This document shows, piece after piece, positions 1-64,000 of a stretch of 64,000 nt of DNA. The stretch lies in assembly GCA_034669905.1 (NCBI GenBank), contig JAXMOL010000022.1, positions 32,001 through 96,000 on the forward strand. The letters run 5' to 3'. The notes beneath the pieces are model-generated. The model did not search any database. It saw nothing but the letters and a program-made list of their open reading frames with translations, and had not been told where the DNA came from. The stretch is from Candidatus Hydrogenedentota bacterium (GTDB lineage Bacteria > Hydrogenedentota > Hydrogenedentia > Hydrogenedentales > JAEUWI01). A program made the translations under genes and the position numbers. Positions within the stretch are counted from its first letter, which is position 1, and each line of letters opens with the position of its first letter.

Positions 1-152
1 GTACGCAGGTGTGAATACCGACACGAAACATTTGACGGAAAGCTGAATAATTCTTATACTGGCCTCATAAGCGCTATCGGAATGCCGTAAGAAACCCGGC
101 ACCGCGATAGGCGCGGCAGAGCCCGTCCCGCAAGGGGTGTTGGAAAGGGAAG

Positions 153-1319
153 ATGGAACCCGAATCGTATCAACCGTACCCCTGGACGCAGTTTGCCCCC
201 CAACTGCCCTCACCCGGTGAATTTGCGATCCTGGTGCTCTACACGGGTGCCCTCGTTCTCGCCGGTAAACTCTTCAAGAGCTGGTGGACCCGGGACAACG
301 AAACTGTGCCAATCCCGGTCGCCCTCGGCATGGGTATCTCCATGATATTCATGTTCCTCCTCTTGATTGTGGCCTTCTACAACCGGTCTATCAGCAGCCA
401 GGAAATCATCAAAGTCGTCATGGAAGACGGCCGCGAGATGAATGCCATTACGCCCGACAGCCGCTATTTTGGCCTGCTGCTCTGGTGTATGATCGCCTTT
501 GTCTTTCCCCTCTTCTATTACGGCCTGATCATCGTCAATTCCTTCGCCTCCCGGGTCATTGATCGGGTCAGCCCCTTCGGAATGCAGATCCACGAGCCTT
601 CCGAGTTTGCGGAAGCCCGCAAGCTTGCGCTCCGGGGTGATGTGGATGGTGCGGTGAAACGCTACCGGGCCTATCTGGAAAATACCGAGGATGCCCTTTT
701 TGAAGCCGCCCGCTTGCTCAAATCCGAAGATCGCTTCGCCGAGGCCGCGGCCCTCTTTCAGGAAATCTCCGAACGCTTCTACGGAAAAAAACTCATTTGG
801 GCCGAAGCCACCTATCACCTCGCAAAACTGCGAGAAAGGCACCTCCACCAGGCATCCAAGGCTACGACACTCTTTGAACAGGTCATCGAACGCACGCCCG
901 ATTCCCGCTTCGGACAGTTGGCTCAAACCGAACTCGCGCGTATGAGTCATCTCTACGGCACGACCGATGCGCCGACCGAGAAGATCGATATCGCGCCACT
1001 GGACGACCCCTTCTACGACGATGAAGATACCCGCCGGCCACTCTCGGTCGAACCCCTGGGCGCCCAGGATAACGGACGACACCACACCTCGGAGTCGGAT
1101 CACGAAGATCTTGACGACCTCCCGGTACCGCCCGCGGACCCCTTCTACGCGGTCGCCCAGCGCAATCGGGAAGAAGCAGCCCGTCTGGAATTAGAGGCCC
1201 AAGAGGCCGATGCACCGAAGTCCGCAAAAAAAACGACGGCCCGCAAGAAGCCGGCGGCAACGAAAAAAGCGGCCGCCAAGAAGGCGCCTGCCAAGCGGAA
1301 AACCAAGCCTAAGAGTTGA
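153..1319 (+). CDS. Membrane-anchored TPR-like protein with acidic linker and Lys/Ala-rich C-terminal tail
   Basis: 388-aa ORF; 3 hydrophobic N-terminal segments, TPR-like helices (ALFEAARLL..AAALFQEI, ATYHLAKL..ATTLFEQVIERTPDSRFGQLA), KKPAATKKAAAKK tail; RBS-like GGAAAGGGAAG before ATG. Confidence 0.75.
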   Translation: MEPESYQPYPWTQFAPQLPSPGEFAILVLYTGALVLAGKLFKSWWTRDNETVPIPVALGMGISMIFMFLLLIVAFYNRSISSQEIIKVVMEDGREMNAITPDSRYFGLLLWCMIAFVFPLFYYGLIIVNSFASRVIDRVSPFGMQIHEPSEFAEARKLALRGDVDGAVKRYRAYLENTEDALFEAARLLKSEDRFAEAAALFQEISERFYGKKLIWAEATYHLAKLRERHLHQASKATTLFEQVIERTPDSRFGQLAQTELARMSHLYGTTDAPTEKIDIAPLDDPFYDDEDTRRPLSVEPLGAQDNGRHHTSESDHEDLDDLPVPPADPFYAVAQRNREEAARLELEAQEADAPKSAKKTTARKKPAATKKAAAKKAPAKRKTKPKS

Positions 1320-1352
1320 ACATCTACCCTTCCACGTTCGATTGAGTATTCC

Positions 1353-2087
1353 TTGTCTGTTCCCCGTCCCATTCAGATTTCCCGCGCACTCTCAACGGCA
1401 GTCGATGCGCTTCAATTCGGCACGCCGGTCACCCACGTCTACAACCCCCTGCGCTACGCACGCAAGAGCCACGAGCAGTACGTGCGTCGCTTTGCCCGCC
1501 CCCAGGTCGACGTCCTGCTGGTCGGGATGAACCCGGGCCCGTGGGGTATGGCACAAACCGGCGTACCCTTCGGCGAGATACCCCATGTACGTGACTGGAT
1601 GGGGATTTCAGCCTCCGTAGACCGCCCGGAGCGGGAACACCCGAAACGTCCTGTCGTCGGCTTTGCCTGCGAACGCAATGAAGTCAGCGGCGCCCGACTG
1701 TGGGGTTGGGCGAAAGCACGCTTTCACAAGCCGGAACACTTTTTCGAGCAATTCTACGTCCACAACTATTGCCCCTTGTGTTTTATGGAAGAAAGTGGAC
1801 GAAATTTCACCCCGGACAAGCTCAAGAAAGAGGAACGTCTCCCCCTTTTCACAGCCTGCGACACCGCCCTGGCCGATCTCGTGGCCTACCTCAAGCCATC
1901 CTATTTACTCGGTGTAGGCACCTTCGCGGAACAGCAGATCAAGCGGGCGATTCCCGATTACCCAGGCACTATCGGTCGAATTCTACACCCAAGTCCGGCC
2001 AGTCCCATTGCCAATAGAGGCTGGGCGAGTGCGGCCGAAAAAGACCTGGCTACCCTTGGCATCGCACTGCCCACCAGATCAAGCTAA
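1353..2087 (+). CDS. SMUG1-family (family 3) uracil-DNA glycosylase
   Basis: Motifs VYNPLRYA, GMNPGPWGMAQTGVPFG, EVSGARLWG, NYCPL, HPSPASP typical of SMUG1; TTG start uncertain. Confidence 0.9.
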   Translation: MSVPRPIQISRALSTAVDALQFGTPVTHVYNPLRYARKSHEQYVRRFARPQVDVLLVGMNPGPWGMAQTGVPFGEIPHVRDWMGISASVDRPEREHPKRPVVGFACERNEVSGARLWGWAKARFHKPEHFFEQFYVHNYCPLCFMEESGRNFTPDKLKKEERLPLFTACDTALADLVAYLKPSYLLGVGTFAEQQIKRAIPDYPGTIGRILHPSPASPIANRGWASAAEKDLATLGIALPTRSS

Positions 2088-2162
2088 CGCCCCGCACGAC
2101 CCATTTAGTATACTTCCCTTGGTCGCGCATCCGGCAAGCGCCGATGTCTGGAGATTGCCCAC

Positions 2163-3605
2163 TTGCCTCAGAAGCTTTTCGCAGGAATTATCGGGGTGGG
2201 GTTGGCATGGAGTGTGGGCATTTCTGCGGCTGCCGCTTCCTTTGTCAATATCGCCCCCCAAATGTCCTACCTCGAGACAGAACGGGACGCCTACACGATT
2301 GACACCATTCAGGACGAGCGCGTCCTTTCCACCTTTCACCCCCTCCGTGATCCACGCTTTGCCATTGGCTATACCGGCGGCAAGGATCACTGGTTTACCA
2401 TCGACATTGATCTTAACCGCACAACGGGCTGGCACGTCCTGGAGCTCTACAACCCCCGACTCGGCGAGGCGGTCCTCTACCAGCCCGATGCAGAGGGAAA
2501 CTACTACGCCACGGAACTGGGGGCCCGCCATCCCTTCTGGAAACGTCATATCGCCGGACTGACGCCAGCCTTTCCCGTCCGCATTGATACCCGGGAGCCT
2601 GCCCGATACTATCTACGGGTGCGGCACTACGGGTCACTGCGATTTGAGGCCCGGCTGTGGGAGCTCGACGATTTCAACCGAAGTGCCAATCGCTTCCTGT
2701 CGTTCTACCTCGTCTTGTCTGGCGCCCTGCTGACCCTCGCCATATTCAACCTCAGCGTCTTTTTTCAGCTTCGGAAGGCGAATTATCTTTGGCTCGGCCT
2801 TTTTCTTGGCGCATTGAACTTCAATCTCATGGCCAACTCGGGCACGGCCAACATGTTACTTTGGCCAACGCCCTCGTGGATTAAATTCCACAGCATGCCC
2901 ATCACCGACCTCTTGACGATTTGGACCGGCATCGCCTTCTGCAACACCTTCCTGAAAAACGCCCCGGGTGCCCCTTTCCTGACCCGCCTGAATCTTCTTG
3001 CCGGGTTGATCGCGTTTCTGGGCCTGCTCGGGACCCTGTTTCTTATCACAAGTGCATTCTATCTTCTCTTTCTGGGTGGGGTATTAGCACCGGTTGCGGT
3101 GACCATCATGGCGTTTCGCGCCGCCATGGCACGACAGCCATACGCCCTGGGATTCCTCGCGTGTTGGGGACTGCTTCTCGCCGCCGTCGTATTTTCCTGC
3201 CTCCAAGGCCCGGGACTCATGCCGGCAACACCCTTCACCGAGAACTTTCTCTTCATAGCCGCCTTTCCGGCCGCTGTCGGCTGGTCCTTTACCCTGATCA
3301 GTCAGGTCAGGCAAAAAATCCACGACGAGCGGATAGCACTCGAGCAGGAATTAGCGGCCAACAGTTCGAAACTTCGGGATGCCCTCGAGGAAGTCGAGAC
3401 CCTCCACGAGCTCTTGCCCATTTGCTGCAACTGTAAGAAAATTCGGGATGATTCCGGGTACTGGCAACATGTGGAGACTTATTTTCGCACCCACATGGAA
3501 ACGGATTTCAGCCATGGGATATGTCCGGACTGTGCAACCAATCTGTACCCCGAATATTTTCCAGAGTCCCGCAAACCCCAACCCCCTGCCCCACCGGAAT
3601 CATGA
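2163..3605 (+). CDS. 7TM-DISM sensor-domain membrane protein with C-terminal Cys4 module
   Basis: Signal peptide, DISMED2-like segment (HWFTIDI..LELYNPRL..YYLRVRHYGSL), about 7 TM helices, coiled coil, then LPICCNCKKIRDDSGYWQHVETYF..FSHGICPDC. Confidence 0.8.
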   Translation: MPQKLFAGIIGVGLAWSVGISAAAASFVNIAPQMSYLETERDAYTIDTIQDERVLSTFHPLRDPRFAIGYTGGKDHWFTIDIDLNRTTGWHVLELYNPRLGEAVLYQPDAEGNYYATELGARHPFWKRHIAGLTPAFPVRIDTREPARYYLRVRHYGSLRFEARLWELDDFNRSANRFLSFYLVLSGALLTLAIFNLSVFFQLRKANYLWLGLFLGALNFNLMANSGTANMLLWPTPSWIKFHSMPITDLLTIWTGIAFCNTFLKNAPGAPFLTRLNLLAGLIAFLGLLGTLFLITSAFYLLFLGGVLAPVAVTIMAFRAAMARQPYALGFLACWGLLLAAVVFSCLQGPGLMPATPFTENFLFIAAFPAAVGWSFTLISQVRQKIHDERIALEQELAANSSKLRDALEEVETLHELLPICCNCKKIRDDSGYWQHVETYFRTHMETDFSHGICPDCATNLYPEYFPESRKPQPPAPPES

Positions 3606-4381
3606 ACGCCACGCGTACCCGAACAGAATCCCTATGTAAAGAGATGAAACATCTGGGCCTCTCCCCGGGAGACTCCGTCCTCGTGCACAGCTCCTTGAGT
3701 GCCATGGGCTGGATAGAAGGCGGGGCGTCCACCGTGGTTGAAGCCCTGCTCATGGCGGTAGCGCCTGGGGGCACCATACTCTTCCCCACCCTGACGGGGA
3801 AGGCTTCCGATAGTCCACAACACCGTCCCTGCTGTGACCACCGTCAACGGACTACCTGGTGTGGCGCCATCCCCTGCGCGGCACTTCAGCACCCGGCATG
3901 CCACCGAAGCATCCACCCCACCCACGCCGTTGCCGCAATAGGTCCCAACGCGGCGCAGTATACAACGGGCCATCCGTCCGCCTTGAGTCCCTGTGGAACG
4001 GGCAGTCCATACACGCGACTGGCCGAGGCCGGTGGTCACATCCTGCTGCTGGGGGTCAACCACAATGCGAACACAACCTTTCATACCGCCGAAGAACTCG
4101 TCGATGCCCCCTATGTCGCCTATCCAGGCCGTTATCCGTGCCCCGTCATCGATTTACAGGGGGACTGCCACGAGATCATGACTCCCATTCATCGGTGGAA
4201 CCGCCCCCGTTGTTTTGAGGATTGGCACGAACGACTCGTCGCGGCCGGCATCGTCCGGGAAGGCCTCATCGCGGCAGCTTCTTGCCGGCTGATGGGGGCG
4301 CAGGCCCTCATCCAATGGCTCGTGGCGCAGCTTCAACACGACCCCCGAGCCCTGCTTGCGCCCGGCACACCCTATCCCTGA
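3602..4381 (+). CDS. AAC(3)/YokD-family N-acetyltransferase
   Basis: LGLSPGDSVLVHSSLSAMGWIEGG, RSIHPTHAVAAIG, SPY, ILLLGVNHNANTTFHTAEE; ATG at 3602 overlaps upstream TGA (ATGA). Confidence 0.85.
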   Translation: MNATRTRTESLCKEMKHLGLSPGDSVLVHSSLSAMGWIEGGASTVVEALLMAVAPGGTILFPTLTGKASDSPQHRPCCDHRQRTTWCGAIPCAALQHPACHRSIHPTHAVAAIGPNAAQYTTGHPSALSPCGTGSPYTRLAEAGGHILLLGVNHNANTTFHTAEELVDAPYVAYPGRYPCPVIDLQGDCHEIMTPIHRWNRPRCFEDWHERLVAAGIVREGLIAAASCRLMGAQALIQWLVAQLQHDPRALLAPGTPYP

Positions 4382-4412
4382 ACAGACCGCGCTGCTTCCA
4401 TGCAAACCGCGG

Positions 4413-5933
4413 CTAAAAGATGCCGCGGTTATCCCGCGTGTTTCGCGGCAGGGAATCCAGGGGCACCTGCACATTCAGCTGGGGCAAATCATTGGCCTCA
4501 AGATCGGAAATATTCTGGACCACGTCGAGGAAGCGGTCGCCTTCCTCGGGCGCTATAATGCCGCTGGTCAGGGTTTCAAATTTGCGGATATACTCGGGCC
4601 GTTTCCAGGGCTTGGCGCCAAGAGAATGGGCGTTCGCCACCGCCATTTCATCCACGATGGTGCTTCCATCATTGAAACGTATTTCGACGCGCCCCCCAAA
4701 GGCCTTCTCGTTGGGATCACTCGCGTGATAGCGACGCGTCCATTCTTCATCTTCCACCGTACTGATCTTGTGCCAAAGCTCGACCGTGTCGGGCCGGGAT
4801 GCCCGCTCGCGGGAATAGCTCGCCACATGGTGCCAGGCACCATCCTGCAGGGCCACGGCGAAAATATACATGATGCTGTGGTCGAGGGTTTCCCGGCTCG
4901 CGTTGGGATCGAGTTTCTGGGGGTCATTGGCTCCCGTTCCGATCACATAATGGGTGTGGTGACTCGTGTGAATGGTGATATGCTCAATCGCATCGAAGTC
5001 ACCAATTTTTTCCCGCATTTTGAAGGCCAGATCGATGAGCGCCTGGCTTTGATACTCGGCCGAATGCTGTTTGGTGTACGACTCCAGGATGGACCGATGG
5101 GGCTCGTCTTTTTCGGGAAGGGTCACGGTATACCGGGCTTCCGCCCCATCGAGCATATACGCAATGACGCTGTCTTCCCCTTCATAGATGGGGGCTGGAC
5201 TCTTCTCGCCGCGCATGGCCCGGTCAACGGCTTCAATCGCCAGTTTCCCCGCGTGGGCCGGGGCATAGGCCTTCCAGCTTGAAATCTCCCCCTTACGGGA
5301 CTGTCGTGTGGTGAAGGATACGTGTACGGCCTGCTGAACCGCTTGCAGGACTACCCCATGCTCCAGGCCGAGCAAGGTCCCGATTCCAACCGCCTGCGCC
5401 GGGCAGAGGTGGGCAATATGATCTTTCTTGTGGGCGTGGAGACAGATGGCCTTCACGAGACTGATCTGAACCTCGTAGGCCGCGAGCACGGCCCGCACCA
5501 AGTCCGCACCACTCAAACCCTGACTCGCACCGCACTGCTGGGCCACCGCCAGTATCGGCGGTATATTGTCGCCCGGGTGGGAGTAATCGGCCGCAAGAAA
5601 GGTATCGTGCATGTCCAACTCGCGCACGGCCGTCCCGTTGGCCCAGGCTGCCCACTCGGCATCAAAGGTTTGCTCGATGGGCATGCCAAATACCGAAGCG
5701 CCGCGGGAACGAGGGTGGCACAAGGCCTGACTGCGGGCATTGGCCACGGGCGCTCGACTGATGGCGGCAATGGCAACTGCCGCGTTGTCGATAAAGCGAT
5801 TAATCACCATCTCCCGCGCTTCCGGATCGATTTCACTTCGGTGGGTAGCCAAGGCGGCCAGGTGATGGGCCAACTGGTCCTCGCGCGGAAGTGCTACTTT
5901 GGAGGGATAGACGCTTACGTCATAGGATTTCAT
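4413..5933 (-). CDS. prpD: MmgE/PrpD-family 2-methylcitrate dehydratase
   Basis: [65 protein letters not shown]; start placed at MKSYDV (track extends to 5990). Confidence 0.88.
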
Positions 5934-6114
5934 CGCGTTTTTTCCTGAATCAGTTGGACCTGTCGGGCCGATGGGAGTCAATAGCGCCATAATTCGGGGA
6001 TGCGAAGTCCCGCCTTATGAGACTGCTGCAGGCAGATGACCGACGCCAGATTGATGATGGTTGGAGTGTAACCGATTCCTGCGCAATCGTTCCAACTCGG
6101 TGCCACCCCCGCAC

Positions 6115-7554
6115 TTAGAAATCCACCTGCACACGGGACTGGAGAATTTCGAGGTCCCCGTCATACAGGGCATTGTCAATCTGGGCGTAGATGTAGTTGA
6201 CCATGATGCGGGTGTTGGCGTTCAGGTACCAGTTGACCCCGAGGGTCAGGTTGTCCTCGGAGCCCCCCCGAACCGGCCCGTCATCCAGATCCACATGGGA
6301 ATAACGCGCCGCGAGTTCCCACGCCCCCCAACCACGGTTCTCGCCACGCCAGGCAAAGGGATCTTCCGGTATCACCCGCCAGAAGGCCCCGTTTTTGTAG
6401 GGACGCTGTTCACCGGTAAGGATCCAGGACAGGGCACCATAATAGCCCGAAAAACGGCGCTTGCCATAGTCGGTCGTTTCCACTTCTGCCGCGATGTATT
6501 CTCCCTGGAGCGATACCGCACCGTGCACCACGGCCCCTTCCAACCCATACGTGAAGAGTCGGGTCGTATCCAGGGCCCCCGTATTTACATAGCGCTGCGC
6601 CAGATAGGACTCGGGGCGCTGACGGAAAGTAATCTCGCCGTCGGGGTTTCGGCGGGAAAGGTTCAGGCCCAGGTGGACCAGACTGCGCCCATCCTCAGAG
6701 GCCCAGGGGACCCCCGTCAACCGGGCAGTATACCCATAGCCTGCCGCCTCATTGCTGTCATTATCCGATGGCCAGAAGTCGGTGGTCTTGAATATCCCGA
6801 CCACCCCATAGAGCCGATTATTCAGGGCTGATTTCTCCACCGTAATCCCCGTATTAAAGCTGGGCGTGAAGACGTTGACCAGGGAACGCTCCATGAAGGT
6901 CATGTAGGAATTGGAGGTCATTTCTTCCAGGGAGAACGGCTCTTGGAAATGGCCGATGCGCACCTTGTCAAAGAGGGGGACATCTTTAAAATCGATGAAA
7001 ACATCCCGAAACTGCCCCCCATCGTTTCCCGGCGAGTTGACGGCAAAATCATATTGGGCCTTGAAGCCAATGTGCTCGTAAATCGTTCCGCGAACGGACA
7101 GGCGCGCGCGACGAAAGGCCACCCCATCGTCTTCATCGCCCAAGCCAAAATCGGGATTCAAGGCAGCCAGCCGTTCCCAACGCTCGTCCGCATCGAAGAA
7201 GGCCATATCAAATTGGGTCCTCCCCCCGACGCGAATATCGAAGGCACCATCGTCTGAACGAAACTGGAGACCGTTATTGAAGTAGGCGTGCAGGCGTTGG
7301 GGGCCATCCGTCTTGGCAGAATCCACCGGCGGGGATGCCACTTCGGTCGCCGTCTCCGAGGAAGCCTCGGGTGATGGGGAGGCCGCCCCCTGAAGTTCCT
7401 GAACCAGTCGTTCCATCGTTGCGAGGCGCTGCTCAAGGGATTCCACCCGTTGTTGAAGCGCCTCTTTCTCTGCATCCTGCGCCACGATGGGACTTGAAAC
7501 CAAAACGCTGAGGCCCAAAATAGTCAGGAGGTAAAATCGGGTAACAATTCGCAT
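6115..7554 (-). CDS. OprO/OprP-family phosphate-selective porin
   Basis: Signal peptide, coiled coil, FRRARL, GHFQEPFSLEEMTS..FMERS, GAWELAARYSHVDL, LGVNWYLN, C-terminal F. Confidence 0.9.
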   Translation of the reverse strand: MRIVTRFYLLTILGLSVLVSSPIVAQDAEKEALQQRVESLEQRLATMERLVQELQGAASPSPEASSETATEVASPPVDSAKTDGPQRLHAYFNNGLQFRSDDGAFDIRVGGRTQFDMAFFDADERWERLAALNPDFGLGDEDDGVAFRRARLSVRGTIYEHIGFKAQYDFAVNSPGNDGGQFRDVFIDFKDVPLFDKVRIGHFQEPFSLEEMTSNSYMTFMERSLVNVFTPSFNTGITVEKSALNNRLYGVVGIFKTTDFWPSDNDSNEAAGYGYTARLTGVPWASEDGRSLVHLGLNLSRRNPDGEITFRQRPESYLAQRYVNTGALDTTRLFTYGLEGAVVHGAVSLQGEYIAAEVETTDYGKRRFSGYYGALSWILTGEQRPYKNGAFWRVIPEDPFAWRGENRGWGAWELAARYSHVDLDDGPVRGGSEDNLTLGVNWYLNANTRIMVNYIYAQIDNALYDGDLEILQSRVQVDF

Positions 7555-7762
7555 TTTTGTACTCCAAAGAGCACAGACACAGGGTCACGACACCCAGAGC
7601 AGTAGTATACGCTTCGGGGGTGAAACCCTTCAAGAAACGGGGAAAAAACACCGAAAGTTTGACCCTTCTGGGACGCGACAACGTACCCCATAGCGTCCAC
7701 CTTGCACCGCGCCCCCGGCGCACCGCATACTCTATCCAGCACGACGCAAAGGAGAGTTGCAC

Positions 7763-9229
7763 ATGCAAAAAGTGGACTTGATGGTAATCGGCTCGGGCCC
7801 TGCGGGTCAGCGCGCAGCCATTCAGGCGGTCAAGTTGGGGAAAAAAGTACTCGTCGCAGAAAAAAAACAGGTACTCGGTGGCGTTTGCACCAACACCGGG
7901 ACGATTCCCAGCAAGACCTTACGCGAGGCCATCATTCACTTTACCGGCCTCCGCCACCGTGCCGTCTACGGACGTAGCTTCCACATCAAGCACGACATCT
8001 CCTTCGCCGATCTAAATCAGCGGGTCAACCGTGTCGTTTCCCACGAGAACGAAGTCGCCCGAAGCCGGCTGCTGCGCACCGGCGTTGACGTGGCCTATGG
8101 ACTCGCTTCCTTTGAGTCCCCCAATGTGGTCGGCGTAGACACGATAAACGGTCGCCAGTTGGTGGAAGCCAAAAAGATCCTGATTAGCGTCGGCACCGTC
8201 CCCTACCGGGCGGATCGCGTGCCCTTCAACAACCGGACCATCATCGACACCGACAGTATCTTTGGCGAAGGCTTCAGCCTCGACAAGATGCCTCGGAGCA
8301 TGCTGATTGTGGGTGCCGGTGTCATTGGTACGGAGTACGCCTGCATGTTTTCCGCCATGGGGGTGGATGTACGCCTGCTGGATCGCCGCACCGAATTGTT
8401 CCGCTTTGTGGATCGCGAAATCTGCGAGGCCCTGACCTACCATATGCGTGATGAGCGGGTGACCCTCTATCTCGGTAAAGATTTTACCAAGGTCCAGGAA
8501 GACGCCCACGGCAACGTGGTGACCACCTTGGAAAATGGCCGGGAAATCAAGACGGATATGTTTATGTTCGCCTCCGGCCGCTCCGGGGCGACCGAAGGTC
8601 TGAACCTGGAGGCCGCGGGTCTCGCGGCCAACAGTCGGGGCCTGATTGATGTCAACGAAAACCTTCAGACTATCGTACCCCACATTTACGCCGCTGGCGA
8701 TATCGTGGGATTCCCGGCGTTGGCATCCACTTCCATGGAGCAGGGAAGGCTGGCCGCCTGTCACGCTTTCGGCGTCCCCTTTTTCTCCGACAACGAGTTG
8801 CTCCCCTACGGCATCTACACTATTCCCGAAATCTCGATGGTCGGCAAGACCGAGCACGAACTGAGTGAAGAGGGTACCCCCTATGAAGTCGGTATCGCGC
8901 GCTATCGGGAAGTAGCCAAAGGGCAGATAATGGGGGACGAAACGGGAATGTTGAAGCTGGTATTTCACCAGAAGACCGGCCGCCTCCTCGGCGTTCATAT
9001 CATGGGCGATGGGGCGTCGGAGTTATTGCACATCGGCCAGGCCGTTATGGCCTTCGGCGGCTCCATCAGCTACTTCATCGACACCGTCTTCAATTACCCC
9101 ACCCTCGCCGAAGCCTATAAGATCGCGGCCCTGAACGGGCTGAAACGACTGGGCGCACAAGGGCACGCGGAAATCCATGAAACGACGCCTTCGGTGTCCA
9201 GCCCAGCCCCCGTCGCTCCAGAAGAATAG
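7763..9229 (+). CDS. sthA: Soluble (Si-specific) pyridine nucleotide transhydrogenase
   Basis: VIGSGPAGQRAA, GGVCTNTGTIPSKTLRE (single Cys), GFPALASTSMEQGR, FNYPTLAEAYKIAALNG; RBS GGAGAG before ATG 7763. Confidence 0.92.
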   Translation: MQKVDLMVIGSGPAGQRAAIQAVKLGKKVLVAEKKQVLGGVCTNTGTIPSKTLREAIIHFTGLRHRAVYGRSFHIKHDISFADLNQRVNRVVSHENEVARSRLLRTGVDVAYGLASFESPNVVGVDTINGRQLVEAKKILISVGTVPYRADRVPFNNRTIIDTDSIFGEGFSLDKMPRSMLIVGAGVIGTEYACMFSAMGVDVRLLDRRTELFRFVDREICEALTYHMRDERVTLYLGKDFTKVQEDAHGNVVTTLENGREIKTDMFMFASGRSGATEGLNLEAAGLAANSRGLIDVNENLQTIVPHIYAAGDIVGFPALASTSMEQGRLAACHAFGVPFFSDNELLPYGIYTIPEISMVGKTEHELSEEGTPYEVGIARYREVAKGQIMGDETGMLKLVFHQKTGRLLGVHIMGDGASELLHIGQAVMAFGGSISYFIDTVFNYPTLAEAYKIAALNGLKRLGAQGHAEIHETTPSVSSPAPVAPEE

Positions 9230-9245
9230 GCGTCGGCCCGGGGGC

Positions 9246-9392
9246 TCAGACGCCGATACCCAGTGCATTGGTGATATGTATGAGGCCGGGAATTTCGAAT
9301 CCAAATACTTTTGCCACGACCGCCAGCAAGACGATGACCAGAACGAGCGCGAAGAGCGCCGCAAACGTTTCACGAATTTTAACCATTTTCAT
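9246..9392 (-). CDS. Small 48-aa single-TM membrane protein (below ORF-track cutoff)
   Basis: Hand translation MKMVKIRETFAALFALVLVIVLLAVVAKVFGFEIPGLIHITNALGIGV*; RBS AAAGGTGG 7 nt upstream; fills the gap after sthA. Confidence 0.65.
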   Translation of the reverse strand: MKMVKIRETFAALFALVLVIVLLAVVAKVFGFEIPGLIHITNALGIGV

Positions 9393-9674
9393 ATCAAAAC
9401 CACCTTTGTCGCAGGACTGACCTATCAGAACGAGGAACCGTGCGATTCCGTCTCTGATCCTGCCCTACGTCGTATTCCCATAGCAAGCCCCTGCGGGCCA
9501 TTGAGGAGAAAATACGCAATTTTAAAAAGATTTCCGGTATAATGAGCGGGTGTAACAATTGGGACTACGGGGAAGTCTAAACAATGTTGGTAAGTCACGT
9601 ACGGCGGGCGTTGATCGTAGAAAGTTTACATGGGTACGTACGCATTTCAGGGCAGTCGTTTGGAAGGCAAGGGT

Positions 9675-10577
9675 ATGGCGAACATTCTCGTCGTTGATGA
9701 CGACACACGCATCACCACATTCTTATGTGAGCAACTAACTGGCAAAGGTCACAATTGCACCTTTAAGTCCCGGGGAGAACCCGCCCTCGAGAGTGTGGTC
9801 CAGAACCCGGTGGATTTGTTGATTCTGGATGTCATGCTGCCGGACGTGTCCGGATTTGAGGTGTGTCGCCGCATCCGCGCCAATACCGATCTTTACACTC
9901 TGCCCATTCTTCTCCTCTCCTCCATGAACTCGGAAGAAGAAATTGCCCATGGTCTGGCCCAAGGGGCCGACGACTACGTGACAAAACCCTTCAACACGTC
10001 TGCGCTGATCGGGCGCATTGAAAATCTGTTGGCGACCAATCTGTCCGCCCCCCTCACGGATGACATGACCGGACTGCCCACTGCAAAGAGCGTCAAGCTC
10101 GAAATCCAGAAGTCCATCACCGATCGAACCCACTTCATCATTGGGTATATCGAACTGATTCGTATCAATGAGTTCTTCAAGGATGCCGGACGGGATGCCC
10201 AGGCCAAGGCCTTGCGCCACTTCGGGCGCTGCCTCCACATGTGCGCACGGGAAATAAAACCCAAGTTTTTCTCTATCGGACACATGGGTGGCGGTCACTT
10301 CGTCTATATTATCTCCCCCGAGCATTCCCAGCCTTACAGTGAACGGGTGGTCCATGTCTGGCAGAAGCACCGGACCCGCTTCCTGGAAGAACTGGGGAAA
10401 CCCGCTCAGTTGAAGGCCTGGCAACAGCATAAAACGCTGGAGTTACTCATGTGCATCACGAAGCGGGATTCGGATAGCAAAGCCAGCTCCCGGGATCTCT
10501 TTGAGATTCTCTCCCACCTGCGCACCAAGGCCTCGCAAAACGGACAGACCGGCCTGGTGGCCGATCGGCGCATTTAG
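9675..10577 (+). CDS. Response regulator (REC) with degenerate GGDEF-like domain
   Basis: ILVVDDD, DLLILDVMLPDVSGFEVC, GADDYVTKPF; then DDMTGLP and GHMGGGHF in place of GGDDF; start MANILV (alternative 9630). Confidence 0.85.
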   Translation: MANILVVDDDTRITTFLCEQLTGKGHNCTFKSRGEPALESVVQNPVDLLILDVMLPDVSGFEVCRRIRANTDLYTLPILLLSSMNSEEEIAHGLAQGADDYVTKPFNTSALIGRIENLLATNLSAPLTDDMTGLPTAKSVKLEIQKSITDRTHFIIGYIELIRINEFFKDAGRDAQAKALRHFGRCLHMCAREIKPKFFSIGHMGGGHFVYIISPEHSQPYSERVVHVWQKHRTRFLEELGKPAQLKAWQQHKTLELLMCITKRDSDSKASSRDLFEILSHLRTKASQNGQTGLVADRRI

Positions 10578-10607
10578 TTTGTCCCCCCATTAATCCGGGC
10601 GGAAACG

Positions 10608-10637
10608 TTGCAATTCACCCGCCGAAAGCCCTATGAT
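10608..10637 (+). promoter_or_regulatory. Putative sigma70 promoter for the aminotransferase
   Basis: TTGCAA-18bp-TATGAT, followed by hairpin GGATGGGG/CCCCATCC. Confidence 0.4.
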
Positions 10638-10775
10638 CGCGCACTTGGATGGGGGTATCACGTTGCCCCATCCCGCTCGGATTCATTCCTCTCCCCCGGT
10701 CTTACGCCCCAGAGGTGTGCATATCCACCCAATGAGTAGACGTGAAAGCTAACCACCGGTTTCAGAGAGGCCGCT

Positions 10776-12077
10776 ATGAGACGTAGTATAGTTCATGAGG
10801 GTGCAGGAAATCTCAGTTACGAGATCCGCGAGATCGTGGCCGTCGCCCGGGAAGTCCGCGCCTTAGGCCGCGAAATCATCTGGGAAAACATCGGTGACCC
10901 CATCGAAAAAGGCGAGGCCCTCGCCCCCTGGATCAAGGAAATCCTCCAGGGCCTCCTGGAAGTGCCCGCGAGCTATGGCTATTGCGATTCCGCCGGCGTC
11001 ATCGAGACCCGTGAATTCCTGGCCGCCAAGGTCAATGAACGGGATGGTGGCGTCAAGATCACGCCCAATGACCTTCTCTTCTTCAACGGCATTGGTGACG
11101 CGGTCGCACGGGTTTACGGATTCCTGAAGCGGGAAGCCCGCATCCTGGGCCCCTCCCCCGCCTACAGCACCCACTCCTCCGCCGAAGCCGCCCACTCCGG
11201 ATACGCCCACCTGACCTATGAGCTCGATCCGCTCAACGGCTGGCTCCCCGATGTGAACGACATCCGCATGAAGGTCAAATATAACGACTCTATCGCGGGC
11301 ATCCTCATCCTGACGCCGGATAACCCCACGGGTGCCGTGTATCCCCGGGAAATCCTCGATGAGATCGTGAAGATCGCCCAGGAATTCAACCTCTTCATCA
11401 TTACCGACGAGATTTACGCCCATATCGTCTATGAAGGCTACCCCCGACTCCACACCAGCGAATGGATTCAGGATGTGCCCGCCATTTCCATGCGCGGCAT
11501 CAGCAAGGAATACCCCTGGCCCGGTTCCCGCTGCGGCTGGCTCGAAGTACTCAACCGGGGTAAGGACGCCAACTTCTCCACCTACGTGGAAAGCCTCCTG
11601 GCCGCCAAGCGCCTCGAAGTGTGCTCCACCACCCTGCCCCAGATGTCTATCCCCCTCGTGTTCGGGGACGAGCGCTATCCAACCCACCTCACGACCCGTG
11701 CGGCCATGTTCAACGACCGGGCGGATGAAGCAGCGGCGGCCTTTGAGGGCTGTGAGTACGTCATCGCCAACAAACCCGGCGGGGCCTTCTACTTCACTAT
11801 TATGTTCAAGGAAAACGTCCTCAACAACGAGCAGACCCTGGAAATCGACAATGCCGGCATCAAGGCGCGCATCGAAGAATTGGTCCAGGGCGTCTCGCCG
11901 GATAAGCGCTTCGTCTACTATCTCATGGGCGCCACCGGCATCGTCGTCGTACCCCTGACCGGCTTCCAGTGCAGCCACGCGGGCTTCCGCTTCACCCTGC
12001 TGGAATGCGACCCGGAAAAACGGAAATACATCTTCCAAACCCTCCGCGACTCCATCGACACCTACTGCAACACGTAG
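10776..12077 (+). CDS. PLP-dependent aminotransferase class I/II (AlaA/AspC-like)
   Basis: WENIGDP, PDNPTGAVY, TDEIY, GISKEYPWPGSRCGW (PLP lysine). Confidence 0.9.
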   Translation: MRRSIVHEGAGNLSYEIREIVAVAREVRALGREIIWENIGDPIEKGEALAPWIKEILQGLLEVPASYGYCDSAGVIETREFLAAKVNERDGGVKITPNDLLFFNGIGDAVARVYGFLKREARILGPSPAYSTHSSAEAAHSGYAHLTYELDPLNGWLPDVNDIRMKVKYNDSIAGILILTPDNPTGAVYPREILDEIVKIAQEFNLFIITDEIYAHIVYEGYPRLHTSEWIQDVPAISMRGISKEYPWPGSRCGWLEVLNRGKDANFSTYVESLLAAKRLEVCSTTLPQMSIPLVFGDERYPTHLTTRAAMFNDRADEAAAAFEGCEYVIANKPGGAFYFTIMFKENVLNNEQTLEIDNAGIKARIEELVQGVSPDKRFVYYLMGATGIVVVPLTGFQCSHAGFRFTLLECDPEKRKYIFQTLRDSIDTYCNT

Positions 12078-12096
12078 GCTATAGCCCTCCCCCACC

Positions 12097-12134
12097 AAGG
12101 CCTGGTAACGCACGACGTTGCCAGGCCTTTTTTT
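12097..12134 (+). terminator. Rho-independent terminator
   Basis: AAGGCCTGGTAACG-cacga-CGTTGCCAGGCCTT followed by T-run. Confidence 0.85.
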
Positions 12135-12152
12135 GCGCCTTAATGCAATCCG

Positions 12153-13500
12153 GGGACAGCCTCGCGCGACAACCCTCAATGCCGATCCGCAATACGGTGC
12201 CATGGGCACCGATGCCGTCGGGCCGTCGGCGCTCCATAGGCGCACCTATGGGACGGTATCGCGCCAGTGCAACGCAGTTATTTCAAGATGGCATTGCACC
12301 ATCCCAGCCACTTCGCCATGACAAGCGACACCCCACCGCGCGTTCCTGTCCCGGTGGTGGGACTGTCCTCGACTTCGTCCCAGGTCGTAGACGCGCCGTG
12401 GTGGGCGAAGTTCGGGACTGTACCGGCAGTACGCCACGACGGCAGTCGGTCTCACCAATTCCCCGTCTCCCCACCCATGCGTCACCCGGAACAAGGAGCT
12501 CGGACACTCTTATCCGAGGCAAAAGCCTTTTCGCACGCGTCCAGCAAGGAGAGGCACTGCCCATCGCAATTCGGTGCCATGGGCACCGATGCCGTCGGGC
12601 CGACGGCGCTCCATAGGCGCACCTATGGGACGGTATCGCGCCAGTGCAACGCAGGTATTTTAGGACGTCGTCGTACCATCCCAGCCACTCTGCCCCTACA
12701 CGCGTCACGCCAACGCGCGTTCCTGTCCCGGTGGCCGTAAGCCAGCCGCCCCGTGGACACAAAAGAGAACGGCGGAGAAACCACCCCAGGTGCGCAGACA
12801 TTCCTGTCTGCCATAACGGTAGCGGATGCGCGCTTTCGTTCCCGTCGGCCTCCTAAAAACCACGTCTTCCCATACTGCCGGGACAGCCTCGCGCATCAAC
12901 GCCAACTACCCATCCGCTGAATCCGCCGTCACCTCCCCGTCCACTCGCTACCCTAAGTGACTTTCAGCGCGAAGGCAGTCCCTGTGGTGGGACTGTCCTC
13001 GACTTCGCCCGAAGCGAAGTTCGGGACTGTACCGGCAGTACGCCACGACGGCAGTCGGTCTCACCAATTCCACGTCTCCCCATACTGCCGGGACAGCCTC
13101 GCGCATCAACGTTCACTACTCACCCGTTGAATGCGCGATCACGCCCCCGTCCACACCCTACCCCACGTAGCTTTCAGCGCGCAGGCAGTCCCTGTGGGAC
13201 GGTATCGCGCCAGTGCAACGCAGGTATTCCAAGATGGCATTACACCATCCCAGCCACTCCGCCCATAGACGCGCCACGTCAACGCGCGTTCCTGTCCCGG
13301 TGGCCGTAGCTTCCTAACCCCACACCACATATGACGGACCGCTGGCGGTTCGCTAAAATCTGCTCACACGGCCCGCCGACCCGCTCGCCAAGCCCACCGG
13401 GACATGCAGCCGCCTTTGAGCGCGCCATGGCAAACCAAGTCACGCCAAGCGACCACAGGCAATCGTCCCTACCCATAGGGCCCCTGCGGCAGAAGGGTGC
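12153..13500. repeat. Mosaic array of palindromic REP/REPIN/MITE-like units (GGGAC...GTCCC family)
   Basis: 103-bp units at 12250-12352, 12627-12729, 13196-13298 (type B) and 12880-12982, 13090-13192 (type C); type D hairpins 12359-12424, 12989-13033; triple-hairpin modules 12195-12251, 12572-12628; hairpin GCAGACA-TTCC-TGTCTGC 12794-12811. Confidence 0.9.
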
Positions 13501-13617
13501 TTCAACCCGCATTCCAAAGTGCTGCTCGGCACCCGCCGGCATCACCAATACGTCATGGCGCATATCCTTATAGGGAACTACCCCTACATGTCCTTGCTCC
13601 TGATTTTGCCAGTCGGG

Positions 13618-16600
13618 TTATGCCTTCGGACCAGCGGTGTCAGCAGAGATGCCGGCATCGAAAGTCTTCTTGCTCCTGTGGGCGACAAGATAGAGAATCG
13701 GAAGCACAATAAGGGTCAGTATCGTATTGGTGATCACGCCGCCTACCACGACGGTCGCGAGTGGTCGTTGTACCTCGGCCCCGACACCGGTGGATAGGGC
13801 CATAGGAATGAATCCCGCTGCGTCGGTGACGGCGGTTGCCAATACGGGACGCAGACGTTGCTTGCCTGCCTCGATGACCGCATTAAGTATGGGTAGCCCG
13901 TCATTTGAATAGCCACGAATCGCCGCCACGAGCACCTGTCCATTGAGGACCGCGATACCACTCAAGGCAATGAACCCGACTGCTGCACTCACGCTGAACG
14001 GAATATCTCTCAGATACAACGACAGGATGCCACCCACGAAGGCGAAGGGAATCCCGGTGTAGATGATGAGCACGTCTCGCAGCCGTCCGAGGCTGAAATA
14101 GAGCAGCATGAAGACTAGCAGTAGCGTGAGGGGCACAATGATGGCGAGCCGCCATTGAGCCCGCTCAAGGTTCTCGAACTGCCCACCCCAATCGACGACG
14201 TAGCCCTCTGGAAGATCTACTTCGCGGGCAATGGCCCCTTTGGCTTCCTCGACGAAGGACCCGACGTCGCGCCCCCGCACGTTCGCCTGAACGCGAATAA
14301 GACGCCGACTCCACTCCCGGTTGATCGTCGCCGGGCTGTCACCGAGCCTCACGTCGGCCAGTTGATTCAATTGGAGCCGGGCACCCGATTCAGTCGCGAT
14401 ACGTACTTCAGACAATTTCTGCACGTCCGTCCGGTACTCGTCCGGGAGCCGCATGACTAAGGGGAATACTCGCTGGCCTTCATAGATTGAACCGACCTTC
14501 GTTCCACCGACCGCCTCGACCATATCCAGCACGTCGCCGCCCGGAATCCCGAACCGGGCGATGCGGGCTTGATCGACTTCGACCTGTAGTGTGGGCTGTC
14601 CGGTCACCTGATCCACGGAGAGATCCGCTGCACCGTCAACGTTAATCAGGGCGGCTTGGACTTCATCGGCCAACCGCACCAATTCGTCGAAGTCGTCGCC
14701 ATAGATCTTGATGCCCACGTCGGAACGCATGCCAGCCGACAGTTCGTTCATCCGCAACTCAATCGGCTGGGAGTAGGCGATGTTTAGCCCCGGCATGATG
14801 GCGAGCCGTTGCTCAATCGAGTCAATCAATTCGGTCTGGTTGGTCGCCCGCGTCCATTGTTTCCGTGGGTGGAGCGTCATAAAGATATCCGTGAGTTCCG
14901 TCCCCATCGGGTCAGTGGCAACCTCCGCAACACCGATGCGGCTCCAGACATACTTGATTTCGTCCGGATACTCTTCGAGGAGGACCTTCTCGATCCGGGT
15001 GTTGTAATTCACCGACGTGGGAATGGATATCCCCGCAAGCCGGATCACGTTGGCGGCAATCGCACCCTCGCTCAGCCGTGGGGTAAATTCTGCTCCAAGG
15101 CGCGTCGCGAAGAACCCAGTCCCGACGAGAATAGCAACAGTCAGCGGAAGCACGGCCCATCGCAACATCAATGATGCCTTGAGAATCCGCTCGTACACGA
15201 CAACGAGTAGGTGGCCCAATCCTTTGCGTTCCGGCTTCGCGTTCCAGGGCAGGGCGTAGTACGAGAGCACTGGCGAGACGAAGATGGCGAGCACAAGTGC
15301 TCCGGCCAGGGCGAGGATAAAAGTGAATGCCATCGGCCGAAACATCTTGCCTTCGACCCCTTCCAGCGTCAGTATTGGGAAGAAGACAATCATGATGATC
15401 ACCATCCCGAAAACGATTGGTCGGACGACTTCCCGGCTCGATTCGAGCATGCAGGCAAGACGTTCCTTGCTCGTCAGTTTTCCTCCCTTCTCCGCTTGCC
15501 GCTCTCGCAGGCGACGCAAGTTGGTTTCGGTCATGACAACGCTGCCATCCACCAAGATGCCGAAATCGATGGCACCCAGACTCAACAGGCTCGCGGCGAT
15601 GGCGAACTCGAACATACCGAGAACGGCGAAGAGCATCGCCATGGGAATGGTCACCGCGACCAGCAGGCCCGCTTGGAGATTGCCTAGCAACACAAACAGC
15701 ACGACTATGACTAACGCCGCTCCCATGAGCAGATTGTGTTCGACTGTCCCGATGACCTTGTCCACCAGTTCGGTTCGGTCGTAGACCACAGTCAAGACGA
15801 TGTCTTCAGGGAGGGAAGGAGCAACCGACTCCAGCCGCTCGCGAAGGGCGGCGGTTACCTCGTTGCTGTTCTCGCCGAGCAGCATAAACCCCAGGCCCAT
15901 CAATGCCTCGCCCTGCCCTTGGAAGGTGATTGCCCCCCGGCGGATTTCGTGGTCTAGCCGTACTTCGGCAAGATCGTGGATGTGGATCGGCGTGCCATCG
16001 AATGCCGCCACGACGATGTCGCCGATTTCCTGCGTTGTTGAGACCCGGCCAAGTCCATGAACCAAGAGGGACTCGCCCGAGCGGGTGACCTGCCCGCCAC
16101 CCGCATTGCGGTTGTTGTGTTCCAGGGCGGATTTCACTTCGCCCAAGGTGAGTTCGTACTCGATGAGGGCGTTGGGATCGACGATGACGTGGTACTGTTT
16201 TTCAAAGCCGCCCCAACTGTTGACCTCGGCGACGCCGGGCACCTTGAGGAGTTCCGGCTTTACCACCCAATCGTGAATCTCACGAATTTCCATGGTCGTG
16301 CGATCCGGATCATCCGACCGCATGACATAGTGGAGCACCTCGCCCAATCCCGTCGAGATTGGTCCAAGCTGTGGCTGCTCAATTCCCTCTGGCAGCACCA
16401 CGGTGTTGAGGCGCTCCATGATGAATTGGCGGGCGTTATAGATGTCCGTGTCATCGTCGAAGACCGCGACCACCTGCGAAAATCCGAATTTCGACGCGGA
16501 ACGGACGTTCTGCAAGCCCGGTAGTCCCGAAATGGCCAGTTCGATGGGCAGGGTTATCTGCTGCTCGATTTCGGCTGCATTGAGCGATTCCGCCGTCGTA

Positions 16601-16749
16601 TTGACTTGGACCTGTATCGGCGACGTGTCGGGAAACGCATCGACCGGCAATGTGGTCAATCGCCAAGCACCTAAGCCGCAAATCAGCACGAGGAGGGCGA
16701 CGACAAGAATTCGGTTGTTAAGGGCGTAATCTGTTAGGCGTTCTAGCAT
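13618..16749 (-). CDS. czcA: CusA/CzcA-family heavy-metal RND efflux permease
   Basis: LPVDAFPD, LGPISTGLGEV, SLGAIDFGILVDGSVVMTE, GKMFRPMAFT, RLRPVLATA, GAEVQRPLATVVVGG; start at MLERLTD. Confidence 0.93.
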   Translation of the reverse strand: MLERLTDYALNNRILVVALLVLICGLGAWRLTTLPVDAFPDTSPIQVQVNTTAESLNAAEIEQQITLPIELAISGLPGLQNVRSASKFGFSQVVAVFDDDTDIYNARQFIMERLNTVVLPEGIEQPQLGPISTGLGEVLHYVMRSDDPDRTTMEIREIHDWVVKPELLKVPGVAEVNSWGGFEKQYHVIVDPNALIEYELTLGEVKSALEHNNRNAGGGQVTRSGESLLVHGLGRVSTTQEIGDIVVAAFDGTPIHIHDLAEVRLDHEIRRGAITFQGQGEALMGLGFMLLGENSNEVTAALRERLESVAPSLPEDIVLTVVYDRTELVDKVIGTVEHNLLMGAALVIVVLFVLLGNLQAGLLVAVTIPMAMLFAVLGMFEFAIAASLLSLGAIDFGILVDGSVVMTETNLRRLRERQAEKGGKLTSKERLACMLESSREVVRPIVFGMVIIMIVFFPILTLEGVEGKMFRPMAFTFILALAGALVLAIFVSPVLSYYALPWNAKPERKGLGHLLVVVYERILKASLMLRWAVLPLTVAILVGTGFFATRLGAEFTPRLSEGAIAANVIRLAGISIPTSVNYNTRIEKVLLEEYPDEIKYVWSRIGVAEVATDPMGTELTDIFMTLHPRKQWTRATNQTELIDSIEQRLAIMPGLNIAYSQPIELRMNELSAGMRSDVGIKIYGDDFDELVRLADEVQAALINVDGAADLSVDQVTGQPTLQVEVDQARIARFGIPGGDVLDMVEAVGGTKVGSIYEGQRVFPLVMRLPDEYRTDVQKLSEVRIATESGARLQLNQLADVRLGDSPATINREWSRRLIRVQANVRGRDVGSFVEEAKGAIAREVDLPEGYVVDWGGQFENLERAQWRLAIIVPLTLLLVFMLLYFSLGRLRDVLIIYTGIPFAFVGGILSLYLRDIPFSVSAAVGFIALSGIAVLNGQVLVAAIRGYSNDGLPILNAVIEAGKQRLRPVLATAVTDAAGFIPMALSTGVGAEVQRPLATVVVGGVITNTILTLIVLPILYLVAHRSKKTFDAGISADTAGPKA

Positions 16750-16762
16750 GTCTTCATCCCGC

Positions 16763-18463
16763 CTAATCGTCTGCGCAGCCCGCACCAAGGCGGGCTTTGA
16801 GAAACTCGGATTTCAGAAGGTAACTGCCGTCGAAGGCGATCTCGTCGGAGGAAGCCAGTCCGCCAAGAACCTGAACCTGATCGCCTCGTTTTTGTCCCAG
16901 ACGTACGAGTCTGGTCTCGAATAGATCCTGGTCGAGACGGGCGAACACGATGGATTGGCCATCGACTTCTTGGACGGCGGATTCCGGCACGTGCAGACCC
17001 TGCATGGTGGTTCCCGATGTGAGGGACACTTCACCGAAAAGACCATCCTTCAACATACCATGTTGATTCGGCAATACAACGCGGGCCTCGAAAGTGCGGG
17101 TTCTGTGGTCGATGCTTGGAGCGATCCAGGAAATCTCGCCTTGGAACATCAGCCCCGGGTACGCATCAAATTGGGCATTGATCGTCTGGCCTTCCTCGAC
17201 CGACATCAATTGAGTCTCGGACATCGAGAGCTTCATCCATACCGTGGAGAGATCGGCCACATGAAACAACGGTGAACCGACCTCTACCGCCGTTCCTTTC
17301 ACAGCGAGCCTCTCTACGACTGTTCCGTCGAAGGGCGCGCGGACTTCCAGTCGGGAGCTGGTCGAACGTGTGCGGCGGACTTCATTGAGCTCCTCGGAGG
17401 TCAGCCCGAGATTGAGCAAGCGCTGGGCGGCAAAGTCAATCTCGCTCTCGGTCGTAGCGACCACCGACTGCGCCTCTTCTAGGTCCTTCCTCGCGGAAAT
17501 TTCGCGGGTATATAGATCCTTTTCCCGAGCATAGGTCTTCTGGGCGAGGGATGCTTCGGCCACGGCTTTGAGAAGTACACTCTTTGCTTCCGCCACGGCG
17601 GGAGAGTTTAGTGTCGCCAGGAGTTGTCCCGACGCCACTTCATCGCCTGCTTCCACGAGTACATCCATGATGACACCGCTTCCCAGGGGCGTTACGATGG
17701 CAAGCTGATTCCGGTTGTATGAAACCTCGCCCAACATCGTCTGCATCGCACTTGAGCCGCCTTCTTTGGGCCTTCCCAGCGAGACTCCCGCTTGGTCTAC
17801 CGAGGACGGATCCGCTAAACGGACTTTGAGTCCTGAACCAAAATCAAGATTGGCCAGCAATTGCGGCTGACAAATGCCGCACTCATTCTCGGCAACGTCA
17901 TGCTCATCGCACCAGAGCACCCTGGATTCACGGGTCTTCTCGAGCTGGCCCGCCTGACCGTGCTCTCCAGACTCATCGATCTCGTCATGGCGCTCGTCAG
18001 ACAGTGTTGCTGCGGACATTAAATCCGGGTGGCAGATGTAACACTCATCCTCGTAGCGATCATGCTCGCGGCACCACAGGCGTCCTGGCTCCCGTTGATC
18101 GGCGGGGAGGTTCAATGACGGAACATCGTCTATATCAAAAGATGCCGAGGTATCGTGGTCACCACTGTCGTGATGCCCATCTTCCTCGTAGATATCTGGG
18201 GCACCTGCCTTACTTCCCTCTGGACGCAAGTCGGGGTGACAGATATAACATTCGTCCTCGTAGCGGCTGTGTTCTGTACACCAGAGACGATCCGGGTCGC
18301 GCTCCTCAGGTGGGAGGTTCAATGACGGGACATCGTCATCTGAGGGAGGCGTGACGGCTGCTTCGCCTGCCCCACCGAATCCGGTCACAACGTAAACACC
18401 TGCAATGGCTATTGCGGTCAGAAATGCGAGAGAACCCGCAATTAGGGTGGTCTTGGTCTTCAT
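16763..18463 (-). CDS. czcB: CzcB/CusB-family RND periplasmic adaptor with N-terminal Cys/His repeats
   Basis: TM anchor; 3x WCxEHxxxExECxICxP; VRAPFDGTVVE, LFHVADLSTVW, VPESAVQ. Confidence 0.9.
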   Translation of the reverse strand: MKTKTTLIAGSLAFLTAIAIAGVYVVTGFGGAGEAAVTPPSDDDVPSLNLPPEERDPDRLWCTEHSRYEDECYICHPDLRPEGSKAGAPDIYEEDGHHDSGDHDTSASFDIDDVPSLNLPADQREPGRLWCREHDRYEDECYICHPDLMSAATLSDERHDEIDESGEHGQAGQLEKTRESRVLWCDEHDVAENECGICQPQLLANLDFGSGLKVRLADPSSVDQAGVSLGRPKEGGSSAMQTMLGEVSYNRNQLAIVTPLGSGVIMDVLVEAGDEVASGQLLATLNSPAVAEAKSVLLKAVAEASLAQKTYAREKDLYTREISARKDLEEAQSVVATTESEIDFAAQRLLNLGLTSEELNEVRRTRSTSSRLEVRAPFDGTVVERLAVKGTAVEVGSPLFHVADLSTVWMKLSMSETQLMSVEEGQTINAQFDAYPGLMFQGEISWIAPSIDHRTRTFEARVVLPNQHGMLKDGLFGEVSLTSGTTMQGLHVPESAVQEVDGQSIVFARLDQDLFETRLVRLGQKRGDQVQVLGGLASSDEIAFDGSYLLKSEFLKARLGAGCADD

Positions 18464-18465
18464 GA

Positions 18466-19998
18466 TTATTCTTCCTCGACGGTTGGCGAGATGGCTCGCT
18501 CATCGTGGTTAATAGCTATGGCTGGGTCAGACATCACGTCCCAGACGGAATCATTGTTGAATATACCTGCACCGAGGGTCTGCTCCATTGCGGCGACGGC
18601 GGTGTGGTAGGCGATCTCGGCTTCGGTCGCTCTCAATCGCGCATCCACCAACTGCCGTTCAGCATCCAGTACGGTGACAAAATCGAACTTGCCGCTCCGA
18701 TAGCCGACTTGCGTGAGATCAAAGGTTTCCTGCATCTCCGGAATCACGGAGACTCGGAGCGATTCGGCGGCTTCCCGTGCACCCGAGGCGGCAGCATGAA
18801 ACGCTGTGACGCGGGCATCCAGGGAACGCTCGGTCGCACGCCGCTCGTAGGCTGTCTTTTGCACCTGGTACTCGGCCTCTTTGCGTGCCCCCTGATTGCG
18901 ATTGAAGATTGGAAGCGGTATTGAAATCTCGATGCTCAACGAATGTTCCCAATCGTCGTTCGAACCCCTACTTACTCGCGAAAGGGACAGCCCTTCAGCG
19001 CCAAGGCCGAATGATCGGCTTGATTCGCCGCCCAGCCCTTCGGCCCGATAGCCAAAGGTCAACTCCAAATCCGGGATGGCGCGCCGCTCCTCCAGTTGAA
19101 GGACAGCCTTCCGCCGGGCAAGTTCGTACTCCCACTGCCTTAGAATCGGATGATCTTGCTTCTTTTCGAGCAGCGCCTCAATTGCAGGCAGTTCAGGCAT
19201 GCTGGTCACATCGCCTTCGACCGCCTCGAATGCCGGCTCGTTTGATCCCCACATCGCCGCCAGCCGAATCTTGGCTTGGTGCACGACTTGCTCCCGGCGT
19301 CTCTGTTCGATGCGTAAAGATTCGACGGCGGTTCGTGCACGACGTCCCTCCAGCGGCGACGATTCCCCAGCCTCGACAAGCTCTTCGACTGTACTTGTCA
19401 GACGCTCTCCGAGCTCGACGAGTTCTCCAAACTGCCGGACTCCCTCCTGTGCCGCAAGCACGTCGTTGAACGCCACGACGACCTCGCCAATGACCCGATA
19501 ACGAGCCACCTCGTAGTCCCAGGCAGCGGCATCCTTGCCCCGTTGGGCGGCTTCAATCCGAGCCGAACGCTTGCCTCCGAGTTCGATGATCTGCGAGAGC
19601 CGAAGTGTAATCTCAGCCTGCCCGAACACGCTTCGCGATTCGGATTCCCGCTCGCGTTCGAGACCGAACGTGGGCGAACCATCAGCCGCGAGGCCCAGAC
19701 TTCTACTTGTACCGCCACTAACCGATGACCCACCCAGCGCGATGTTCTCCACTTCGAGTGAGAGTTCCGGATTGGGCCGAAGACCCGCCTGAATGATCCT
19801 GGCGTCGGCTATCCGGACGTCCCAGGGATATACCTCCAGGCCGGGATTGCCGAGAACGGCGGCTTCCATGGCATCGCTCAGCCGCAGGATGCCGGTCGGC
19901 TCAGGTGTCTCTGGCTGCACCGATTGCGCCAAAGTGCTTGAGGTAAGACTTAAAGCCATACCAAGATATGCAAAACTTTGGAAAAAACGAAGGGACAT
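18466..19998 (-). CDS. czcC: TolC/CzcC-family outer-membrane efflux protein
   Basis: Signal peptide, QAGLRPNPEL, LSQIIELGGKRSARI, IPLPIFNRNQG, GYRSGKFDFVTVLDAER; RBS GAGGAGG before ATG 19998. Confidence 0.9.
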   Translation of the reverse strand: MSLRFFQSFAYLGMALSLTSSTLAQSVQPETPEPTGILRLSDAMEAAVLGNPGLEVYPWDVRIADARIIQAGLRPNPELSLEVENIALGGSSVSGGTSRSLGLAADGSPTFGLERERESESRSVFGQAEITLRLSQIIELGGKRSARIEAAQRGKDAAAWDYEVARYRVIGEVVVAFNDVLAAQEGVRQFGELVELGERLTSTVEELVEAGESSPLEGRRARTAVESLRIEQRRREQVVHQAKIRLAAMWGSNEPAFEAVEGDVTSMPELPAIEALLEKKQDHPILRQWEYELARRKAVLQLEERRAIPDLELTFGYRAEGLGGESSRSFGLGAEGLSLSRVSRGSNDDWEHSLSIEISIPLPIFNRNQGARKEAEYQVQKTAYERRATERSLDARVTAFHAAASGAREAAESLRVSVIPEMQETFDLTQVGYRSGKFDFVTVLDAERQLVDARLRATEAEIAYHTAVAAMEQTLGAGIFNNDSVWDVMSDPAIAINHDERAISPTVEEE

Positions 19999-20073
19999 CG
20001 TCCCACCTCCTCTAGACGCATCCACAAATGGACACAGTTCTTCTGCCATTAAGGGGCTAAGAGGTGGGGGATA

Positions 20074-20475
20074 TCAGATGAGCAGGATAGTAGTGCCTAC
20101 GGAAGGCGCGGTAGGGAGCGGGCAGTTTGCGTGAACGGTGCTGACCCGCGAGGCGACCTCGCATCGCGATTCCGACACACCAAATTGGGACAATACGTGC
20201 AGCGGGTTTAGCGAGGGTGGATGCTCATTCGTGGAAGTCGGGGCTACCACAGCGCTCCTGGTCTCGGGCAACGGAACATCAATGCAGCATTGGTGGTCAC
20301 GCTCTACAGAAATGGCAACTCCTGCGGTGTACGATTCCACCGTACAGCAGTTATCCTGATCGTGGGCTTCGATGGCGATGTGCCCATCTTGGCCGATGCA
20401 TAGCACCATCCCGCTCGCCGTCCCCGCGAACGTGAGTAAGACCAAGAATACATTGTGTAAGATCAGACGAATCAT
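20074..20475 (-). CDS. Small Cys/His-rich exported protein heading the efflux operon (CzcI-like position)
   Basis: Hydrophobic N-terminus, VLCIGQDGHIAIEAH..CC..HQCCIDVPL, hydrophobic C-terminal TTILLI. Confidence 0.65.
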   Translation of the reverse strand: MIRLILHNVFLVLLTFAGTASGMVLCIGQDGHIAIEAHDQDNCCTVESYTAGVAISVERDHQCCIDVPLPETRSAVVAPTSTNEHPPSLNPLHVLSQFGVSESRCEVASRVSTVHANCPLPTAPSVGTTILLI

Positions 20476-20504
20476 AGAAGTAACCAACTATTTTCCCTAA
20501 AATG

Positions 20505-20534
20505 AGCGTACAATATACCCTTTGGATTTGTCAA
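20505..20534 (-). promoter_or_regulatory. Putative sigma70 promoter of the efflux operon
   Basis: Minus strand TTGACA-18bp-TACGCT in an AT-rich patch; spacer contains GGGTATAT (resembles a CsoR/RcnR half-site). Confidence 0.4.
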
Positions 20535-20603
20535 ACGACAGGGTAATCACAAATAGTTTTTGGGAAAACCAAGGAACAGTCGGCCAGGGGGCTTCGCCGC
20601 ACT

Positions 20604-20957
20604 TGGGAGCCACTGGCACCCATTCCGGCGGGCCGCCGGCGCTCCATAGGCTCGTCCACTGGGCGACGGACGGGACGGTATCGCGCACGAAGCCCCGGCG
20701 TAATCCAAGTCCGCGTCACTCCAGCCCACACGCCTGTCATCACCCCCACGATGCCAACGCGCGTTCCTGTACGGGTGGCCGTAGGCACGCCGATCACCAA
20801 TTCCATCACGAAATCCAGTTCGCAGCCCAGTCCCTTCCCCCGCCCCACCGGGACATGCAGCCGCCCGACGGACAATCGGGCAACCCCAGAGTCGAAAAAA
20901 GAGCGGCTATCGGCGCACACCCCAACAACGCTTCAGCCCTCTGCGGCAGAACGTCCC
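20604..20957. repeat. Second, diverged copy of the palindromic repeat block
   Basis: Hairpin module 20604-20650; type B unit 20672-20773 (GGGACGGTATCGCGC...GCGCGTTCCTGTACG); unit 20850-20957 (GGGACATGCAGCCGC...GCGGCAGAACGTCCC); 22-bp exact match 20844-20865 = 13393-13414. Confidence 0.85.
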
Positions 20958-21106
20958 TGCCACCCCCGTCGACACGCGCAGCCGGCGAATAGCAAGCAAG
21001 CCAGGAAGAGGTGGATTCGAAGCTCCCCCTAATACAAAATGGGGCTGACAATCGAGGCCGCCCGCCTCGATCATCAGCCGATTGACCCAATAAGCTATTG
21101 GAAACG

Positions 21107-21346
21107 TCAGGCTTCTTTTGCGCCGGCTTTTTTCACCAGAACCGCTTGCGGTCCTTTCGTGCCCTCCTTCAGCTGGTATTCCACATCCTCACCTTGACGC
21201 AACGTGCGAAATCCGTCCATATCGATAGCGGTATGGTGCACGAAAACATCGCTTGCTTCATCGCGGGCGATGAACCCGTACCCCTTTTGATCGCTGAACC
21301 ATTTGACCTTTCCGGATTTCAGTGTAGAGGCTTCTAAATCAGACAC
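21107..21346 (-). CDS. cspA: Cold-shock domain protein
   Basis: GKVKWFSDQKGYGFI, DVFVHHTAI, GFRTL, KGPQA; RBS GGAGGAGG before GTG. Confidence 0.93.
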   Translation of the reverse strand: MSDLEASTLKSGKVKWFSDQKGYGFIARDEASDVFVHHTAIDMDGFRTLRQGEDVEYQLKEGTKGPQAVLVKKAGAKEA

Positions 21347-21694
21347 GACCTCCTCCCTTCCTGTTGCTGCTTACTCCCATGTAAGTACTGCAAGTATTTC
21401 CCTTGAAAACACCTGTTACGACCTACAAACCTATTCCGCAAATTCCAGCATAGACAGGAAGTGTGGAATCTGTCAATAGAAATAGTTGTGTTGTACTAAA
21501 GCAAGACAGAAGGCTTGCAAATAATTTCCCTTATTTCAATAAAATCTAGCAAAAACCAGCCCAAAGGCGTCCAATTGAGCCAATCGGCCAAGGTGGCCGC
21601 TGCAGGACTCCGTCTGGCGAGGGCCGTAGTTGCGGCGGGATGCGTCAGGCCGTATACTTCCGCATGGATTGTACACAGACCAGGGAGTGAGCAT

Positions 21695-22657
21695 ATGCGG
21701 GTATTGGTAACCGGGGGTGCGGGTTTCATTGGATCACATCTGTGTGATGCACTGGTGAAACGGGGTGATCAGGTCACCGTCTTGGATGACCTGAGTACGG
21801 GACGCTTTGAAAACATCGAGCATCTGGACTCGGTCACCTGTGTGGTCGATACGACCATGAACCAGGAAATCGTCCGTGATCTGGTGCGTGAGGTGGACGT
21901 CATCTATCACCTGGCGGCCACGGTGGGCGTGCAGCTCGTGGTCGATCAACCCATCCACACCATCGTCAACAATATCCGCGGCACGGAAATCGTTCTGGAA
22001 GAAGCGTGTCGCTACCGCCGCAAGATTTTGCTCACGTCCACGAGTGAGGTCTATGGCAAGGGATCGCGGGAAATCTTCAACGAGGAAGATGATCGGGTCA
22101 TCGGCCCCACCCACAAGCACCGCTGGTGCTATGCGGCTTCCAAGGCCATTGACGAGTTTCTCGCGTTGGCCTACTGGCATGAAAAGCGACACCCGGTTGT
22201 GGTCGTGCGCCTTTTCAACACGGTGGGCCCCCGTCAGACGGGGCGCTACGGTATGGTCATCCCCAACCTGGTCTCTCAGGCGCTGGAAGGGCGCCCCCTG
22301 ACCGTCTTTGGCGATGGCACCCAGTCCCGGTGCTTTACCTATGTGGGCGATGTCGTGCCCGCACTGGTCACCCTGATGGACCGCAACGACCTCAACGGCG
22401 AAGTCTTCAATATCGGCAGCGACCACCGGGTCTCCATCACCGATCTGGCCCAGCAAATCATCACGCAGTGCGGCAGCCCATCGAAAATCACCTACATCCC
22501 CTATGACGAAGCCTACGGCGCCGGCTATGAAGATATGCAGCACCGTGCACCCTGCCTGGAAAAGATCAGCAAGGCCATCGGCTACGCGCCCACCACTGAC
22601 CTGTCCGCCATCCTTGATTCGGTCATCACCGAACAACGCCAGCGGGCAAGCCGTTAA
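21695..22657 (+). CDS. NAD-dependent nucleotide-sugar epimerase/dehydratase
   Basis: MRVLVTGGAGFIGSHL, STSEVYGK, YAASK, RLFNTVGPRQ, GDGTQSRCF; RBS GGGAG before ATG 21695. Confidence 0.92.
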   Translation: MRVLVTGGAGFIGSHLCDALVKRGDQVTVLDDLSTGRFENIEHLDSVTCVVDTTMNQEIVRDLVREVDVIYHLAATVGVQLVVDQPIHTIVNNIRGTEIVLEEACRYRRKILLTSTSEVYGKGSREIFNEEDDRVIGPTHKHRWCYAASKAIDEFLALAYWHEKRHPVVVVRLFNTVGPRQTGRYGMVIPNLVSQALEGRPLTVFGDGTQSRCFTYVGDVVPALVTLMDRNDLNGEVFNIGSDHRVSITDLAQQIITQCGSPSKITYIPYDEAYGAGYEDMQHRAPCLEKISKAIGYAPTTDLSAILDSVITEQRQRASR

Positions 22658-22669
22658 TGCCCTCCACCA

Positions 22670-24430
22670 TCAGTTGGCAGGTACGCGGATATCGTCCTTG
22701 GTGAACTCCGAATCCAGGTGAATCCAGGTCTTATCGATATCGACGGGGCCTGTCATCAGCAATTCGCTCGTGATATCGGCCGAGTAGATGGGGGCGCTCA
22801 GGGCCAGCACTTCCACGGGGCCATATCCCTTGTTGGGGTTGGTCGGCTGCCGAATGACGCGTACCCGATAGGAACTTTCGTATTCCGTCTGCTGGGGCGA
22901 GGCGAAGGAAAAGCGGTCGCTATCGACCACCTGGGTCAACACCGGGTAACCGTCGCGCAGTAACTGCACTTTGGCGCCTTGGGCGTTAAAGACGGTTACG
23001 TGAAAGGCCACCTCAATACGGAGCGGCACAGCGCCCCCCACACCCACGTCCATCTTATTGTCCACGAGGGCATCAGCACGAAAGTCGATTTCTACCCCGC
23101 CAATTTCGCTGCTGACGAAAGTACGTCCCATTCGCAATCCATGAAGAATACCTTCCAGCGACTTGTTCGGTGCTTTCACCCAGGTAACCGGGGCCCCCAT
23201 TGGCTTGCTGCGCTTGTCAATCATGCCCCCGGCAATGGGGCTACTTACCGCCCCCCGCCCAAGCTCATAGTCCCAGAAGAGTGCCGCCTGATCATTGGCG
23301 GAAACACTCACGTTCTTCCGCTTCGCGGCGGCGGCCGCTGCCTGGGTCTTATCGGATACCGCCGCTGCCGCTGCGATAGAACGCTTCAATTTGCCGTTCT
23401 CCCGGACTTTCTCGGCTTCAGAGAGGTCAGACAGGTGAAGCGGCGGTGCGGCCCGCCAGGGGCCGTTCCAGACCTGTACGGCATTCACAAAGCCAAGCCC
23501 CCAACGCCAGGGCGCTTCGGAAAAGCAGGGATGGGCGATGGCAAAGACACCTCCCTGACTCTGGATACGGATACACTCCGCCTGGGCCGCTTCCCGCGTC
23601 GTGGGCATGCCCGGCTCGGTGGCGGGGCCATAAATCAATCCAATCCCCTGTTCTCTGGTGCCCCAGGCCAACGCCGGGATCAGGACCACACTGTCCGACT
23701 TGAAACCCGGATCATAGTAAGCCTCCATGGTATTCAGGTCGGTAATCGCAAGGAAGTCGAGGCCCGCTTTCTCCGCACGGGCCACCAGCTCAGCCACCGT
23801 CTCCTCCCCACCCCCATAGGTGCTTACGGCATGCAGTTCGCCCTTGTACCATTTGTCCTCTTCGGAAAAAACCCGCTGATCAAAAACTATCGGACGATGT
23901 CCCGGGATACTGCGCGGATCCTCCGGGTCGGTCCCCACGATCAATTCGACCTTATCGATGGCCAGATCTTTATCGAGATCATAATCGTGCACGGTGAGTT
24001 TACCGCTGGCGCCTTCGAGCAGATTCACCAGCACATAGGACGTGTCCCCTTCGCTCACGGAGAGCTCCTGGGCATGCACCATGACGGGAACCTTTTCATC
24101 ATAGACATAGACGTAGGCGTAGTACGCGCCCACCCCCGGGTGTATGGTCTGGAGTCCCGGTGCAATCTCGAACGCCGTTTTCCGGAAGTCGCTGACGTCT
24201 TGAAGTTCCAGTCGGGAGGCCAGGCTGCGACCATTCACATCGGACACGTCGATTTCCACCGTGCCTTTTGCGGAGGACGACGGCGCGGTGGCCGGCTTCG
24301 GCGTTGGAATCGAAGTGCCCTGCTCCGCGGATTCTGACGTGGCCTCGCTTGAATCGGCCGACGGCGTGGTGGGTGTCGAAGCACATCCGGCTACCAACAG
24401 TATGATGAAACTACACAATCCGAGTCGCAT
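22670..24430 (-). CDS. Lipoprotein with PHP-fold (CehA/McbA-like) domain, metal ligands degenerate
   Basis: Lipobox LVAGC; WYKGELHAVSTY, AGLDFLAITDLN, IAHP, GLRMGRTFVS. Confidence 0.75.
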   Translation of the reverse strand: MRLGLCSFIILLVAGCASTPTTPSADSSEATSESAEQGTSIPTPKPATAPSSSAKGTVEIDVSDVNGRSLASRLELQDVSDFRKTAFEIAPGLQTIHPGVGAYYAYVYVYDEKVPVMVHAQELSVSEGDTSYVLVNLLEGASGKLTVHDYDLDKDLAIDKVELIVGTDPEDPRSIPGHRPIVFDQRVFSEEDKWYKGELHAVSTYGGGEETVAELVARAEKAGLDFLAITDLNTMEAYYDPGFKSDSVVLIPALAWGTREQGIGLIYGPATEPGMPTTREAAQAECIRIQSQGGVFAIAHPCFSEAPWRWGLGFVNAVQVWNGPWRAAPPLHLSDLSEAEKVRENGKLKRSIAAAAAVSDKTQAAAAAAKRKNVSVSANDQAALFWDYELGRGAVSSPIAGGMIDKRSKPMGAPVTWVKAPNKSLEGILHGLRMGRTFVSSEIGGVEIDFRADALVDNKMDVGVGGAVPLRIEVAFHVTVFNAQGAKVQLLRDGYPVLTQVVDSDRFSFASPQQTEYESSYRVRVIRQPTNPNKGYGPVEVLALSAPIYSADITSELLMTGPVDIDKTWIHLDSEFTKDDIRVPAN

Positions 24431-24734
24431 TCGGTGCTCCTATCCTGAGATTTCATGTGCCCATATACCCGCGTCGCAGGCGTCATGTCCCTGCGCTTCG
24501 AACCCGCTGCGTTCGTCCCATCCAGGCTTCCGCATTTCCGCGGACCTTCTCACGTCAACGTCTTACCCGGCGCACGGGTTGACCACGAAGCAACGTGGTT
24601 GAAGGGGTACTGCCTCCGCAGCAGCGCACGACACAACAGAAGGCGATTATACCCTGTGGTGAATCAAACAACAACGGTCGCGCCTCCTTCCGGGAAGCGC
24701 CGGATTTCCCAAAAAAACATTTGCAGAAATGAAC

Positions 24735-24764
24735 TTGCCATAAACTCCTTGTGCAGTTTAGAAT
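24735..24764 (+). promoter_or_regulatory. Putative sigma70 promoter upstream of GntR gene
   Basis: TTGCCA-18bp-TAGAAT in AT-rich region. Confidence 0.4.
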
Positions 24765-24913
24765 ACATAGGGAGCTGGTTCTTTATGTAATACTACAGTT
24801 CGGGGCGTTGTCGATAGTTCAGAATTCGTTTCCGACGGTTTGCACACGTTGTAGCTTGAGGAAATGAAACAAACGAGTGCACCGTACTTACTCCGGTGTA
24901 GAAAGCAGGTCCG

Positions 24914-25393
24914 ATGCCACGCCAAAAACACCAATCCAGCGAAGAAATGCTTCAGATGCTCTCCAGCATCGATATCCACAGCAACGTTGCCGTGTATCTG
25001 CAGATTGAAAATCATGTTCAATTTGCGATTACCGCCGGCCGTCTCACCGCCGGAGAACAGCTCCCCTCCGTCCGTGAGTTGTCCGAACGGCTCGACGTCA
25101 ATCCCAACACGGTGGCCAAAGCCTATCGCGATCTGGAAGTCATGGGATTGCTCTATACCCGCCGTGGAAAAGGCGTGTTCGTAAAAGACGGCATCGAGAA
25201 GAAATGCCGTGAGGATTGTATGGACCGTATCGTGGCCCGCATCCATGAAGTCATGGTCGAAGCCCGGGTGGCCGGCATGAACCCCAAGGTGGTCAATGAA
25301 ATTGTGGCCAAGTGCCTGGCCAACGGTGCCAGCCCCTATGCCCCCCCGCCCGCCTCCCTGTTGAAAATGGCCCGAAAAGCGACCCGCAAATAA
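24914..25393 (+). CDS. GntR-family (YtrA-like) transcriptional regulator
   Basis: VYLQIENHV, GEQLPSVRELSERLDVNPNTVAKAYRDLE, RRGKGVFV; true start may be a downstream Met. Confidence 0.92.
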   Translation: MPRQKHQSSEEMLQMLSSIDIHSNVAVYLQIENHVQFAITAGRLTAGEQLPSVRELSERLDVNPNTVAKAYRDLEVMGLLYTRRGKGVFVKDGIEKKCREDCMDRIVARIHEVMVEARVAGMNPKVVNEIVAKCLANGASPYAPPPASLLKMARKATRK

Positions 25394-25418
25394 CCCCCTG
25401 CCTCCCACCTGATTTCTT

Positions 25419-25452
25419 GCCGTTGCTGCGACTGCAGCAGCGGTCTTTTTTT
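25419..25452 (+). terminator. Rho-independent terminator after GntR gene
   Basis: GCCGTTGCTGC-gact-GCAGCAGCGGT then CTTTTTTT. Confidence 0.75.
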
Positions 25453-25691
25453 GCTGTCAACTTTAGACCCCTGTGCATCGTTATATCGGTAGATGGCAAC
25501 ACAATGATCCATTGCGTCCTATCCGGCTCCGACCATGAAGGCCCCCCACGGGTCTAAGGCCTTGTATTCTGGGCCTGTCATACCGGACTGACGAAAATGT
25601 ACAACAAACTGTCAGTCCCCTTAACCCCATATATGCCAAGGATTTCCCATCGCCCCCCATGGCACATCGACAGAAATTTAACACATAACTC

Positions 25692-25720
25692 TTGACATTC
25701 CTGTTTAATTCATGTACACT
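25692..25720 (+). promoter_or_regulatory. Near-consensus sigma70 promoter
   Basis: TTGACA-17bp-TACACT. Confidence 0.7.
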
Positions 25721-25904
25721 GAGGGTGTAATTCTTGGGAAAGTATTAACTGCGGACTTGCCGGATTCCCCGGCACCTTGCGATTCGTTTCGTCTCGCGGA
25801 CGTAACAATTCAGACCTCATACGTTCTTATTTGCCTTCGAAAGTCATGTGGACGTTCGAAGACCTGACGAGCGCAAGTCAAACTCATGTGGAGGTGCGAA
25901 ACAT

Positions 25905-26429
25905 ATGAGTACGGAAACACATCTTGGAACGGAAGTAGAAGTTAGTGAAGGCCCGGGTCGTCTGACCCACGGGGCCAAAGTGAAACGTGGCCAGCTCACT
26001 TCGGTGCAGCAGGGCCGCTATGGAACAGGTCCCGCCCCCTATGGCTACCGGCGCGGACTGGAAGGCGAAAAGCCCCTGGTCGTAGACGATCGGGAAGCCG
26101 AAGTGGTACGCCTTATTTTCCGCGAATACCTGGTAACCCGGAGCACCGGGAAAGTGGTGAACTATCTCCACAGCAAGAACATTTTTACCCGCAAGGGGAA
26201 CAAATGGTCCCGTCAGGCGATTGCAATCATCCTCTCCAACCGGACCTATCGCGGTCGCGTCAGCTATGGCGATTTGGAGACGGAAGGCCTGCATGAGCCC
26301 ATCATCGAGCCGGCCCTCTTTTACAAGGCCAATGCCCTCAAGGAACGCAAACGGCGTCAGTCGAAAGACCAATTGCCCATGGCGTCTGCCCCGAAGAAGC
26401 CGGGGAATTTCCGATGGGTCGCTCCCTGA
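25905..26429 (+). CDS. Stand-alone 'Recombinase' DNA-binding domain protein (large serine recombinase RD, no catalytic domain)
   Basis: GRYGTGPAPYGY, LVVDDREAEVVRLIFREY, WSRQAIAIILSNRTYRG, GLHEPIIEPALF; RBS GGAGGTG before ATG 25905; no YxRxS catalytic motif. Confidence 0.85.
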   Translation: MSTETHLGTEVEVSEGPGRLTHGAKVKRGQLTSVQQGRYGTGPAPYGYRRGLEGEKPLVVDDREAEVVRLIFREYLVTRSTGKVVNYLHSKNIFTRKGNKWSRQAIAIILSNRTYRGRVSYGDLETEGLHEPIIEPALFYKANALKERKRRQSKDQLPMASAPKKPGNFRWVAP

Positions 26430-26450
26430 CCTGAAGCTCCCAGCATTACG

Positions 26451-26498
26451 AAAAAGACCGCTGCGGAATCCAAGTGATTCTACAGCGGTCTTTCTTTT
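26451..26498. terminator. Bidirectional terminator between convergent genes
   Basis: AAAAAGACCGCTG.GGAATC-caagt-GATTCT.CAGCGGTCTTTCTTTT. Confidence 0.8.
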
Positions 26499-26544
26499 GT
26501 AAGCGTTTGACTAAGAAGACGTAAGCAAGCGGTGTACCCGTGGC

Positions 26545-27204
26545 TCAGCGACCGGTCCACACATCGGGTTCGTTCGGCTCACTCAATTCGATACGGTCAT
26601 CTTCCGGCAACAACAACTCCGGACTGTCGGCATCCTGGGCACCCGTGGTAGGTTCCGGCTCCGCAACGGGCGTGTCGGCGACCTTGGCTTCCGCCTCCGC
26701 CTCATCGGCCTCATCAGGATTTTGCAATTCCGCTTCGGGCTCCGCGTCCACGGCCTCCCCTTCCCCCGCGCCTTCGCCCTCTGCTCCCGAACCATAACCG
26801 ACCGTCTCTTCCGGATATGCTCCCTTATCCACACCGTACTGATTGTCGTCGCTCGACTCCCAGCCATAGGGGTCATCACCGTATTCGTCGATTTCCGTGC
26901 CGGCCATCACCTTCCGGTCCTCCTCGTTCAGAGAAGGATTCCCCGGCTCAGACCCCTCGTCGTCGTCCCCGTGGGTCAGCGAATCAATATACTTTTCCGG
27001 ATCAATCTTGGAGAGTTGGTCCATCTCTTTTTTGATGGGCGTCAACTCTTTGGTCAAATCCGTCTTCACATCGTCCACATACCCCCGCAAATCACGCACT
27101 GTCCGAATAACCAGTTTGGCAAAATCGGGAAACTTCTCCGGTCCGATTACCACCAGCGCAATACCGGCGATGAGAACCATCTCGCTGAAACCTATTCCAA
27201 GCAT
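26545..27204 (-). CDS. tatB: Sec-independent translocase TatB with long acidic tail
   Basis: MLGIGFSEMVLIAGIALVVIGPEKFPDFAK; adjacent to tatC. Confidence 0.88.
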   Translation of the reverse strand: MLGIGFSEMVLIAGIALVVIGPEKFPDFAKLVIRTVRDLRGYVDDVKTDLTKELTPIKKEMDQLSKIDPEKYIDSLTHGDDDEGSEPGNPSLNEEDRKVMAGTEIDEYGDDPYGWESSDDNQYGVDKGAYPEETVGYGSGAEGEGAGEGEAVDAEPEAELQNPDEADEAEAEAKVADTPVAEPEPTTGAQDADSPELLLPEDDRIELSEPNEPDVWTGR

Positions 27205-27218
27205 GGGATTTGTACTCC

Positions 27219-28073
27219 TTATTCAGCCTGGGCTTCTTCTGCCCGGCGACGTCGAATGACGAGATAAGACAACCAGATGCTCCCTTCGTAGAGCCCATAA
27301 AGGGGCACGAGCATGAAGGTCATGGTGATGGGGTCGGGCGGAGTGAGCATGGCCGAACACACCGCCAACCCGACTATGGTTATCTTACGGTACTGTTTCA
27401 AGGTGTCGGGGGTCAAAATGCCGAGATACACCAGAATCAGCACCACCATAGGAAATTGAAAGGCAATACCAAAGGCCAGCAGGGCCTTGAAAATCATCGA
27501 GACGGTCTCGTTCATCCGAAGCTGAACACTGACACCCTCGGGCACGAAATTGGCCAGATAAGGCAGCACAAAGGGCAACACACCGAAATAGGCCACCGCC
27601 ACCCCCGCAAAGGCCAGCAAACTACAACCTACGAGCAGAAACTGAGCTGCCCGTCGCTCCCGATCGTGGAGTCCGGGAAAAATGAAGGCACATAGCTGGA
27701 AAAGTATCACCGGGATGGCAAATAGCAATCCGCCATAACCCGCGATCTTCAACTTGACGAATACGGGCTCCAAGGGGTTAAGAACGGTCCAATTCGCGGA
27801 CTTCAACGCCCCATCATCGCTTTCCACCGCCATATCGTTGGACGGCACCGGTCCCCCCTCCACCGTAGGCGCGCCGCTGCTGACATTCACATTGGGAATC
27901 GTCGTGTCCAGAATCTGCAAGGGGCGGGCAAGGGCGGCGAAGATAAAATCCGACAGGATGTAACATATCAGCACACCCACCATCACGGCGATACCTGAGC
28001 GAATCAAACGAACCCGCAACTCACCCAGGTGCTCGGTAAAACTCATTCGCGCTTCATCATCCGACACTGCCAA
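27219..28073 (-). CDS. tatC: Sec-independent translocase TatC
   Basis: MSFTEHLGELRVRL, FIFPGL..ER, AFQFP, AMLTPPDPITM, LYEGSI. Confidence 0.95.
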   Translation of the reverse strand: MAVSDDEARMSFTEHLGELRVRLIRSGIAVMVGVLICYILSDFIFAALARPLQILDTTIPNVNVSSGAPTVEGGPVPSNDMAVESDDGALKSANWTVLNPLEPVFVKLKIAGYGGLLFAIPVILFQLCAFIFPGLHDRERRAAQFLLVGCSLLAFAGVAVAYFGVLPFVLPYLANFVPEGVSVQLRMNETVSMIFKALLAFGIAFQFPMVVLILVYLGILTPDTLKQYRKITIVGLAVCSAMLTPPDPITMTFMLVPLYGLYEGSIWLSYLVIRRRRAEEAQAE

Positions 28074-28110
28074 TTCCTTTTCGTCTTCGCTATCGCTATG
28101 CAGTCACCAT

Positions 28111-28137
28111 AAAAAAAGGGTGTCTTTTCAGACACCC
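28111..28137 (-). terminator. Rho-independent terminator after HU/IHF gene
   Basis: GGGTGTC/GACACCC stem with A7 on + strand (U-tract on -). Confidence 0.75.
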
Positions 28138-28190
28138 GAATAGTAACATTTATAAAGTATCCAGCGCACGATTACGATGCGTTCAACGCA

Positions 28191-28544
28191 TCAGAATGCG
28201 CCTCCCTGTGCCGACCGTTCCTCGTCTTCGTGGTGGCCACCTACCGTGGGCGGAATACCCGTCGGATCCGCCTTCTCCACCCACTCTTTCAACGCTTTTC
28301 CCGGTTTAAAGATGGGAATACGCTTTTCTGAGATAGGCACCGAGTCCCCCGTGCGCGGATTCCGTCCCAATCGGGCATCACGAATCTTCACCTCAAAGAC
28401 ACCGAAGTTTCGGATCTCCAGGCGATCACCATGAGACAGGGCCTCGGTAATAGTATCGAGGGTCGTCTGCACCACATCGGACACTTCATTCTGGGTGAAG
28501 CCTAACTGCTCCGCTACGCTGATCACCAATTCACGCTTGGTCAC
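28191..28544 (-). CDS. ihfB: HU/IHF-beta family DNA-binding protein
   Basis: MTKRELV, LEIRNFGVFEV, GRNPRTG, FKPGKALKE. Confidence 0.9.
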   Translation of the reverse strand: MTKRELVISVAEQLGFTQNEVSDVVQTTLDTITEALSHGDRLEIRNFGVFEVKIRDARLGRNPRTGDSVPISEKRIPIFKPGKALKEWVEKADPTGIPPTVGGHHEDEERSAQGGAF

Positions 28545-28595
28545 CGCCGTCCCTTTCGTCCGATTACGCAGGCCACTTCTGCAGCCCGCAGCCCG

Positions 28596-29174
28596 TTAGA
28601 GACCGAGCGGTGCACGCCAGGCATTTGCAAGACCACCTGGGTTAATGAGGATAAAGCCTACAATGAGCGCCAGGATACCGAAGAGAATCAGGATCGTCTT
28701 CGTATTTTTGCTCATACCGCCACCACCGCCGCCGCCGCCAGCCATCTCACCGCCGGTCGGGGGAATAAAGATTTTCTCGCCTGCTTCGGCCCGCGCGCGC
28801 TTGTCGTCTACAGCGCCGAGGGTTTCATTGATGGCGATAAAGGCCCGGTGCCATTCCGTCTGAAGCTTCTTCACAGCCACTTCGGACTGGGAGTAGATAG
28901 CTTCAAGGCTGGTCGCACCAGAAACGATGTTCATCGTATTGTTGTCGAGCTCGTAGTCGTTGGCCAGGGTTTCCTTGAGCACCTTGTGGGTGCGCGCCAA
29001 CTTACTCTTGATCTTCAGAAACTGGGTCTCCAACTCGGCCTTATTGATGCCGGGCTCAGGATACCGCGTAAGAATCTGATTGAAAAGCATCCAGTCATTC
29101 ATGAATTCCCGGCACAATTCCACGCGCCGCGATAACTGGTCTACAATCTTTTGTTGTTTTTTGCTAAGGGCCAT
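28596..29174 (-). CDS. Hypothetical helical protein with Gly linker and C-terminal TM
   Basis: Clean ORF in operon direction; start placed at MALSKK; GGGGGGG linker then hydrophobic helix. Confidence 0.7.
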   Translation of the reverse strand: MALSKKQQKIVDQLSRRVELCREFMNDWMLFNQILTRYPEPGINKAELETQFLKIKSKLARTHKVLKETLANDYELDNNTMNIVSGATSLEAIYSQSEVAVKKLQTEWHRAFIAINETLGAVDDKRARAEAGEKIFIPPTGGEMAGGGGGGGGMSKNTKTILILFGILALIVGFILINPGGLANAWRAPLGL

Positions 29175-29343
29175 TGTTTGTAACCACTCCGCGTTGTAGT
29201 GTCCCCACTCAGTAGAGCCTAATCTAGCATACGAGCAGGACAAAGTCAACCGGCACAATCTGATTTAAGTCCGCAGATTGTAACCGCTTACAGATGTCTT
29301 GATTCCATGACAATTATAGCTGCAAAACCGTAAAAACACAAAT

Positions 29344-29922
29344 TTAATGCCGGGCCTGACCCAGCGCCAGAAAATTCCGAATCAATTGCTTGCCACATCC
29401 TGTCAGAATGCTCTCCGGATGAAACTGAAGGCCCCACACCGGATCCTTCCGATGGGCCACGGCCATGATCTCCCCCGCATCGGTTTCAGCAATGATTTCC
29501 AGCGATTCGGGGCAACTTTCCCGTTCGATAATCAGCGAGTGATATCGGGTCGCCTCAAAGGGCGAAGCGATGTCGGCAAAGAGCGGGTGACCGGTATGGT
29601 GCATGGCGCTGATTTTGCCGTGCATGATACGGTCAGCGCGCACGATATTTCCGCCGTAGGCGGCGCCAATACTCTGGTGCCCCAGGCACACGCCAAGAAT
29701 CGGGAAATCCGGACCGAGCTCGCGAATGACATCCACCGAAATCCCGGCTTCATTGGGCGTGCACGGACCAGGCGACACGATAATATGATCAGGTTTGAGT
29801 TCCCGCACCCCCGCGACATCGATCGCGTCGTTGCGGAAGACCCGCACATCATCCACCACCTCCCCGAAGTACTGGACCAGATTGTAGGTAAACGAATCGT
29901 AGTTGTCAATCAGCACTATCAT
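29344..29922 (-). CDS. trpG: Anthranilate synthase component II (glutamine amidotransferase)
   Basis: IDNYDSFTYNL, SPGPCTP, LGVCLGHQ, RYHSL, QFHPES; ATGA overlap with trpE. Confidence 0.93.
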   Translation of the reverse strand: MIVLIDNYDSFTYNLVQYFGEVVDDVRVFRNDAIDVAGVRELKPDHIIVSPGPCTPNEAGISVDVIRELGPDFPILGVCLGHQSIGAAYGGNIVRADRIMHGKISAMHHTGHPLFADIASPFEATRYHSLIIERESCPESLEIIAETDAGEIMAVAHRKDPVWGLQFHPESILTGCGKQLIRNFLALGQARH

Positions 29923-31409
29923 GAATCCAGTCCTTTCTCCGCAAACTCCACCGCCCGAAAGAGGGCCTTGGCCTTGTTCTGCGTCTCTTCATATTCCCGG
30001 TCTGGATCACTGTCATACACGATGCCGGCCCCTGCCTGACAATAGGCGGTGCCATCTTTCACGATCATGGTGCGAATGAGGATACAGGTATCCATATCCC
30101 CCGAATAACTGATGTAACCGCAACCACCGGAATAGGGACCCCGCCGCTCCGTTTCCAGTTCGTCGATGATTTGCATGGCCCGAATTTTCGGTGCACCGCT
30201 TACGGTGCCCATGGGAAAGGTCGCTTCCAACGCGTCATAGGCGTCACAATCGTCACGCAGGTCCCCTTCCACTTCGCTGACAATATGCATGACGTGGGAG
30301 TAGCGTTCGATGACCATGCGCTTTCCGGGAACAGGCGCTACCGTGCCGGGCTTGCTGATGCGGCCAATGTCGTTACGCCCCAAATCCAGGAGCATGACAT
30401 GTTCCGCGATTTCTTTTTCGTCGGCCAGCAGATCGACTTCGTAGGCCTGGTCTTCTGCCGCCGTTTTTCCCCGGGGCCGCGTGCCGGCGATGGGGCGCAC
30501 CATGGCCTTCCCTTTGTTTACCCGCGTCATCACTTCCGGACTGGAACCGACGAGGGCGAATTCGGGGAACTGCATGAGCAGCATGTAGGGAGATGGATTA
30601 ATAGAACGGAGAGAGCGATAGAGCGTCACGGGGGCGGCCGTCACGGGGCGCTGAAAACGCTGGGAGAGCACCACCTGAAAGATATCTCCCGCGCAAATGT
30701 ATTCTTTCGCCCGGTTGACCACGTCGCAGAAGGCTTCCCGCGTAAAGTTGGATTGGATATCATTGGGCAAGCCGCTGACGGTGGGCTCGACCATCACGTC
30801 ACTGAGCGGTTGTTTCAACTGGGTTTCCAGCGCTTCGATTTTGGCGACCCCGGTGGCGTAGGCCTTGTCGACGTCTCCGTCAACATGCACATTGGACACG
30901 ATCTTGATTCGATTATTGACATGATCGAAGAGCAGCATCGTATCGGTAATGACGAAATAGAGATCCGGGAGATTGAGGGTATCGGGATTTTCGTCGGGGA
31001 GGGTCTCGAAGAAGCGCACCTGATCGTAGGAGAGATAGCCCACCGCCCCGCCGTGAAACTCCGGCAAACCGGCCATCTCCACCGGCTTATAATCGGCCAT
31101 GACCCGGCGCAATTCGTGGAGGGGCTTTTCCGCGGAGAATGTCGTTTCCTTTCCCCCGCGCTCGATCGTTACCTCGGTACCTTTTGCCCGGAAAATTACC
31201 GACGGATTCGCGCCGATAAACGAGTATTGGCCGAGTGAGCCCGCCTGCTCCACGCTTTCGAGCAGAAAGGCGTGGGACTGGCCCTGGGCAATTTTCATGT
31301 AGGCCGAAACCGGTGTTTCGAGATCGGCGAGGATTTCCTGGTATACCGGCACCACGGCACCGGGTTTGGCCACCTTCCGGAAGTCTTCCAGCGATGGATG
31401 AAGCATCAT
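29919..31409 (-). CDS. trpE: Anthranilate synthase component I
   Basis: DLETPVSAY, LLESVE, GDIFQVVLSQRF, NPSPYM, GSSPE, EHVMLLDLGRND, GTVSGAPKIRAM; start MMLHPS. Confidence 0.93.
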   Translation of the reverse strand: MMLHPSLEDFRKVAKPGAVVPVYQEILADLETPVSAYMKIAQGQSHAFLLESVEQAGSLGQYSFIGANPSVIFRAKGTEVTIERGGKETTFSAEKPLHELRRVMADYKPVEMAGLPEFHGGAVGYLSYDQVRFFETLPDENPDTLNLPDLYFVITDTMLLFDHVNNRIKIVSNVHVDGDVDKAYATGVAKIEALETQLKQPLSDVMVEPTVSGLPNDIQSNFTREAFCDVVNRAKEYICAGDIFQVVLSQRFQRPVTAAPVTLYRSLRSINPSPYMLLMQFPEFALVGSSPEVMTRVNKGKAMVRPIAGTRPRGKTAAEDQAYEVDLLADEKEIAEHVMLLDLGRNDIGRISKPGTVAPVPGKRMVIERYSHVMHIVSEVEGDLRDDCDAYDALEATFPMGTVSGAPKIRAMQIIDELETERRGPYSGGCGYISYSGDMDTCILIRTMIVKDGTAYCQAGAGIVYDSDPDREYEETQNKAKALFRAVEFAEKGLDS

Positions 31410-31443
31410 GTGTTCCCTTATCGTCGTGCCCGAAGGCCGACTC

Positions 31444-31809
31444 TTATTCGGCAGCGACCCCGTCACCGGCCAGGGTGAGGGATTCGTCGTCATTAACGCG
31501 CCGGTAAAAACAACTGGTCTCATTGGTGTGGCAGGTGGGGCCGACCGGATCGCACTGGAGCACGAGGGCATCGCCATCACAATCGATGCGAATATCCTTT
31601 ACGTGGAGCACATTGCCGGACGTTTCGCCCTTAAGCCACAGGGTCTGGCGGGAACGTGACCAGAAGCAGGCTTTCTTTTCTTTGAGCGTAATGCCAAGCG
31701 ACTCACGATTCATGTAGCCCACCATGAGGACCTGTCCGGTTTCATGGTGCTGGATAACGGCACAAACAAGGCCATCTGCGTCGTATTTAAGTAGATCATC
31801 GAGGGTCAT
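31444..31809 (-). CDS. hisI: Phosphoribosyl-AMP cyclohydrolase
   Basis: FWSRSRQTLWLKGETSGN, DCDGDAL, GPTCHTNETSCF. Confidence 0.95.
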   Translation of the reverse strand: MTLDDLLKYDADGLVCAVIQHHETGQVLMVGYMNRESLGITLKEKKACFWSRSRQTLWLKGETSGNVLHVKDIRIDCDGDALVLQCDPVGPTCHTNETSCFYRRVNDDESLTLAGDGVAAE

Positions 31810-31901
31810 GGTGTACGCTCCTTTACGCGAGGCAACCCCTTACGGGGAAGATTCAGGTACTTCTTGGGGTATAAAAAGGGAAAGGGCAGGTTGAGGGGTG
31901 C

Positions 31902-31958
31902 TCAGCCGCAGACAGAGTGAAGACGCCATCGAAAACGCTCAGGGTATCGATGTTGCAT
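31902..31958 (-). CDS. Putative 18-aa leader peptide MQHRYPERFRWRLHSVCG
   Basis: Hand translation; RBS AAGGGAG 8 nt before ATG; lies upstream of hisI-trpE-trpG and is followed by a pyrimidine/U-rich tract. Confidence 0.5.
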   Translation of the reverse strand: MQHRYPERFRWRLHSVCG

Positions 31959-32114
31959 GCTATTCACTCCCTTATCAATCAGTAGGTGGCGGGCGGATTT
32001 GCGTTCTACCTGACTATGCTCTATGCGCACCGGAATCCTGGAAACCCCGATTCAACGGCATCGACGCGGGTGCGAAAGCACCACAGCACAAGGACTTGCC
32101 CACGCGAAACGCCA

Positions 32115-32882
32115 CTAGGATCGCACAGGAACGCCGTGTTTTGCAAGGTAATCACGGGCATCCTGGATGGAGTATTCCTGAAAATGGAAGATAGAGGCGG
32201 CCAGGGCGGCGTCAGCCTTTCCCTCTACCAAGGCTTCTCGAAGGTGCTCCAGGTTTCCCGCACCACCACTGGCGATCACGGGAATGCCCACCGCTTCGGC
32301 GATGGCGCTGGTCAAGGCAATATCGTAGCCATCCTTGGTGCCATCGGCATCCATGCAGGTCAGCAGGATCTCACCTGCCCCCCGTGACTCCACCTCTTTG
32401 GCCCAGGCAATGGGCTCGAGGGCCGTGGCGCGCCCCCCTTCCCGGCCCCCGTGGCTCTTCACAATATAAGAACCATCTTCCTGCTTCTTGGCATCTATGG
32501 CCACGACGATACACTGGGAACCAAAGCGCGATGCGGCTTCGTTGACAAAATCAGGGTCTTGAATGGCCGGGGTATTGATGGAAACTTTATCGGCCCCTGC
32601 GTTCAGCATCCGGCGGATATCGTCTTGCTTCCGTATTCCGCCTCCCACGCATAAGGGCATAAAGACCTGTTCCGCCGTACGAGACACCACGTCCAGCATG
32701 GTATTGCGGTCATCGGTCGACGCCTGAATATCCAGGAACACGAGTTCGTCGGCCCCTTCCGCATCGTAACGACGGGCGATCTCTACGGGATCACCGGCGT
32801 CGCGCAGCCCCAGAAACTGGACCCCCTTCACGACCCGGCCATCGGCCACATCGAGACAGGGAATGATTCGTTTTGTCAGCAT
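32115..32882 (-). CDS. hisF: Imidazole glycerol phosphate synthase cyclase subunit
   Basis: [46 protein letters not shown]. Confidence 0.97.
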
Positions 32883-32919
32883 GTTCTACTCCCGCAACCC
32901 CTGGGGCTGCATATGAAAT

Positions 32920-32947
32920 ACCCGGGGCGTGGAAAGCCACGCTCCGG
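32920..32947 (-). terminator. Strong GC hairpin, possible terminator after amaP-like gene
   Basis: CCCGGGGCGTGG-aaag-CCACGCTCCGGG; weak U-tract. Confidence 0.5.
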
Positions 32948-32981
32948 GCACGGTACTACACTTACTAGCGCGAACCCGGGC

Positions 32982-34505
32982 CTAGTTGAACCAGCCCCAG
33001 CTCTTCTTTTCGCCTTCTTTTTCTTCTTCCCCTGCAGCCGTAGTCTCGTCGGTCACGTCGGTCGTAGCGTCATCGCTCGCCACCTCGGTGTCCATTTCGC
33101 CGAACACGGAGTCCGAGGATTCTTCCACGCTATCGTCGGTGGCCTCGTCTTGTGCCTCACCGTCGCCTTCTGTTTCGGCGTCGTCTTCCGCCGTATCCGC
33201 ATCCGCTGCGGTATCCTCGGCGGGGGTGCTATCCGACTCCAGGGGCGCCCAGGGCGAGTTGGGTGCCGGGGCTGCCTCTTCCACCTCCGGGATGGCCTCT
33301 TCGGCTTCCGGCACATCTTCCGCCAGGGACGACTCCTCCACCACCAATTCTTCGGCAGCTTCCTCGGCCGCAGGCAACCCATCCGTTGGGTCGGAGGATT
33401 CATTTTCTGCACCGTAGAGAGAAGCCGTCTGGGCCTCGTCGGGCACTTCTACGCCTCCCTCTTCTTCGTACTCGGTGTCATCTTCGTCGCTCGCAACGTC
33501 ATCTTCACCATCGTCACTCAGATCACCCAAGGGCTCGGGGATGACGGAAGCATTGGCCGCGCTACCTTCGACCGTTTTCTCGACGACGTCAGGGACTTCT
33601 CCATCCCTTTCTTCGTCTTCTTCGGTTGCTTCGGAGGGCGCTTCTTCCCCTTCCTCTTCGCCGGAGCCATGAAGACTCAGGGGCTCAAGCAATTCTGACC
33701 GTGCTGCGGCCTGACGGGAGTCTTCCTCAGCGGAATCCACGGCACTGGCCTCCATGGCCGTGTCGCCCCCCACTTCCTCTTCCATCTCTTCTTCAATGGG
33801 GCCACTTCCCAGCGGCTGCCCGGGAGCGGAAAGGGCCATGGGCTTCGGGGCCGCTTCGAGCAATTCAACCGGCGCATTACCCGAGTGGCTGAGGCTCTCC
33901 TTGCGGATCTCCTTGCTCGACTTGCGGGTATTGACGTTGATAGCTTTCACATTCAGTTCGATGGTGGCCAGCTCTTCCAGCCCCAGCATTTTGGTGGCTG
34001 TCTCGGCGATGTAGTCACTCACGAGACCGGCGATAGCGCGGGCATTCTGGCCCGGCTGATGTTGCAATACCGCGTCCGCCTTGATGAGGGCACTGCGCCC
34101 ACCATCGCGGGGTTCGACATGTACGTCAATCTTCTTCACTTCGGGCATCCGCACGAGCACGCGGTTCAGCGACTGCTCGACTGTATCCAGCTCGATCTGG
34201 ACCAGACCATGGGGCCCGTCATAGGAAATCCGCTTGGACTTCTTCCACTTGGAGATCCGGGGAAAGAGCCCATAGGCACCAAAAACGAAGGCGATAATAG
34301 AGCCAATGAGCCAAAGAATCCGTACTTCCAGGAGCCCCTTCGCCCAGGCCATATTCTCGGGTAACTCTTGTTGCCACTGGGTCAACTGAGCAGGAAGTTG
34401 CGCGATATAGTCCGTCACCGGAGCAAAGCCCAGATAAAAGGCAAGCGACAGTGCGCCCAGGCACAGCACCACGAGGCTCAGCAGCTTCAGGATGAACAGT
34501 TTCAT
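32982..34505 (-). CDS. AmaP-like (alkaline-shock membrane anchor) protein with very long acidic tail
   Basis: Two TM helices, GLVQIELDTVEQSL..MPEVKK..LGLEELATIELNV segment, position downstream of accBC; about 270 aa Asp/Glu-rich tail. Confidence 0.65.
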   Translation of the reverse strand: MKLFILKLLSLVVLCLGALSLAFYLGFAPVTDYIAQLPAQLTQWQQELPENMAWAKGLLEVRILWLIGSIIAFVFGAYGLFPRISKWKKSKRISYDGPHGLVQIELDTVEQSLNRVLVRMPEVKKIDVHVEPRDGGRSALIKADAVLQHQPGQNARAIAGLVSDYIAETATKMLGLEELATIELNVKAINVNTRKSSKEIRKESLSHSGNAPVELLEAAPKPMALSAPGQPLGSGPIEEEMEEEVGGDTAMEASAVDSAEEDSRQAAARSELLEPLSLHGSGEEEGEEAPSEATEEDEERDGEVPDVVEKTVEGSAANASVIPEPLGDLSDDGEDDVASDEDDTEYEEEGGVEVPDEAQTASLYGAENESSDPTDGLPAAEEAAEELVVEESSLAEDVPEAEEAIPEVEEAAPAPNSPWAPLESDSTPAEDTAADADTAEDDAETEGDGEAQDEATDDSVEESSDSVFGEMDTEVASDDATTDVTDETTAAGEEEKEGEKKSWGWFN

Positions 34506-34680
34506 TGGACTTGCTCCTTTTCAAGCAATCGTTTGCGAGGCACCCCATCGGGGCCATACAGCATCCGCCTCGGCGCTTGCACATCCGATGCGCAGGCACC
34601 CCAATCGATTATCGATCCGTCGACATTCCGTCTATCGCACCGTCCCAAGCTGACCATTGCCCGTAATGAATCCCGCCGAC

Positions 34681-36024
34681 CTAACCGTTCGTATTTACAT
34701 ACTCATCGATCAAGTCCGGGCCCAAATCACCCCGGCGGAAACGGTCTCCCCGAACAATGCGGGCGCACAACTTGGCGGTTGTACTGACGCCTTCGACGAT
34801 AAATTCATCTAAGGCCCCCCCCAGGCGCTCAATGGCCTGATCCCGGTCTTTGCCTGTCGCGATGACCTTGGCCAAGAGCGAGTCGTAGTACCGCGGCACT
34901 TCGTAACCGGCAAAGAGATGGGTATCGACACGAACTCCCGGTCCCCCGGGCATGTGACAACTCTTCACTATCCCTGGACTCGGCATAAAGTTCCGTTCAG
35001 GGTCTTCCGCGTACACGCGCGCTTCGATGGCGGCCCCTTCGGGCTTGACCGAACTGTACCCGAGGGGTTCCCCGGACGCGATGCGCAGCTGCTCGCGGAC
35101 CAGATCGATACCCGTCACCTGCTCGGTTACGGGGTGCTCTACCTGGATGCGGGCATTGAACTCGATGAAATAGAACTGGCCGTTGGGGGCCAGCAGGAAT
35201 TCCACCGTGCCTGCATTGGTATAGTTGATCGCCCTGGCGGCCTTGAGCGCCGCTTTGGACATCTTCGAGCGTAGCGAACTGGAAAGGGCCACAGAAGGCG
35301 ACTCTTCGATCAGTTTCTGGTGGCGACGCTGGATACTACATTCGCGCTCACCGAGGGTCACGATTTTACCGTGCTCATCCGCCAGCACCTGGATTTCCAC
35401 GTGGCGGGCATTATCCACGAATTTCTCGAGGTAAACCCCGCCATCGCCGAAGGCTGCAGCGGCCTCGTTGGATGCCATGGTAATGGAGTGCTTGAGGGTG
35501 GCGTCGTTGTGGGCAATACGCATGCCCTTACCACCACCGCCTGCGGCCGCCTTCACCAGGAGGGGGTAGCCAATATCCTTGGCCAGCTCCAGGACTTCGT
35601 CCGGGTCGGTGATGAGCCCTTCACTACCGGGCACCACGGGCACGCCAGCGGCTTTCACCGCCGCACGACAGGCAGCCTTGTCACCGCTGAGCGAGATGGC
35701 TTCGGGGGATGGCCCGATAAATTTAATATTGCAGTCCGCACAGATATTCGCGAACTTGGTGCTTTCGGAAAGAAAGCCATACCCCGGATGGATACCCTGG
35801 GCGTCCGTAATCTCGGCTGCCGAAATGATGCTCGGAATATGGAGATAGCTCTTATTAGGCTCGGGGGGACCGATACAGATACTCTCGTCCGCCAACGCGG
35901 CGTGGAGGGAATCTTCGTCGGCCGTCGAGTAGACCGCGATGGACGTAATGCCCATCTCGCGGCACGCTCGAATTACCCGGACGGCGATTTCGCCCCGGTT
36001 TGCAATGAGTACGCGTCGCAACAT
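34681..36024 (-). CDS. accC: Acetyl-CoA carboxylase biotin carboxylase
   Basis: MLRRVLIANRGEIA, HPGYGFLSE, GGGGKGMR, ECSIQRRHQK, RIQVEHPVTE. Confidence 0.96.
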   Translation of the reverse strand: MLRRVLIANRGEIAVRVIRACREMGITSIAVYSTADEDSLHAALADESICIGPPEPNKSYLHIPSIISAAEITDAQGIHPGYGFLSESTKFANICADCNIKFIGPSPEAISLSGDKAACRAAVKAAGVPVVPGSEGLITDPDEVLELAKDIGYPLLVKAAAGGGGKGMRIAHNDATLKHSITMASNEAAAAFGDGGVYLEKFVDNARHVEIQVLADEHGKIVTLGERECSIQRRHQKLIEESPSVALSSSLRSKMSKAALKAARAINYTNAGTVEFLLAPNGQFYFIEFNARIQVEHPVTEQVTGIDLVREQLRIASGEPLGYSSVKPEGAAIEARVYAEDPERNFMPSPGIVKSCHMPGGPGVRVDTHLFAGYEVPRYYDSLLAKVIATGKDRDQAIERLGGALDEFIVEGVSTTAKLCARIVRGDRFRRGDLGPDLIDEYVNTNG

Positions 36025-36046
36025 AGTGGTGGCTCTTTCGTCTTCG

Positions 36047-36526
36047 TCAGGAGGCGGGGCGGATGGCGAACAGGGGCTGGCCGAATTCGACGGGCTCCCC
36101 ATTTTCTACGAGAACGCGTTCCACTTTACCGGCTACTTTAGCCGCCACTTCATTCATGATTTTCATGGCTTCCACGATGCAGACCGTCTGCTCGGCACCG
36201 ATGCTGTCGCCTACTTGCACATAAGAGGGCTCACCGGGCGCCGGGCACACATAAAAGGTGCCTACCATGGGCGAATCAACCGTAATCAACCCTTCGTCGG
36301 CCAGGGAGGCCTCGGCAGGCGCTTCCGCTGCCGGGGCAACCGGAGCCGACGCTGCGGGTGCTGCCGGGGCGGCAACCGCGATCGGGGCCGGGGCCGGAGC
36401 CGCCGTCACATAGGATTCGCTGCGCTTGGTCAGGCGAATCCGGTGGCCTTCTTCTTCGATTTCCAATTCAGACAGCTCGGATGATTCCAACAAGCTGATT
36501 AATTCTTTGACGTCTGTCAAGTCCAC
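36047..36526 (-). CDS. accB: Biotin carboxyl carrier protein
   Basis: Ala/Pro linker, SPMVGTFY, EAMKIMNE. Confidence 0.96.
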   Translation of the reverse strand: MDLTDVKELISLLESSELSELEIEEEGHRIRLTKRSESYVTAAPAPAPIAVAAPAAPAASAPVAPAAEAPAEASLADEGLITVDSPMVGTFYVCPAPGEPSYVQVGDSIGAEQTVCIVEAMKIMNEVAAKVAGKVERVLVENGEPVEFGQPLFAIRPAS

Positions 36527-36604
36527 GAAACTTACCCTCCATCATGGACGGTGCAAGTGGTTAAAGTCCCTCAACCCAACCCATTGCACCGGCTTAGCAG
36601 CAAC

Positions 36605-37171
36605 TCAATTGTTGATGCGTTCCAGATAATCGCCTGTGCGCGTATCCACTTTGACCACATCCCCTTCTTCCAGGAAGAGGGGAACTTGAATGGTGACACC
36701 GGTTTCCAGCGTAGCGGGTTTCGTCGCGCCAGAAGAACGGTCGCCCTGCACACCAGGATCCGATTCGGTAATGGTTAACTCTACACTGAGCGGCACGTTC
36801 AAGGCGATGGCCTTGCCGTTGTGGAAGAGGATGGTTACGTTGGAATTTTCTTTCATCCAACGGGCATTCTCGTCCACGAGTTCCTTGCCCACTTCAAGCT
36901 GCTCAAAGGTCTCATTGTGCATGAAGTGAAAAAGGTCGCCGTCATTATACAGATACTGCCACGTCTGAGATTCGACGCGGGCTTCTTCAAATTTTTCACC
37001 GGAACGGTAGGTCTTTTCGATGACCCGCCCCGAGAGGAGATACTTAAACTTGGTCCGCACGAAAGCCGGGCCTTTGCCGGGCTTTACATGCTGAAACTCG
37101 ACGATTTCCATCAGGCCCTTGTCACTCTCTACGACAAGTCCGTTGCGAAAATCGGATGTTGAAATGCTCAT
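36605..37171 (-). CDS. efp: Translation elongation factor P
   Basis: QHVKPGKGPAFVRTK, KPATLETG, VDTRTGDYLER. Confidence 0.97.
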   Translation of the reverse strand: MSISTSDFRNGLVVESDKGLMEIVEFQHVKPGKGPAFVRTKFKYLLSGRVIEKTYRSGEKFEEARVESQTWQYLYNDGDLFHFMHNETFEQLEVGKELVDENARWMKENSNVTILFHNGKAIALNVPLSVELTITESDPGVQGDRSSGATKPATLETGVTIQVPLFLEEGDVVKVDTRTGDYLERINN

Positions 37172-38241
37172 TATGCGAGTACCTTCAATTCCTTCGGAAG
37201 CTGTGTCAGAATTTCACAGCCCGACTCTGTGACCAATACCAAGTCTTCAATACGCACCCCACCCTTCCCCGGCAGATAGATTCCCGGCTCGACCGTTACG
37301 GCCATACCGGCTTCCAGAATGGTGTCGGAATGCTGGTTCAATCGTGGTGCTTCGTGGATTTCCAATCCGACGCCGTGCCCAAGACCATGACCAAAGTATT
37401 TGCCATAGCCCGCATCGGAAATTATGTCCCGTGCGACGGCGTCCACCTCACGACAAGGGACGCCGGGCCGTATTGCGTCAAGCGCGGCCAATTGGGCGGT
37501 AAGGGTGACATGGTAGATCTCGTCAAACCATGCTCCGGGGATGGTACCGAATACAAATGTTCGAGTCAAGTCAGAACAGTAACTTTCGAGAATACAGCCC
37601 AGATCCAAAAGGACGATATCACCGTGTTCCAGCCCCTTTTTACCGGGCATTCCGTGGGGTAGTGAACTGCGGGAGCCGAAGAGGGCGATGGGGTCGAAAG
37701 AGGCGCCCGAGGCCCCCCGTTTTTTAAATTCAAACTCCAACTGGGCCACAAATTCGGCTTCGGTAATGCCGGGTTGCAGGGTGGGAATCAGGGAAGCCAG
37801 GGCGGCCTCGGCGAGGGCCGTGGAGGCCCGGAGTTTTTCCTGCTCCTCAGGAGACTTCACCTGACGGGCATTCACACCAAGGCCCTCCAGGGGGCAAAGG
37901 GACGCGCCCAGCGCTTTTTCCAACCGCATGCTCTGGGCGAGTGAGAGGGTGCCAGGTTCCACGGCAACCCGTTTTGTCCCGAGTCGGGCCATGTATTCAC
38001 CGGCCTTCACCTCGATGCTGCCCGCGACTTCCTCAACTTCAAATCCGGTCACCTGCTCCCCGGCCTGTTCGGTATAGCGGAAATCGCAGAGAAACACCGC
38101 TTCCTTCGGGGTTACGAGGACGGCCGAGGTGCTGCCTCGAAATCCCGTGAGATATTCATTTGCAGGGGGGAAAAAACTAACAAAACCATCACAATCATGG
38201 GTCGAAAGTTCAGCGCGCAGGGCGTCTAAGCGTGCCGTCAT
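37171..38241 (-). CDS. Xaa-Pro peptidase (M24B)
   Basis: YLTGFRGS, DFRY, SSLPHG, YCSDLTRT, HGLGHGVGLEIHE, EPGIY, GVRIED. Confidence 0.93.
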   Translation of the reverse strand: MTARLDALRAELSTHDCDGFVSFFPPANEYLTGFRGSTSAVLVTPKEAVFLCDFRYTEQAGEQVTGFEVEEVAGSIEVKAGEYMARLGTKRVAVEPGTLSLAQSMRLEKALGASLCPLEGLGVNARQVKSPEEQEKLRASTALAEAALASLIPTLQPGITEAEFVAQLEFEFKKRGASGASFDPIALFGSRSSLPHGMPGKKGLEHGDIVLLDLGCILESYCSDLTRTFVFGTIPGAWFDEIYHVTLTAQLAALDAIRPGVPCREVDAVARDIISDAGYGKYFGHGLGHGVGLEIHEAPRLNQHSDTILEAGMAVTVEPGIYLPGKGGVRIEDLVLVTESGCEILTQLPKELKVLA

Positions 38242-38323
38242 GAAGTCATCCTTCTAAAGCAATACCAAGGCAAAGTTCAGTAACTCCAACGAGTTAGCAC
38301 CCCATCATACGGGTGCATGGACC

Positions 38324-41116
38324 CTATTGCAAGCCCCGTTCCCACCGGGCCGCCTGCAGGGCCGTCCCCGCAGCACGTACCGCCGCCCCCTCGGCTTCGT
38401 AGCGGGCGGCCACATCCAATACCCCCTGGTTTCGATAGGAGCGGCCCATGGCTTCCAGCGCCCCCGCATGGGCGAAATAGTAGCGGGGTTCGAGATGCCC
38501 CAGTTCCTGGGACAGGGCAAATTCCGCCAGCGCCTTCTCATAGCAATCGATACTTGCCTGCCCCTGACGGGTTGCTGCCAGGGTCCAATAGGTCCAGGCG
38601 AGGTGCTGATGCATGTCTTTGTACAGCGGACTACGTTCCACCGCCCGCTCGGCCCACGTCACCATGGCGGCAAGATAGGCATCACGGCGGTCTTCCTGGT
38701 GCGTAGAGACTTCTTCCGCCATCATCTTGAGCACGCGGCTGATCAGGAGTGCCAGGTCCGGATCATAGGGGTACCGGGCATCCAGAAAGATCAACTCATC
38801 CACCCAACGCTCGAGGCGCTCCATCGCGATGTAGTGGGCGTCCCAGGGACGCTGTAAGACAAAGACGCTCTGGGGCGGCAAGGCCGCGTCCGGGGCAAGC
38901 GGAACCCACGTTCGGGTGGTCGGGTCCGGGAAGAGCACCTGCCCCAAACCAAATAATTGTTCTCGCTCGGGCAGGAGACTTACCGCGACGGAAACCGGAA
39001 TACGTGGGGCGGGCGCCTCTTTCCCTGCCCGTGCCCATCGGGTACCGTCGACAACGAAGAAGGTGCCGGCCTGCTCCCGGGTATCCGACCAGGCCCGCTT
39101 GCTCACATTGATCAGCCGTCCCCCGTTTAGTCCCAGTGATTGGAGAAAAGGACGCATCATCAACCCCGCCGCAATAGTTGCGAATACGATAATCAAGAGC
39201 GGTAGCCATTTGTTTCCCCCGGTCAGCCGGGTTCCCACCGTGCCGGACAGCTCACTGTAAAAGAGCCCCAACGCCGCCATGGCCATCATGACCAATGAGG
39301 GGTGCGAGAAATTAATATCGATCAATCCGTGAAGAAGGAACGCTAACAAGGCGACGGCCAGCCCGACAGCGACGCCGCTGCGTTTGCCAAGCTTCCCTCG
39401 AATGTACCCCACTGCGGTCACGACGAAACATCCCCAAAACATCAGGAAGAGCAGTAGCCCGGGCGCACCCGTTTCGCAAAGCATTTGGAGCGGGAAACTA
39501 TGTGCGTTCCGAACGTCGCCGGCATCGATATCCTGCAGGGGGCCGTAGGCCATGCCGAAATTGCCCAGCCCGACACCACGCCAGGGGTTGGCGGCGGCCA
39601 TCCGAAGGGCTACCCGCCAGTAGCCAATGCGCGCCGCGAAGGATGCCGGGTTGGCCAACTCGGCCACGGAAACATCCATCCCCTCAGCAGAGACTTCGCG
39701 GAGTGGTGCTTCCCGGGAGTCTTCCATCTGGGCAACGCTGGCCGTTGACTGGGCCAGAAATGCTATGAGCCCCCCTACCAGAACAAACACTGCTGCCCGA
39801 TGGACGCCGCCCTGCCCCTTCGCCCCACGCCGGAAGAACAACACAAGCGACACGCCGACCGCGCCCGCCAGGGCCAGCATCCCGCCTCGGGAATAGGATA
39901 TCCACAGGGCTCCCAGCATGGTAAGGGCCAGCACGATGCCGCCGTAGCATTGGAGATGTGCGAGCGCCCGCCGCAAACCGGTCCGCCGCCCCAGCAAGAG
40001 AAAGGCGGTCGTGGGGAGCGCTGCCGCCAGGGCACTCAGGATACTGAGCCCTGTCACGTCGCCATACCAGGGCGGCCCTTCCAGGCTATAGGTCAACTGG
40101 AGCAGGCCCAGGGCGAATACGACGAGGGCGACCAGCACAAACAGGGGCAAGGCCACGAGAAGCAACATCCGAAAACGGCGTTCAACCGCCACGGCCAATT
40201 CCGTCGTCTCGCTCCCCAGTCGGCGTCTTCCCTCCCAGGCCAGGGCAACACTGGGCGCAATCCCCAGGAGCAACAGGGCCGCGAGGGCATTGGGAAAGAC
40301 CATGCTGGCAAAGGCACGATTCAAATTGAAGCGGCGGGCCAATTCCGGAGTAAACTCGGTGGCTCCCTTGAACCACCGTGAGAGTAATTCGGGATTTGAC
40401 TGCAACTCGTTTCGCAGCCAGGGCAACACGTAGTACAAATGGGGGTAGGCAAAGAGGGCCTGCCCCATCACCCCGGCCAACAGGCCCAGGAGCACAACGC
40501 GGCGGGTCACTCGTGTTGGGGTGCTGTTGAGCGTCACAAAAAAGAGTGCCCCGTAGCCCACCCACAGGAGTAATTCGTTGTAGGTCGTATGGCGCTGAAT
40601 GGCTCCCGTGGCCGCGACCGACGCCCAAAGCACCAGTGCCCCCCACAACAGAATGGGATTCACACCGCGCAGGGGTTGGGGCATCCGAAACTGCCGAATC
40701 CCCCATACCACCACCAGGTAAAGACTGGCCCAGAGAAAGTAGGTATTATCTGCGGGGTAGGTAAAGCCGTCCAGCCAGGGGCGCAGGGCCAACAGCACCG
40801 CCAGACCCACGGACACATGAATATAGGCTCCCACCCCAAGCAATACGACCCCGGTGAGTAGGACCGCCGCATCCATACTTTGTAAGGACTCCATCCCCAG
40901 CAAGGGTTGAAGTCTGGCCCCGGCAATAATCACGAGGACCCGCTTGAGACCGAGGAGACTGTTTCCGGAAGCCATCAGTCCAATAAGCGCACACCACACG
41001 GCAAGACAGCCCAGCACGAGCACGGTTTCGCGCGGTGCGGCGAACTCGGCAGGCCACAATCCGTGCTTTTCGGGTGTGGGCGAAGTAGTTTTGCAGGGCT
41101 TCCGGGTGGGGTTCAA
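38324..41116 (-). CDS. O-antigen ligase (Wzy_C) family membrane protein with TPR-like C-terminus
   Basis: Many TM segments; FPNALAA, SYSRGG, RIGYWRVALRM..PWRGVGLGNF, NAHSFPLQMLCETG; start uncertain. Confidence 0.8.
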   Translation of the reverse strand: MNPTRKPCKTTSPTPEKHGLWPAEFAAPRETVLVLGCLAVWCALIGLMASGNSLLGLKRVLVIIAGARLQPLLGMESLQSMDAAVLLTGVVLLGVGAYIHVSVGLAVLLALRPWLDGFTYPADNTYFLWASLYLVVVWGIRQFRMPQPLRGVNPILLWGALVLWASVAATGAIQRHTTYNELLLWVGYGALFFVTLNSTPTRVTRRVVLLGLLAGVMGQALFAYPHLYYVLPWLRNELQSNPELLSRWFKGATEFTPELARRFNLNRAFASMVFPNALAALLLLGIAPSVALAWEGRRRLGSETTELAVAVERRFRMLLLVALPLFVLVALVVFALGLLQLTYSLEGPPWYGDVTGLSILSALAAALPTTAFLLLGRRTGLRRALAHLQCYGGIVLALTMLGALWISYSRGGMLALAGAVGVSLVLFFRRGAKGQGGVHRAAVFVLVGGLIAFLAQSTASVAQMEDSREAPLREVSAEGMDVSVAELANPASFAARIGYWRVALRMAAANPWRGVGLGNFGMAYGPLQDIDAGDVRNAHSFPLQMLCETGAPGLLLFLMFWGCFVVTAVGYIRGKLGKRSGVAVGLAVALLAFLLHGLIDINFSHPSLVMMAMAALGLFYSELSGTVGTRLTGGNKWLPLLIIVFATIAAGLMMRPFLQSLGLNGGRLINVSKRAWSDTREQAGTFFVVDGTRWARAGKEAPAPRIPVSVAVSLLPEREQLFGLGQVLFPDPTTRTWVPLAPDAALPPQSVFVLQRPWDAHYIAMERLERWVDELIFLDARYPYDPDLALLISRVLKMMAEEVSTHQEDRRDAYLAAMVTWAERAVERSPLYKDMHQHLAWTYWTLAATRQGQASIDCYEKALAEFALSQELGHLEPRYYFAHAGALEAMGRSYRNQGVLDVAARYEAEGAAVRAAGTALQAARWERGLQ

Positions 41117-42192
41117 GGGGTTCCATCTCCACGGTCACGACGTGCCCCCATCAACAATACAATCATTAAGAACACCCCTACTGTCTGCGCCACGATGATG
41201 GCTGTCCCCCGCACATTCAACTGCGGGAGCAAGGCCCCACCTAAACCGATAATGGCAGCGACCAGAAATATAAACTCGACGGCCTGACGGGGCGACATGC
41301 CACGGTCCACCAGACGGTGGGAAAAGTGCCTGTTATCACCTTGCATCACATCCACCCCCGCCCGCCATCGAAGGTAGACCACGCTCACCATATCGAAAAG
41401 GGGCACGGCGAGGGCGAGCAAGGGAGCCGCCACTGCGAGTCGGGGCGTTCCCTCCACATGAAAGGTGCCGAGGACCGCGATAGTCGCAAGAAAGTAGCCG
41501 CAGAACATGGCGCCTGCATCGCCCATGTAAATACGCGCGGGACTGAGGTTATGGTAGAGAAATCCGCACAGCGTTCCGGCAAAGAGAAGGAGTAAGAGCC
41601 GGACCATGGGCTCGAAGGGCACAACACATAGGAAAAACGACAGGGCCGCGATCACCGAGACGCCCGCGCAAAGACCGTCCATGTTATCCAGGAAGTTCAT
41701 GGCGTTGGTGAGCAGGAGCACCCACAGAATCGTGACGAGACTGGAGAGCAAGGGATTCGAAAATACGAAGAGCTCGATACGCACATTGGCCAGCACGAGG
41801 AGCAGCCCCGCTGTGGTTTGGCCGGCCAGTTTGGTCAGCGGACGGAGGGCGTAGAGATCATCATAGACACCCAGCAGGAACACCACTCCCCCGCCGAGCA
41901 AGATACCCGCCAATTTAATCTCTCCCCCATCACCGAGGGCACCGTGGAGAAAGTTTCGGATATAGGCCATTCCAAACTGGTCCAAGGTAAACAAGACCGC
42001 GAGATGGAGCAATACAAGGCCATAAAGGGTAAGCACAATGGCCACGCCACCCAACAGCGGCACGGGCGTCGCCTGGGTCTTGCGTCCGCCGGGGTGGTCC
42101 AGAACATTCCAGCGCAACGCGAGGCGACGCATGAGTTCGGTGGCGCCGATGGCACAAACCAGGGCAATGGCAAAACTATAGCCATAGGTCAT
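41113..42192 (-). CDS. WecA/MraY-family (PNPT) undecaprenyl-phosphate sugar-1-P transferase
   Basis: LDHPGGRK..PLLGG, LGVYDD, NAMNFLDNMDGL, YMGDAG, DNRHFSHRL. Confidence 0.9.
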   Translation of the reverse strand: MTYGYSFAIALVCAIGATELMRRLALRWNVLDHPGGRKTQATPVPLLGGVAIVLTLYGLVLLHLAVLFTLDQFGMAYIRNFLHGALGDGGEIKLAGILLGGGVVFLLGVYDDLYALRPLTKLAGQTTAGLLLVLANVRIELFVFSNPLLSSLVTILWVLLLTNAMNFLDNMDGLCAGVSVIAALSFFLCVVPFEPMVRLLLLLFAGTLCGFLYHNLSPARIYMGDAGAMFCGYFLATIAVLGTFHVEGTPRLAVAAPLLALAVPLFDMVSVVYLRWRAGVDVMQGDNRHFSHRLVDRGMSPRQAVEFIFLVAAIIGLGGALLPQLNVRGTAIIVAQTVGVFLMIVLLMGARRDRGDGTP

Positions 42193-42197
42193 GTAGG

Positions 42198-43307
42198 TCA
42201 CTTCGGGACGCATGCAAGGGCTTCCTGGTAGCACTGCCACTCGCGCTCGGCAATGATGTCGGCACGAAAATCGGTTTCTATACGCAAACGGGCTGCAGCG
42301 CCCAGTGCGCGGGCCTTCTCGGGGTCCGCCAGCAGGGCATTGATCGACTCCGCCAGGGCCGAAGGGTCATTGGGCTCCACATTATAGCCCGTTTCTCCGT
42401 CCACGTTGATATACTCAACCCCGGTCCCCAGTCGGGTGGCCACGACCGGTCGGCCCGCCGCATGGGCTTCCATGATGGCCACGCCGAAGGCTTCACTTCG
42501 CGCGATGGAGGGAAAAGCGAAGAGCGTGCAGGCATGCAAATGATTGACCAGTTCTTCGTGAGACAAGGCCCCGGGAAAATGCATGGTCACGCCCTGGCGG
42601 GACGCAGCGGCCATCAGTGAAGCCCGCTCGGGGCCGTCCCCCCCGATTACGATGGGAGCTTCTATCCGGGCGGCGGCGTCCACCAGCACCTGGAGGCCCT
42701 TGTAGTAGCGGTGTTTCCCGCAAAAGAAAACGAAGCTTCCCCCGTATCGCCGTTGTAATGCGGCGACCTGCCCCGCATCAGGGCATTGAAAGGCGGCGAC
42801 ATCAATTCCGAGTGGCACCACCTGGCACCGGTCACGGTGGGGCGCCAGGCATGCGGACGTTTCGAGGTACTGGGGCGAGGTGGGCAGGATACGGGCGGCA
42901 CGCCGGAGCACCTCCTGTTGAATCGGGCCGTAGAATCGCATCGCGCGGGCCTGACGCACCACGTCGCTGTGGTAGCGAATCACCAGCGTTCCGGGACACC
43001 CCGCCAGGAGCCAGGCCACTTCGGCGGTTGGATTGGGCAGGTGCAACACAATGACATCCGCCTTGGCACGGCGCAGGTGCCAGGGAAACAGGGGCGCGAC
43101 GGGCGCCTGCTGAAAACGGCCCCACTCCCCTACTTCCAGGACCGCAATGCCATCATGGTCCACCGGGCGGGTACGCCAACTGCGGCTACAGGTAAGGGCA
43201 GAGACCGCCCCCAAGGCCCGTTGGTGTTGGCAGGTTCGTGCCATGAACCCCTCGATCCCCCCCTGCACCGGCGGGTCAAAATCTTTGTATACGTGCAGGA
43301 CTTTCAA
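42198..43307 (-). CDS. GT4-family glycosyltransferase
   Basis: KVLHVYKDF..GGIE, HLPNP, YYKGL, PSIARSEAFGVAIMEA; TTG start inferred. Confidence 0.9.
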   Translation of the reverse strand: MKVLHVYKDFDPPVQGGIEGFMARTCQHQRALGAVSALTCSRSWRTRPVDHDGIAVLEVGEWGRFQQAPVAPLFPWHLRRAKADVIVLHLPNPTAEVAWLLAGCPGTLVIRYHSDVVRQARAMRFYGPIQQEVLRRAARILPTSPQYLETSACLAPHRDRCQVVPLGIDVAAFQCPDAGQVAALQRRYGGSFVFFCGKHRYYKGLQVLVDAAARIEAPIVIGGDGPERASLMAAASRQGVTMHFPGALSHEELVNHLHACTLFAFPSIARSEAFGVAIMEAHAAGRPVVATRLGTGVEYINVDGETGYNVEPNDPSALAESINALLADPEKARALGAAARLRIETDFRADIIAEREWQCYQEALACVPK

Positions 43308-43478
43308 AAGCAGGTCTGATTCCGTAGGGTTTGGTTGAACGGGAACCTGAATTATGTGCGCTGGAAGGCGGTGAAGACAAGCTCTCCCCACCGATGATGT
43401 ATGGGACGCGGACACCATGCTATATTGCCGGGAGTGTTCTTCACACCACGACGTCTACCCGCAGGAGAAGCTCCCCGT

Positions 43479-45998
43479 ATGATGAACGAACCCCGCATCA
43501 CCGATGCCGCCGAAGAGTCGGTCACGATCCCGGAGCCCGCACCAGAACGTGAGCCCCTTCCGGTTCCAGAGCGCGCGCGGGTCGTGATTGTAGGGGGAGG
43601 CATCGTGGGGTGCAGCGTGGCCTACCATTTGGGACACCTGGGGTGGCGTGATGTGGTGGTCCTGGAGCAAAGCGCGCTGGCCGGTGGTACGACCTGGCAT
43701 GCCGCCGGAATGGTCGGCCAATTACGTACTTCGAACAGCCTCACGAAGATTAACAAATACAGCGTTCAATTGTACCAACAACTGGAGGCGGAAACCGGGG
43801 TTTCGACCGGCTGGAAGGAAGTGGGCAGCCTTATCGTGGCGCAAAGCGAGGCGCGCATGACTCAGTTGCGGCGCACGGCAGCGATGGCCCAGCGTTTTGG
43901 CGTAGAAGCCCATCTCATTTCTCCCCGGGAATCACAGGACGCCTTTCCCTTGTTGCGCTCCGACGATCTCCTGGCTGGGGTATGGTTGCCCCACGACGGC
44001 AAGGTCAATCCGGAAGCCACGGCGAAAGCCCTGGCGCAGGGTGCGCGCAATCAGGGCGCCCTTATCAAAGAAAACACCCGGGTTACGGGACTTCGCGTCT
44101 CAGACGGTCGCGTCACGGGGGTGGATACGGCACAAGGCCCCATTGAAGCGGAGTATGTGGTTTTGTGCGGCGGTATGTGGACCCGCGAATTGGCCCTTAA
44201 AGCCGGGGTCACCGTCCCCCTCTATCCCGTGGAACATCACTACGTGGTGAGTGCGCCGCTCGAGGGCGCCTACGATGAACTTCCCTGCGGAAGGGACCCG
44301 GATGCCCAGATATACTTCCGCGGCGAAGGGGACGCCATCATGCTGGGGGCCTTCCAGTCCCGCTCCACCACGTGGGATCCATCTCCTCTCCCCCATCCTT
44401 TCTCCTTTTCTCTGTTGGAGGCGGATTGGGAGAAGTTTTCCCAGCCAATGACGGCGGGCAAGCACCGCATCCCGGCCCTGGCGGAAAGCGAGTTCCCCAA
44501 GTTTGTCAACGGTCCCGAGAGCTTCACGCCAGACAACAATTTCATCCTCGGGGAAACCCCGGAAGTGCAAGGGCTTTTCGTGGGCGCAGGCTTCAATTCC
44601 GTGGGTATTGCCAGCGCGGGGGGCGCCGGAAAATACCTGGCCGAATGGATCGTTGCGGGTGAGGCCCCCCTTGATCTCTGGTCGGTGGATATTCGGCGCT
44701 TCATGCCCTACCACAACAACCGAAATTACTTACGTGAACGGGTAACCGAAGTGCTCGGGCTTCACTATCAGATGGCGTGGCCCAACCGGGAGCCCGAGAC
44801 CGCCCGCAACCTGCGCCAGAGCCCGCTCCACGAGCGACTGAAGGCACAGGGGGCATGCTTTGGCGTCAAGATGGGCCTGGAACGCCCCAACTGGTTCGCC
44901 CCCGCGGGCGTGCTCCCACAAAACGACTACACCTTTGGAAAGCCCGCGTGGTTATCCCACAGCGGCGCCGAGCATCGGGCAACCCGGGAAAACGTGGCCC
45001 TCTTCGACCAAACCTCCTTCTCCAAGTACCTGCTCGAAGGTCCCGATGCCCTGACGCTGTTACAGCGCTTATGCGGCGCCAATATCGACGTGGAGCCCGG
45101 AAGGGCGGTCTATACCGGGATGTTTAACGTACGGGGCGGTTTCGAGAGCGACCTTACCGTCCTTCCGCTGGCCCAGGACCGTTTCTATATCATCTCAGCA
45201 TCGGCCCAGACACGCCGCGACTACCACTGGATTCGCCGCAGAATGACCCAGAAAACCCATGCCGTCCTCACCGATGTCACCACCGGCTACGGAGTCCTGG
45301 GGGTAATGGGCCCGAACAGCCGAAAGCTATTGGAAAGGGTGAGCAACGCGGACTTTTCCAATGAGGCCTTTCCCCTGAACACCGCCCAGGAAATCGCCGT
45401 GGGCATGGCGACTGCCCGTGCCCTGCGCATGAGCTATGTGGGCGAACTCGGCTGGGAGCTACACCTGCCGTTGGATCAGATGGCCGCGGCCTATGACGCC
45501 CTGTGGGAAGCCGGCCAGCCTCTGAACGTCTGTAATGCCGGTCATTACGCCATCAATTCGTTGCGATTGGAAAAGGGCTATCGGGCCTGGGGCGCCGACA
45601 TCACCCCCGATGACACCCCCTTTGAAGCCGATCTCGCCTTTGCCGTTTCGTGGGAAAAGACGACTCCCTTCATCGGACACGAGGCCCTGTTGGAGAAGTG
45701 GGAAAACCTTCCACGAAAACAGCTGGTATCGCTGGTGCTGGACGACCCGGAAATCATGTTGTGGGGCAATGAACCGATCGCCCGTGATGGTGTGGAGGTG
45801 GGGCACACGACTTCGGCAGCCTATGGGCACACCCTCGGGGGGGCAGTGGCCCTGGGATACATCCACCACAACGACGGGATTACTCCCGAGTTTCTCGAGG
45901 AAGGGAAATACAGCATTCTATGCGATGGTCAGACGTGCAGCGCCCGGCTATATCGCACCCCGCCCTACGATCCCGGCCGAAAACGTCTTCGAATGTAA
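43479..45998 (+). CDS. FAD-dependent oxidoreductase, dimethylglycine/sarcosine dehydrogenase (GcvT-fused) family
   Basis: VIVGGGIVG, GTTWHAAG, NGPESFTPD, SYVGELGWEL, LRLEKGYRAWG; RBS AGGAG. Confidence 0.92.
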   Translation: MMNEPRITDAAEESVTIPEPAPEREPLPVPERARVVIVGGGIVGCSVAYHLGHLGWRDVVVLEQSALAGGTTWHAAGMVGQLRTSNSLTKINKYSVQLYQQLEAETGVSTGWKEVGSLIVAQSEARMTQLRRTAAMAQRFGVEAHLISPRESQDAFPLLRSDDLLAGVWLPHDGKVNPEATAKALAQGARNQGALIKENTRVTGLRVSDGRVTGVDTAQGPIEAEYVVLCGGMWTRELALKAGVTVPLYPVEHHYVVSAPLEGAYDELPCGRDPDAQIYFRGEGDAIMLGAFQSRSTTWDPSPLPHPFSFSLLEADWEKFSQPMTAGKHRIPALAESEFPKFVNGPESFTPDNNFILGETPEVQGLFVGAGFNSVGIASAGGAGKYLAEWIVAGEAPLDLWSVDIRRFMPYHNNRNYLRERVTEVLGLHYQMAWPNREPETARNLRQSPLHERLKAQGACFGVKMGLERPNWFAPAGVLPQNDYTFGKPAWLSHSGAEHRATRENVALFDQTSFSKYLLEGPDALTLLQRLCGANIDVEPGRAVYTGMFNVRGGFESDLTVLPLAQDRFYIISASAQTRRDYHWIRRRMTQKTHAVLTDVTTGYGVLGVMGPNSRKLLERVSNADFSNEAFPLNTAQEIAVGMATARALRMSYVGELGWELHLPLDQMAAAYDALWEAGQPLNVCNAGHYAINSLRLEKGYRAWGADITPDDTPFEADLAFAVSWEKTTPFIGHEALLEKWENLPRKQLVSLVLDDPEIMLWGNEPIARDGVEVGHTTSAAYGHTLGGAVALGYIHHNDGITPEFLEEGKYSILCDGQTCSARLYRTPPYDPGRKRLRM

Positions 45999-46123
45999 CA
46001 TACACATTACGTATACCCCGCAGAAGCACAGTATCTTTCGCGCTTCGTCACACAAATGTTACAGGTCGCCGGGCACAATTCCTACAGCGGTTGCGCTAGT
46101 CAAATCACTGTGAGGAATGTACG

Positions 46124-46324
46124 ATGAAAAAAGAGTTTGGGAAAAAGAAATCCTTTGCCGCAACGGATGCCAATCCTATCCTGGCGACCAACACCTGCGA
46201 CATCACCTTAACCCCCGAGGGGCTCGCCTATCTGGGTGTCCTCCCACACCAACCGATAGGGACGAAGCCCCCTTCTCCCCGGCCGGCCATGAAGACGGCA
46301 CGGCTCATCAAGCGGGCCATGTAG
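46124..46324 (+). CDS. Small hypothetical protein (66 aa)
   Basis: ORF with GAGGA RBS in otherwise empty intergenic space. Confidence 0.4.
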   Translation: MKKEFGKKKSFAATDANPILATNTCDITLTPEGLAYLGVLPHQPIGTKPPSPRPAMKTARLIKRAM

Positions 46325-46503
46325 TGGTGCGACTACTGCCGCTGTCCCGGTAAGCGAGATTTCGTCGGACCTGCCCCTTCGAAATACCGCGTCCGCCGGG
46401 CACGGGGGATGGTGTGAATGTCACGGTAGTGAGTTCCCCATCCCCCCGTTTTGCTTTCCACGTGGCCACCTCCCGACCGTTGACTCCTGCAGGCAACATC
46501 CCC

Positions 46504-47043
46504 CTATCGAATGGCCTTGCTCATATCCACCATACTCGTATCCACATTGTTCAAAACGGTCCCGCGCAGGACGGTGCTTTTCAAGATGGCCACGGGCGTT
46601 TTTCCGAAGTATTTCATCCAGAGACGTGCATCGGTCATATCGGACGCACTGAGATCGGCTTTGGAAAGATCAGCCCCACTTAAATTGGCCCCGATCAACT
46701 TGGCCTTGCTGAGGTCTGCGCCGCGCAGATTTACCGAGTAGAGATTGCACCCCGAAAAATCCGCCCCCATTAACGTGGCGCCACTGAGGATAGAGCGACT
46801 CAGATTGGCGCCCGCCACCCGTGCGTCGGTGAGATCGGCCAGCGAGAAATTGGCGTTCGCCAATTCGGCCTTCTCCAGCCCCGCCCCCGTCAAATCGACA
46901 TCCCGAAAATTCACTCCTTGCAATTGCTTGTTACACAAATCGATTCCCCGGAGATCGGGCCGGGCCTCTTTGTTTTCTTCACGCCACCTGTTCCACGCCT
47001 TCACACCGTCTTCCAACAGCGATTCGTACACGCTATTCGCCAT
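46504..47043 (-). CDS. Pentapeptide-repeat protein
   Basis: GVKAWNRWRE..PDL then tandem A(D/N)LxG repeats. Confidence 0.9.
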   Translation of the reverse strand: MANSVYESLLEDGVKAWNRWREENKEARPDLRGIDLCNKQLQGVNFRDVDLTGAGLEKAELANANFSLADLTDARVAGANLSRSILSGATLMGADFSGCNLYSVNLRGADLSKAKLIGANLSGADLSKADLSASDMTDARLWMKYFGKTPVAILKSTVLRGTVLNNVDTSMVDMSKAIR

Positions 47044-47081
47044 TCAAACTACCCTCTCAATCAATCGCCTGGTGGAGCAAC

Positions 47082-47801
47082 CTATCCCGACTCGCCCAAC
47101 GTTAAGGTCAACAAACTGAAATCCATGCCCCGCATCGGCGCGCCACCATTGTGAAAGGTAACTCCGCCGTAGCGGGCACCATCCACCGCCACATGGGTAT
47201 GCCCGAAATACACGTTCTCTACCCCTTCCGGCTCGCCGTGTCCAATATCATGAATGTAGGCGTGCACCCGTTCGAGCGTACGGCGTGGCGGGTGGGCCAG
47301 CCGTGAAATGGCCACATGGGCACGAGCGCGGAAGGCAGCATCGTACAAGCGGTTCTTCACGGGGCCCTGTTTCTTGTGGTGCATCCATGCCGACCGAAAG
47401 GCCTCCAGCTGGGCCTGATTCATTTTTCGGGTCGCCACATCGCCATGGATAAACAGGGTATTCTCGATGCGCAAGTAGTAGGGATGCCAACTGAGGTTTT
47501 CCGTTTCTTCGGCCAGCTCCGAAAGGGCATCAATAAAGCCCTGGACGTGATCATGGTTTCCAAGGTTCACATGGAACTGACACGTGGGATAGCGCCCCGC
47601 CAATGCACGCAGATAGGCAATCGCGGCGTCAATCGTCGCTTCCACACTGGGAAGGGTGGTCCATTTGAAGTCGACCGTGTCTCCATTGAAGACAAAGAGG
47701 TCCGCCGAGGCGGCGGCTGATTCGATGTCTTCCAGATGCTCTTCCCAATGGGAGCGCTTGCAGAACATATGCAGGTCGGATACGACACAGACCGTTTTCA
47801 T
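47082..47801 (-). CDS. Calcineurin-like metallophosphoesterase (LpxH-like)
   Basis: SDLH, NGD, GNHD, HGD, GHTH motifs. Confidence 0.88.
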   Translation of the reverse strand: MKTVCVVSDLHMFCKRSHWEEHLEDIESAAASADLFVFNGDTVDFKWTTLPSVEATIDAAIAYLRALAGRYPTCQFHVNLGNHDHVQGFIDALSELAEETENLSWHPYYLRIENTLFIHGDVATRKMNQAQLEAFRSAWMHHKKQGPVKNRLYDAAFRARAHVAISRLAHPPRRTLERVHAYIHDIGHGEPEGVENVYFGHTHVAVDGARYGGVTFHNGGAPMRGMDFSLLTLTLGESG

Positions 47802-47951
47802 CGGATTCCCTTCCTGGCACTTCGACTACTCAAACTATCGTCCAGTGTAGCATAGGGTCAGCGCTTCCATCGTCTGCCTGCCCGCCCATGACGATGCACG
47901 GACGCCGACCACTGGGCTATACTGCCCGTGCTAACTACTGAGGGGAATCTT

Positions 47952-50246
47952 ATGAAACCAACCACAATCAGTGCAATAACGCAAAAATGGCGGCAGCTCG
48001 CGCTACTCACTATTCTGCTCCTTTCCGGAGGCTGCCCTACCACAACGCCGGACCCGGATCCCGATCCAGACCCCGATCCCGACCCGACCCCCACCACGGC
48101 ACCCTACGCCTTTCAATTGCCCCAGACTCTGGACAGTGACGGCGGCCCCGAAGCCATCGCCACAGGACGGCTCAATGGCGATGCCTATCCGGATATTGTC
48201 TCTGCCAATCGCACGGCCGACTCGGTCATGGTCTGGCTTTCTACCGGACCCGACACCTTTGCAAGTCCCCGGCGCCTGTTGCTCAACGGCGTCGAGCCTC
48301 GGGGCATCACGATCAACAGCCGCTACAGCGACAACACGAAAGACATTCTGGTAGCCAACGCGGGAAGCCACAACGTTACGCGTTTTCGACTGGACGCCAA
48401 CGGCGATCACGCCCCGGCGGAGCTCACCGCCCTCGCCGATGGGGCCACGCCCGTGGACTTGGTCACGGCTGATTTTAACGGCGATGGTGTGGGTGACGTT
48501 GCGACGGCCAATGAAGCACTCAATACGGTCTCCGTGTTGCTCGGCATGGCAGATGGCATGTTCTCTCCACCCGTCGATATTGCCACCAGTGCGGGCCCGC
48601 GCTCGATCTGTGCGGGAGACTTTGATGGCGACGGGGATGTCGACTTAGCCACAGCGAACCGCAATGCCGATTCCCTGACCATCCTGGAGAACGATGGAAC
48701 GGGTGGCTTCGCAACGACCTTCGACGAAGCCACGGGCTCGGTACCTCGAGCTGTCGTTACGGTAGACGTTGACGGAGACGGCCGGGACGACCTTATCGCC
48801 ACGAGCCCGTCGAATAACGCCATCGCACTCCACCGCGCCAACAGCCAGGGTGGCTTCAATGCTGCCGTCTTCCTGACGGTTGATGGCAATCCAACGCGCC
48901 TGGCCGTGGGAGACTACACGGGTGACGGAAACGACGACCTGCTGGCGGTGACCTTTGCCAGTGACACGGCCTCTATCGCCTCCGGAAAGCTCGTCTGTCT
49001 TGCCGGGGACGGGCAAGGGAACTTTGAGTACCACGGCGACTTCCAGGTGGCACCCGGCGGGGTGGCCCTGGTCGCCGACGACATGGACCGAGACGGCAAC
49101 ACCGATCTGGTCTTTTCGAACACTGCCGAAGACTACGTGGGCACCGCCCTGGGCGACGGCGAAAGTCTCGCGACGGAGCGGCGCTTTCCGGTGGGCACCC
49201 GGCCACGCATGGTGGTCCCGGGTGACTTTAACCGGGATGGTTCCGTAGACCTCCTCGTCGCCAATCTGGACAGCAATGACGTGACCTTCCTCCCCGGCGA
49301 CGGCAAGGGCGGATTTGATACGGGCACGAGCATTCCGGCGGGTGGCAGCGCGCGGGCGATTGCCACCGCCCACCTGAACGGCGACAGCAATCTCGACTTT
49401 GTGGTGACCAACCTCAACGAAAGCCGGGTGGCCGTCTTTCTGGGGCAAGGCAATGGCACCTTTCAGAGCCCCGCATACCTGGACGTGCGGGATGAGAGCA
49501 GTACCCGTTCGGCGGAACCCCGCTCCCTGGCACTGGTGGATGTAAACGGCGACACGCATATCGATCTAATCGTGGGCAACGCGAATCGGGACTCCGTCGC
49601 GGTCCTCCTCGGTAGTGGCACGGGCACCTTCGCCGATCCGGTGGAGTACGACGTGGGCAACTTTCCCCTATCGGTGCAGCTCGCCGACTTTGATGAAAAC
49701 GGCACGCTGGACCTGGTGGTCGCCAATGGCGTGGACGCCGACGGAGAGGGCACCCAGACATCGTCTCTACACCTGCTGCTGGGTGCGGGCGACGGTACCT
49801 TTGACGCGGAAGATTCCCTGGGCTATCTGGTGAATGCCGCGCCGGGTGCGCTGATCGCGAAAGACCTCACGCGGGATGGCCATGTGGATGTGGCCACGTC
49901 GCACAGCACCCTGGGAAGCATTCAACTCACCAATGGACGGGGCGACGGCCGCTTTGGCGGGGGTAGTGTCTTTGCCATGGGCACCAACCCCAACAGCATC
50001 ACCACGGCCGACCTCGATAAGGATGGCGCCCTCGACCTGGTGGCCACCAACACGGATGGTCATGTATCCATCCGGCTCTACGATCGGCTCCTTGGTTTCG
50101 GCAGCCGCACGGCAATCCCCATCGGCTCGGGGTCTGGTCCGATAGAGGTGCTGGTGCATGACATCAATGGCGACGGCAATCTGGATCTCATCACGCCCAA
50201 TCGCACGAGCAATGACGTTTCCGTTGTCTTAGGCGCATCCCCCTGA
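47952..50246 (+). CDS. FG-GAP/VCBS-repeat lipoprotein
   Basis: Lipobox LSGGC, (PD)n linker at about 48047-48090, more than 10 DxNGDGxxDL repeats; RBS AGGGG before ATG 47952. Confidence 0.9.
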   Translation: MKPTTISAITQKWRQLALLTILLLSGGCPTTTPDPDPDPDPDPDPTPTTAPYAFQLPQTLDSDGGPEAIATGRLNGDAYPDIVSANRTADSVMVWLSTGPDTFASPRRLLLNGVEPRGITINSRYSDNTKDILVANAGSHNVTRFRLDANGDHAPAELTALADGATPVDLVTADFNGDGVGDVATANEALNTVSVLLGMADGMFSPPVDIATSAGPRSICAGDFDGDGDVDLATANRNADSLTILENDGTGGFATTFDEATGSVPRAVVTVDVDGDGRDDLIATSPSNNAIALHRANSQGGFNAAVFLTVDGNPTRLAVGDYTGDGNDDLLAVTFASDTASIASGKLVCLAGDGQGNFEYHGDFQVAPGGVALVADDMDRDGNTDLVFSNTAEDYVGTALGDGESLATERRFPVGTRPRMVVPGDFNRDGSVDLLVANLDSNDVTFLPGDGKGGFDTGTSIPAGGSARAIATAHLNGDSNLDFVVTNLNESRVAVFLGQGNGTFQSPAYLDVRDESSTRSAEPRSLALVDVNGDTHIDLIVGNANRDSVAVLLGSGTGTFADPVEYDVGNFPLSVQLADFDENGTLDLVVANGVDADGEGTQTSSLHLLLGAGDGTFDAEDSLGYLVNAAPGALIAKDLTRDGHVDVATSHSTLGSIQLTNGRGDGRFGGGSVFAMGTNPNSITTADLDKDGALDLVATNTDGHVSIRLYDRLLGFGSRTAIPIGSGSGPIEVLVHDINGDGNLDLITPNRTSNDVSVVLGASP

Positions 50247-50286
50247 GCTGTACCAAAATAGCGCGGCATTTGCCGCACATTTTCCT

Positions 50287-50314
50287 TTGCAATTTCTGAG
50301 GTCGGTGGTATACT
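50287..50314 (+). promoter_or_regulatory. Near-consensus extended -10 sigma70 promoter with no downstream protein gene
   Basis: TTGCAA-16bp-TATACT with TGG immediately before the -10. Confidence 0.7.
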
Positions 50315-50320
50315 GAATTT

Positions 50321-50683
50321 GGACCCGGGATAGGGATTCCAAGACGGCCAGCGAGCCACCCGGCAAGGGGCCAGTAAGGAGCAATTACTGGTGCTGGCAA
50401 GGTGGGAATCTGATAACCCCCGGGCCCCGACAATGCGGTAAAAGCCGCATCGCGGACCGACATATGGGGTCTGGCCGGAAACCAGGCTGTCGGCTTCGCA
50501 GCGGATTTCGCCGCTTTGGATAACGGTGGAAATAGTGCTCTAGTGCATACGTTGTGCGCATGTCCTCAAGACAGGACGGCAGAGGCCACAATACGAGCCC
50601 AGACCCAAGAGCGCAGATAACGTAACTATTTCCACCCCTAGAAATAGCGGAAGTTGCGTAACGAGAACGCTTTGTAAGGGTCC
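50321..50683 (+). ncRNA. Candidate large structured ncRNA of unknown class (~365 nt)
   Basis: Starts about 7 nt after the -10; ends pair (GGACCC/GGGTCC); more than 12 helices including a perfect 12-bp GGTGGAAATAGT/ACTATTTCCACC; no credible ORF. Confidence 0.75.
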
Positions 50684-50814
50684 CAAACAGGATCGAAAAG
50701 GGCCACGTGAAGTGCCCATACCCGAACAGCGAAGCCTTTTCGACGCCACTTCCGCTTTCGCTTGTCTACCCCCTCCTCCTACCCCCTGCACACGGCCATC
50801 TATACCTGCTTTTT

Positions 50815-51897
50815 TCAGTATGGTGGCAAGAGCCGCCTGAACCCATGCCCCAAGATGACGAGGGCAAAAAATACGTTTCGCACTACCACGCCCACCCCGT
50901 TCATCGAGACAGGCCGCGTCACTTCCCTCCGTCGGGCCGCACGTGCAGCCGTCAAGCCAACATGCCGAATCCAGTTCAATCCACAGGGCCACTCGATTAG
51001 CGCTTCCCGCCAGGCGACCGGTATACCCTCCTCACCAACACGAGCCCCGATGATGGCGCCGACGATGGCCGCCGAGGTATCCGTGTCACCACCACATCGA
51101 ATCACCTCCTCGACGGCCGTGGCATAGTCTTCGGGGTGACGCAACCAGGCATGCAACACAATGGGCACAGTATGATAGCTGTAGCCAGTAATACCTTCTT
51201 CCAACCCCATCGCCCCGGCAGCGAAATCCCCCGTTGATTCGCCGGCGGTCAGACTGCGCCTCACTCGGCCCAACAGGTCGTAGAACTCTTCACCGTCTGC
51301 CCAAAGCTCTGCCTCACAAGCGGCGAAGAAGTCATCGGCCTCCAAGGCGACGTCTTTTCGACTCGACATACACGCCGCCAGCGCCACCGCCTGTGCGGCA
51401 TATTCCGCCTTGGGGTCCCGATGGGTCAGCATGCTGGAGCAACGGACCAATGCACGGCGACGCGTAGCGTCCCGTTCATAGAGTACGCCAAGGATTGGAC
51501 TCCGCATCGACGGTCCATTGCCCGCCGAGAAGACCCCACTTCGGGAAGGCCCGAATCCCAGCCAAAGCTTCAGGATGCTCTTCAGTGTGGCCAACCCTAT
51601 TCCCGCGGGCATACGGAGCAACCAGAAGCGGAGTCGCCAGGACAGATTTCTCGTGAACTGGGCCGGCTCACCACCAGAGGCCGCCACGGCCTGGGCCACC
51701 ATGCAGGCGTGTTCCGTATCATCCGATACCATGCCGCGCCCGAAGAACAACCTGGGACGATCCAGCGTGGGTACCCAACGGGCCTGACGACGACGGGAAA
51801 TACCCTCCCAAGGCAGCCCAAGGGCGTCGCCCACCGCCATACCAATGAGCGCACCGACGACAGCTTCTTCCGGCGTTACCGAGTTTGCTTCAGCCAA
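50815..51897 (-). CDS. ADP-ribosylglycohydrolase (DraG/ARH) family protein
   Basis: GMAVGDALG, SDDTEH, SAGNGPSMR, LTH, GGDTDTSAAIVGAI. Confidence 0.92.
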   Translation of the reverse strand: MAEANSVTPEEAVVGALIGMAVGDALGLPWEGISRRRQARWVPTLDRPRLFFGRGMVSDDTEHACMVAQAVAASGGEPAQFTRNLSWRLRFWLLRMPAGIGLATLKSILKLWLGFGPSRSGVFSAGNGPSMRSPILGVLYERDATRRRALVRCSSMLTHRDPKAEYAAQAVALAACMSSRKDVALEADDFFAACEAELWADGEEFYDLLGRVRRSLTAGESTGDFAAGAMGLEEGITGYSYHTVPIVLHAWLRHPEDYATAVEEVIRCGGDTDTSAAIVGAIIGARVGEEGIPVAWREALIEWPCGLNWIRHVGLTAARAARRREVTRPVSMNGVGVVVRNVFFALVILGHGFRRLLPPY

Positions 51898-51946
51898 CCT
51901 GTTTCCTCACACACTGCGTTCGCTCCAAGGCGTTGGAAGAAGCTTC

Positions 51947-54718
51947 TCACGGCTTCCCGACGACCAGTGGCACCAACTCAACCGGCCCCAGCAGCCCCGA
52001 ATCCATCACGGGCCAGTTCGACGCATCAAAGGGTTTGTATTGGATATTGACGATGTTGGTGTCGTGAAATATCTTCCATTCCACCTTGCGACGGTCCATG
52101 TCGGCAATGCGATTGGCGGCGAGATTGGTGACCTCGATGGAGAGGGTGTTACCGGTGGACTTCAGAGGGCCCTCGATGAGCAACTCGAAGGGAATGGCCC
52201 ACGCGGTGCCAAGGTCTTCCCCATTTAAGGTAACCCGTGCGCTTTCGCGAACCGTACCCAGAGACAGACGCCAGGCCGCTGCCACCCCATCGGGCGCATC
52301 GAAGGTGGTTTCGTAACGGGCCGTTCCCCCAAAACGTTTCGCTTCCGCGTCGGGGGCTTCGGTCCAGGAAGCCAGCGCTTCGAGGGTGTACGGCGCTGGC
52401 AAGACGGGGCCCCCTTCGGTAAAGGTAACCTGCCAGGGCCCGTCCACACGCACCGGCTCCCCGTCCTGCTTCCAGTAGGGCCACGCTGGCCCTTCGACCA
52501 CTCGCTCGGTATAGGTGCGGAGAAAACAGGACTCGCCCGGTTTCAAGGCAATCCGAACCTGGGTTTGTCGGTCTGTACCTTGTTCCGTCTCGGCAAGGCC
52601 ACTGCGCGCATACAGGGCATCCAGCCACACGACGCTTTGGGCAGGCGTGGCGAGGTCCCACAGGGCGTCGACGGGCTCAGCGGTGAGATTGGAAATGAAG
52701 TACAGGTATCCCTCGTCGTGCTTCCGGCGAATCATGGAGAGTCCGGACGTGGCGAGGCTTTCGGGCACGATACCCACGTCATTCAGAGCCGCCAGAAGGG
52801 GATACTGGGGATAGACCTTCCCGCGCCCCATGGGCACTGCAGGCGCCCCCCCACTGGCCGACACGTGCCCTTCCCAGATTCGATGGAGCCCCCGCATACG
52901 GTCACGGCGCTTTTCCAACGAAGCGAATCCGGGCACGTCTCGGGGCACGGGTCCCAGGAAGACGATGGGCGCCCCGAAGCGGGCCATGGTAAAGAGACGC
53001 TCAAGGGTGTTGTCGGGAATCCGGGGCGTGTCGGGCACCACGATCACCCGGTAGGTATTCTCGCCCAGTCGAATGCCGCCTGTATTTACCTCGGCCTGAT
53101 TCAGCAGCGCGTCTGAAATATAATCAAAGGCATAGCCCCCTTCGGTGAGGGCCTTCGCGGTCTCGTAAAAGGGCGTGTCAATGAGCCAGTCATCGATATT
53201 GTGAACGGTCAACAGCTTGCGCAAACCTTCCGCGTCGTGCCAGACATCGTGAAGGGGAAAATAGAGCAGTACGTCGTTTGCGGGGGCACTCCCCTGGAGC
53301 AGGGCCTGACTCCGCCCGATATAGCCGTTCAGTTCATGAAAATCATCCCACCAGGTGTTGGTCGGACCGAAGTGTACGGAGGCATAAAAAAGCCAACCGG
53401 GCCACGCCGCATCGTCCGGCGAATAGGGCGTACCATGATAGAACATATGATTGATACCGGCCGCCAACAGTTGGTCCACCTCTGGCTTGGCCTGCGAGAG
53501 GGCCACCTGGAAATGCTCGCCGAGCCAGGTGCAGGTTTCGGAAGACACCTTTCGCTTGCCGGTGAGATGGGCCGCCGAAGAGGCAAATTTCAGCATGAGC
53601 AAATCGGGGGGCTCGTTGTCGAAGCTCTCGTCCTTCCGCAGGCCGGGAATGGGAAATCCGGATGGACCGAAGATTTCCGTCTCTGGAATGTCTACCGTGG
53701 CGTAAAGGTCGATCAGGTTCCCCGGTGAGCCGTGGGCCTGGTTGCGCGTAATCATGCCGTGCTCGTGGGTCCAGTTGGTCCACTGCGCGGTGAAGGCCTC
53801 CCGCACCTGGGCGGCCAGGGTCTCGCGGTAGTCCGACTTCACCCGGGCGATTTGCTCCGGGTCCCCTTTGCCCGTCATTTCGGGCAGGTGGTGTCGAAGG
53901 TCGTAGCCATGTTGGGCCTCAAAATTCTCCCAGAGGTCAGGGGCCCAGTCTCCGCTGTATTCAAAGGAATCGTGAAAATGGGCGCGCAGAGGCAAGCCGT
54001 CATAATCCGCCATGGCCTCGGAAAAATGCTCGAGGTAGGCCCCCAACGCGGCTTTGGAATAAGTATTCACCGTCAGCCCGGCACCGCCCGGTGCAGGTCG
54101 TTTTACTTTCCGACCGGAAAAACGATAGTACGCCACGTAGTACGTAGCGGCTCCCGGGACCAATCGGCTTACCGCTCCGTCGACCACCGTGGCCGTTAGA
54201 TCATGAACCGCACCCTCTTCCCCGTAGGCGATGAAGGACAACAGCACACCGTCTTCCGGGATTCCGAGTGAATCGCCCGTGGCCTTTACGTCCACCGTGA
54301 CGATGGTGACTTTCATGTCGGCCTTATCGAGGGTGACTGTCGGACCACCAAAGGGCCAGCCCGTGCCGGTGGGCATGTCGACGCCGAGGCCAAGTCGTTG
54401 GGCTTCCCGGGTGGTATGGGCGAGCATGGCCTTCCAGTCATCGCTCAGGTAGTCAATGTGTCGGTCTTCCTGTCCCTTGATACCATAGATGGGCGTAATT
54501 TCAACGCCACCCAGCCCCACCTCGGCAAACTCTTCGAGACTTCGGGTGAGGTTCGCCTCATCCACGGCACTGCCGAGCCACCACCACCGGGTCCAGGGCT
54601 TCGCCTCGCCCGTCACTTCGGGAAACTCGAAGGGACCGACGGCCATGGCGGTGGACAGGGCTGCGAACACAATTGTCACCATGCCGTAGTGGCCAATTCG
54701 GTGGAAAAACATTTTCAT
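51947..54718 (-). CDS. GH106-family glycoside hydrolase (alpha-L-rhamnosidase-like), exported
   Basis: KPWTRWWWLGSAVD, GLGGVEITPIYG, GTGWPFGGP, DSFE, RNQAHG, DIPETE, SSET, C-terminal SGLLGPV; RBS AAGGAG before ATG 54718. Confidence 0.88.
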   Translation of the reverse strand: MKMFFHRIGHYGMVTIVFAALSTAMAVGPFEFPEVTGEAKPWTRWWWLGSAVDEANLTRSLEEFAEVGLGGVEITPIYGIKGQEDRHIDYLSDDWKAMLAHTTREAQRLGLGVDMPTGTGWPFGGPTVTLDKADMKVTIVTVDVKATGDSLGIPEDGVLLSFIAYGEEGAVHDLTATVVDGAVSRLVPGAATYYVAYYRFSGRKVKRPAPGGAGLTVNTYSKAALGAYLEHFSEAMADYDGLPLRAHFHDSFEYSGDWAPDLWENFEAQHGYDLRHHLPEMTGKGDPEQIARVKSDYRETLAAQVREAFTAQWTNWTHEHGMITRNQAHGSPGNLIDLYATVDIPETEIFGPSGFPIPGLRKDESFDNEPPDLLMLKFASSAAHLTGKRKVSSETCTWLGEHFQVALSQAKPEVDQLLAAGINHMFYHGTPYSPDDAAWPGWLFYASVHFGPTNTWWDDFHELNGYIGRSQALLQGSAPANDVLLYFPLHDVWHDAEGLRKLLTVHNIDDWLIDTPFYETAKALTEGGYAFDYISDALLNQAEVNTGGIRLGENTYRVIVVPDTPRIPDNTLERLFTMARFGAPIVFLGPVPRDVPGFASLEKRRDRMRGLHRIWEGHVSASGGAPAVPMGRGKVYPQYPLLAALNDVGIVPESLATSGLSMIRRKHDEGYLYFISNLTAEPVDALWDLATPAQSVVWLDALYARSGLAETEQGTDRQTQVRIALKPGESCFLRTYTERVVEGPAWPYWKQDGEPVRVDGPWQVTFTEGGPVLPAPYTLEALASWTEAPDAEAKRFGGTARYETTFDAPDGVAAAWRLSLGTVRESARVTLNGEDLGTAWAIPFELLIEGPLKSTGNTLSIEVTNLAANRIADMDRRKVEWKIFHDTNIVNIQYKPFDASNWPVMDSGLLGPVELVPLVVGKP

Positions 54719-54890
54719 GTTGGAAAACTCCTTGCTGCAGGGGGGTAATCTCATGTTGGGCACCATTGTACCTGCATCGCGTTTCACATAAAACCCTCCC
54801 TATCGTTGGGTGCAGTCCCCGGCCGCGCCCGTGTTATAATGAAGTTCTAAACAGCAGTCAGGCTTATCCCCATCCCCACAGGTATTCGAA

Positions 54891-55724
54891 ATGTCCACAC
54901 AGACCATTCCCTCGCAGGTACTCGAAAAGGAAGCACAGCTCCAGGCGCTTCTGGCGGGGTACGGAACACTCGCTATCGCCTATTCCGGCGGTGTGGATTC
55001 TGCCTATCTGTCCTGTATCGCCCATGAGATGCTGGGCGATATGGCCTGTCTCATCCTGGCGGACTCCCCGAGTATTCCCCGGGCCGAAGTGCGCGAGGCC
55101 TGTGATCTGGCGTGGTCCCGGGGGTGGAATTTGACGGTGGTGGAGACCACTGAGTTTGAGAACGAGGACTTCCTGAAGAACGATGGCACCCGATGTTATT
55201 ACTGCAAGACCGAGCTCTTCACCCAGATGGATGCCTACGCCCGGGAGCACGGCATCTCCGTGCTGGCCTATGGCGAAATCACGGAAGACCAACTGGACCC
55301 CACCCGACTGGGCGCGAAAGCCGCCCGGGAACACGAAGTGGTGGCCCCCCTGGCCCTCGCCGGGCTGGAGAAAGAAGAAATCCGCCGACTGAGCCGGGTG
55401 CGCGAACTGCCCACCTGGAACAAGGCCTCCTTTGCCTGTCTCTCCTCCCGCTTCCCCACAGGAACCCGGGTCGTGCCCGAAGAAGTCCGTAAGGTCGAGG
55501 CCGCCGAGGAAGTATTGAAGGCGCTGGGCTTCCACCAATACCGCGCCCGGCACCACGACGCGGTCTGCCGCGTCGAAATTGACCCGGTGGACATTCCCAA
55601 GATGCTGGATCCGGCGCTTCGACAGGCCGTGGTGGACGGCATCACCCGGGCGGGATATCGCTACGTCACCCTCGATCTCGCGGGCTACCGCACTGGCAGC
55701 ACGGCGGACATGCCTGCGACCTAG
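54891..55724 (+). CDS. larE: ATP-dependent sacrificial sulfur transferase LarE
   Basis: AYSGGVDSAYL PP-loop, RCYYCK, WNKASFACLSSRFP, YVTLDLAGYRTGS. Confidence 0.9.
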   Translation: MSTQTIPSQVLEKEAQLQALLAGYGTLAIAYSGGVDSAYLSCIAHEMLGDMACLILADSPSIPRAEVREACDLAWSRGWNLTVVETTEFENEDFLKNDGTRCYYCKTELFTQMDAYAREHGISVLAYGEITEDQLDPTRLGAKAAREHEVVAPLALAGLEKEEIRRLSRVRELPTWNKASFACLSSRFPTGTRVVPEEVRKVEAAEEVLKALGFHQYRARHHDAVCRVEIDPVDIPKMLDPALRQAVVDGITRAGYRYVTLDLAGYRTGSTADMPAT

Positions 55725-55776
55725 GCAATCGCCCCCGCCTTGTCAGCCTGGGTTCGACCACACACGTTTCTTTAGC

Positions 55777-56037
55777 ATGGACCTCAAGAACCCCGTGTGG
55801 ATGTATGCTAAAGCAGGCCTTTTCCTCCTTATCGGCCTGGCAAGTTTTCTGCTCGTCTGGATGCGCGCGCCCTACCTTTCCACAGCAATACTCCTGGCCT
55901 TGATGTGCTGGGCCTCCGCGCGGGCGTATTACTTTGCTTTCTATGTCGTCACCCACTACATCGACGACACCTATCGCTTCGCAGGACTCTTTGATTTTCT
56001 TCGCTATGTCATAGCGCGCCGGAAGTCTCGCAGATAA
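55777..56037 (+). CDS. Small membrane protein
   Basis: MDLKNPVWMYAKAGLFLLIG..RAYYFAFYVVTHYIDDTYRFAGL; two hydrophobic helices. Confidence 0.7.
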   Translation: MDLKNPVWMYAKAGLFLLIGLASFLLVWMRAPYLSTAILLALMCWASARAYYFAFYVVTHYIDDTYRFAGLFDFLRYVIARRKSRR

Positions 56038-56276
56038 CTCGTAAGCCGATACAAAACGGTTCATGGGCAGTTCGTCGGTACCCTCGAAAACTCCCACCAC
56101 AGAAAGAAACGAAACCCAACAATCGTGCCGCGCGATCCGGTATTCCCGGTTCGTGCGCAGTCCGGAAATACCACTAGAGCAATCGCCCCTTCGCCTGAAC
56201 GGGAGTACCTGAGCGCGCGGCACATCCGGCACTTGTAGAGTCGAATAAATCCTCCCCACTTATTGCCCATGAACCC

Positions 56277-56308
56277 AAAAAACCACCCCAATCACGTTGG
56301 GGTGGTTT
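56277..56308 (-). terminator. Rho-independent terminator after sodN
   Basis: AAACCACCCCAA-tcacg-TTGGGGTGGTTT with A-run on + strand. Confidence 0.8.
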
Positions 56309-56342
56309 ATCTCATAAACGGACAAGCGTAGCGCTGTATTTA

Positions 56343-57071
56343 TTACTTGTCGGTAAACTCGAAGGCGGATGCGACGAAGAGCTTACCTTCGACTTCGCCA
56401 GAGACTTCGGCCGTGCGGGGCTTCTTGCAGAGTCCGGAAGCGTGGGCATTCACGGGCGTTCCACCCATGAGGTAGGCCGTGCCCGCCACTTTAACGGCGG
56501 TCTTGCAGCCTCTTACGCCCGCAATCTTGTAGGTGCAGGTGGCGCAACCCGCTTCGACGGTCGCCTTGGAAAGCTTCACTTCTTCCTTGTGATCGGGACC
56601 GTGATCTTCCTGCAGATGGGCCAAGGCGTCTTTACCCACGTAGAGGGCGCGGAAGGTCGCCACGCCTTCTTTCAGGCTGGCCACATTGGCGAGATCGGTG
56701 GTCTGCTTCGCCTTCATGGCGGAAACCATGATGCCGTGCAGGGCCTTGAGCTTCTCTTCGTACTTTTCGGCATCGGCCTTGATGCGCTGGGCGAGGAAAT
56801 AATAGGTGACGATATCGGTCAGCTCGTCGGCATGGGTTTCTTTGTTGTTGACCCAGCGGACCAGTTGGTTGTAGTTCTTGTCGCCCGCCGCCGAAAGCTC
56901 GTTGATCTGGTTCATCGACTTTTCAATAGTCGTAATATGCTCTTCCATCATGGTGAAGCGGGTTTCGTCACCATAGATACCGCAAGGAACCTGGCAGTGT
57001 GCCGATGCGAGTTGCGCGGGCACCATGGCCAGGGCCAACAGGGCGAGGCTAGCGGTGAATTTGATCTTCAT
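56343..57071 (-). CDS. sodN: Nickel superoxide dismutase with signal peptide and extra C-terminal Cys/His domain
   Basis: Signal peptide ending ASA then Ni-hook HCQVPCGIY; NQLVRWVNNKETHA, YYFLAQRIK; tail EAGCATCTY..GCKTAVK..HASGLCK; RBS AGGAG. Confidence 0.9.
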   Translation of the reverse strand: MKIKFTASLALLALAMVPAQLASAHCQVPCGIYGDETRFTMMEEHITTIEKSMNQINELSAAGDKNYNQLVRWVNNKETHADELTDIVTYYFLAQRIKADAEKYEEKLKALHGIMVSAMKAKQTTDLANVASLKEGVATFRALYVGKDALAHLQEDHGPDHKEEVKLSKATVEAGCATCTYKIAGVRGCKTAVKVAGTAYLMGGTPVNAHASGLCKKPRTAEVSGEVEGKLFVASAFEFTDK

Positions 57072-57284
57072 GATGTGTGTTCTCCTGCATAGGTTGGATT
57101 GTGTGGGATACGGCGTCAGGGCGGTAACTGGAAGCCCGCCCCATTCAGCGCACGCCGTATGGCCGCAACATGTAAATGGAATCTCCACTCTACAATTCAG
57201 CAAGCGGTGGAAACAAGCTCACCTGCCGCGAAAAATTTCCCTAACCATATTAAAACAAGGCGCAAATGACCGCTTTAGGTGACT

Positions 57285-58820
57285 TCAGCGAAGGAGTATC
57301 AGGGTGGTGGCTTCATACCAGGCCGCCACATACAAAAATACCGCCGCTATGGCCACCGTGCCGACCAGGGTCAAAAAGGCCCGGGGCAACTGGCGCGCGG
57401 CCTCTTCGATAACCGGGACCTCCGCGGCCTTATCCCCGAGGTACCAGACCTGCACAGGGGACCAGACGAACCGGGCGGCTGCGATAGCCCAGACGAGCAT
57501 CCCAAAGGCTGCCAGCACGTACGGGGGCAGTTCCAGTGCCAGGGTAATGGCGTGATAGGTCATACCCGACGCAGTGCCCGACCAGACGGGTGCCATGGCA
57601 AAGCCCACCACCACGAAGCTGGCAAAGGTTTTGAGCACCCCCACGCCAAGCAAGAGCAGTGAGGGCAAGGCCCCCAACATGACGGTCTGCATGATGAAGT
57701 TGTTCTGGAAGGTGGCCTGGGCGGCGCGGGGAATGTTACCCGACTTGTAGGCATCGCCCACATATTGGAGCCCCCCTTCAGTAAACTCATGGGAGGCAAA
57801 CTCCGTAAAAAGGTAGTTCATCTCCACATCCTGCATGCCCACGGCCATGGCCCAGAAAAAGGCACCGAACAGTGTAACATGGAGACTCCAGAGCAGGCGG
57901 CGTCGCAACTCGATCTCCTGGAACACCACATTGAAAAATCCAAGGTTCCATAGCGTCAGATAGCGAAAGAGCCCCATGAAACAACAGGTTGCGCCAATCG
58001 CCACCACCAGCAGCGCCCCCCACACCCCCCAGGCGATATCTCCACGGGTCATGGGCTGACCGCCGTAGACAACGGGCAGCACGCTGTCTCCCTCTTCCTC
58101 TGGGACGGGAATGAGCTCGGCGACCCGCGCTGCTCCGGTCAGGTGAACCGTTCCCGTGTCCATGCTATGGGAAGCACTCAAGGCCGTGCGGAGCGCTTCG
58201 TCCTCCGGCATGACAAAGGTCTTTACAAAACCCGAGACATAGGGGTGCAGACGCCCTACCACCGTGTAGGTCACCCCATTCAGTTCCAGGGGGCGCTCAG
58301 AGAGCAACGGTCCCGCCAGGACTTCCGGCTGTCCGGGAACCGGAAGACGTCCCGAATCCAGCACAGGCTCAAATACGGTAGCATCCCCGGCAAACATGAC
58401 CAGCCGCGCACGGGGCAGTAGGGCCTCATCCAACATATCCGTCGAAGACAGGGCCACCACAGGCGACTCCTCCCGCAACTGTTCCGGGGCCTTCTTTTCC
58501 AGGTCAATCATGCGCAGAAGATCACGTTGCACCGTCTGGGCAAGTTCGCTGTCCCCCACGCTCTGCTGCGGTGTCAGTTCCCAACTCCACACCGTGATGG
58601 CTTCTGCATCGTCTATCGTGTAATCCACCGTGCGGATCGCCCCATGCCACGGTGTCTCCGCAAGCCAACGCTGCTCCACGGCATCCAACACAAACAACCC
58701 AATCAGCGCCATACCGATGAGCAGAAATCCGCCGCCACACAGACGGAGGGTAGATTTCTTTACCGCCGCGGCAACGGGGCCCCGTTGTTCTACTTCACTC
58801 AAATCAATTCGTCCCTTCAT
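57285..58820 (-). CDS. Membrane protein with C-terminal SpoIIM-like domain
   Basis: TM, periplasmic segment (LDSGRLP..EVLAG..TYTVVGRL), then TFQNNF..HAITLALELPPY..AAWYE. Confidence 0.65.
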   Translation of the reverse strand: MKGRIDLSEVEQRGPVAAAVKKSTLRLCGGGFLLIGMALIGLFVLDAVEQRWLAETPWHGAIRTVDYTIDDAEAITVWSWELTPQQSVGDSELAQTVQRDLLRMIDLEKKAPEQLREESPVVALSSTDMLDEALLPRARLVMFAGDATVFEPVLDSGRLPVPGQPEVLAGPLLSERPLELNGVTYTVVGRLHPYVSGFVKTFVMPEDEALRTALSASHSMDTGTVHLTGAARVAELIPVPEEEGDSVLPVVYGGQPMTRGDIAWGVWGALLVVAIGATCCFMGLFRYLTLWNLGFFNVVFQEIELRRRLLWSLHVTLFGAFFWAMAVGMQDVEMNYLFTEFASHEFTEGGLQYVGDAYKSGNIPRAAQATFQNNFIMQTVMLGALPSLLLLGVGVLKTFASFVVVGFAMAPVWSGTASGMTYHAITLALELPPYVLAAFGMLVWAIAAARFVWSPVQVWYLGDKAAEVPVIEEAARQLPRAFLTLVGTVAIAAVFLYVAAWYEATTLILLR

Positions 58821-60210
58821 TCACCTGCAAGTGGGTTACGGTTTCGTGAAACAATTCCGTAAAGTAGGCCTCCACGTTGGGGCCAAACCAGCTCATAGCG
58901 CCCGTCTCATAGTTGAGCGGCGTCTCAAGATAGTATTCATCGGGCGAGAAATAGCCACAATAGGTGGCGCAAAAACTGAGGGTCCAGAGATCGAGACCCT
59001 GTGCCGCCGCCCAGGCCTTCCACGCCACACTGGTCTCGCCACTAAAGTCGAAAGGCATCCCCACGAAGAACAAATCACCCACACGCACGCTGTGAATCCA
59101 CCCTTCTCGCTTCAGTCCGATGAGGCGTGCCGCAACAGGTGACAGGCGCCAGTGGGTATTGTCTTCCAGAGGGCGGACCTGAAAAGGCGGCATGCCCACG
59201 GGCACGCCCACCGAGGCGATATCCAGATGCGTATTAAATACCAGCGCGTCGTCATTCGCGAGAATCAACTCCGCCAGGCCCTGTCCCATGGCGACCACTC
59301 GACTCGCGGCATCTTCTGCCTGGGGTGCCTGGGGGCCCATGGAGCCCACGGCACCGCCGAGATACTGGGCGTCATGGCGGGTCTCGCCCTCAATATGACG
59401 CATAAGTTCACCGGGGTACTCGGCACTGAATTCCATCATGTCGCCCCCGAAAATCGTGGGGTGTGCGGAAAAACTACTCAGATAGACGGTATCCCCATCC
59501 TCCTGCCGGACCACCAGAAAACTCAACTCCGGGTCTACGGTGCCACCGTCCCGCATCCGATTGCGGATATAGGCTTCGGCGTCCACACTCCCCGAGGCGA
59601 GGGCGGCTGGCTCCAATTGCTGTGCCGCTTCCACGATGGCATCGCCAAACTGGGTGACCAGAAATTGCACCAGCCCCGGATCGAACTCACCACCCGACAG
59701 GCGTGAGGCCAGGCCCGGCATAAAGGCACCGGGACCACAGTGGGTATGGCTCGCGTTAAACAATACCTGATGGGCATCCAGTCCGGCTTGGGCGGCCACG
59801 TCGTTCCGCACCGCGTCAGAGAGATTGGGCGGAATGATGAGCATGTCGGAGCCCACCAGAACGACCGTATCCAGTCCATCGCTGAGCGCGAGGGCACGAA
59901 CATAGAGGTCATCCCGCACGCCCTGAGATTCTTTCCCACCGGGCCGGGCCGAATACCCGCCCATGGGCGTTCCCACGGGGGGCGTAATGAGGCGCTTGGA
60001 CCAGCCCGCCTGCAATTTTCCCGGCTCCGAGGACAACGAATTCTGCGCGGCGGTCGCCGCAATGGCCGCCTTGGCCTCCCGGTAGTATCCCTGTTCTGTG
60101 TAGTTGCTGTCGCCGTAGGTGGGCCAGGGTCCAATAATCAGGACAAAGAGTACCGCCACCACGACGGGCGTCGTCAACAAGGCAATGAGAATTTTCTTTT
60201 TTCTGGACAC
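58804..60210 (-). CDS. Neutral/alkaline ceramidase N-terminal-domain protein
   Basis: AGWSKRLITPP..MGGY, DDLYVRALAL, NASHTHCGP, FSAHPT, SAEYPG; GTG start with GGAGG. Confidence 0.8.
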   Translation of the reverse strand: MSRKKKILIALLTTPVVVAVLFVLIIGPWPTYGDSNYTEQGYYREAKAAIAATAAQNSLSSEPGKLQAGWSKRLITPPVGTPMGGYSARPGGKESQGVRDDLYVRALALSDGLDTVVLVGSDMLIIPPNLSDAVRNDVAAQAGLDAHQVLFNASHTHCGPGAFMPGLASRLSGGEFDPGLVQFLVTQFGDAIVEAAQQLEPAALASGSVDAEAYIRNRMRDGGTVDPELSFLVVRQEDGDTVYLSSFSAHPTIFGGDMMEFSAEYPGELMRHIEGETRHDAQYLGGAVGSMGPQAPQAEDAASRVVAMGQGLAELILANDDALVFNTHLDIASVGVPVGMPPFQVRPLEDNTHWRLSPVAARLIGLKREGWIHSVRVGDLFFVGMPFDFSGETSVAWKAWAAAQGLDLWTLSFCATYCGYFSPDEYYLETPLNYETGAMSWFGPNVEAYFTELFHETVTHLQVNEGTN

Positions 60211-60232
60211 GTGCGCACACCTCCGTAGACAT

Positions 60233-60258
60233 AAAAAAAGCGCGCCCGAAGGCGCGCT
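60233..60258 (-). terminator. Rho-independent terminator after Na/Pi symporter
   Basis: AGCGCGCC-cgaa-GGCGCGCT with A7 on + strand. Confidence 0.8.
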
Positions 60259-60317
60259 GATTATCATACGTGACAGGGTTTCCAGATTAAAGTTCCCCCA
60301 ACGGGGAGCCGAATCGC

Positions 60318-62813
60318 CTAGGAGCGGACATCCGTCACGACGAGGATTCGGCTGGAACGCTCGGCAATATTCACCAGGTGATCCCCCACCCGCTCCAAGT
60401 GCGCCAGGGCGTCCAGGTAAATCACCCCGGTCTGGACTTCGCCACCGCCCGCGTCAAGACGTTTCACATGGTCATCCGTCAGACGCTTCATCAGGGTCTT
60501 GAGGCGCTCATGGATACGCACGGCCTCCTCCACACTCGCCGCGTCGCCCTGCTCCAGCATCTGATAGATGGTCTCAAACTCGGCGTTCAGGTTTTCCTGA
60601 AACTCCCGAATGCCGGCGCGATCTTCTTCCGAGAGCTTCAGGCTGTTTTCCTTCAACAGGCGGTGCAGCTCCACCTGGGCCTCCGCGTGGTCGCCCAGTC
60701 GCTCTGCGTCGTTCACGGCGTGAACCAGCGCGGGAATAAGGGCCGACTCGTCTGGATCCAGGTTCGTGCGCGAAAGCTCCACCAGATAGCCGGTAATTTC
60801 GTGCTGCAGCTTATCTATGACATCTTCGCGGGCCAGGATGGACTGGATAAGCCCCTCTTTGTCTTCGCAAAGCAAGTCGCACGATTCATTCATGGACTTC
60901 TGGCCTTTGTGCACCATAAACAGGACTTCTTTTACGGCCTGTTGAAGGGCGATCGCGGGCGCGGTCAATAACTTGGGCTCCAGATATTGCAAGACCGAGT
61001 CCCGTTCAGACTCGCGCACCGGAATGAGGAACATACAGACCCGTGCCATCACGCCCGTAAAGGCCACGAAGAGCAGCACGTTAAAGATATTGAAGACCGT
61101 GTGGGCGTTGGCCACGTGGCGCAACAGGTTTTCACTTTCTCCGTGGAACACGGCGCCGGGTGTGAGCCAGTCGATAAACCCGAGAAAGACCGGTTGACCG
61201 CCCCATAAGGGAATAAAAAGCAGGATGTACATATAGGCGGCACCAAAAACATTGAACAGGGTGTGGGCCAGCGCCGTACGGCGGGCATTCCGGTTGGTGC
61301 CGATGGCCGCCAGGTTGGCAGTAATCGTGGTACCGATGTTGTCCCCCAGGATGAGGGGCACGGCCGTGTGGAATCCGATTAGCCCCTGGCTGGCCAGCGC
61401 GAGAACCAACCCGACGGTGGCCGAACTGGATTGCACCACCACCGTGGTGATCGTGCCAATCAGAATACACATGAGCGCCTTCCCGGCGGGAATCATGCCA
61501 CCATCTACCGGCGTGCAATCGAAGAGCTGAAACCAGGCCTGGAATTCCGGGCTGTAACGAAGGGGTTTCAAAATGCCGCCCATGGTCTTCATTCCGAGGA
61601 AAAGCAATCCGAAGCCCAGCAAGACCTGGCCAAAGAATTTCCAGTTCTGCTTTTTAAAGAACATCATGAAAAGCAGGCCAATGGCAATGGCCGGATAGGA
61701 GAGGGAGTCCAACTTGAAGGCGATAATCTGGGCCGTGACCGTCGTACCGATATTGGCGCCAAAAATCACTCCGATCGCCTGCTGAAGGGTCATCAACCCG
61801 GCGTTCACGAACCCGACGGTCATCACCGTGGTCGCGCTGGAAGACTGTACCATGGCGGTCATGACGGTGCCCGCGAGCACGGCCATGGCCCGATTCCGCG
61901 TCATAAACTGCAGGAAGCTCTTGAGGCGCCGGTCGGCCATGCGCTGCAGGCCCTCTGACATAAGCTTCATACCGAAGATAAAAATTGCCAACCCGCCAAA
62001 CAACACAATCGCCATCTGTCGGCTATCGGTTCCCATCGCCTCAAAGGTTATGCTGCGCACATTGAAGCGCTCATTCGGCCCCACGTTGGTCCGATTGTCG
62101 ATGACTTCCACATCGGCAAAGTACCGTTGAATCTTGGTGCCCAGCGTCCAGGTCGTTTCCGCACGGCCTTCTTCGTCACTGAAGACACGCTCGGATTTCA
62201 CCTTGGCGCCTTCACCGTTGCCCACGACCCGGAAACTTACTTCCACCCCTTCGGCGGGACGGCCATCGGGCTCGATGAGTTCCAGACCAAAAGACCCCAC
62301 ACTTCCGCCGGTATTACTTTCCAGTTGCTCGCCGATGCGCTTAATCCCCGCCACCGCGCGGAATTCCACCTGCCCGAGGTCCGGGTACTCTGGCAGAAAG
62401 GCCCGTACGATTATGTCCCCCGGTAGTTGACCGACGCGGAGAAGGGCCCGTGCACTACCGGCGGAGTCGGTAACAACATCCACAACGGGCTTTCCGGATT
62501 CTTCAAATTTTGCCCCATTACCGGGGTTTTCAATTTCGAAACGGACCGTCTTGCCGACCGCCACCCCGCGAGAACCTTTCCCGCCCAGGAGTCCTGGACG
62601 GACCGCGCCTTCCACAACGACGCGAAAGGGCTTGGGCAGGGTTTCACCATAGAGCGCCACCTGGTGGTTGCCGGGGGCATGTTTGTCCAGGCTGATTTTG
62701 TCCGGTTCAACCGGCTCGGAATTGCTACAGCCCGAACCCAACCATCCCCCCACGATGAGTAAGAGCATCATGCCAGCGATTCGCAAATAGGAATGTGAGG
62801 AGGAGGGAATCAT
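60318..62813 (-). CDS. Na+/Pi cotransporter (NptA/SLC34-type) with N-terminal Ig-like extension and PhoU-like C-terminus
   Basis: Two QSSSAT repeats, GANIGTT/GDNIGTT, AHTLFN, ERLGDH/ERVGDH; about 260-aa N-terminal beta-rich region (TDSAGSA, SDEEGRAETTWTLG). Confidence 0.92.
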   Translation of the reverse strand: MIPSSSHSYLRIAGMMLLLIVGGWLGSGCSNSEPVEPDKISLDKHAPGNHQVALYGETLPKPFRVVVEGAVRPGLLGGKGSRGVAVGKTVRFEIENPGNGAKFEESGKPVVDVVTDSAGSARALLRVGQLPGDIIVRAFLPEYPDLGQVEFRAVAGIKRIGEQLESNTGGSVGSFGLELIEPDGRPAEGVEVSFRVVGNGEGAKVKSERVFSDEEGRAETTWTLGTKIQRYFADVEVIDNRTNVGPNERFNVRSITFEAMGTDSRQMAIVLFGGLAIFIFGMKLMSEGLQRMADRRLKSFLQFMTRNRAMAVLAGTVMTAMVQSSSATTVMTVGFVNAGLMTLQQAIGVIFGANIGTTVTAQIIAFKLDSLSYPAIAIGLLFMMFFKKQNWKFFGQVLLGFGLLFLGMKTMGGILKPLRYSPEFQAWFQLFDCTPVDGGMIPAGKALMCILIGTITTVVVQSSSATVGLVLALASQGLIGFHTAVPLILGDNIGTTITANLAAIGTNRNARRTALAHTLFNVFGAAYMYILLFIPLWGGQPVFLGFIDWLTPGAVFHGESENLLRHVANAHTVFNIFNVLLFVAFTGVMARVCMFLIPVRESERDSVLQYLEPKLLTAPAIALQQAVKEVLFMVHKGQKSMNESCDLLCEDKEGLIQSILAREDVIDKLQHEITGYLVELSRTNLDPDESALIPALVHAVNDAERLGDHAEAQVELHRLLKENSLKLSEEDRAGIREFQENLNAEFETIYQMLEQGDAASVEEAVRIHERLKTLMKRLTDDHVKRLDAGGGEVQTGVIYLDALAHLERVGDHLVNIAERSSRILVVTDVRS

Positions 62814-63074
62814 TCAAAGTACCCAAAATACACGTTGGTTGAAGGCGAAATTGCCCTTAACTGTCTGAAAATAAGTCAGACCGATGAACGGAGGAGAAGT
62901 TGGCCCGTCTGGTTGGCACCGCGAAATGTTAGCATCTCATAAGCTCTGGCATCAATTTTTGTTAGGGACAGAACACAAAATAGTTTCCTTGCCTTTCGTG
63001 GGCAGCGCCCGTTAGAATTTTCCCAACGATCAGTCTAATCCATTCAAAACAAAGCACTTATATAGAAGGCACCT

Positions 63075-64000
63075 ATGATTGACCTCCGAAGTGACACCCT
63101 GACTACCCCGTCCGAGGAAATGCGCGCCGCCATGGCTTCTGCCGATGTGGGCGACGATGTTTTTGGCGAAGACCCCACGGTAAACCGGCTGGAAGCGGCG
63201 GCGGCAGCCCTATTGGGCCACGAAGAAGCCCTCTTCCTGCCCTCGGGAACGATGGCCAATCTCGTGGCCTTCGTGGCCCAGAGCCGCCCCGGCGACACGG
63301 TCATTCTCTGCGAAGATGCCCACCCCTACCGCTTTGAAGGGGGAAATTTCGCGCGATTTGGAGGACTGCTCCCCCGCCTCCTCCCGGGTGTCGACGGCAA
63401 GCTGTCGGCAGAAGCCATTGAAGAGGCCATCGTGCAAAAGGACGATCCCCACTTCTCTTTAACGAGTCTGGTAAGCATCGAGAACACGACAAACCTGGGC
63501 GGAGGCGCCTGTTACGCTCCGGAGGAGGTGGCCGCTATCGCAGCGCGCTGCCGGGAGTCCGGACTTCGCCTGCACTGTGATGGTGCGCGTATTTTCAACG
63601 CGGCGGTTGCCCAGGAAGTCGCCGTGGAGGCCCTTGCAGCCCCCTGTCACTCGGTGAGTTTCTGCCTCTCGAAAGGCCTTGGGGCGCCCGTGGGCTCGCT
63701 ACTGGTAAGTGATGCCAAGACCATTCATGGGGCGCGGCGCATTCGCAAGCAACTCGGCGGCGGCATGCGTCAGGCAGGCGTCCTCGCTGCGGCGGGGCAC
63801 CATGCATTGGCCCATCACGTAAACGACCTGGCTGAAGACCACCGTCGGGCCCGCACCTTTCGCACCGAACTGGAGTCTCGAGGAATTCGATTCCTCCGCC
63901 CCTCTCCCACCAACATTCTCTTTATGTATGCGGAGGACGCGGAACACGCGGTTGCACGGCTGGCAGAGGCCGGCGTCCGCTGTCTCGCGACGGGTCCCCA
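63075..64000 (+). CDS. ltaE: Low-specificity L-threonine aldolase (truncated by window end)
   Basis: Hand translation [61 protein letters not shown]; no stop in window. Confidence 0.93.

Follow-up and report, generated by a model that had tools for sequence, protein, structure and literature searches.

Large, conserved, stand-alone RNAs are rare in bacteria, and those with known roles, such as RNase P, tmRNA, SRP and 6S RNAs, are central ones; OLE, ROOL, GOLLD and raiA are large bacterial RNAs without a settled role. Passages of one report (PMC12286853) describe the OLE, ROOL and GOLLD oligomers as stabilised by kissing loops, and ROOL and GOLLD as prophage or phage encoded. The window analysed here, a stretch of 64,000 nt from a Hydrogenedentota genome, contains a locus that is almost certainly an RNA gene. 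It belongs to a real, previously undescribed family of structured RNAs, is ~435 nt long in the window, and contains a duplicated core of ~110 nt. It has a promoter, a conserved and covarying fold, a single locus per genome and neighbours that change between genomes. Like OLE, ROOL, GOLLD and the raiA motif, it is stand-alone, highly paired, multi-domain and of unsettled function, and it is probably abundant. However, neither the window RNA nor 19 homolog loci matched the covariance models of OLE, ROOL, GOLLD, raiA or HEARO, and the RNA differs from the first four in having no supported pseudoknot, in the duplication of its ~110-nt unit, and in being reducible to one such unit. In contrast to ROOL and GOLLD, it was absent from the viral contigs searched with two patterns (0 matches) and from the annotated phages searched, with plasmids likewise giving 0 matches. 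The novelty is that of a family without a catalogued counterpart, and is claimed for the family rather than for any mechanism. A literature search mainly outside subscription journals found no publications on an RNA motif of Hydrogenedentota; the main text of PMC11109978 did not mention the phylum, and neither did the abstract, outline and passages of 10.64898/2026.10.21.760802, the supplements and cluster database of which could hold the locus.

The RNA lies in a gap with no convincing genes, between an FG-GAP repeat gene of 772 aa upstream (47928-50246, + strand) and an ADP-ribosylglycohydrolase gene on its 3' side (50815-51897, - strand), confirming the convergent arrangement in the original prediction. 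The predicted extended -10 promoter (TTGCAA-16-TATACT, 50287-50314) is also present, as a sigma-70-type promoter on the + strand (50286..50314) with its -35 box at 50287-92, the extended TG at 50306-07 and the -10 box at 50309-14. Both boxes are invariant in 8/8 sequences from the genus, and homologs of all families with a match are preceded by the same promoter type. This is the ordinary housekeeping type of the RNA's own genome, with a similar pattern (TTGC, 16 nt and an extended -10) at 19 other sites, which could be used to seek further RNA genes there. A terminator-like hairpin (50261..50278, strand not given) lies in the interval between the FG-GAP gene and the promoter, although it is not significant alone (the consensus scan found 2 against 1.5 expected).

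The RNA probably starts 6-7 nt past the -10 box, giving a predicted transcript of ~435 nt (50321..50755, + strand) from the combination of fold, homologs and RNA-library contigs spanning 50323-50756. The original estimate of ~365 nt, ending at 50683, was too short: conservation and pairing continue past that position to 50755, with the peak of conservation in the alignments beyond the earlier end. A closing stem (50647-54/50748-55) delimits a domain of 109 nt, and after it comes a T-rich tail (50756..50766, + strand), which homolog tails and contig ends mark as the probable 3' end. This tail is weak in the window RNA, with longer T runs in many homologs. The original prediction had overlooked both the internal duplication and the 3' domain, where the molecule is most conserved. 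Short ORFs of 16-34 aa within the RNA are unlikely to be coding, because indels separate close homologs.

The prediction that the region folds better than shuffled sequence held for the stretch originally proposed (50315-50690, z -3.68, 0/100 shuffles equal), and the extended stretch had a z of -4.87 (50318-50765, 0/100 shuffles equal). Across eight full-length sequences from the genus, a revised structure of 80 pairs was 96.7% paired, with 13/80 pairs changed on both sides and 0/500 shuffles as high, although this structure was derived from the very sequences on which it was scored, and these kin are not independent. In the 3' domain, compared over 34 domains, 27 pairs were 93.7% paired, relative to 87.0% in shuffles (0/500 as high), and 16 pairs had changed on both sides; slid controls were 38-45% paired. 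The promoter, homologs and covariation support the stand-alone, promoter-driven, multi-junction noncoding RNA that had been proposed, while altering much of its detail. All 22 sequence strings printed in that proposal occur where it had placed them, but its GGACCC/GGGTCC end stem and two pseudoknots, scored jointly with the GCTCT/AGAGC stem in the eight genus sequences, were 77.1% paired, against 76.7% when shuffled, with 206/500 shuffles as high. The domain 1 stems were retained (GATTCC/GGAATC in 47/48 cells, GCCAGC/GCTGGC in 41/48), as were GTCTGG/CCAGGC in domain 2 (43/48) and the 12-bp stem of domain 3 (50525/50636, 87/96 cells). The other domain 2 stems, CCGACA/TGTCGG (30/48) and ATGCGG/CCGCAT (34/48), did not survive the comparison, and neither did the hairpin AGCGG/CCGCT (26/40) nor the enclosed GCTCT/AGAGC (15/40), while the site of the suggested GAAA-tetraloop stem (50638-47) is a variable linker.

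Over 62 sequences spanning the families, the strongest corrected mutual-information signals were nested pairs, with no convincing tertiary pair. Common to all families were an outer GGRAGY/RCTYCC stem, a GCGT/ACGC stem and a GTCC/GGAY hairpin stem; this retention of sequence inside helices, besides pairing, suggests recognition of the helix surface. There was no invariant unpaired core across these sequences, the junction strands were variable, and the conservation of loop sequences did not extend to f5 and took a different form in f13.

The window RNA consists of four domains in series. Domain 1 (50321..50426, + strand), delimited by the fold, is a three-stem rod with a two-hairpin junction at its end; its helices 1-3 have two-sided changes in 2/6, 2/6 and 3/6 pairs, and its sequence varies from genus to genus. 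Domain 2 (50431..50518, + strand) is a single rod, identified from the fold, covariation in helix 5, and an invariant GCGG (50435-38) matched with an invariant CCGC (50511-14), with a tip hairpin at 50469-87. The last two domains (50525-50636 and 50647-50755) are the duplicated unit of ~110 nt, a rod whose cap is a three-way junction bearing two hairpins. Domain 3, or module A (50525..50636, + strand), is the second copy of the 3' domain, supported by covariation in helices 6-9, the fold, and a match to a model built from domain 4 only (50523-50643, 20.4 bits, E 0.0012). It has outer (50525-36/50625-36) and inner (50550-59/50611-22) stems, a first hairpin at 50562-77 and a second at 50584-99, the loop of which is degenerate in the window genome. 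Domain 4, or module B (50647..50755, + strand), is the core of the family by covariation and conservation, and the sole domain of the shortest homologs. Its stems are 50647-54/50748-55, 50656-59/50743-46, 50662-64/50740-42 and 50669-74/50730-35, with hairpin 1 at 50679-94 and hairpin 2 at 50700-17, which has the loop CACGTGAAGT. A candidate pairing of the 5' end with the GGGCCA string near 50700-05 was dropped, this string being the 5' arm of hairpin 2.

The duplication extends beyond the window: an inner-junction profile matched the 5' part of 15/38 longer RNAs, relative to 0/760 shuffles (at least 8 bits), although the module A of the window, with its decayed second loop, is not among these 15. 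RNA starts were assigned at 54 loci as the best promoter-like site within 560 nt; after L057 and L068 were dropped, as their calls looked wrong, RNA lengths at the remaining 52 loci were 105-538 nt and folding z scores were -1.6 to -11.8 (15 shuffles each). The f5 homologs consist of the 3' domain alone (105-114 nt) and the f13 homologs of this domain plus one short hairpin (142-154 nt), with three or four domains in series in the other families, forming a natural architectural series of one to four similar-sized units that includes the duplication of the 3' domain. Intact 3' domains are 96-116 nt long, with helix and linker lengths nearly fixed. The hairpin-2 motif is intact in at least one module in 33/38 long homologs (both modules in 13, only B in 16, only A in 4, and neither in 5). 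As module A is intact while module B has decayed in L044, L058 and L065, the 3' module behaves as an interchangeable unit.

A BLAST search found matches in 14/41 genomes, including the RNA's own. Three successive covariance models, each built from the hits of the preceding step with E cut-offs of 0.001, 0.01 and 0.05, matched 45, 48 and 56 of 109 Hydrogenedentota genomes, all at least 85% complete. When 39 genomes were re-scanned less strictly, 7 matches emerged, comprising 2 new ones with a promoter (G079 and G028), 1 already known and 4 that were rejected (L176-L179, with no promoter, and coding or terminator-like). Two of these, L177 (1501-1542) and L178 (1501-1559), are terminator-like hairpins right after a stop codon, with arms resembling the closing stem of the RNA, hinting at a possible relationship between that stem and a terminator shape common in Hydrogenedentota. 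The union of RNA-bearing genomes is 59/109 (the 56, plus G013 and G021 from the first model, and G079). The search for homologs and covariation upheld the family and its revised helices, but not the original end stem and pseudoknots. The eight weakest new matches to the third model, when fetched, all had a promoter directly 5' of the stem (8/8), an independent check on the homologs. There is one RNA locus per genome, the window's own genome included; where a genome gave a second match, this was to module A or to the other strand of the same hairpin, with the exception of a 39-nt match in G056.

By family, the third model (R3) matched 11/13 genomes of f1, 4/5 of f10, 9/17 of f11, 9/10 of f13, 2/3 of f8, 15/43 of f5 and 0/10 of f3. 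The RNA was undetected by the models and the lax re-scan in 50/109 genomes, including all 10 of f3, where it may be dispensable or have diverged beyond the models, with incomplete assemblies another possible cause. Beyond Hydrogenedentota, the searches run did not bear out the original impression that other bacteria carry similar motifs. A pattern scan of 185,579 species, each represented by one genome, found 21 loci, of which 15 scored at least 41 bits with the model (11 labelled Hydrogenedentota, -ales or -es, 3 without lineage, and 1 labelled Nitrospirales), whereas the 6 labelled as other phyla scored at most 18 bits. Model R3 matched 0/121 and 0/121 genomes in two control phyla (those of G114 and G113), and gave 1 weak 40-nt match in 5 further single genomes, while a pattern search of metagenomes found 61 loci, only 5 of which held this RNA. 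As far as searched, therefore, the family is confined to Hydrogenedentota, with the exact patterns being insensitive and the neighbouring phyla lying outside the model search.

Part of the stretch was present in 24 sequencing runs (14 runs being recorded as RNA), with half of its words in none. Four RNA runs from four studies were compared with 49300-51800 at 80% likeness: among the pieces listed, 20/24 fell within 50323-50756, and 4 were short matches in the repeat gene. In one RNA run, 7 contigs tiled 50323-50739 at 90-99% identity, the first beginning at 50323; pieces from three studies stopped at 50744, and one extended to 50756. These pieces are contigs from relatives, which show neither strand nor level and possibly include DNA. 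In the nearest relative the RNA is 87-97% conserved, compared with 74-82% for the flanking gene, and given this difference in conservation the silence of the flanking genes proves little. Nevertheless, the stops at the promoter edge (itself conserved) and at the closing stem hint, with weak to moderate force, at a discrete transcript.

Comparison with catalogued RNAs agreed with the original suggestion of an unnamed class: scanning 45000-56000 against Rfam 15 gave 0 matches at E<=1, relaxing the cut-off to E<=10 in further scans gave only noise, and the 3 matches across 19 homolog loci included 0 on the RNA. Separately, L078, from a Hydrogenedentota-group genome, carries two Acido-Lenti-1 RNA motifs above the gathering score in opposite orientation (3695-3740 and 3842-3887). 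The prediction that the RNA is not RNase P, tmRNA, 6S or SRP RNA was also upheld. The models for RNase P RNA (RF00010), 6S RNA (RF00013) and SRP RNA (RF00169/RF01854) did not match the RNA, and for tmRNA (RF00023) ARAGORN found 0 genes in the window; the genome's own copies are on contig C48 (RNase P RNA, 323 bits), C19 (6S RNA, 59 bits), C2 (a small SRP RNA, 60.6 bits) and, for tmRNA, another contig (192 bits). A paralog of the large SRP RNA was dropped as a candidate, the genome's own SRP RNA being of the small type. The SRP S domain shares with the window RNA a layout of a rod with a three-way junction and two-hairpin head, but the window RNA has no helix-8 internal loops of the kind in the large bacterial and archaeal S domain. 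Bacterial Y RNAs of the YrlA type are also similar, being ~110-nt units with paired ends, a bulged rod, a branched head and a U-rich tail, whereas the window RNA has neither a T-loop consensus nor an Rfam match. This candidate too was dropped, with Ro60/TROVE in 3/109 genomes, 0/13 other f1 genomes and none in the RNA's own genome; the TROVE-domain genes of L069-L073 are in three f5 genomes. No model supported a resemblance to the SRP Alu domain, 5S rRNA, a permuted tRNA elbow, an anticodon loop, or the TPP and c-di-GMP aptamers.

In its repeated elements and proposed trans action, the window RNA resembles CsrB, RsmY and RsmZ, and an ACAGGA string occurs in both of its modules. It differs in that the conserved GGA is in a stem, where at 50574 as at 50690 both Gs have an unpaired probability of at most 0.01; only 1/13 GGA motifs in the window RNA is fully unpaired, and that in a non-conserved loop, while homologs replace the paired GGA with compensation. 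CsrA was found in 89/109 genomes, comprising 1/17 from f11 and 88/92 others, yet f11 has the RNA in 9/17 genomes, and f3 has CsrA in 9/10 and the RNA in 0/10. A CsrB/RsmY/RsmZ-type RNA was consequently dropped, as GGA is paired and the presence of CsrA does not track that of the RNA. Hfq was not found in the RNA's own genome, which is 96% complete.

The genomic neighbourhood preserves the stand-alone reading. The nearest downstream ORF is convergent with the RNA at 17/39 loci, and scanning 59 of the 79 flanking ORFs at 40 loci (short, overlapping and the window's own ORFs being excluded) found no neighbour common to all families. FG-GAP repeats lie upstream of the RNA at 7 loci in three families, the other neighbours differing (a sugar transporter, Dus, PP2C, CBS, DUF6141, HSP20 and others). 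A cis-acting riboswitch was rejected on this convergence in the window and elsewhere, and on the varying families of downstream genes. These 59 ORFs included no reverse transcriptase, transposase, integrase, mobile-element endonuclease or Cas protein, one NotI-type restriction enzyme aside, and membership in a mobile or defence system, as an RNA of the intron, retron, OMEGA, bridge or CRISPR type, was discarded given the lack of adjacent enzymes, the one locus in the RNA's own genome and the absence from the phages and plasmids searched. There was no extended antisense target in the same genome, in which only two matches of 22-23 nt were found (E 0.2 and 0.8). At L050, a tRNA-like sequence lies ~400-450 nt upstream of the RNA, just 5' of the promoter region.

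As no gene depends on the RNA in cis, it probably acts in trans, and since the helices keep both their sequence and their geometry even as either module copy can decay, the ~110-nt repeated domain is most likely to be a protein-binding surface, a tentative reading to which we give slightly less than an even chance. The strong housekeeping promoter would supply an abundant, stable trans-acting RNA, each domain of which (a bulged rod, three-way junction and two short hairpins) would fold independently and bind a protein, such that the RNA may be a scaffold or decoy within a ribonucleoprotein. The single-domain form would then be the minimal unit, to which duplication would add another site, the variable 5' domains being add-ons. 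This is consistent with the three stems kept in sequence over 62 sequences, the near-fixed domain length (96-116 nt), the 33/38 long homologs with an intact hairpin-2 motif, the presence of the RNA in RNA libraries, and the lack of a fixed downstream gene or extended antisense target; it sits less easily with the loops not being conserved in the short f5 forms, non-detection in 50/109 genomes, including all 10 of f3, and the failure of Ro60 (3/109), CsrA (untracked), Hfq (not found) or any common neighbour to provide a partner. Alternatively, assembly might need RNA only, with the near-palindromic hexamer C-R-Y-G-T-G that opens the hairpin-2 loop kissing a second copy, which could join modules A and B, or molecules as dimers or larger assemblies, in the manner of OLE, ROOL and GOLLD. 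Loop position 2 is a purine in 46/47 cases and position 3 a pyrimidine in 42/47, residues that could form pairs with T5 and G4, both fixed, in another loop, while the alternative intraloop pair, between position 2 and the last, is possible in only 22/47 loops; kissing loops in ROOL, GOLLD and OLE oligomers, described in passages of PMC12286853, provide a precedent. Nevertheless, we consider such kissing rather unlikely, as the search pattern itself dictated loop positions 1 and 4-6, the kin are not independent and 1/47 looks like chance; there was no two-sided change, the commonest hexamer pairs weakly (-2.6 kcal/mol), and the motif is absent from the f5 and f13 forms. The same loop can also be read as a candidate GNRA-like GTG(N)A fold docking on a helix.

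Other readings are less probable. Several riboswitch aptamers share the layout of a three-way junction with two hairpins, and tandem domain copies occur, as they might for a small-molecule or ion aptamer that acts in trans, as sensor or sponge, and is present in tandem in the longer RNAs; but such an aptamer is improbable given the variable junction strands, where a pocket would be expected, the lack of a riboswitch model match, and the lack of a regulated gene following the RNA (convergent in the window). There is an equally slim chance that the RNA corresponds to a housekeeping RNA domain, diverged or as yet undescribed, with a gene of its own, such as the SRP helix 5-6-8 junction or an RNA polymerase-binding RNA. 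In favour of such a counterpart are the single locus, the strength of the promoter, the broad distribution among Hydrogenedentota, the small type of the genome's own SRP RNA, and a rod with a two-hairpin head like that of the SRP S domain; against it, RNase P, tmRNA, 6S and SRP RNAs are all encoded elsewhere in the genome, there is no Rfam signal to E 10, the SRP helix-8 internal loops are missing, and the RNA is undetected in f3. The promoter, T-rich 3' tail and variable 5' part would also suit a small RNA that regulates by base pairing and is protected by a structured 3' domain, yet this is very improbable for an RNA that is almost wholly paired, with no single-stranded seed conserved across families, no long complementary target in the genome, no Hfq found, and shortest forms that lack the 5' part altogether. 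Least probable is a ribozyme, despite the size and branching of the long form and the strong conservation of domain 4 within families: the 62 sequences have no invariant single-stranded core, the pseudoknots are unsupported, no ribozyme model matched, and the flanking ORFs offered no RT, mobile-element endonuclease or transposase, the NotI-type enzyme aside. The original description as "ribozyme-sized" was misleading, as one family shrinks to a single domain of 105-115 nt, with loops that are not conserved in these short forms.

The family offers a deep alignment, a minimal domain of ~110 nt open to direct synthesis and structure solution, and naturally occurring lengths of 105 to 538 nt, such that tests can address both what the RNA does and how big RNAs grow through duplication. 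It is conceivable, though unlikely, that this is a new multivalent RNA class, in which the near-palindromic loop joins tandem-duplicated junction domains, or molecules, into an RNA assembly or the core of a near-housekeeping ribonucleoprotein of Hydrogenedentota. Were this so, the one-, two- and four-domain versions would show large, ornate RNAs growing from a small unit.

Beyond the RNA gene, the same window contains a 277-aa ORF (54891-55724) that had no Pfam match at E 0.001, and which we take to resemble a LarE-type sulfur insertase, and a nickel superoxide dismutase domain fused to DUF6370 (56343-57203).
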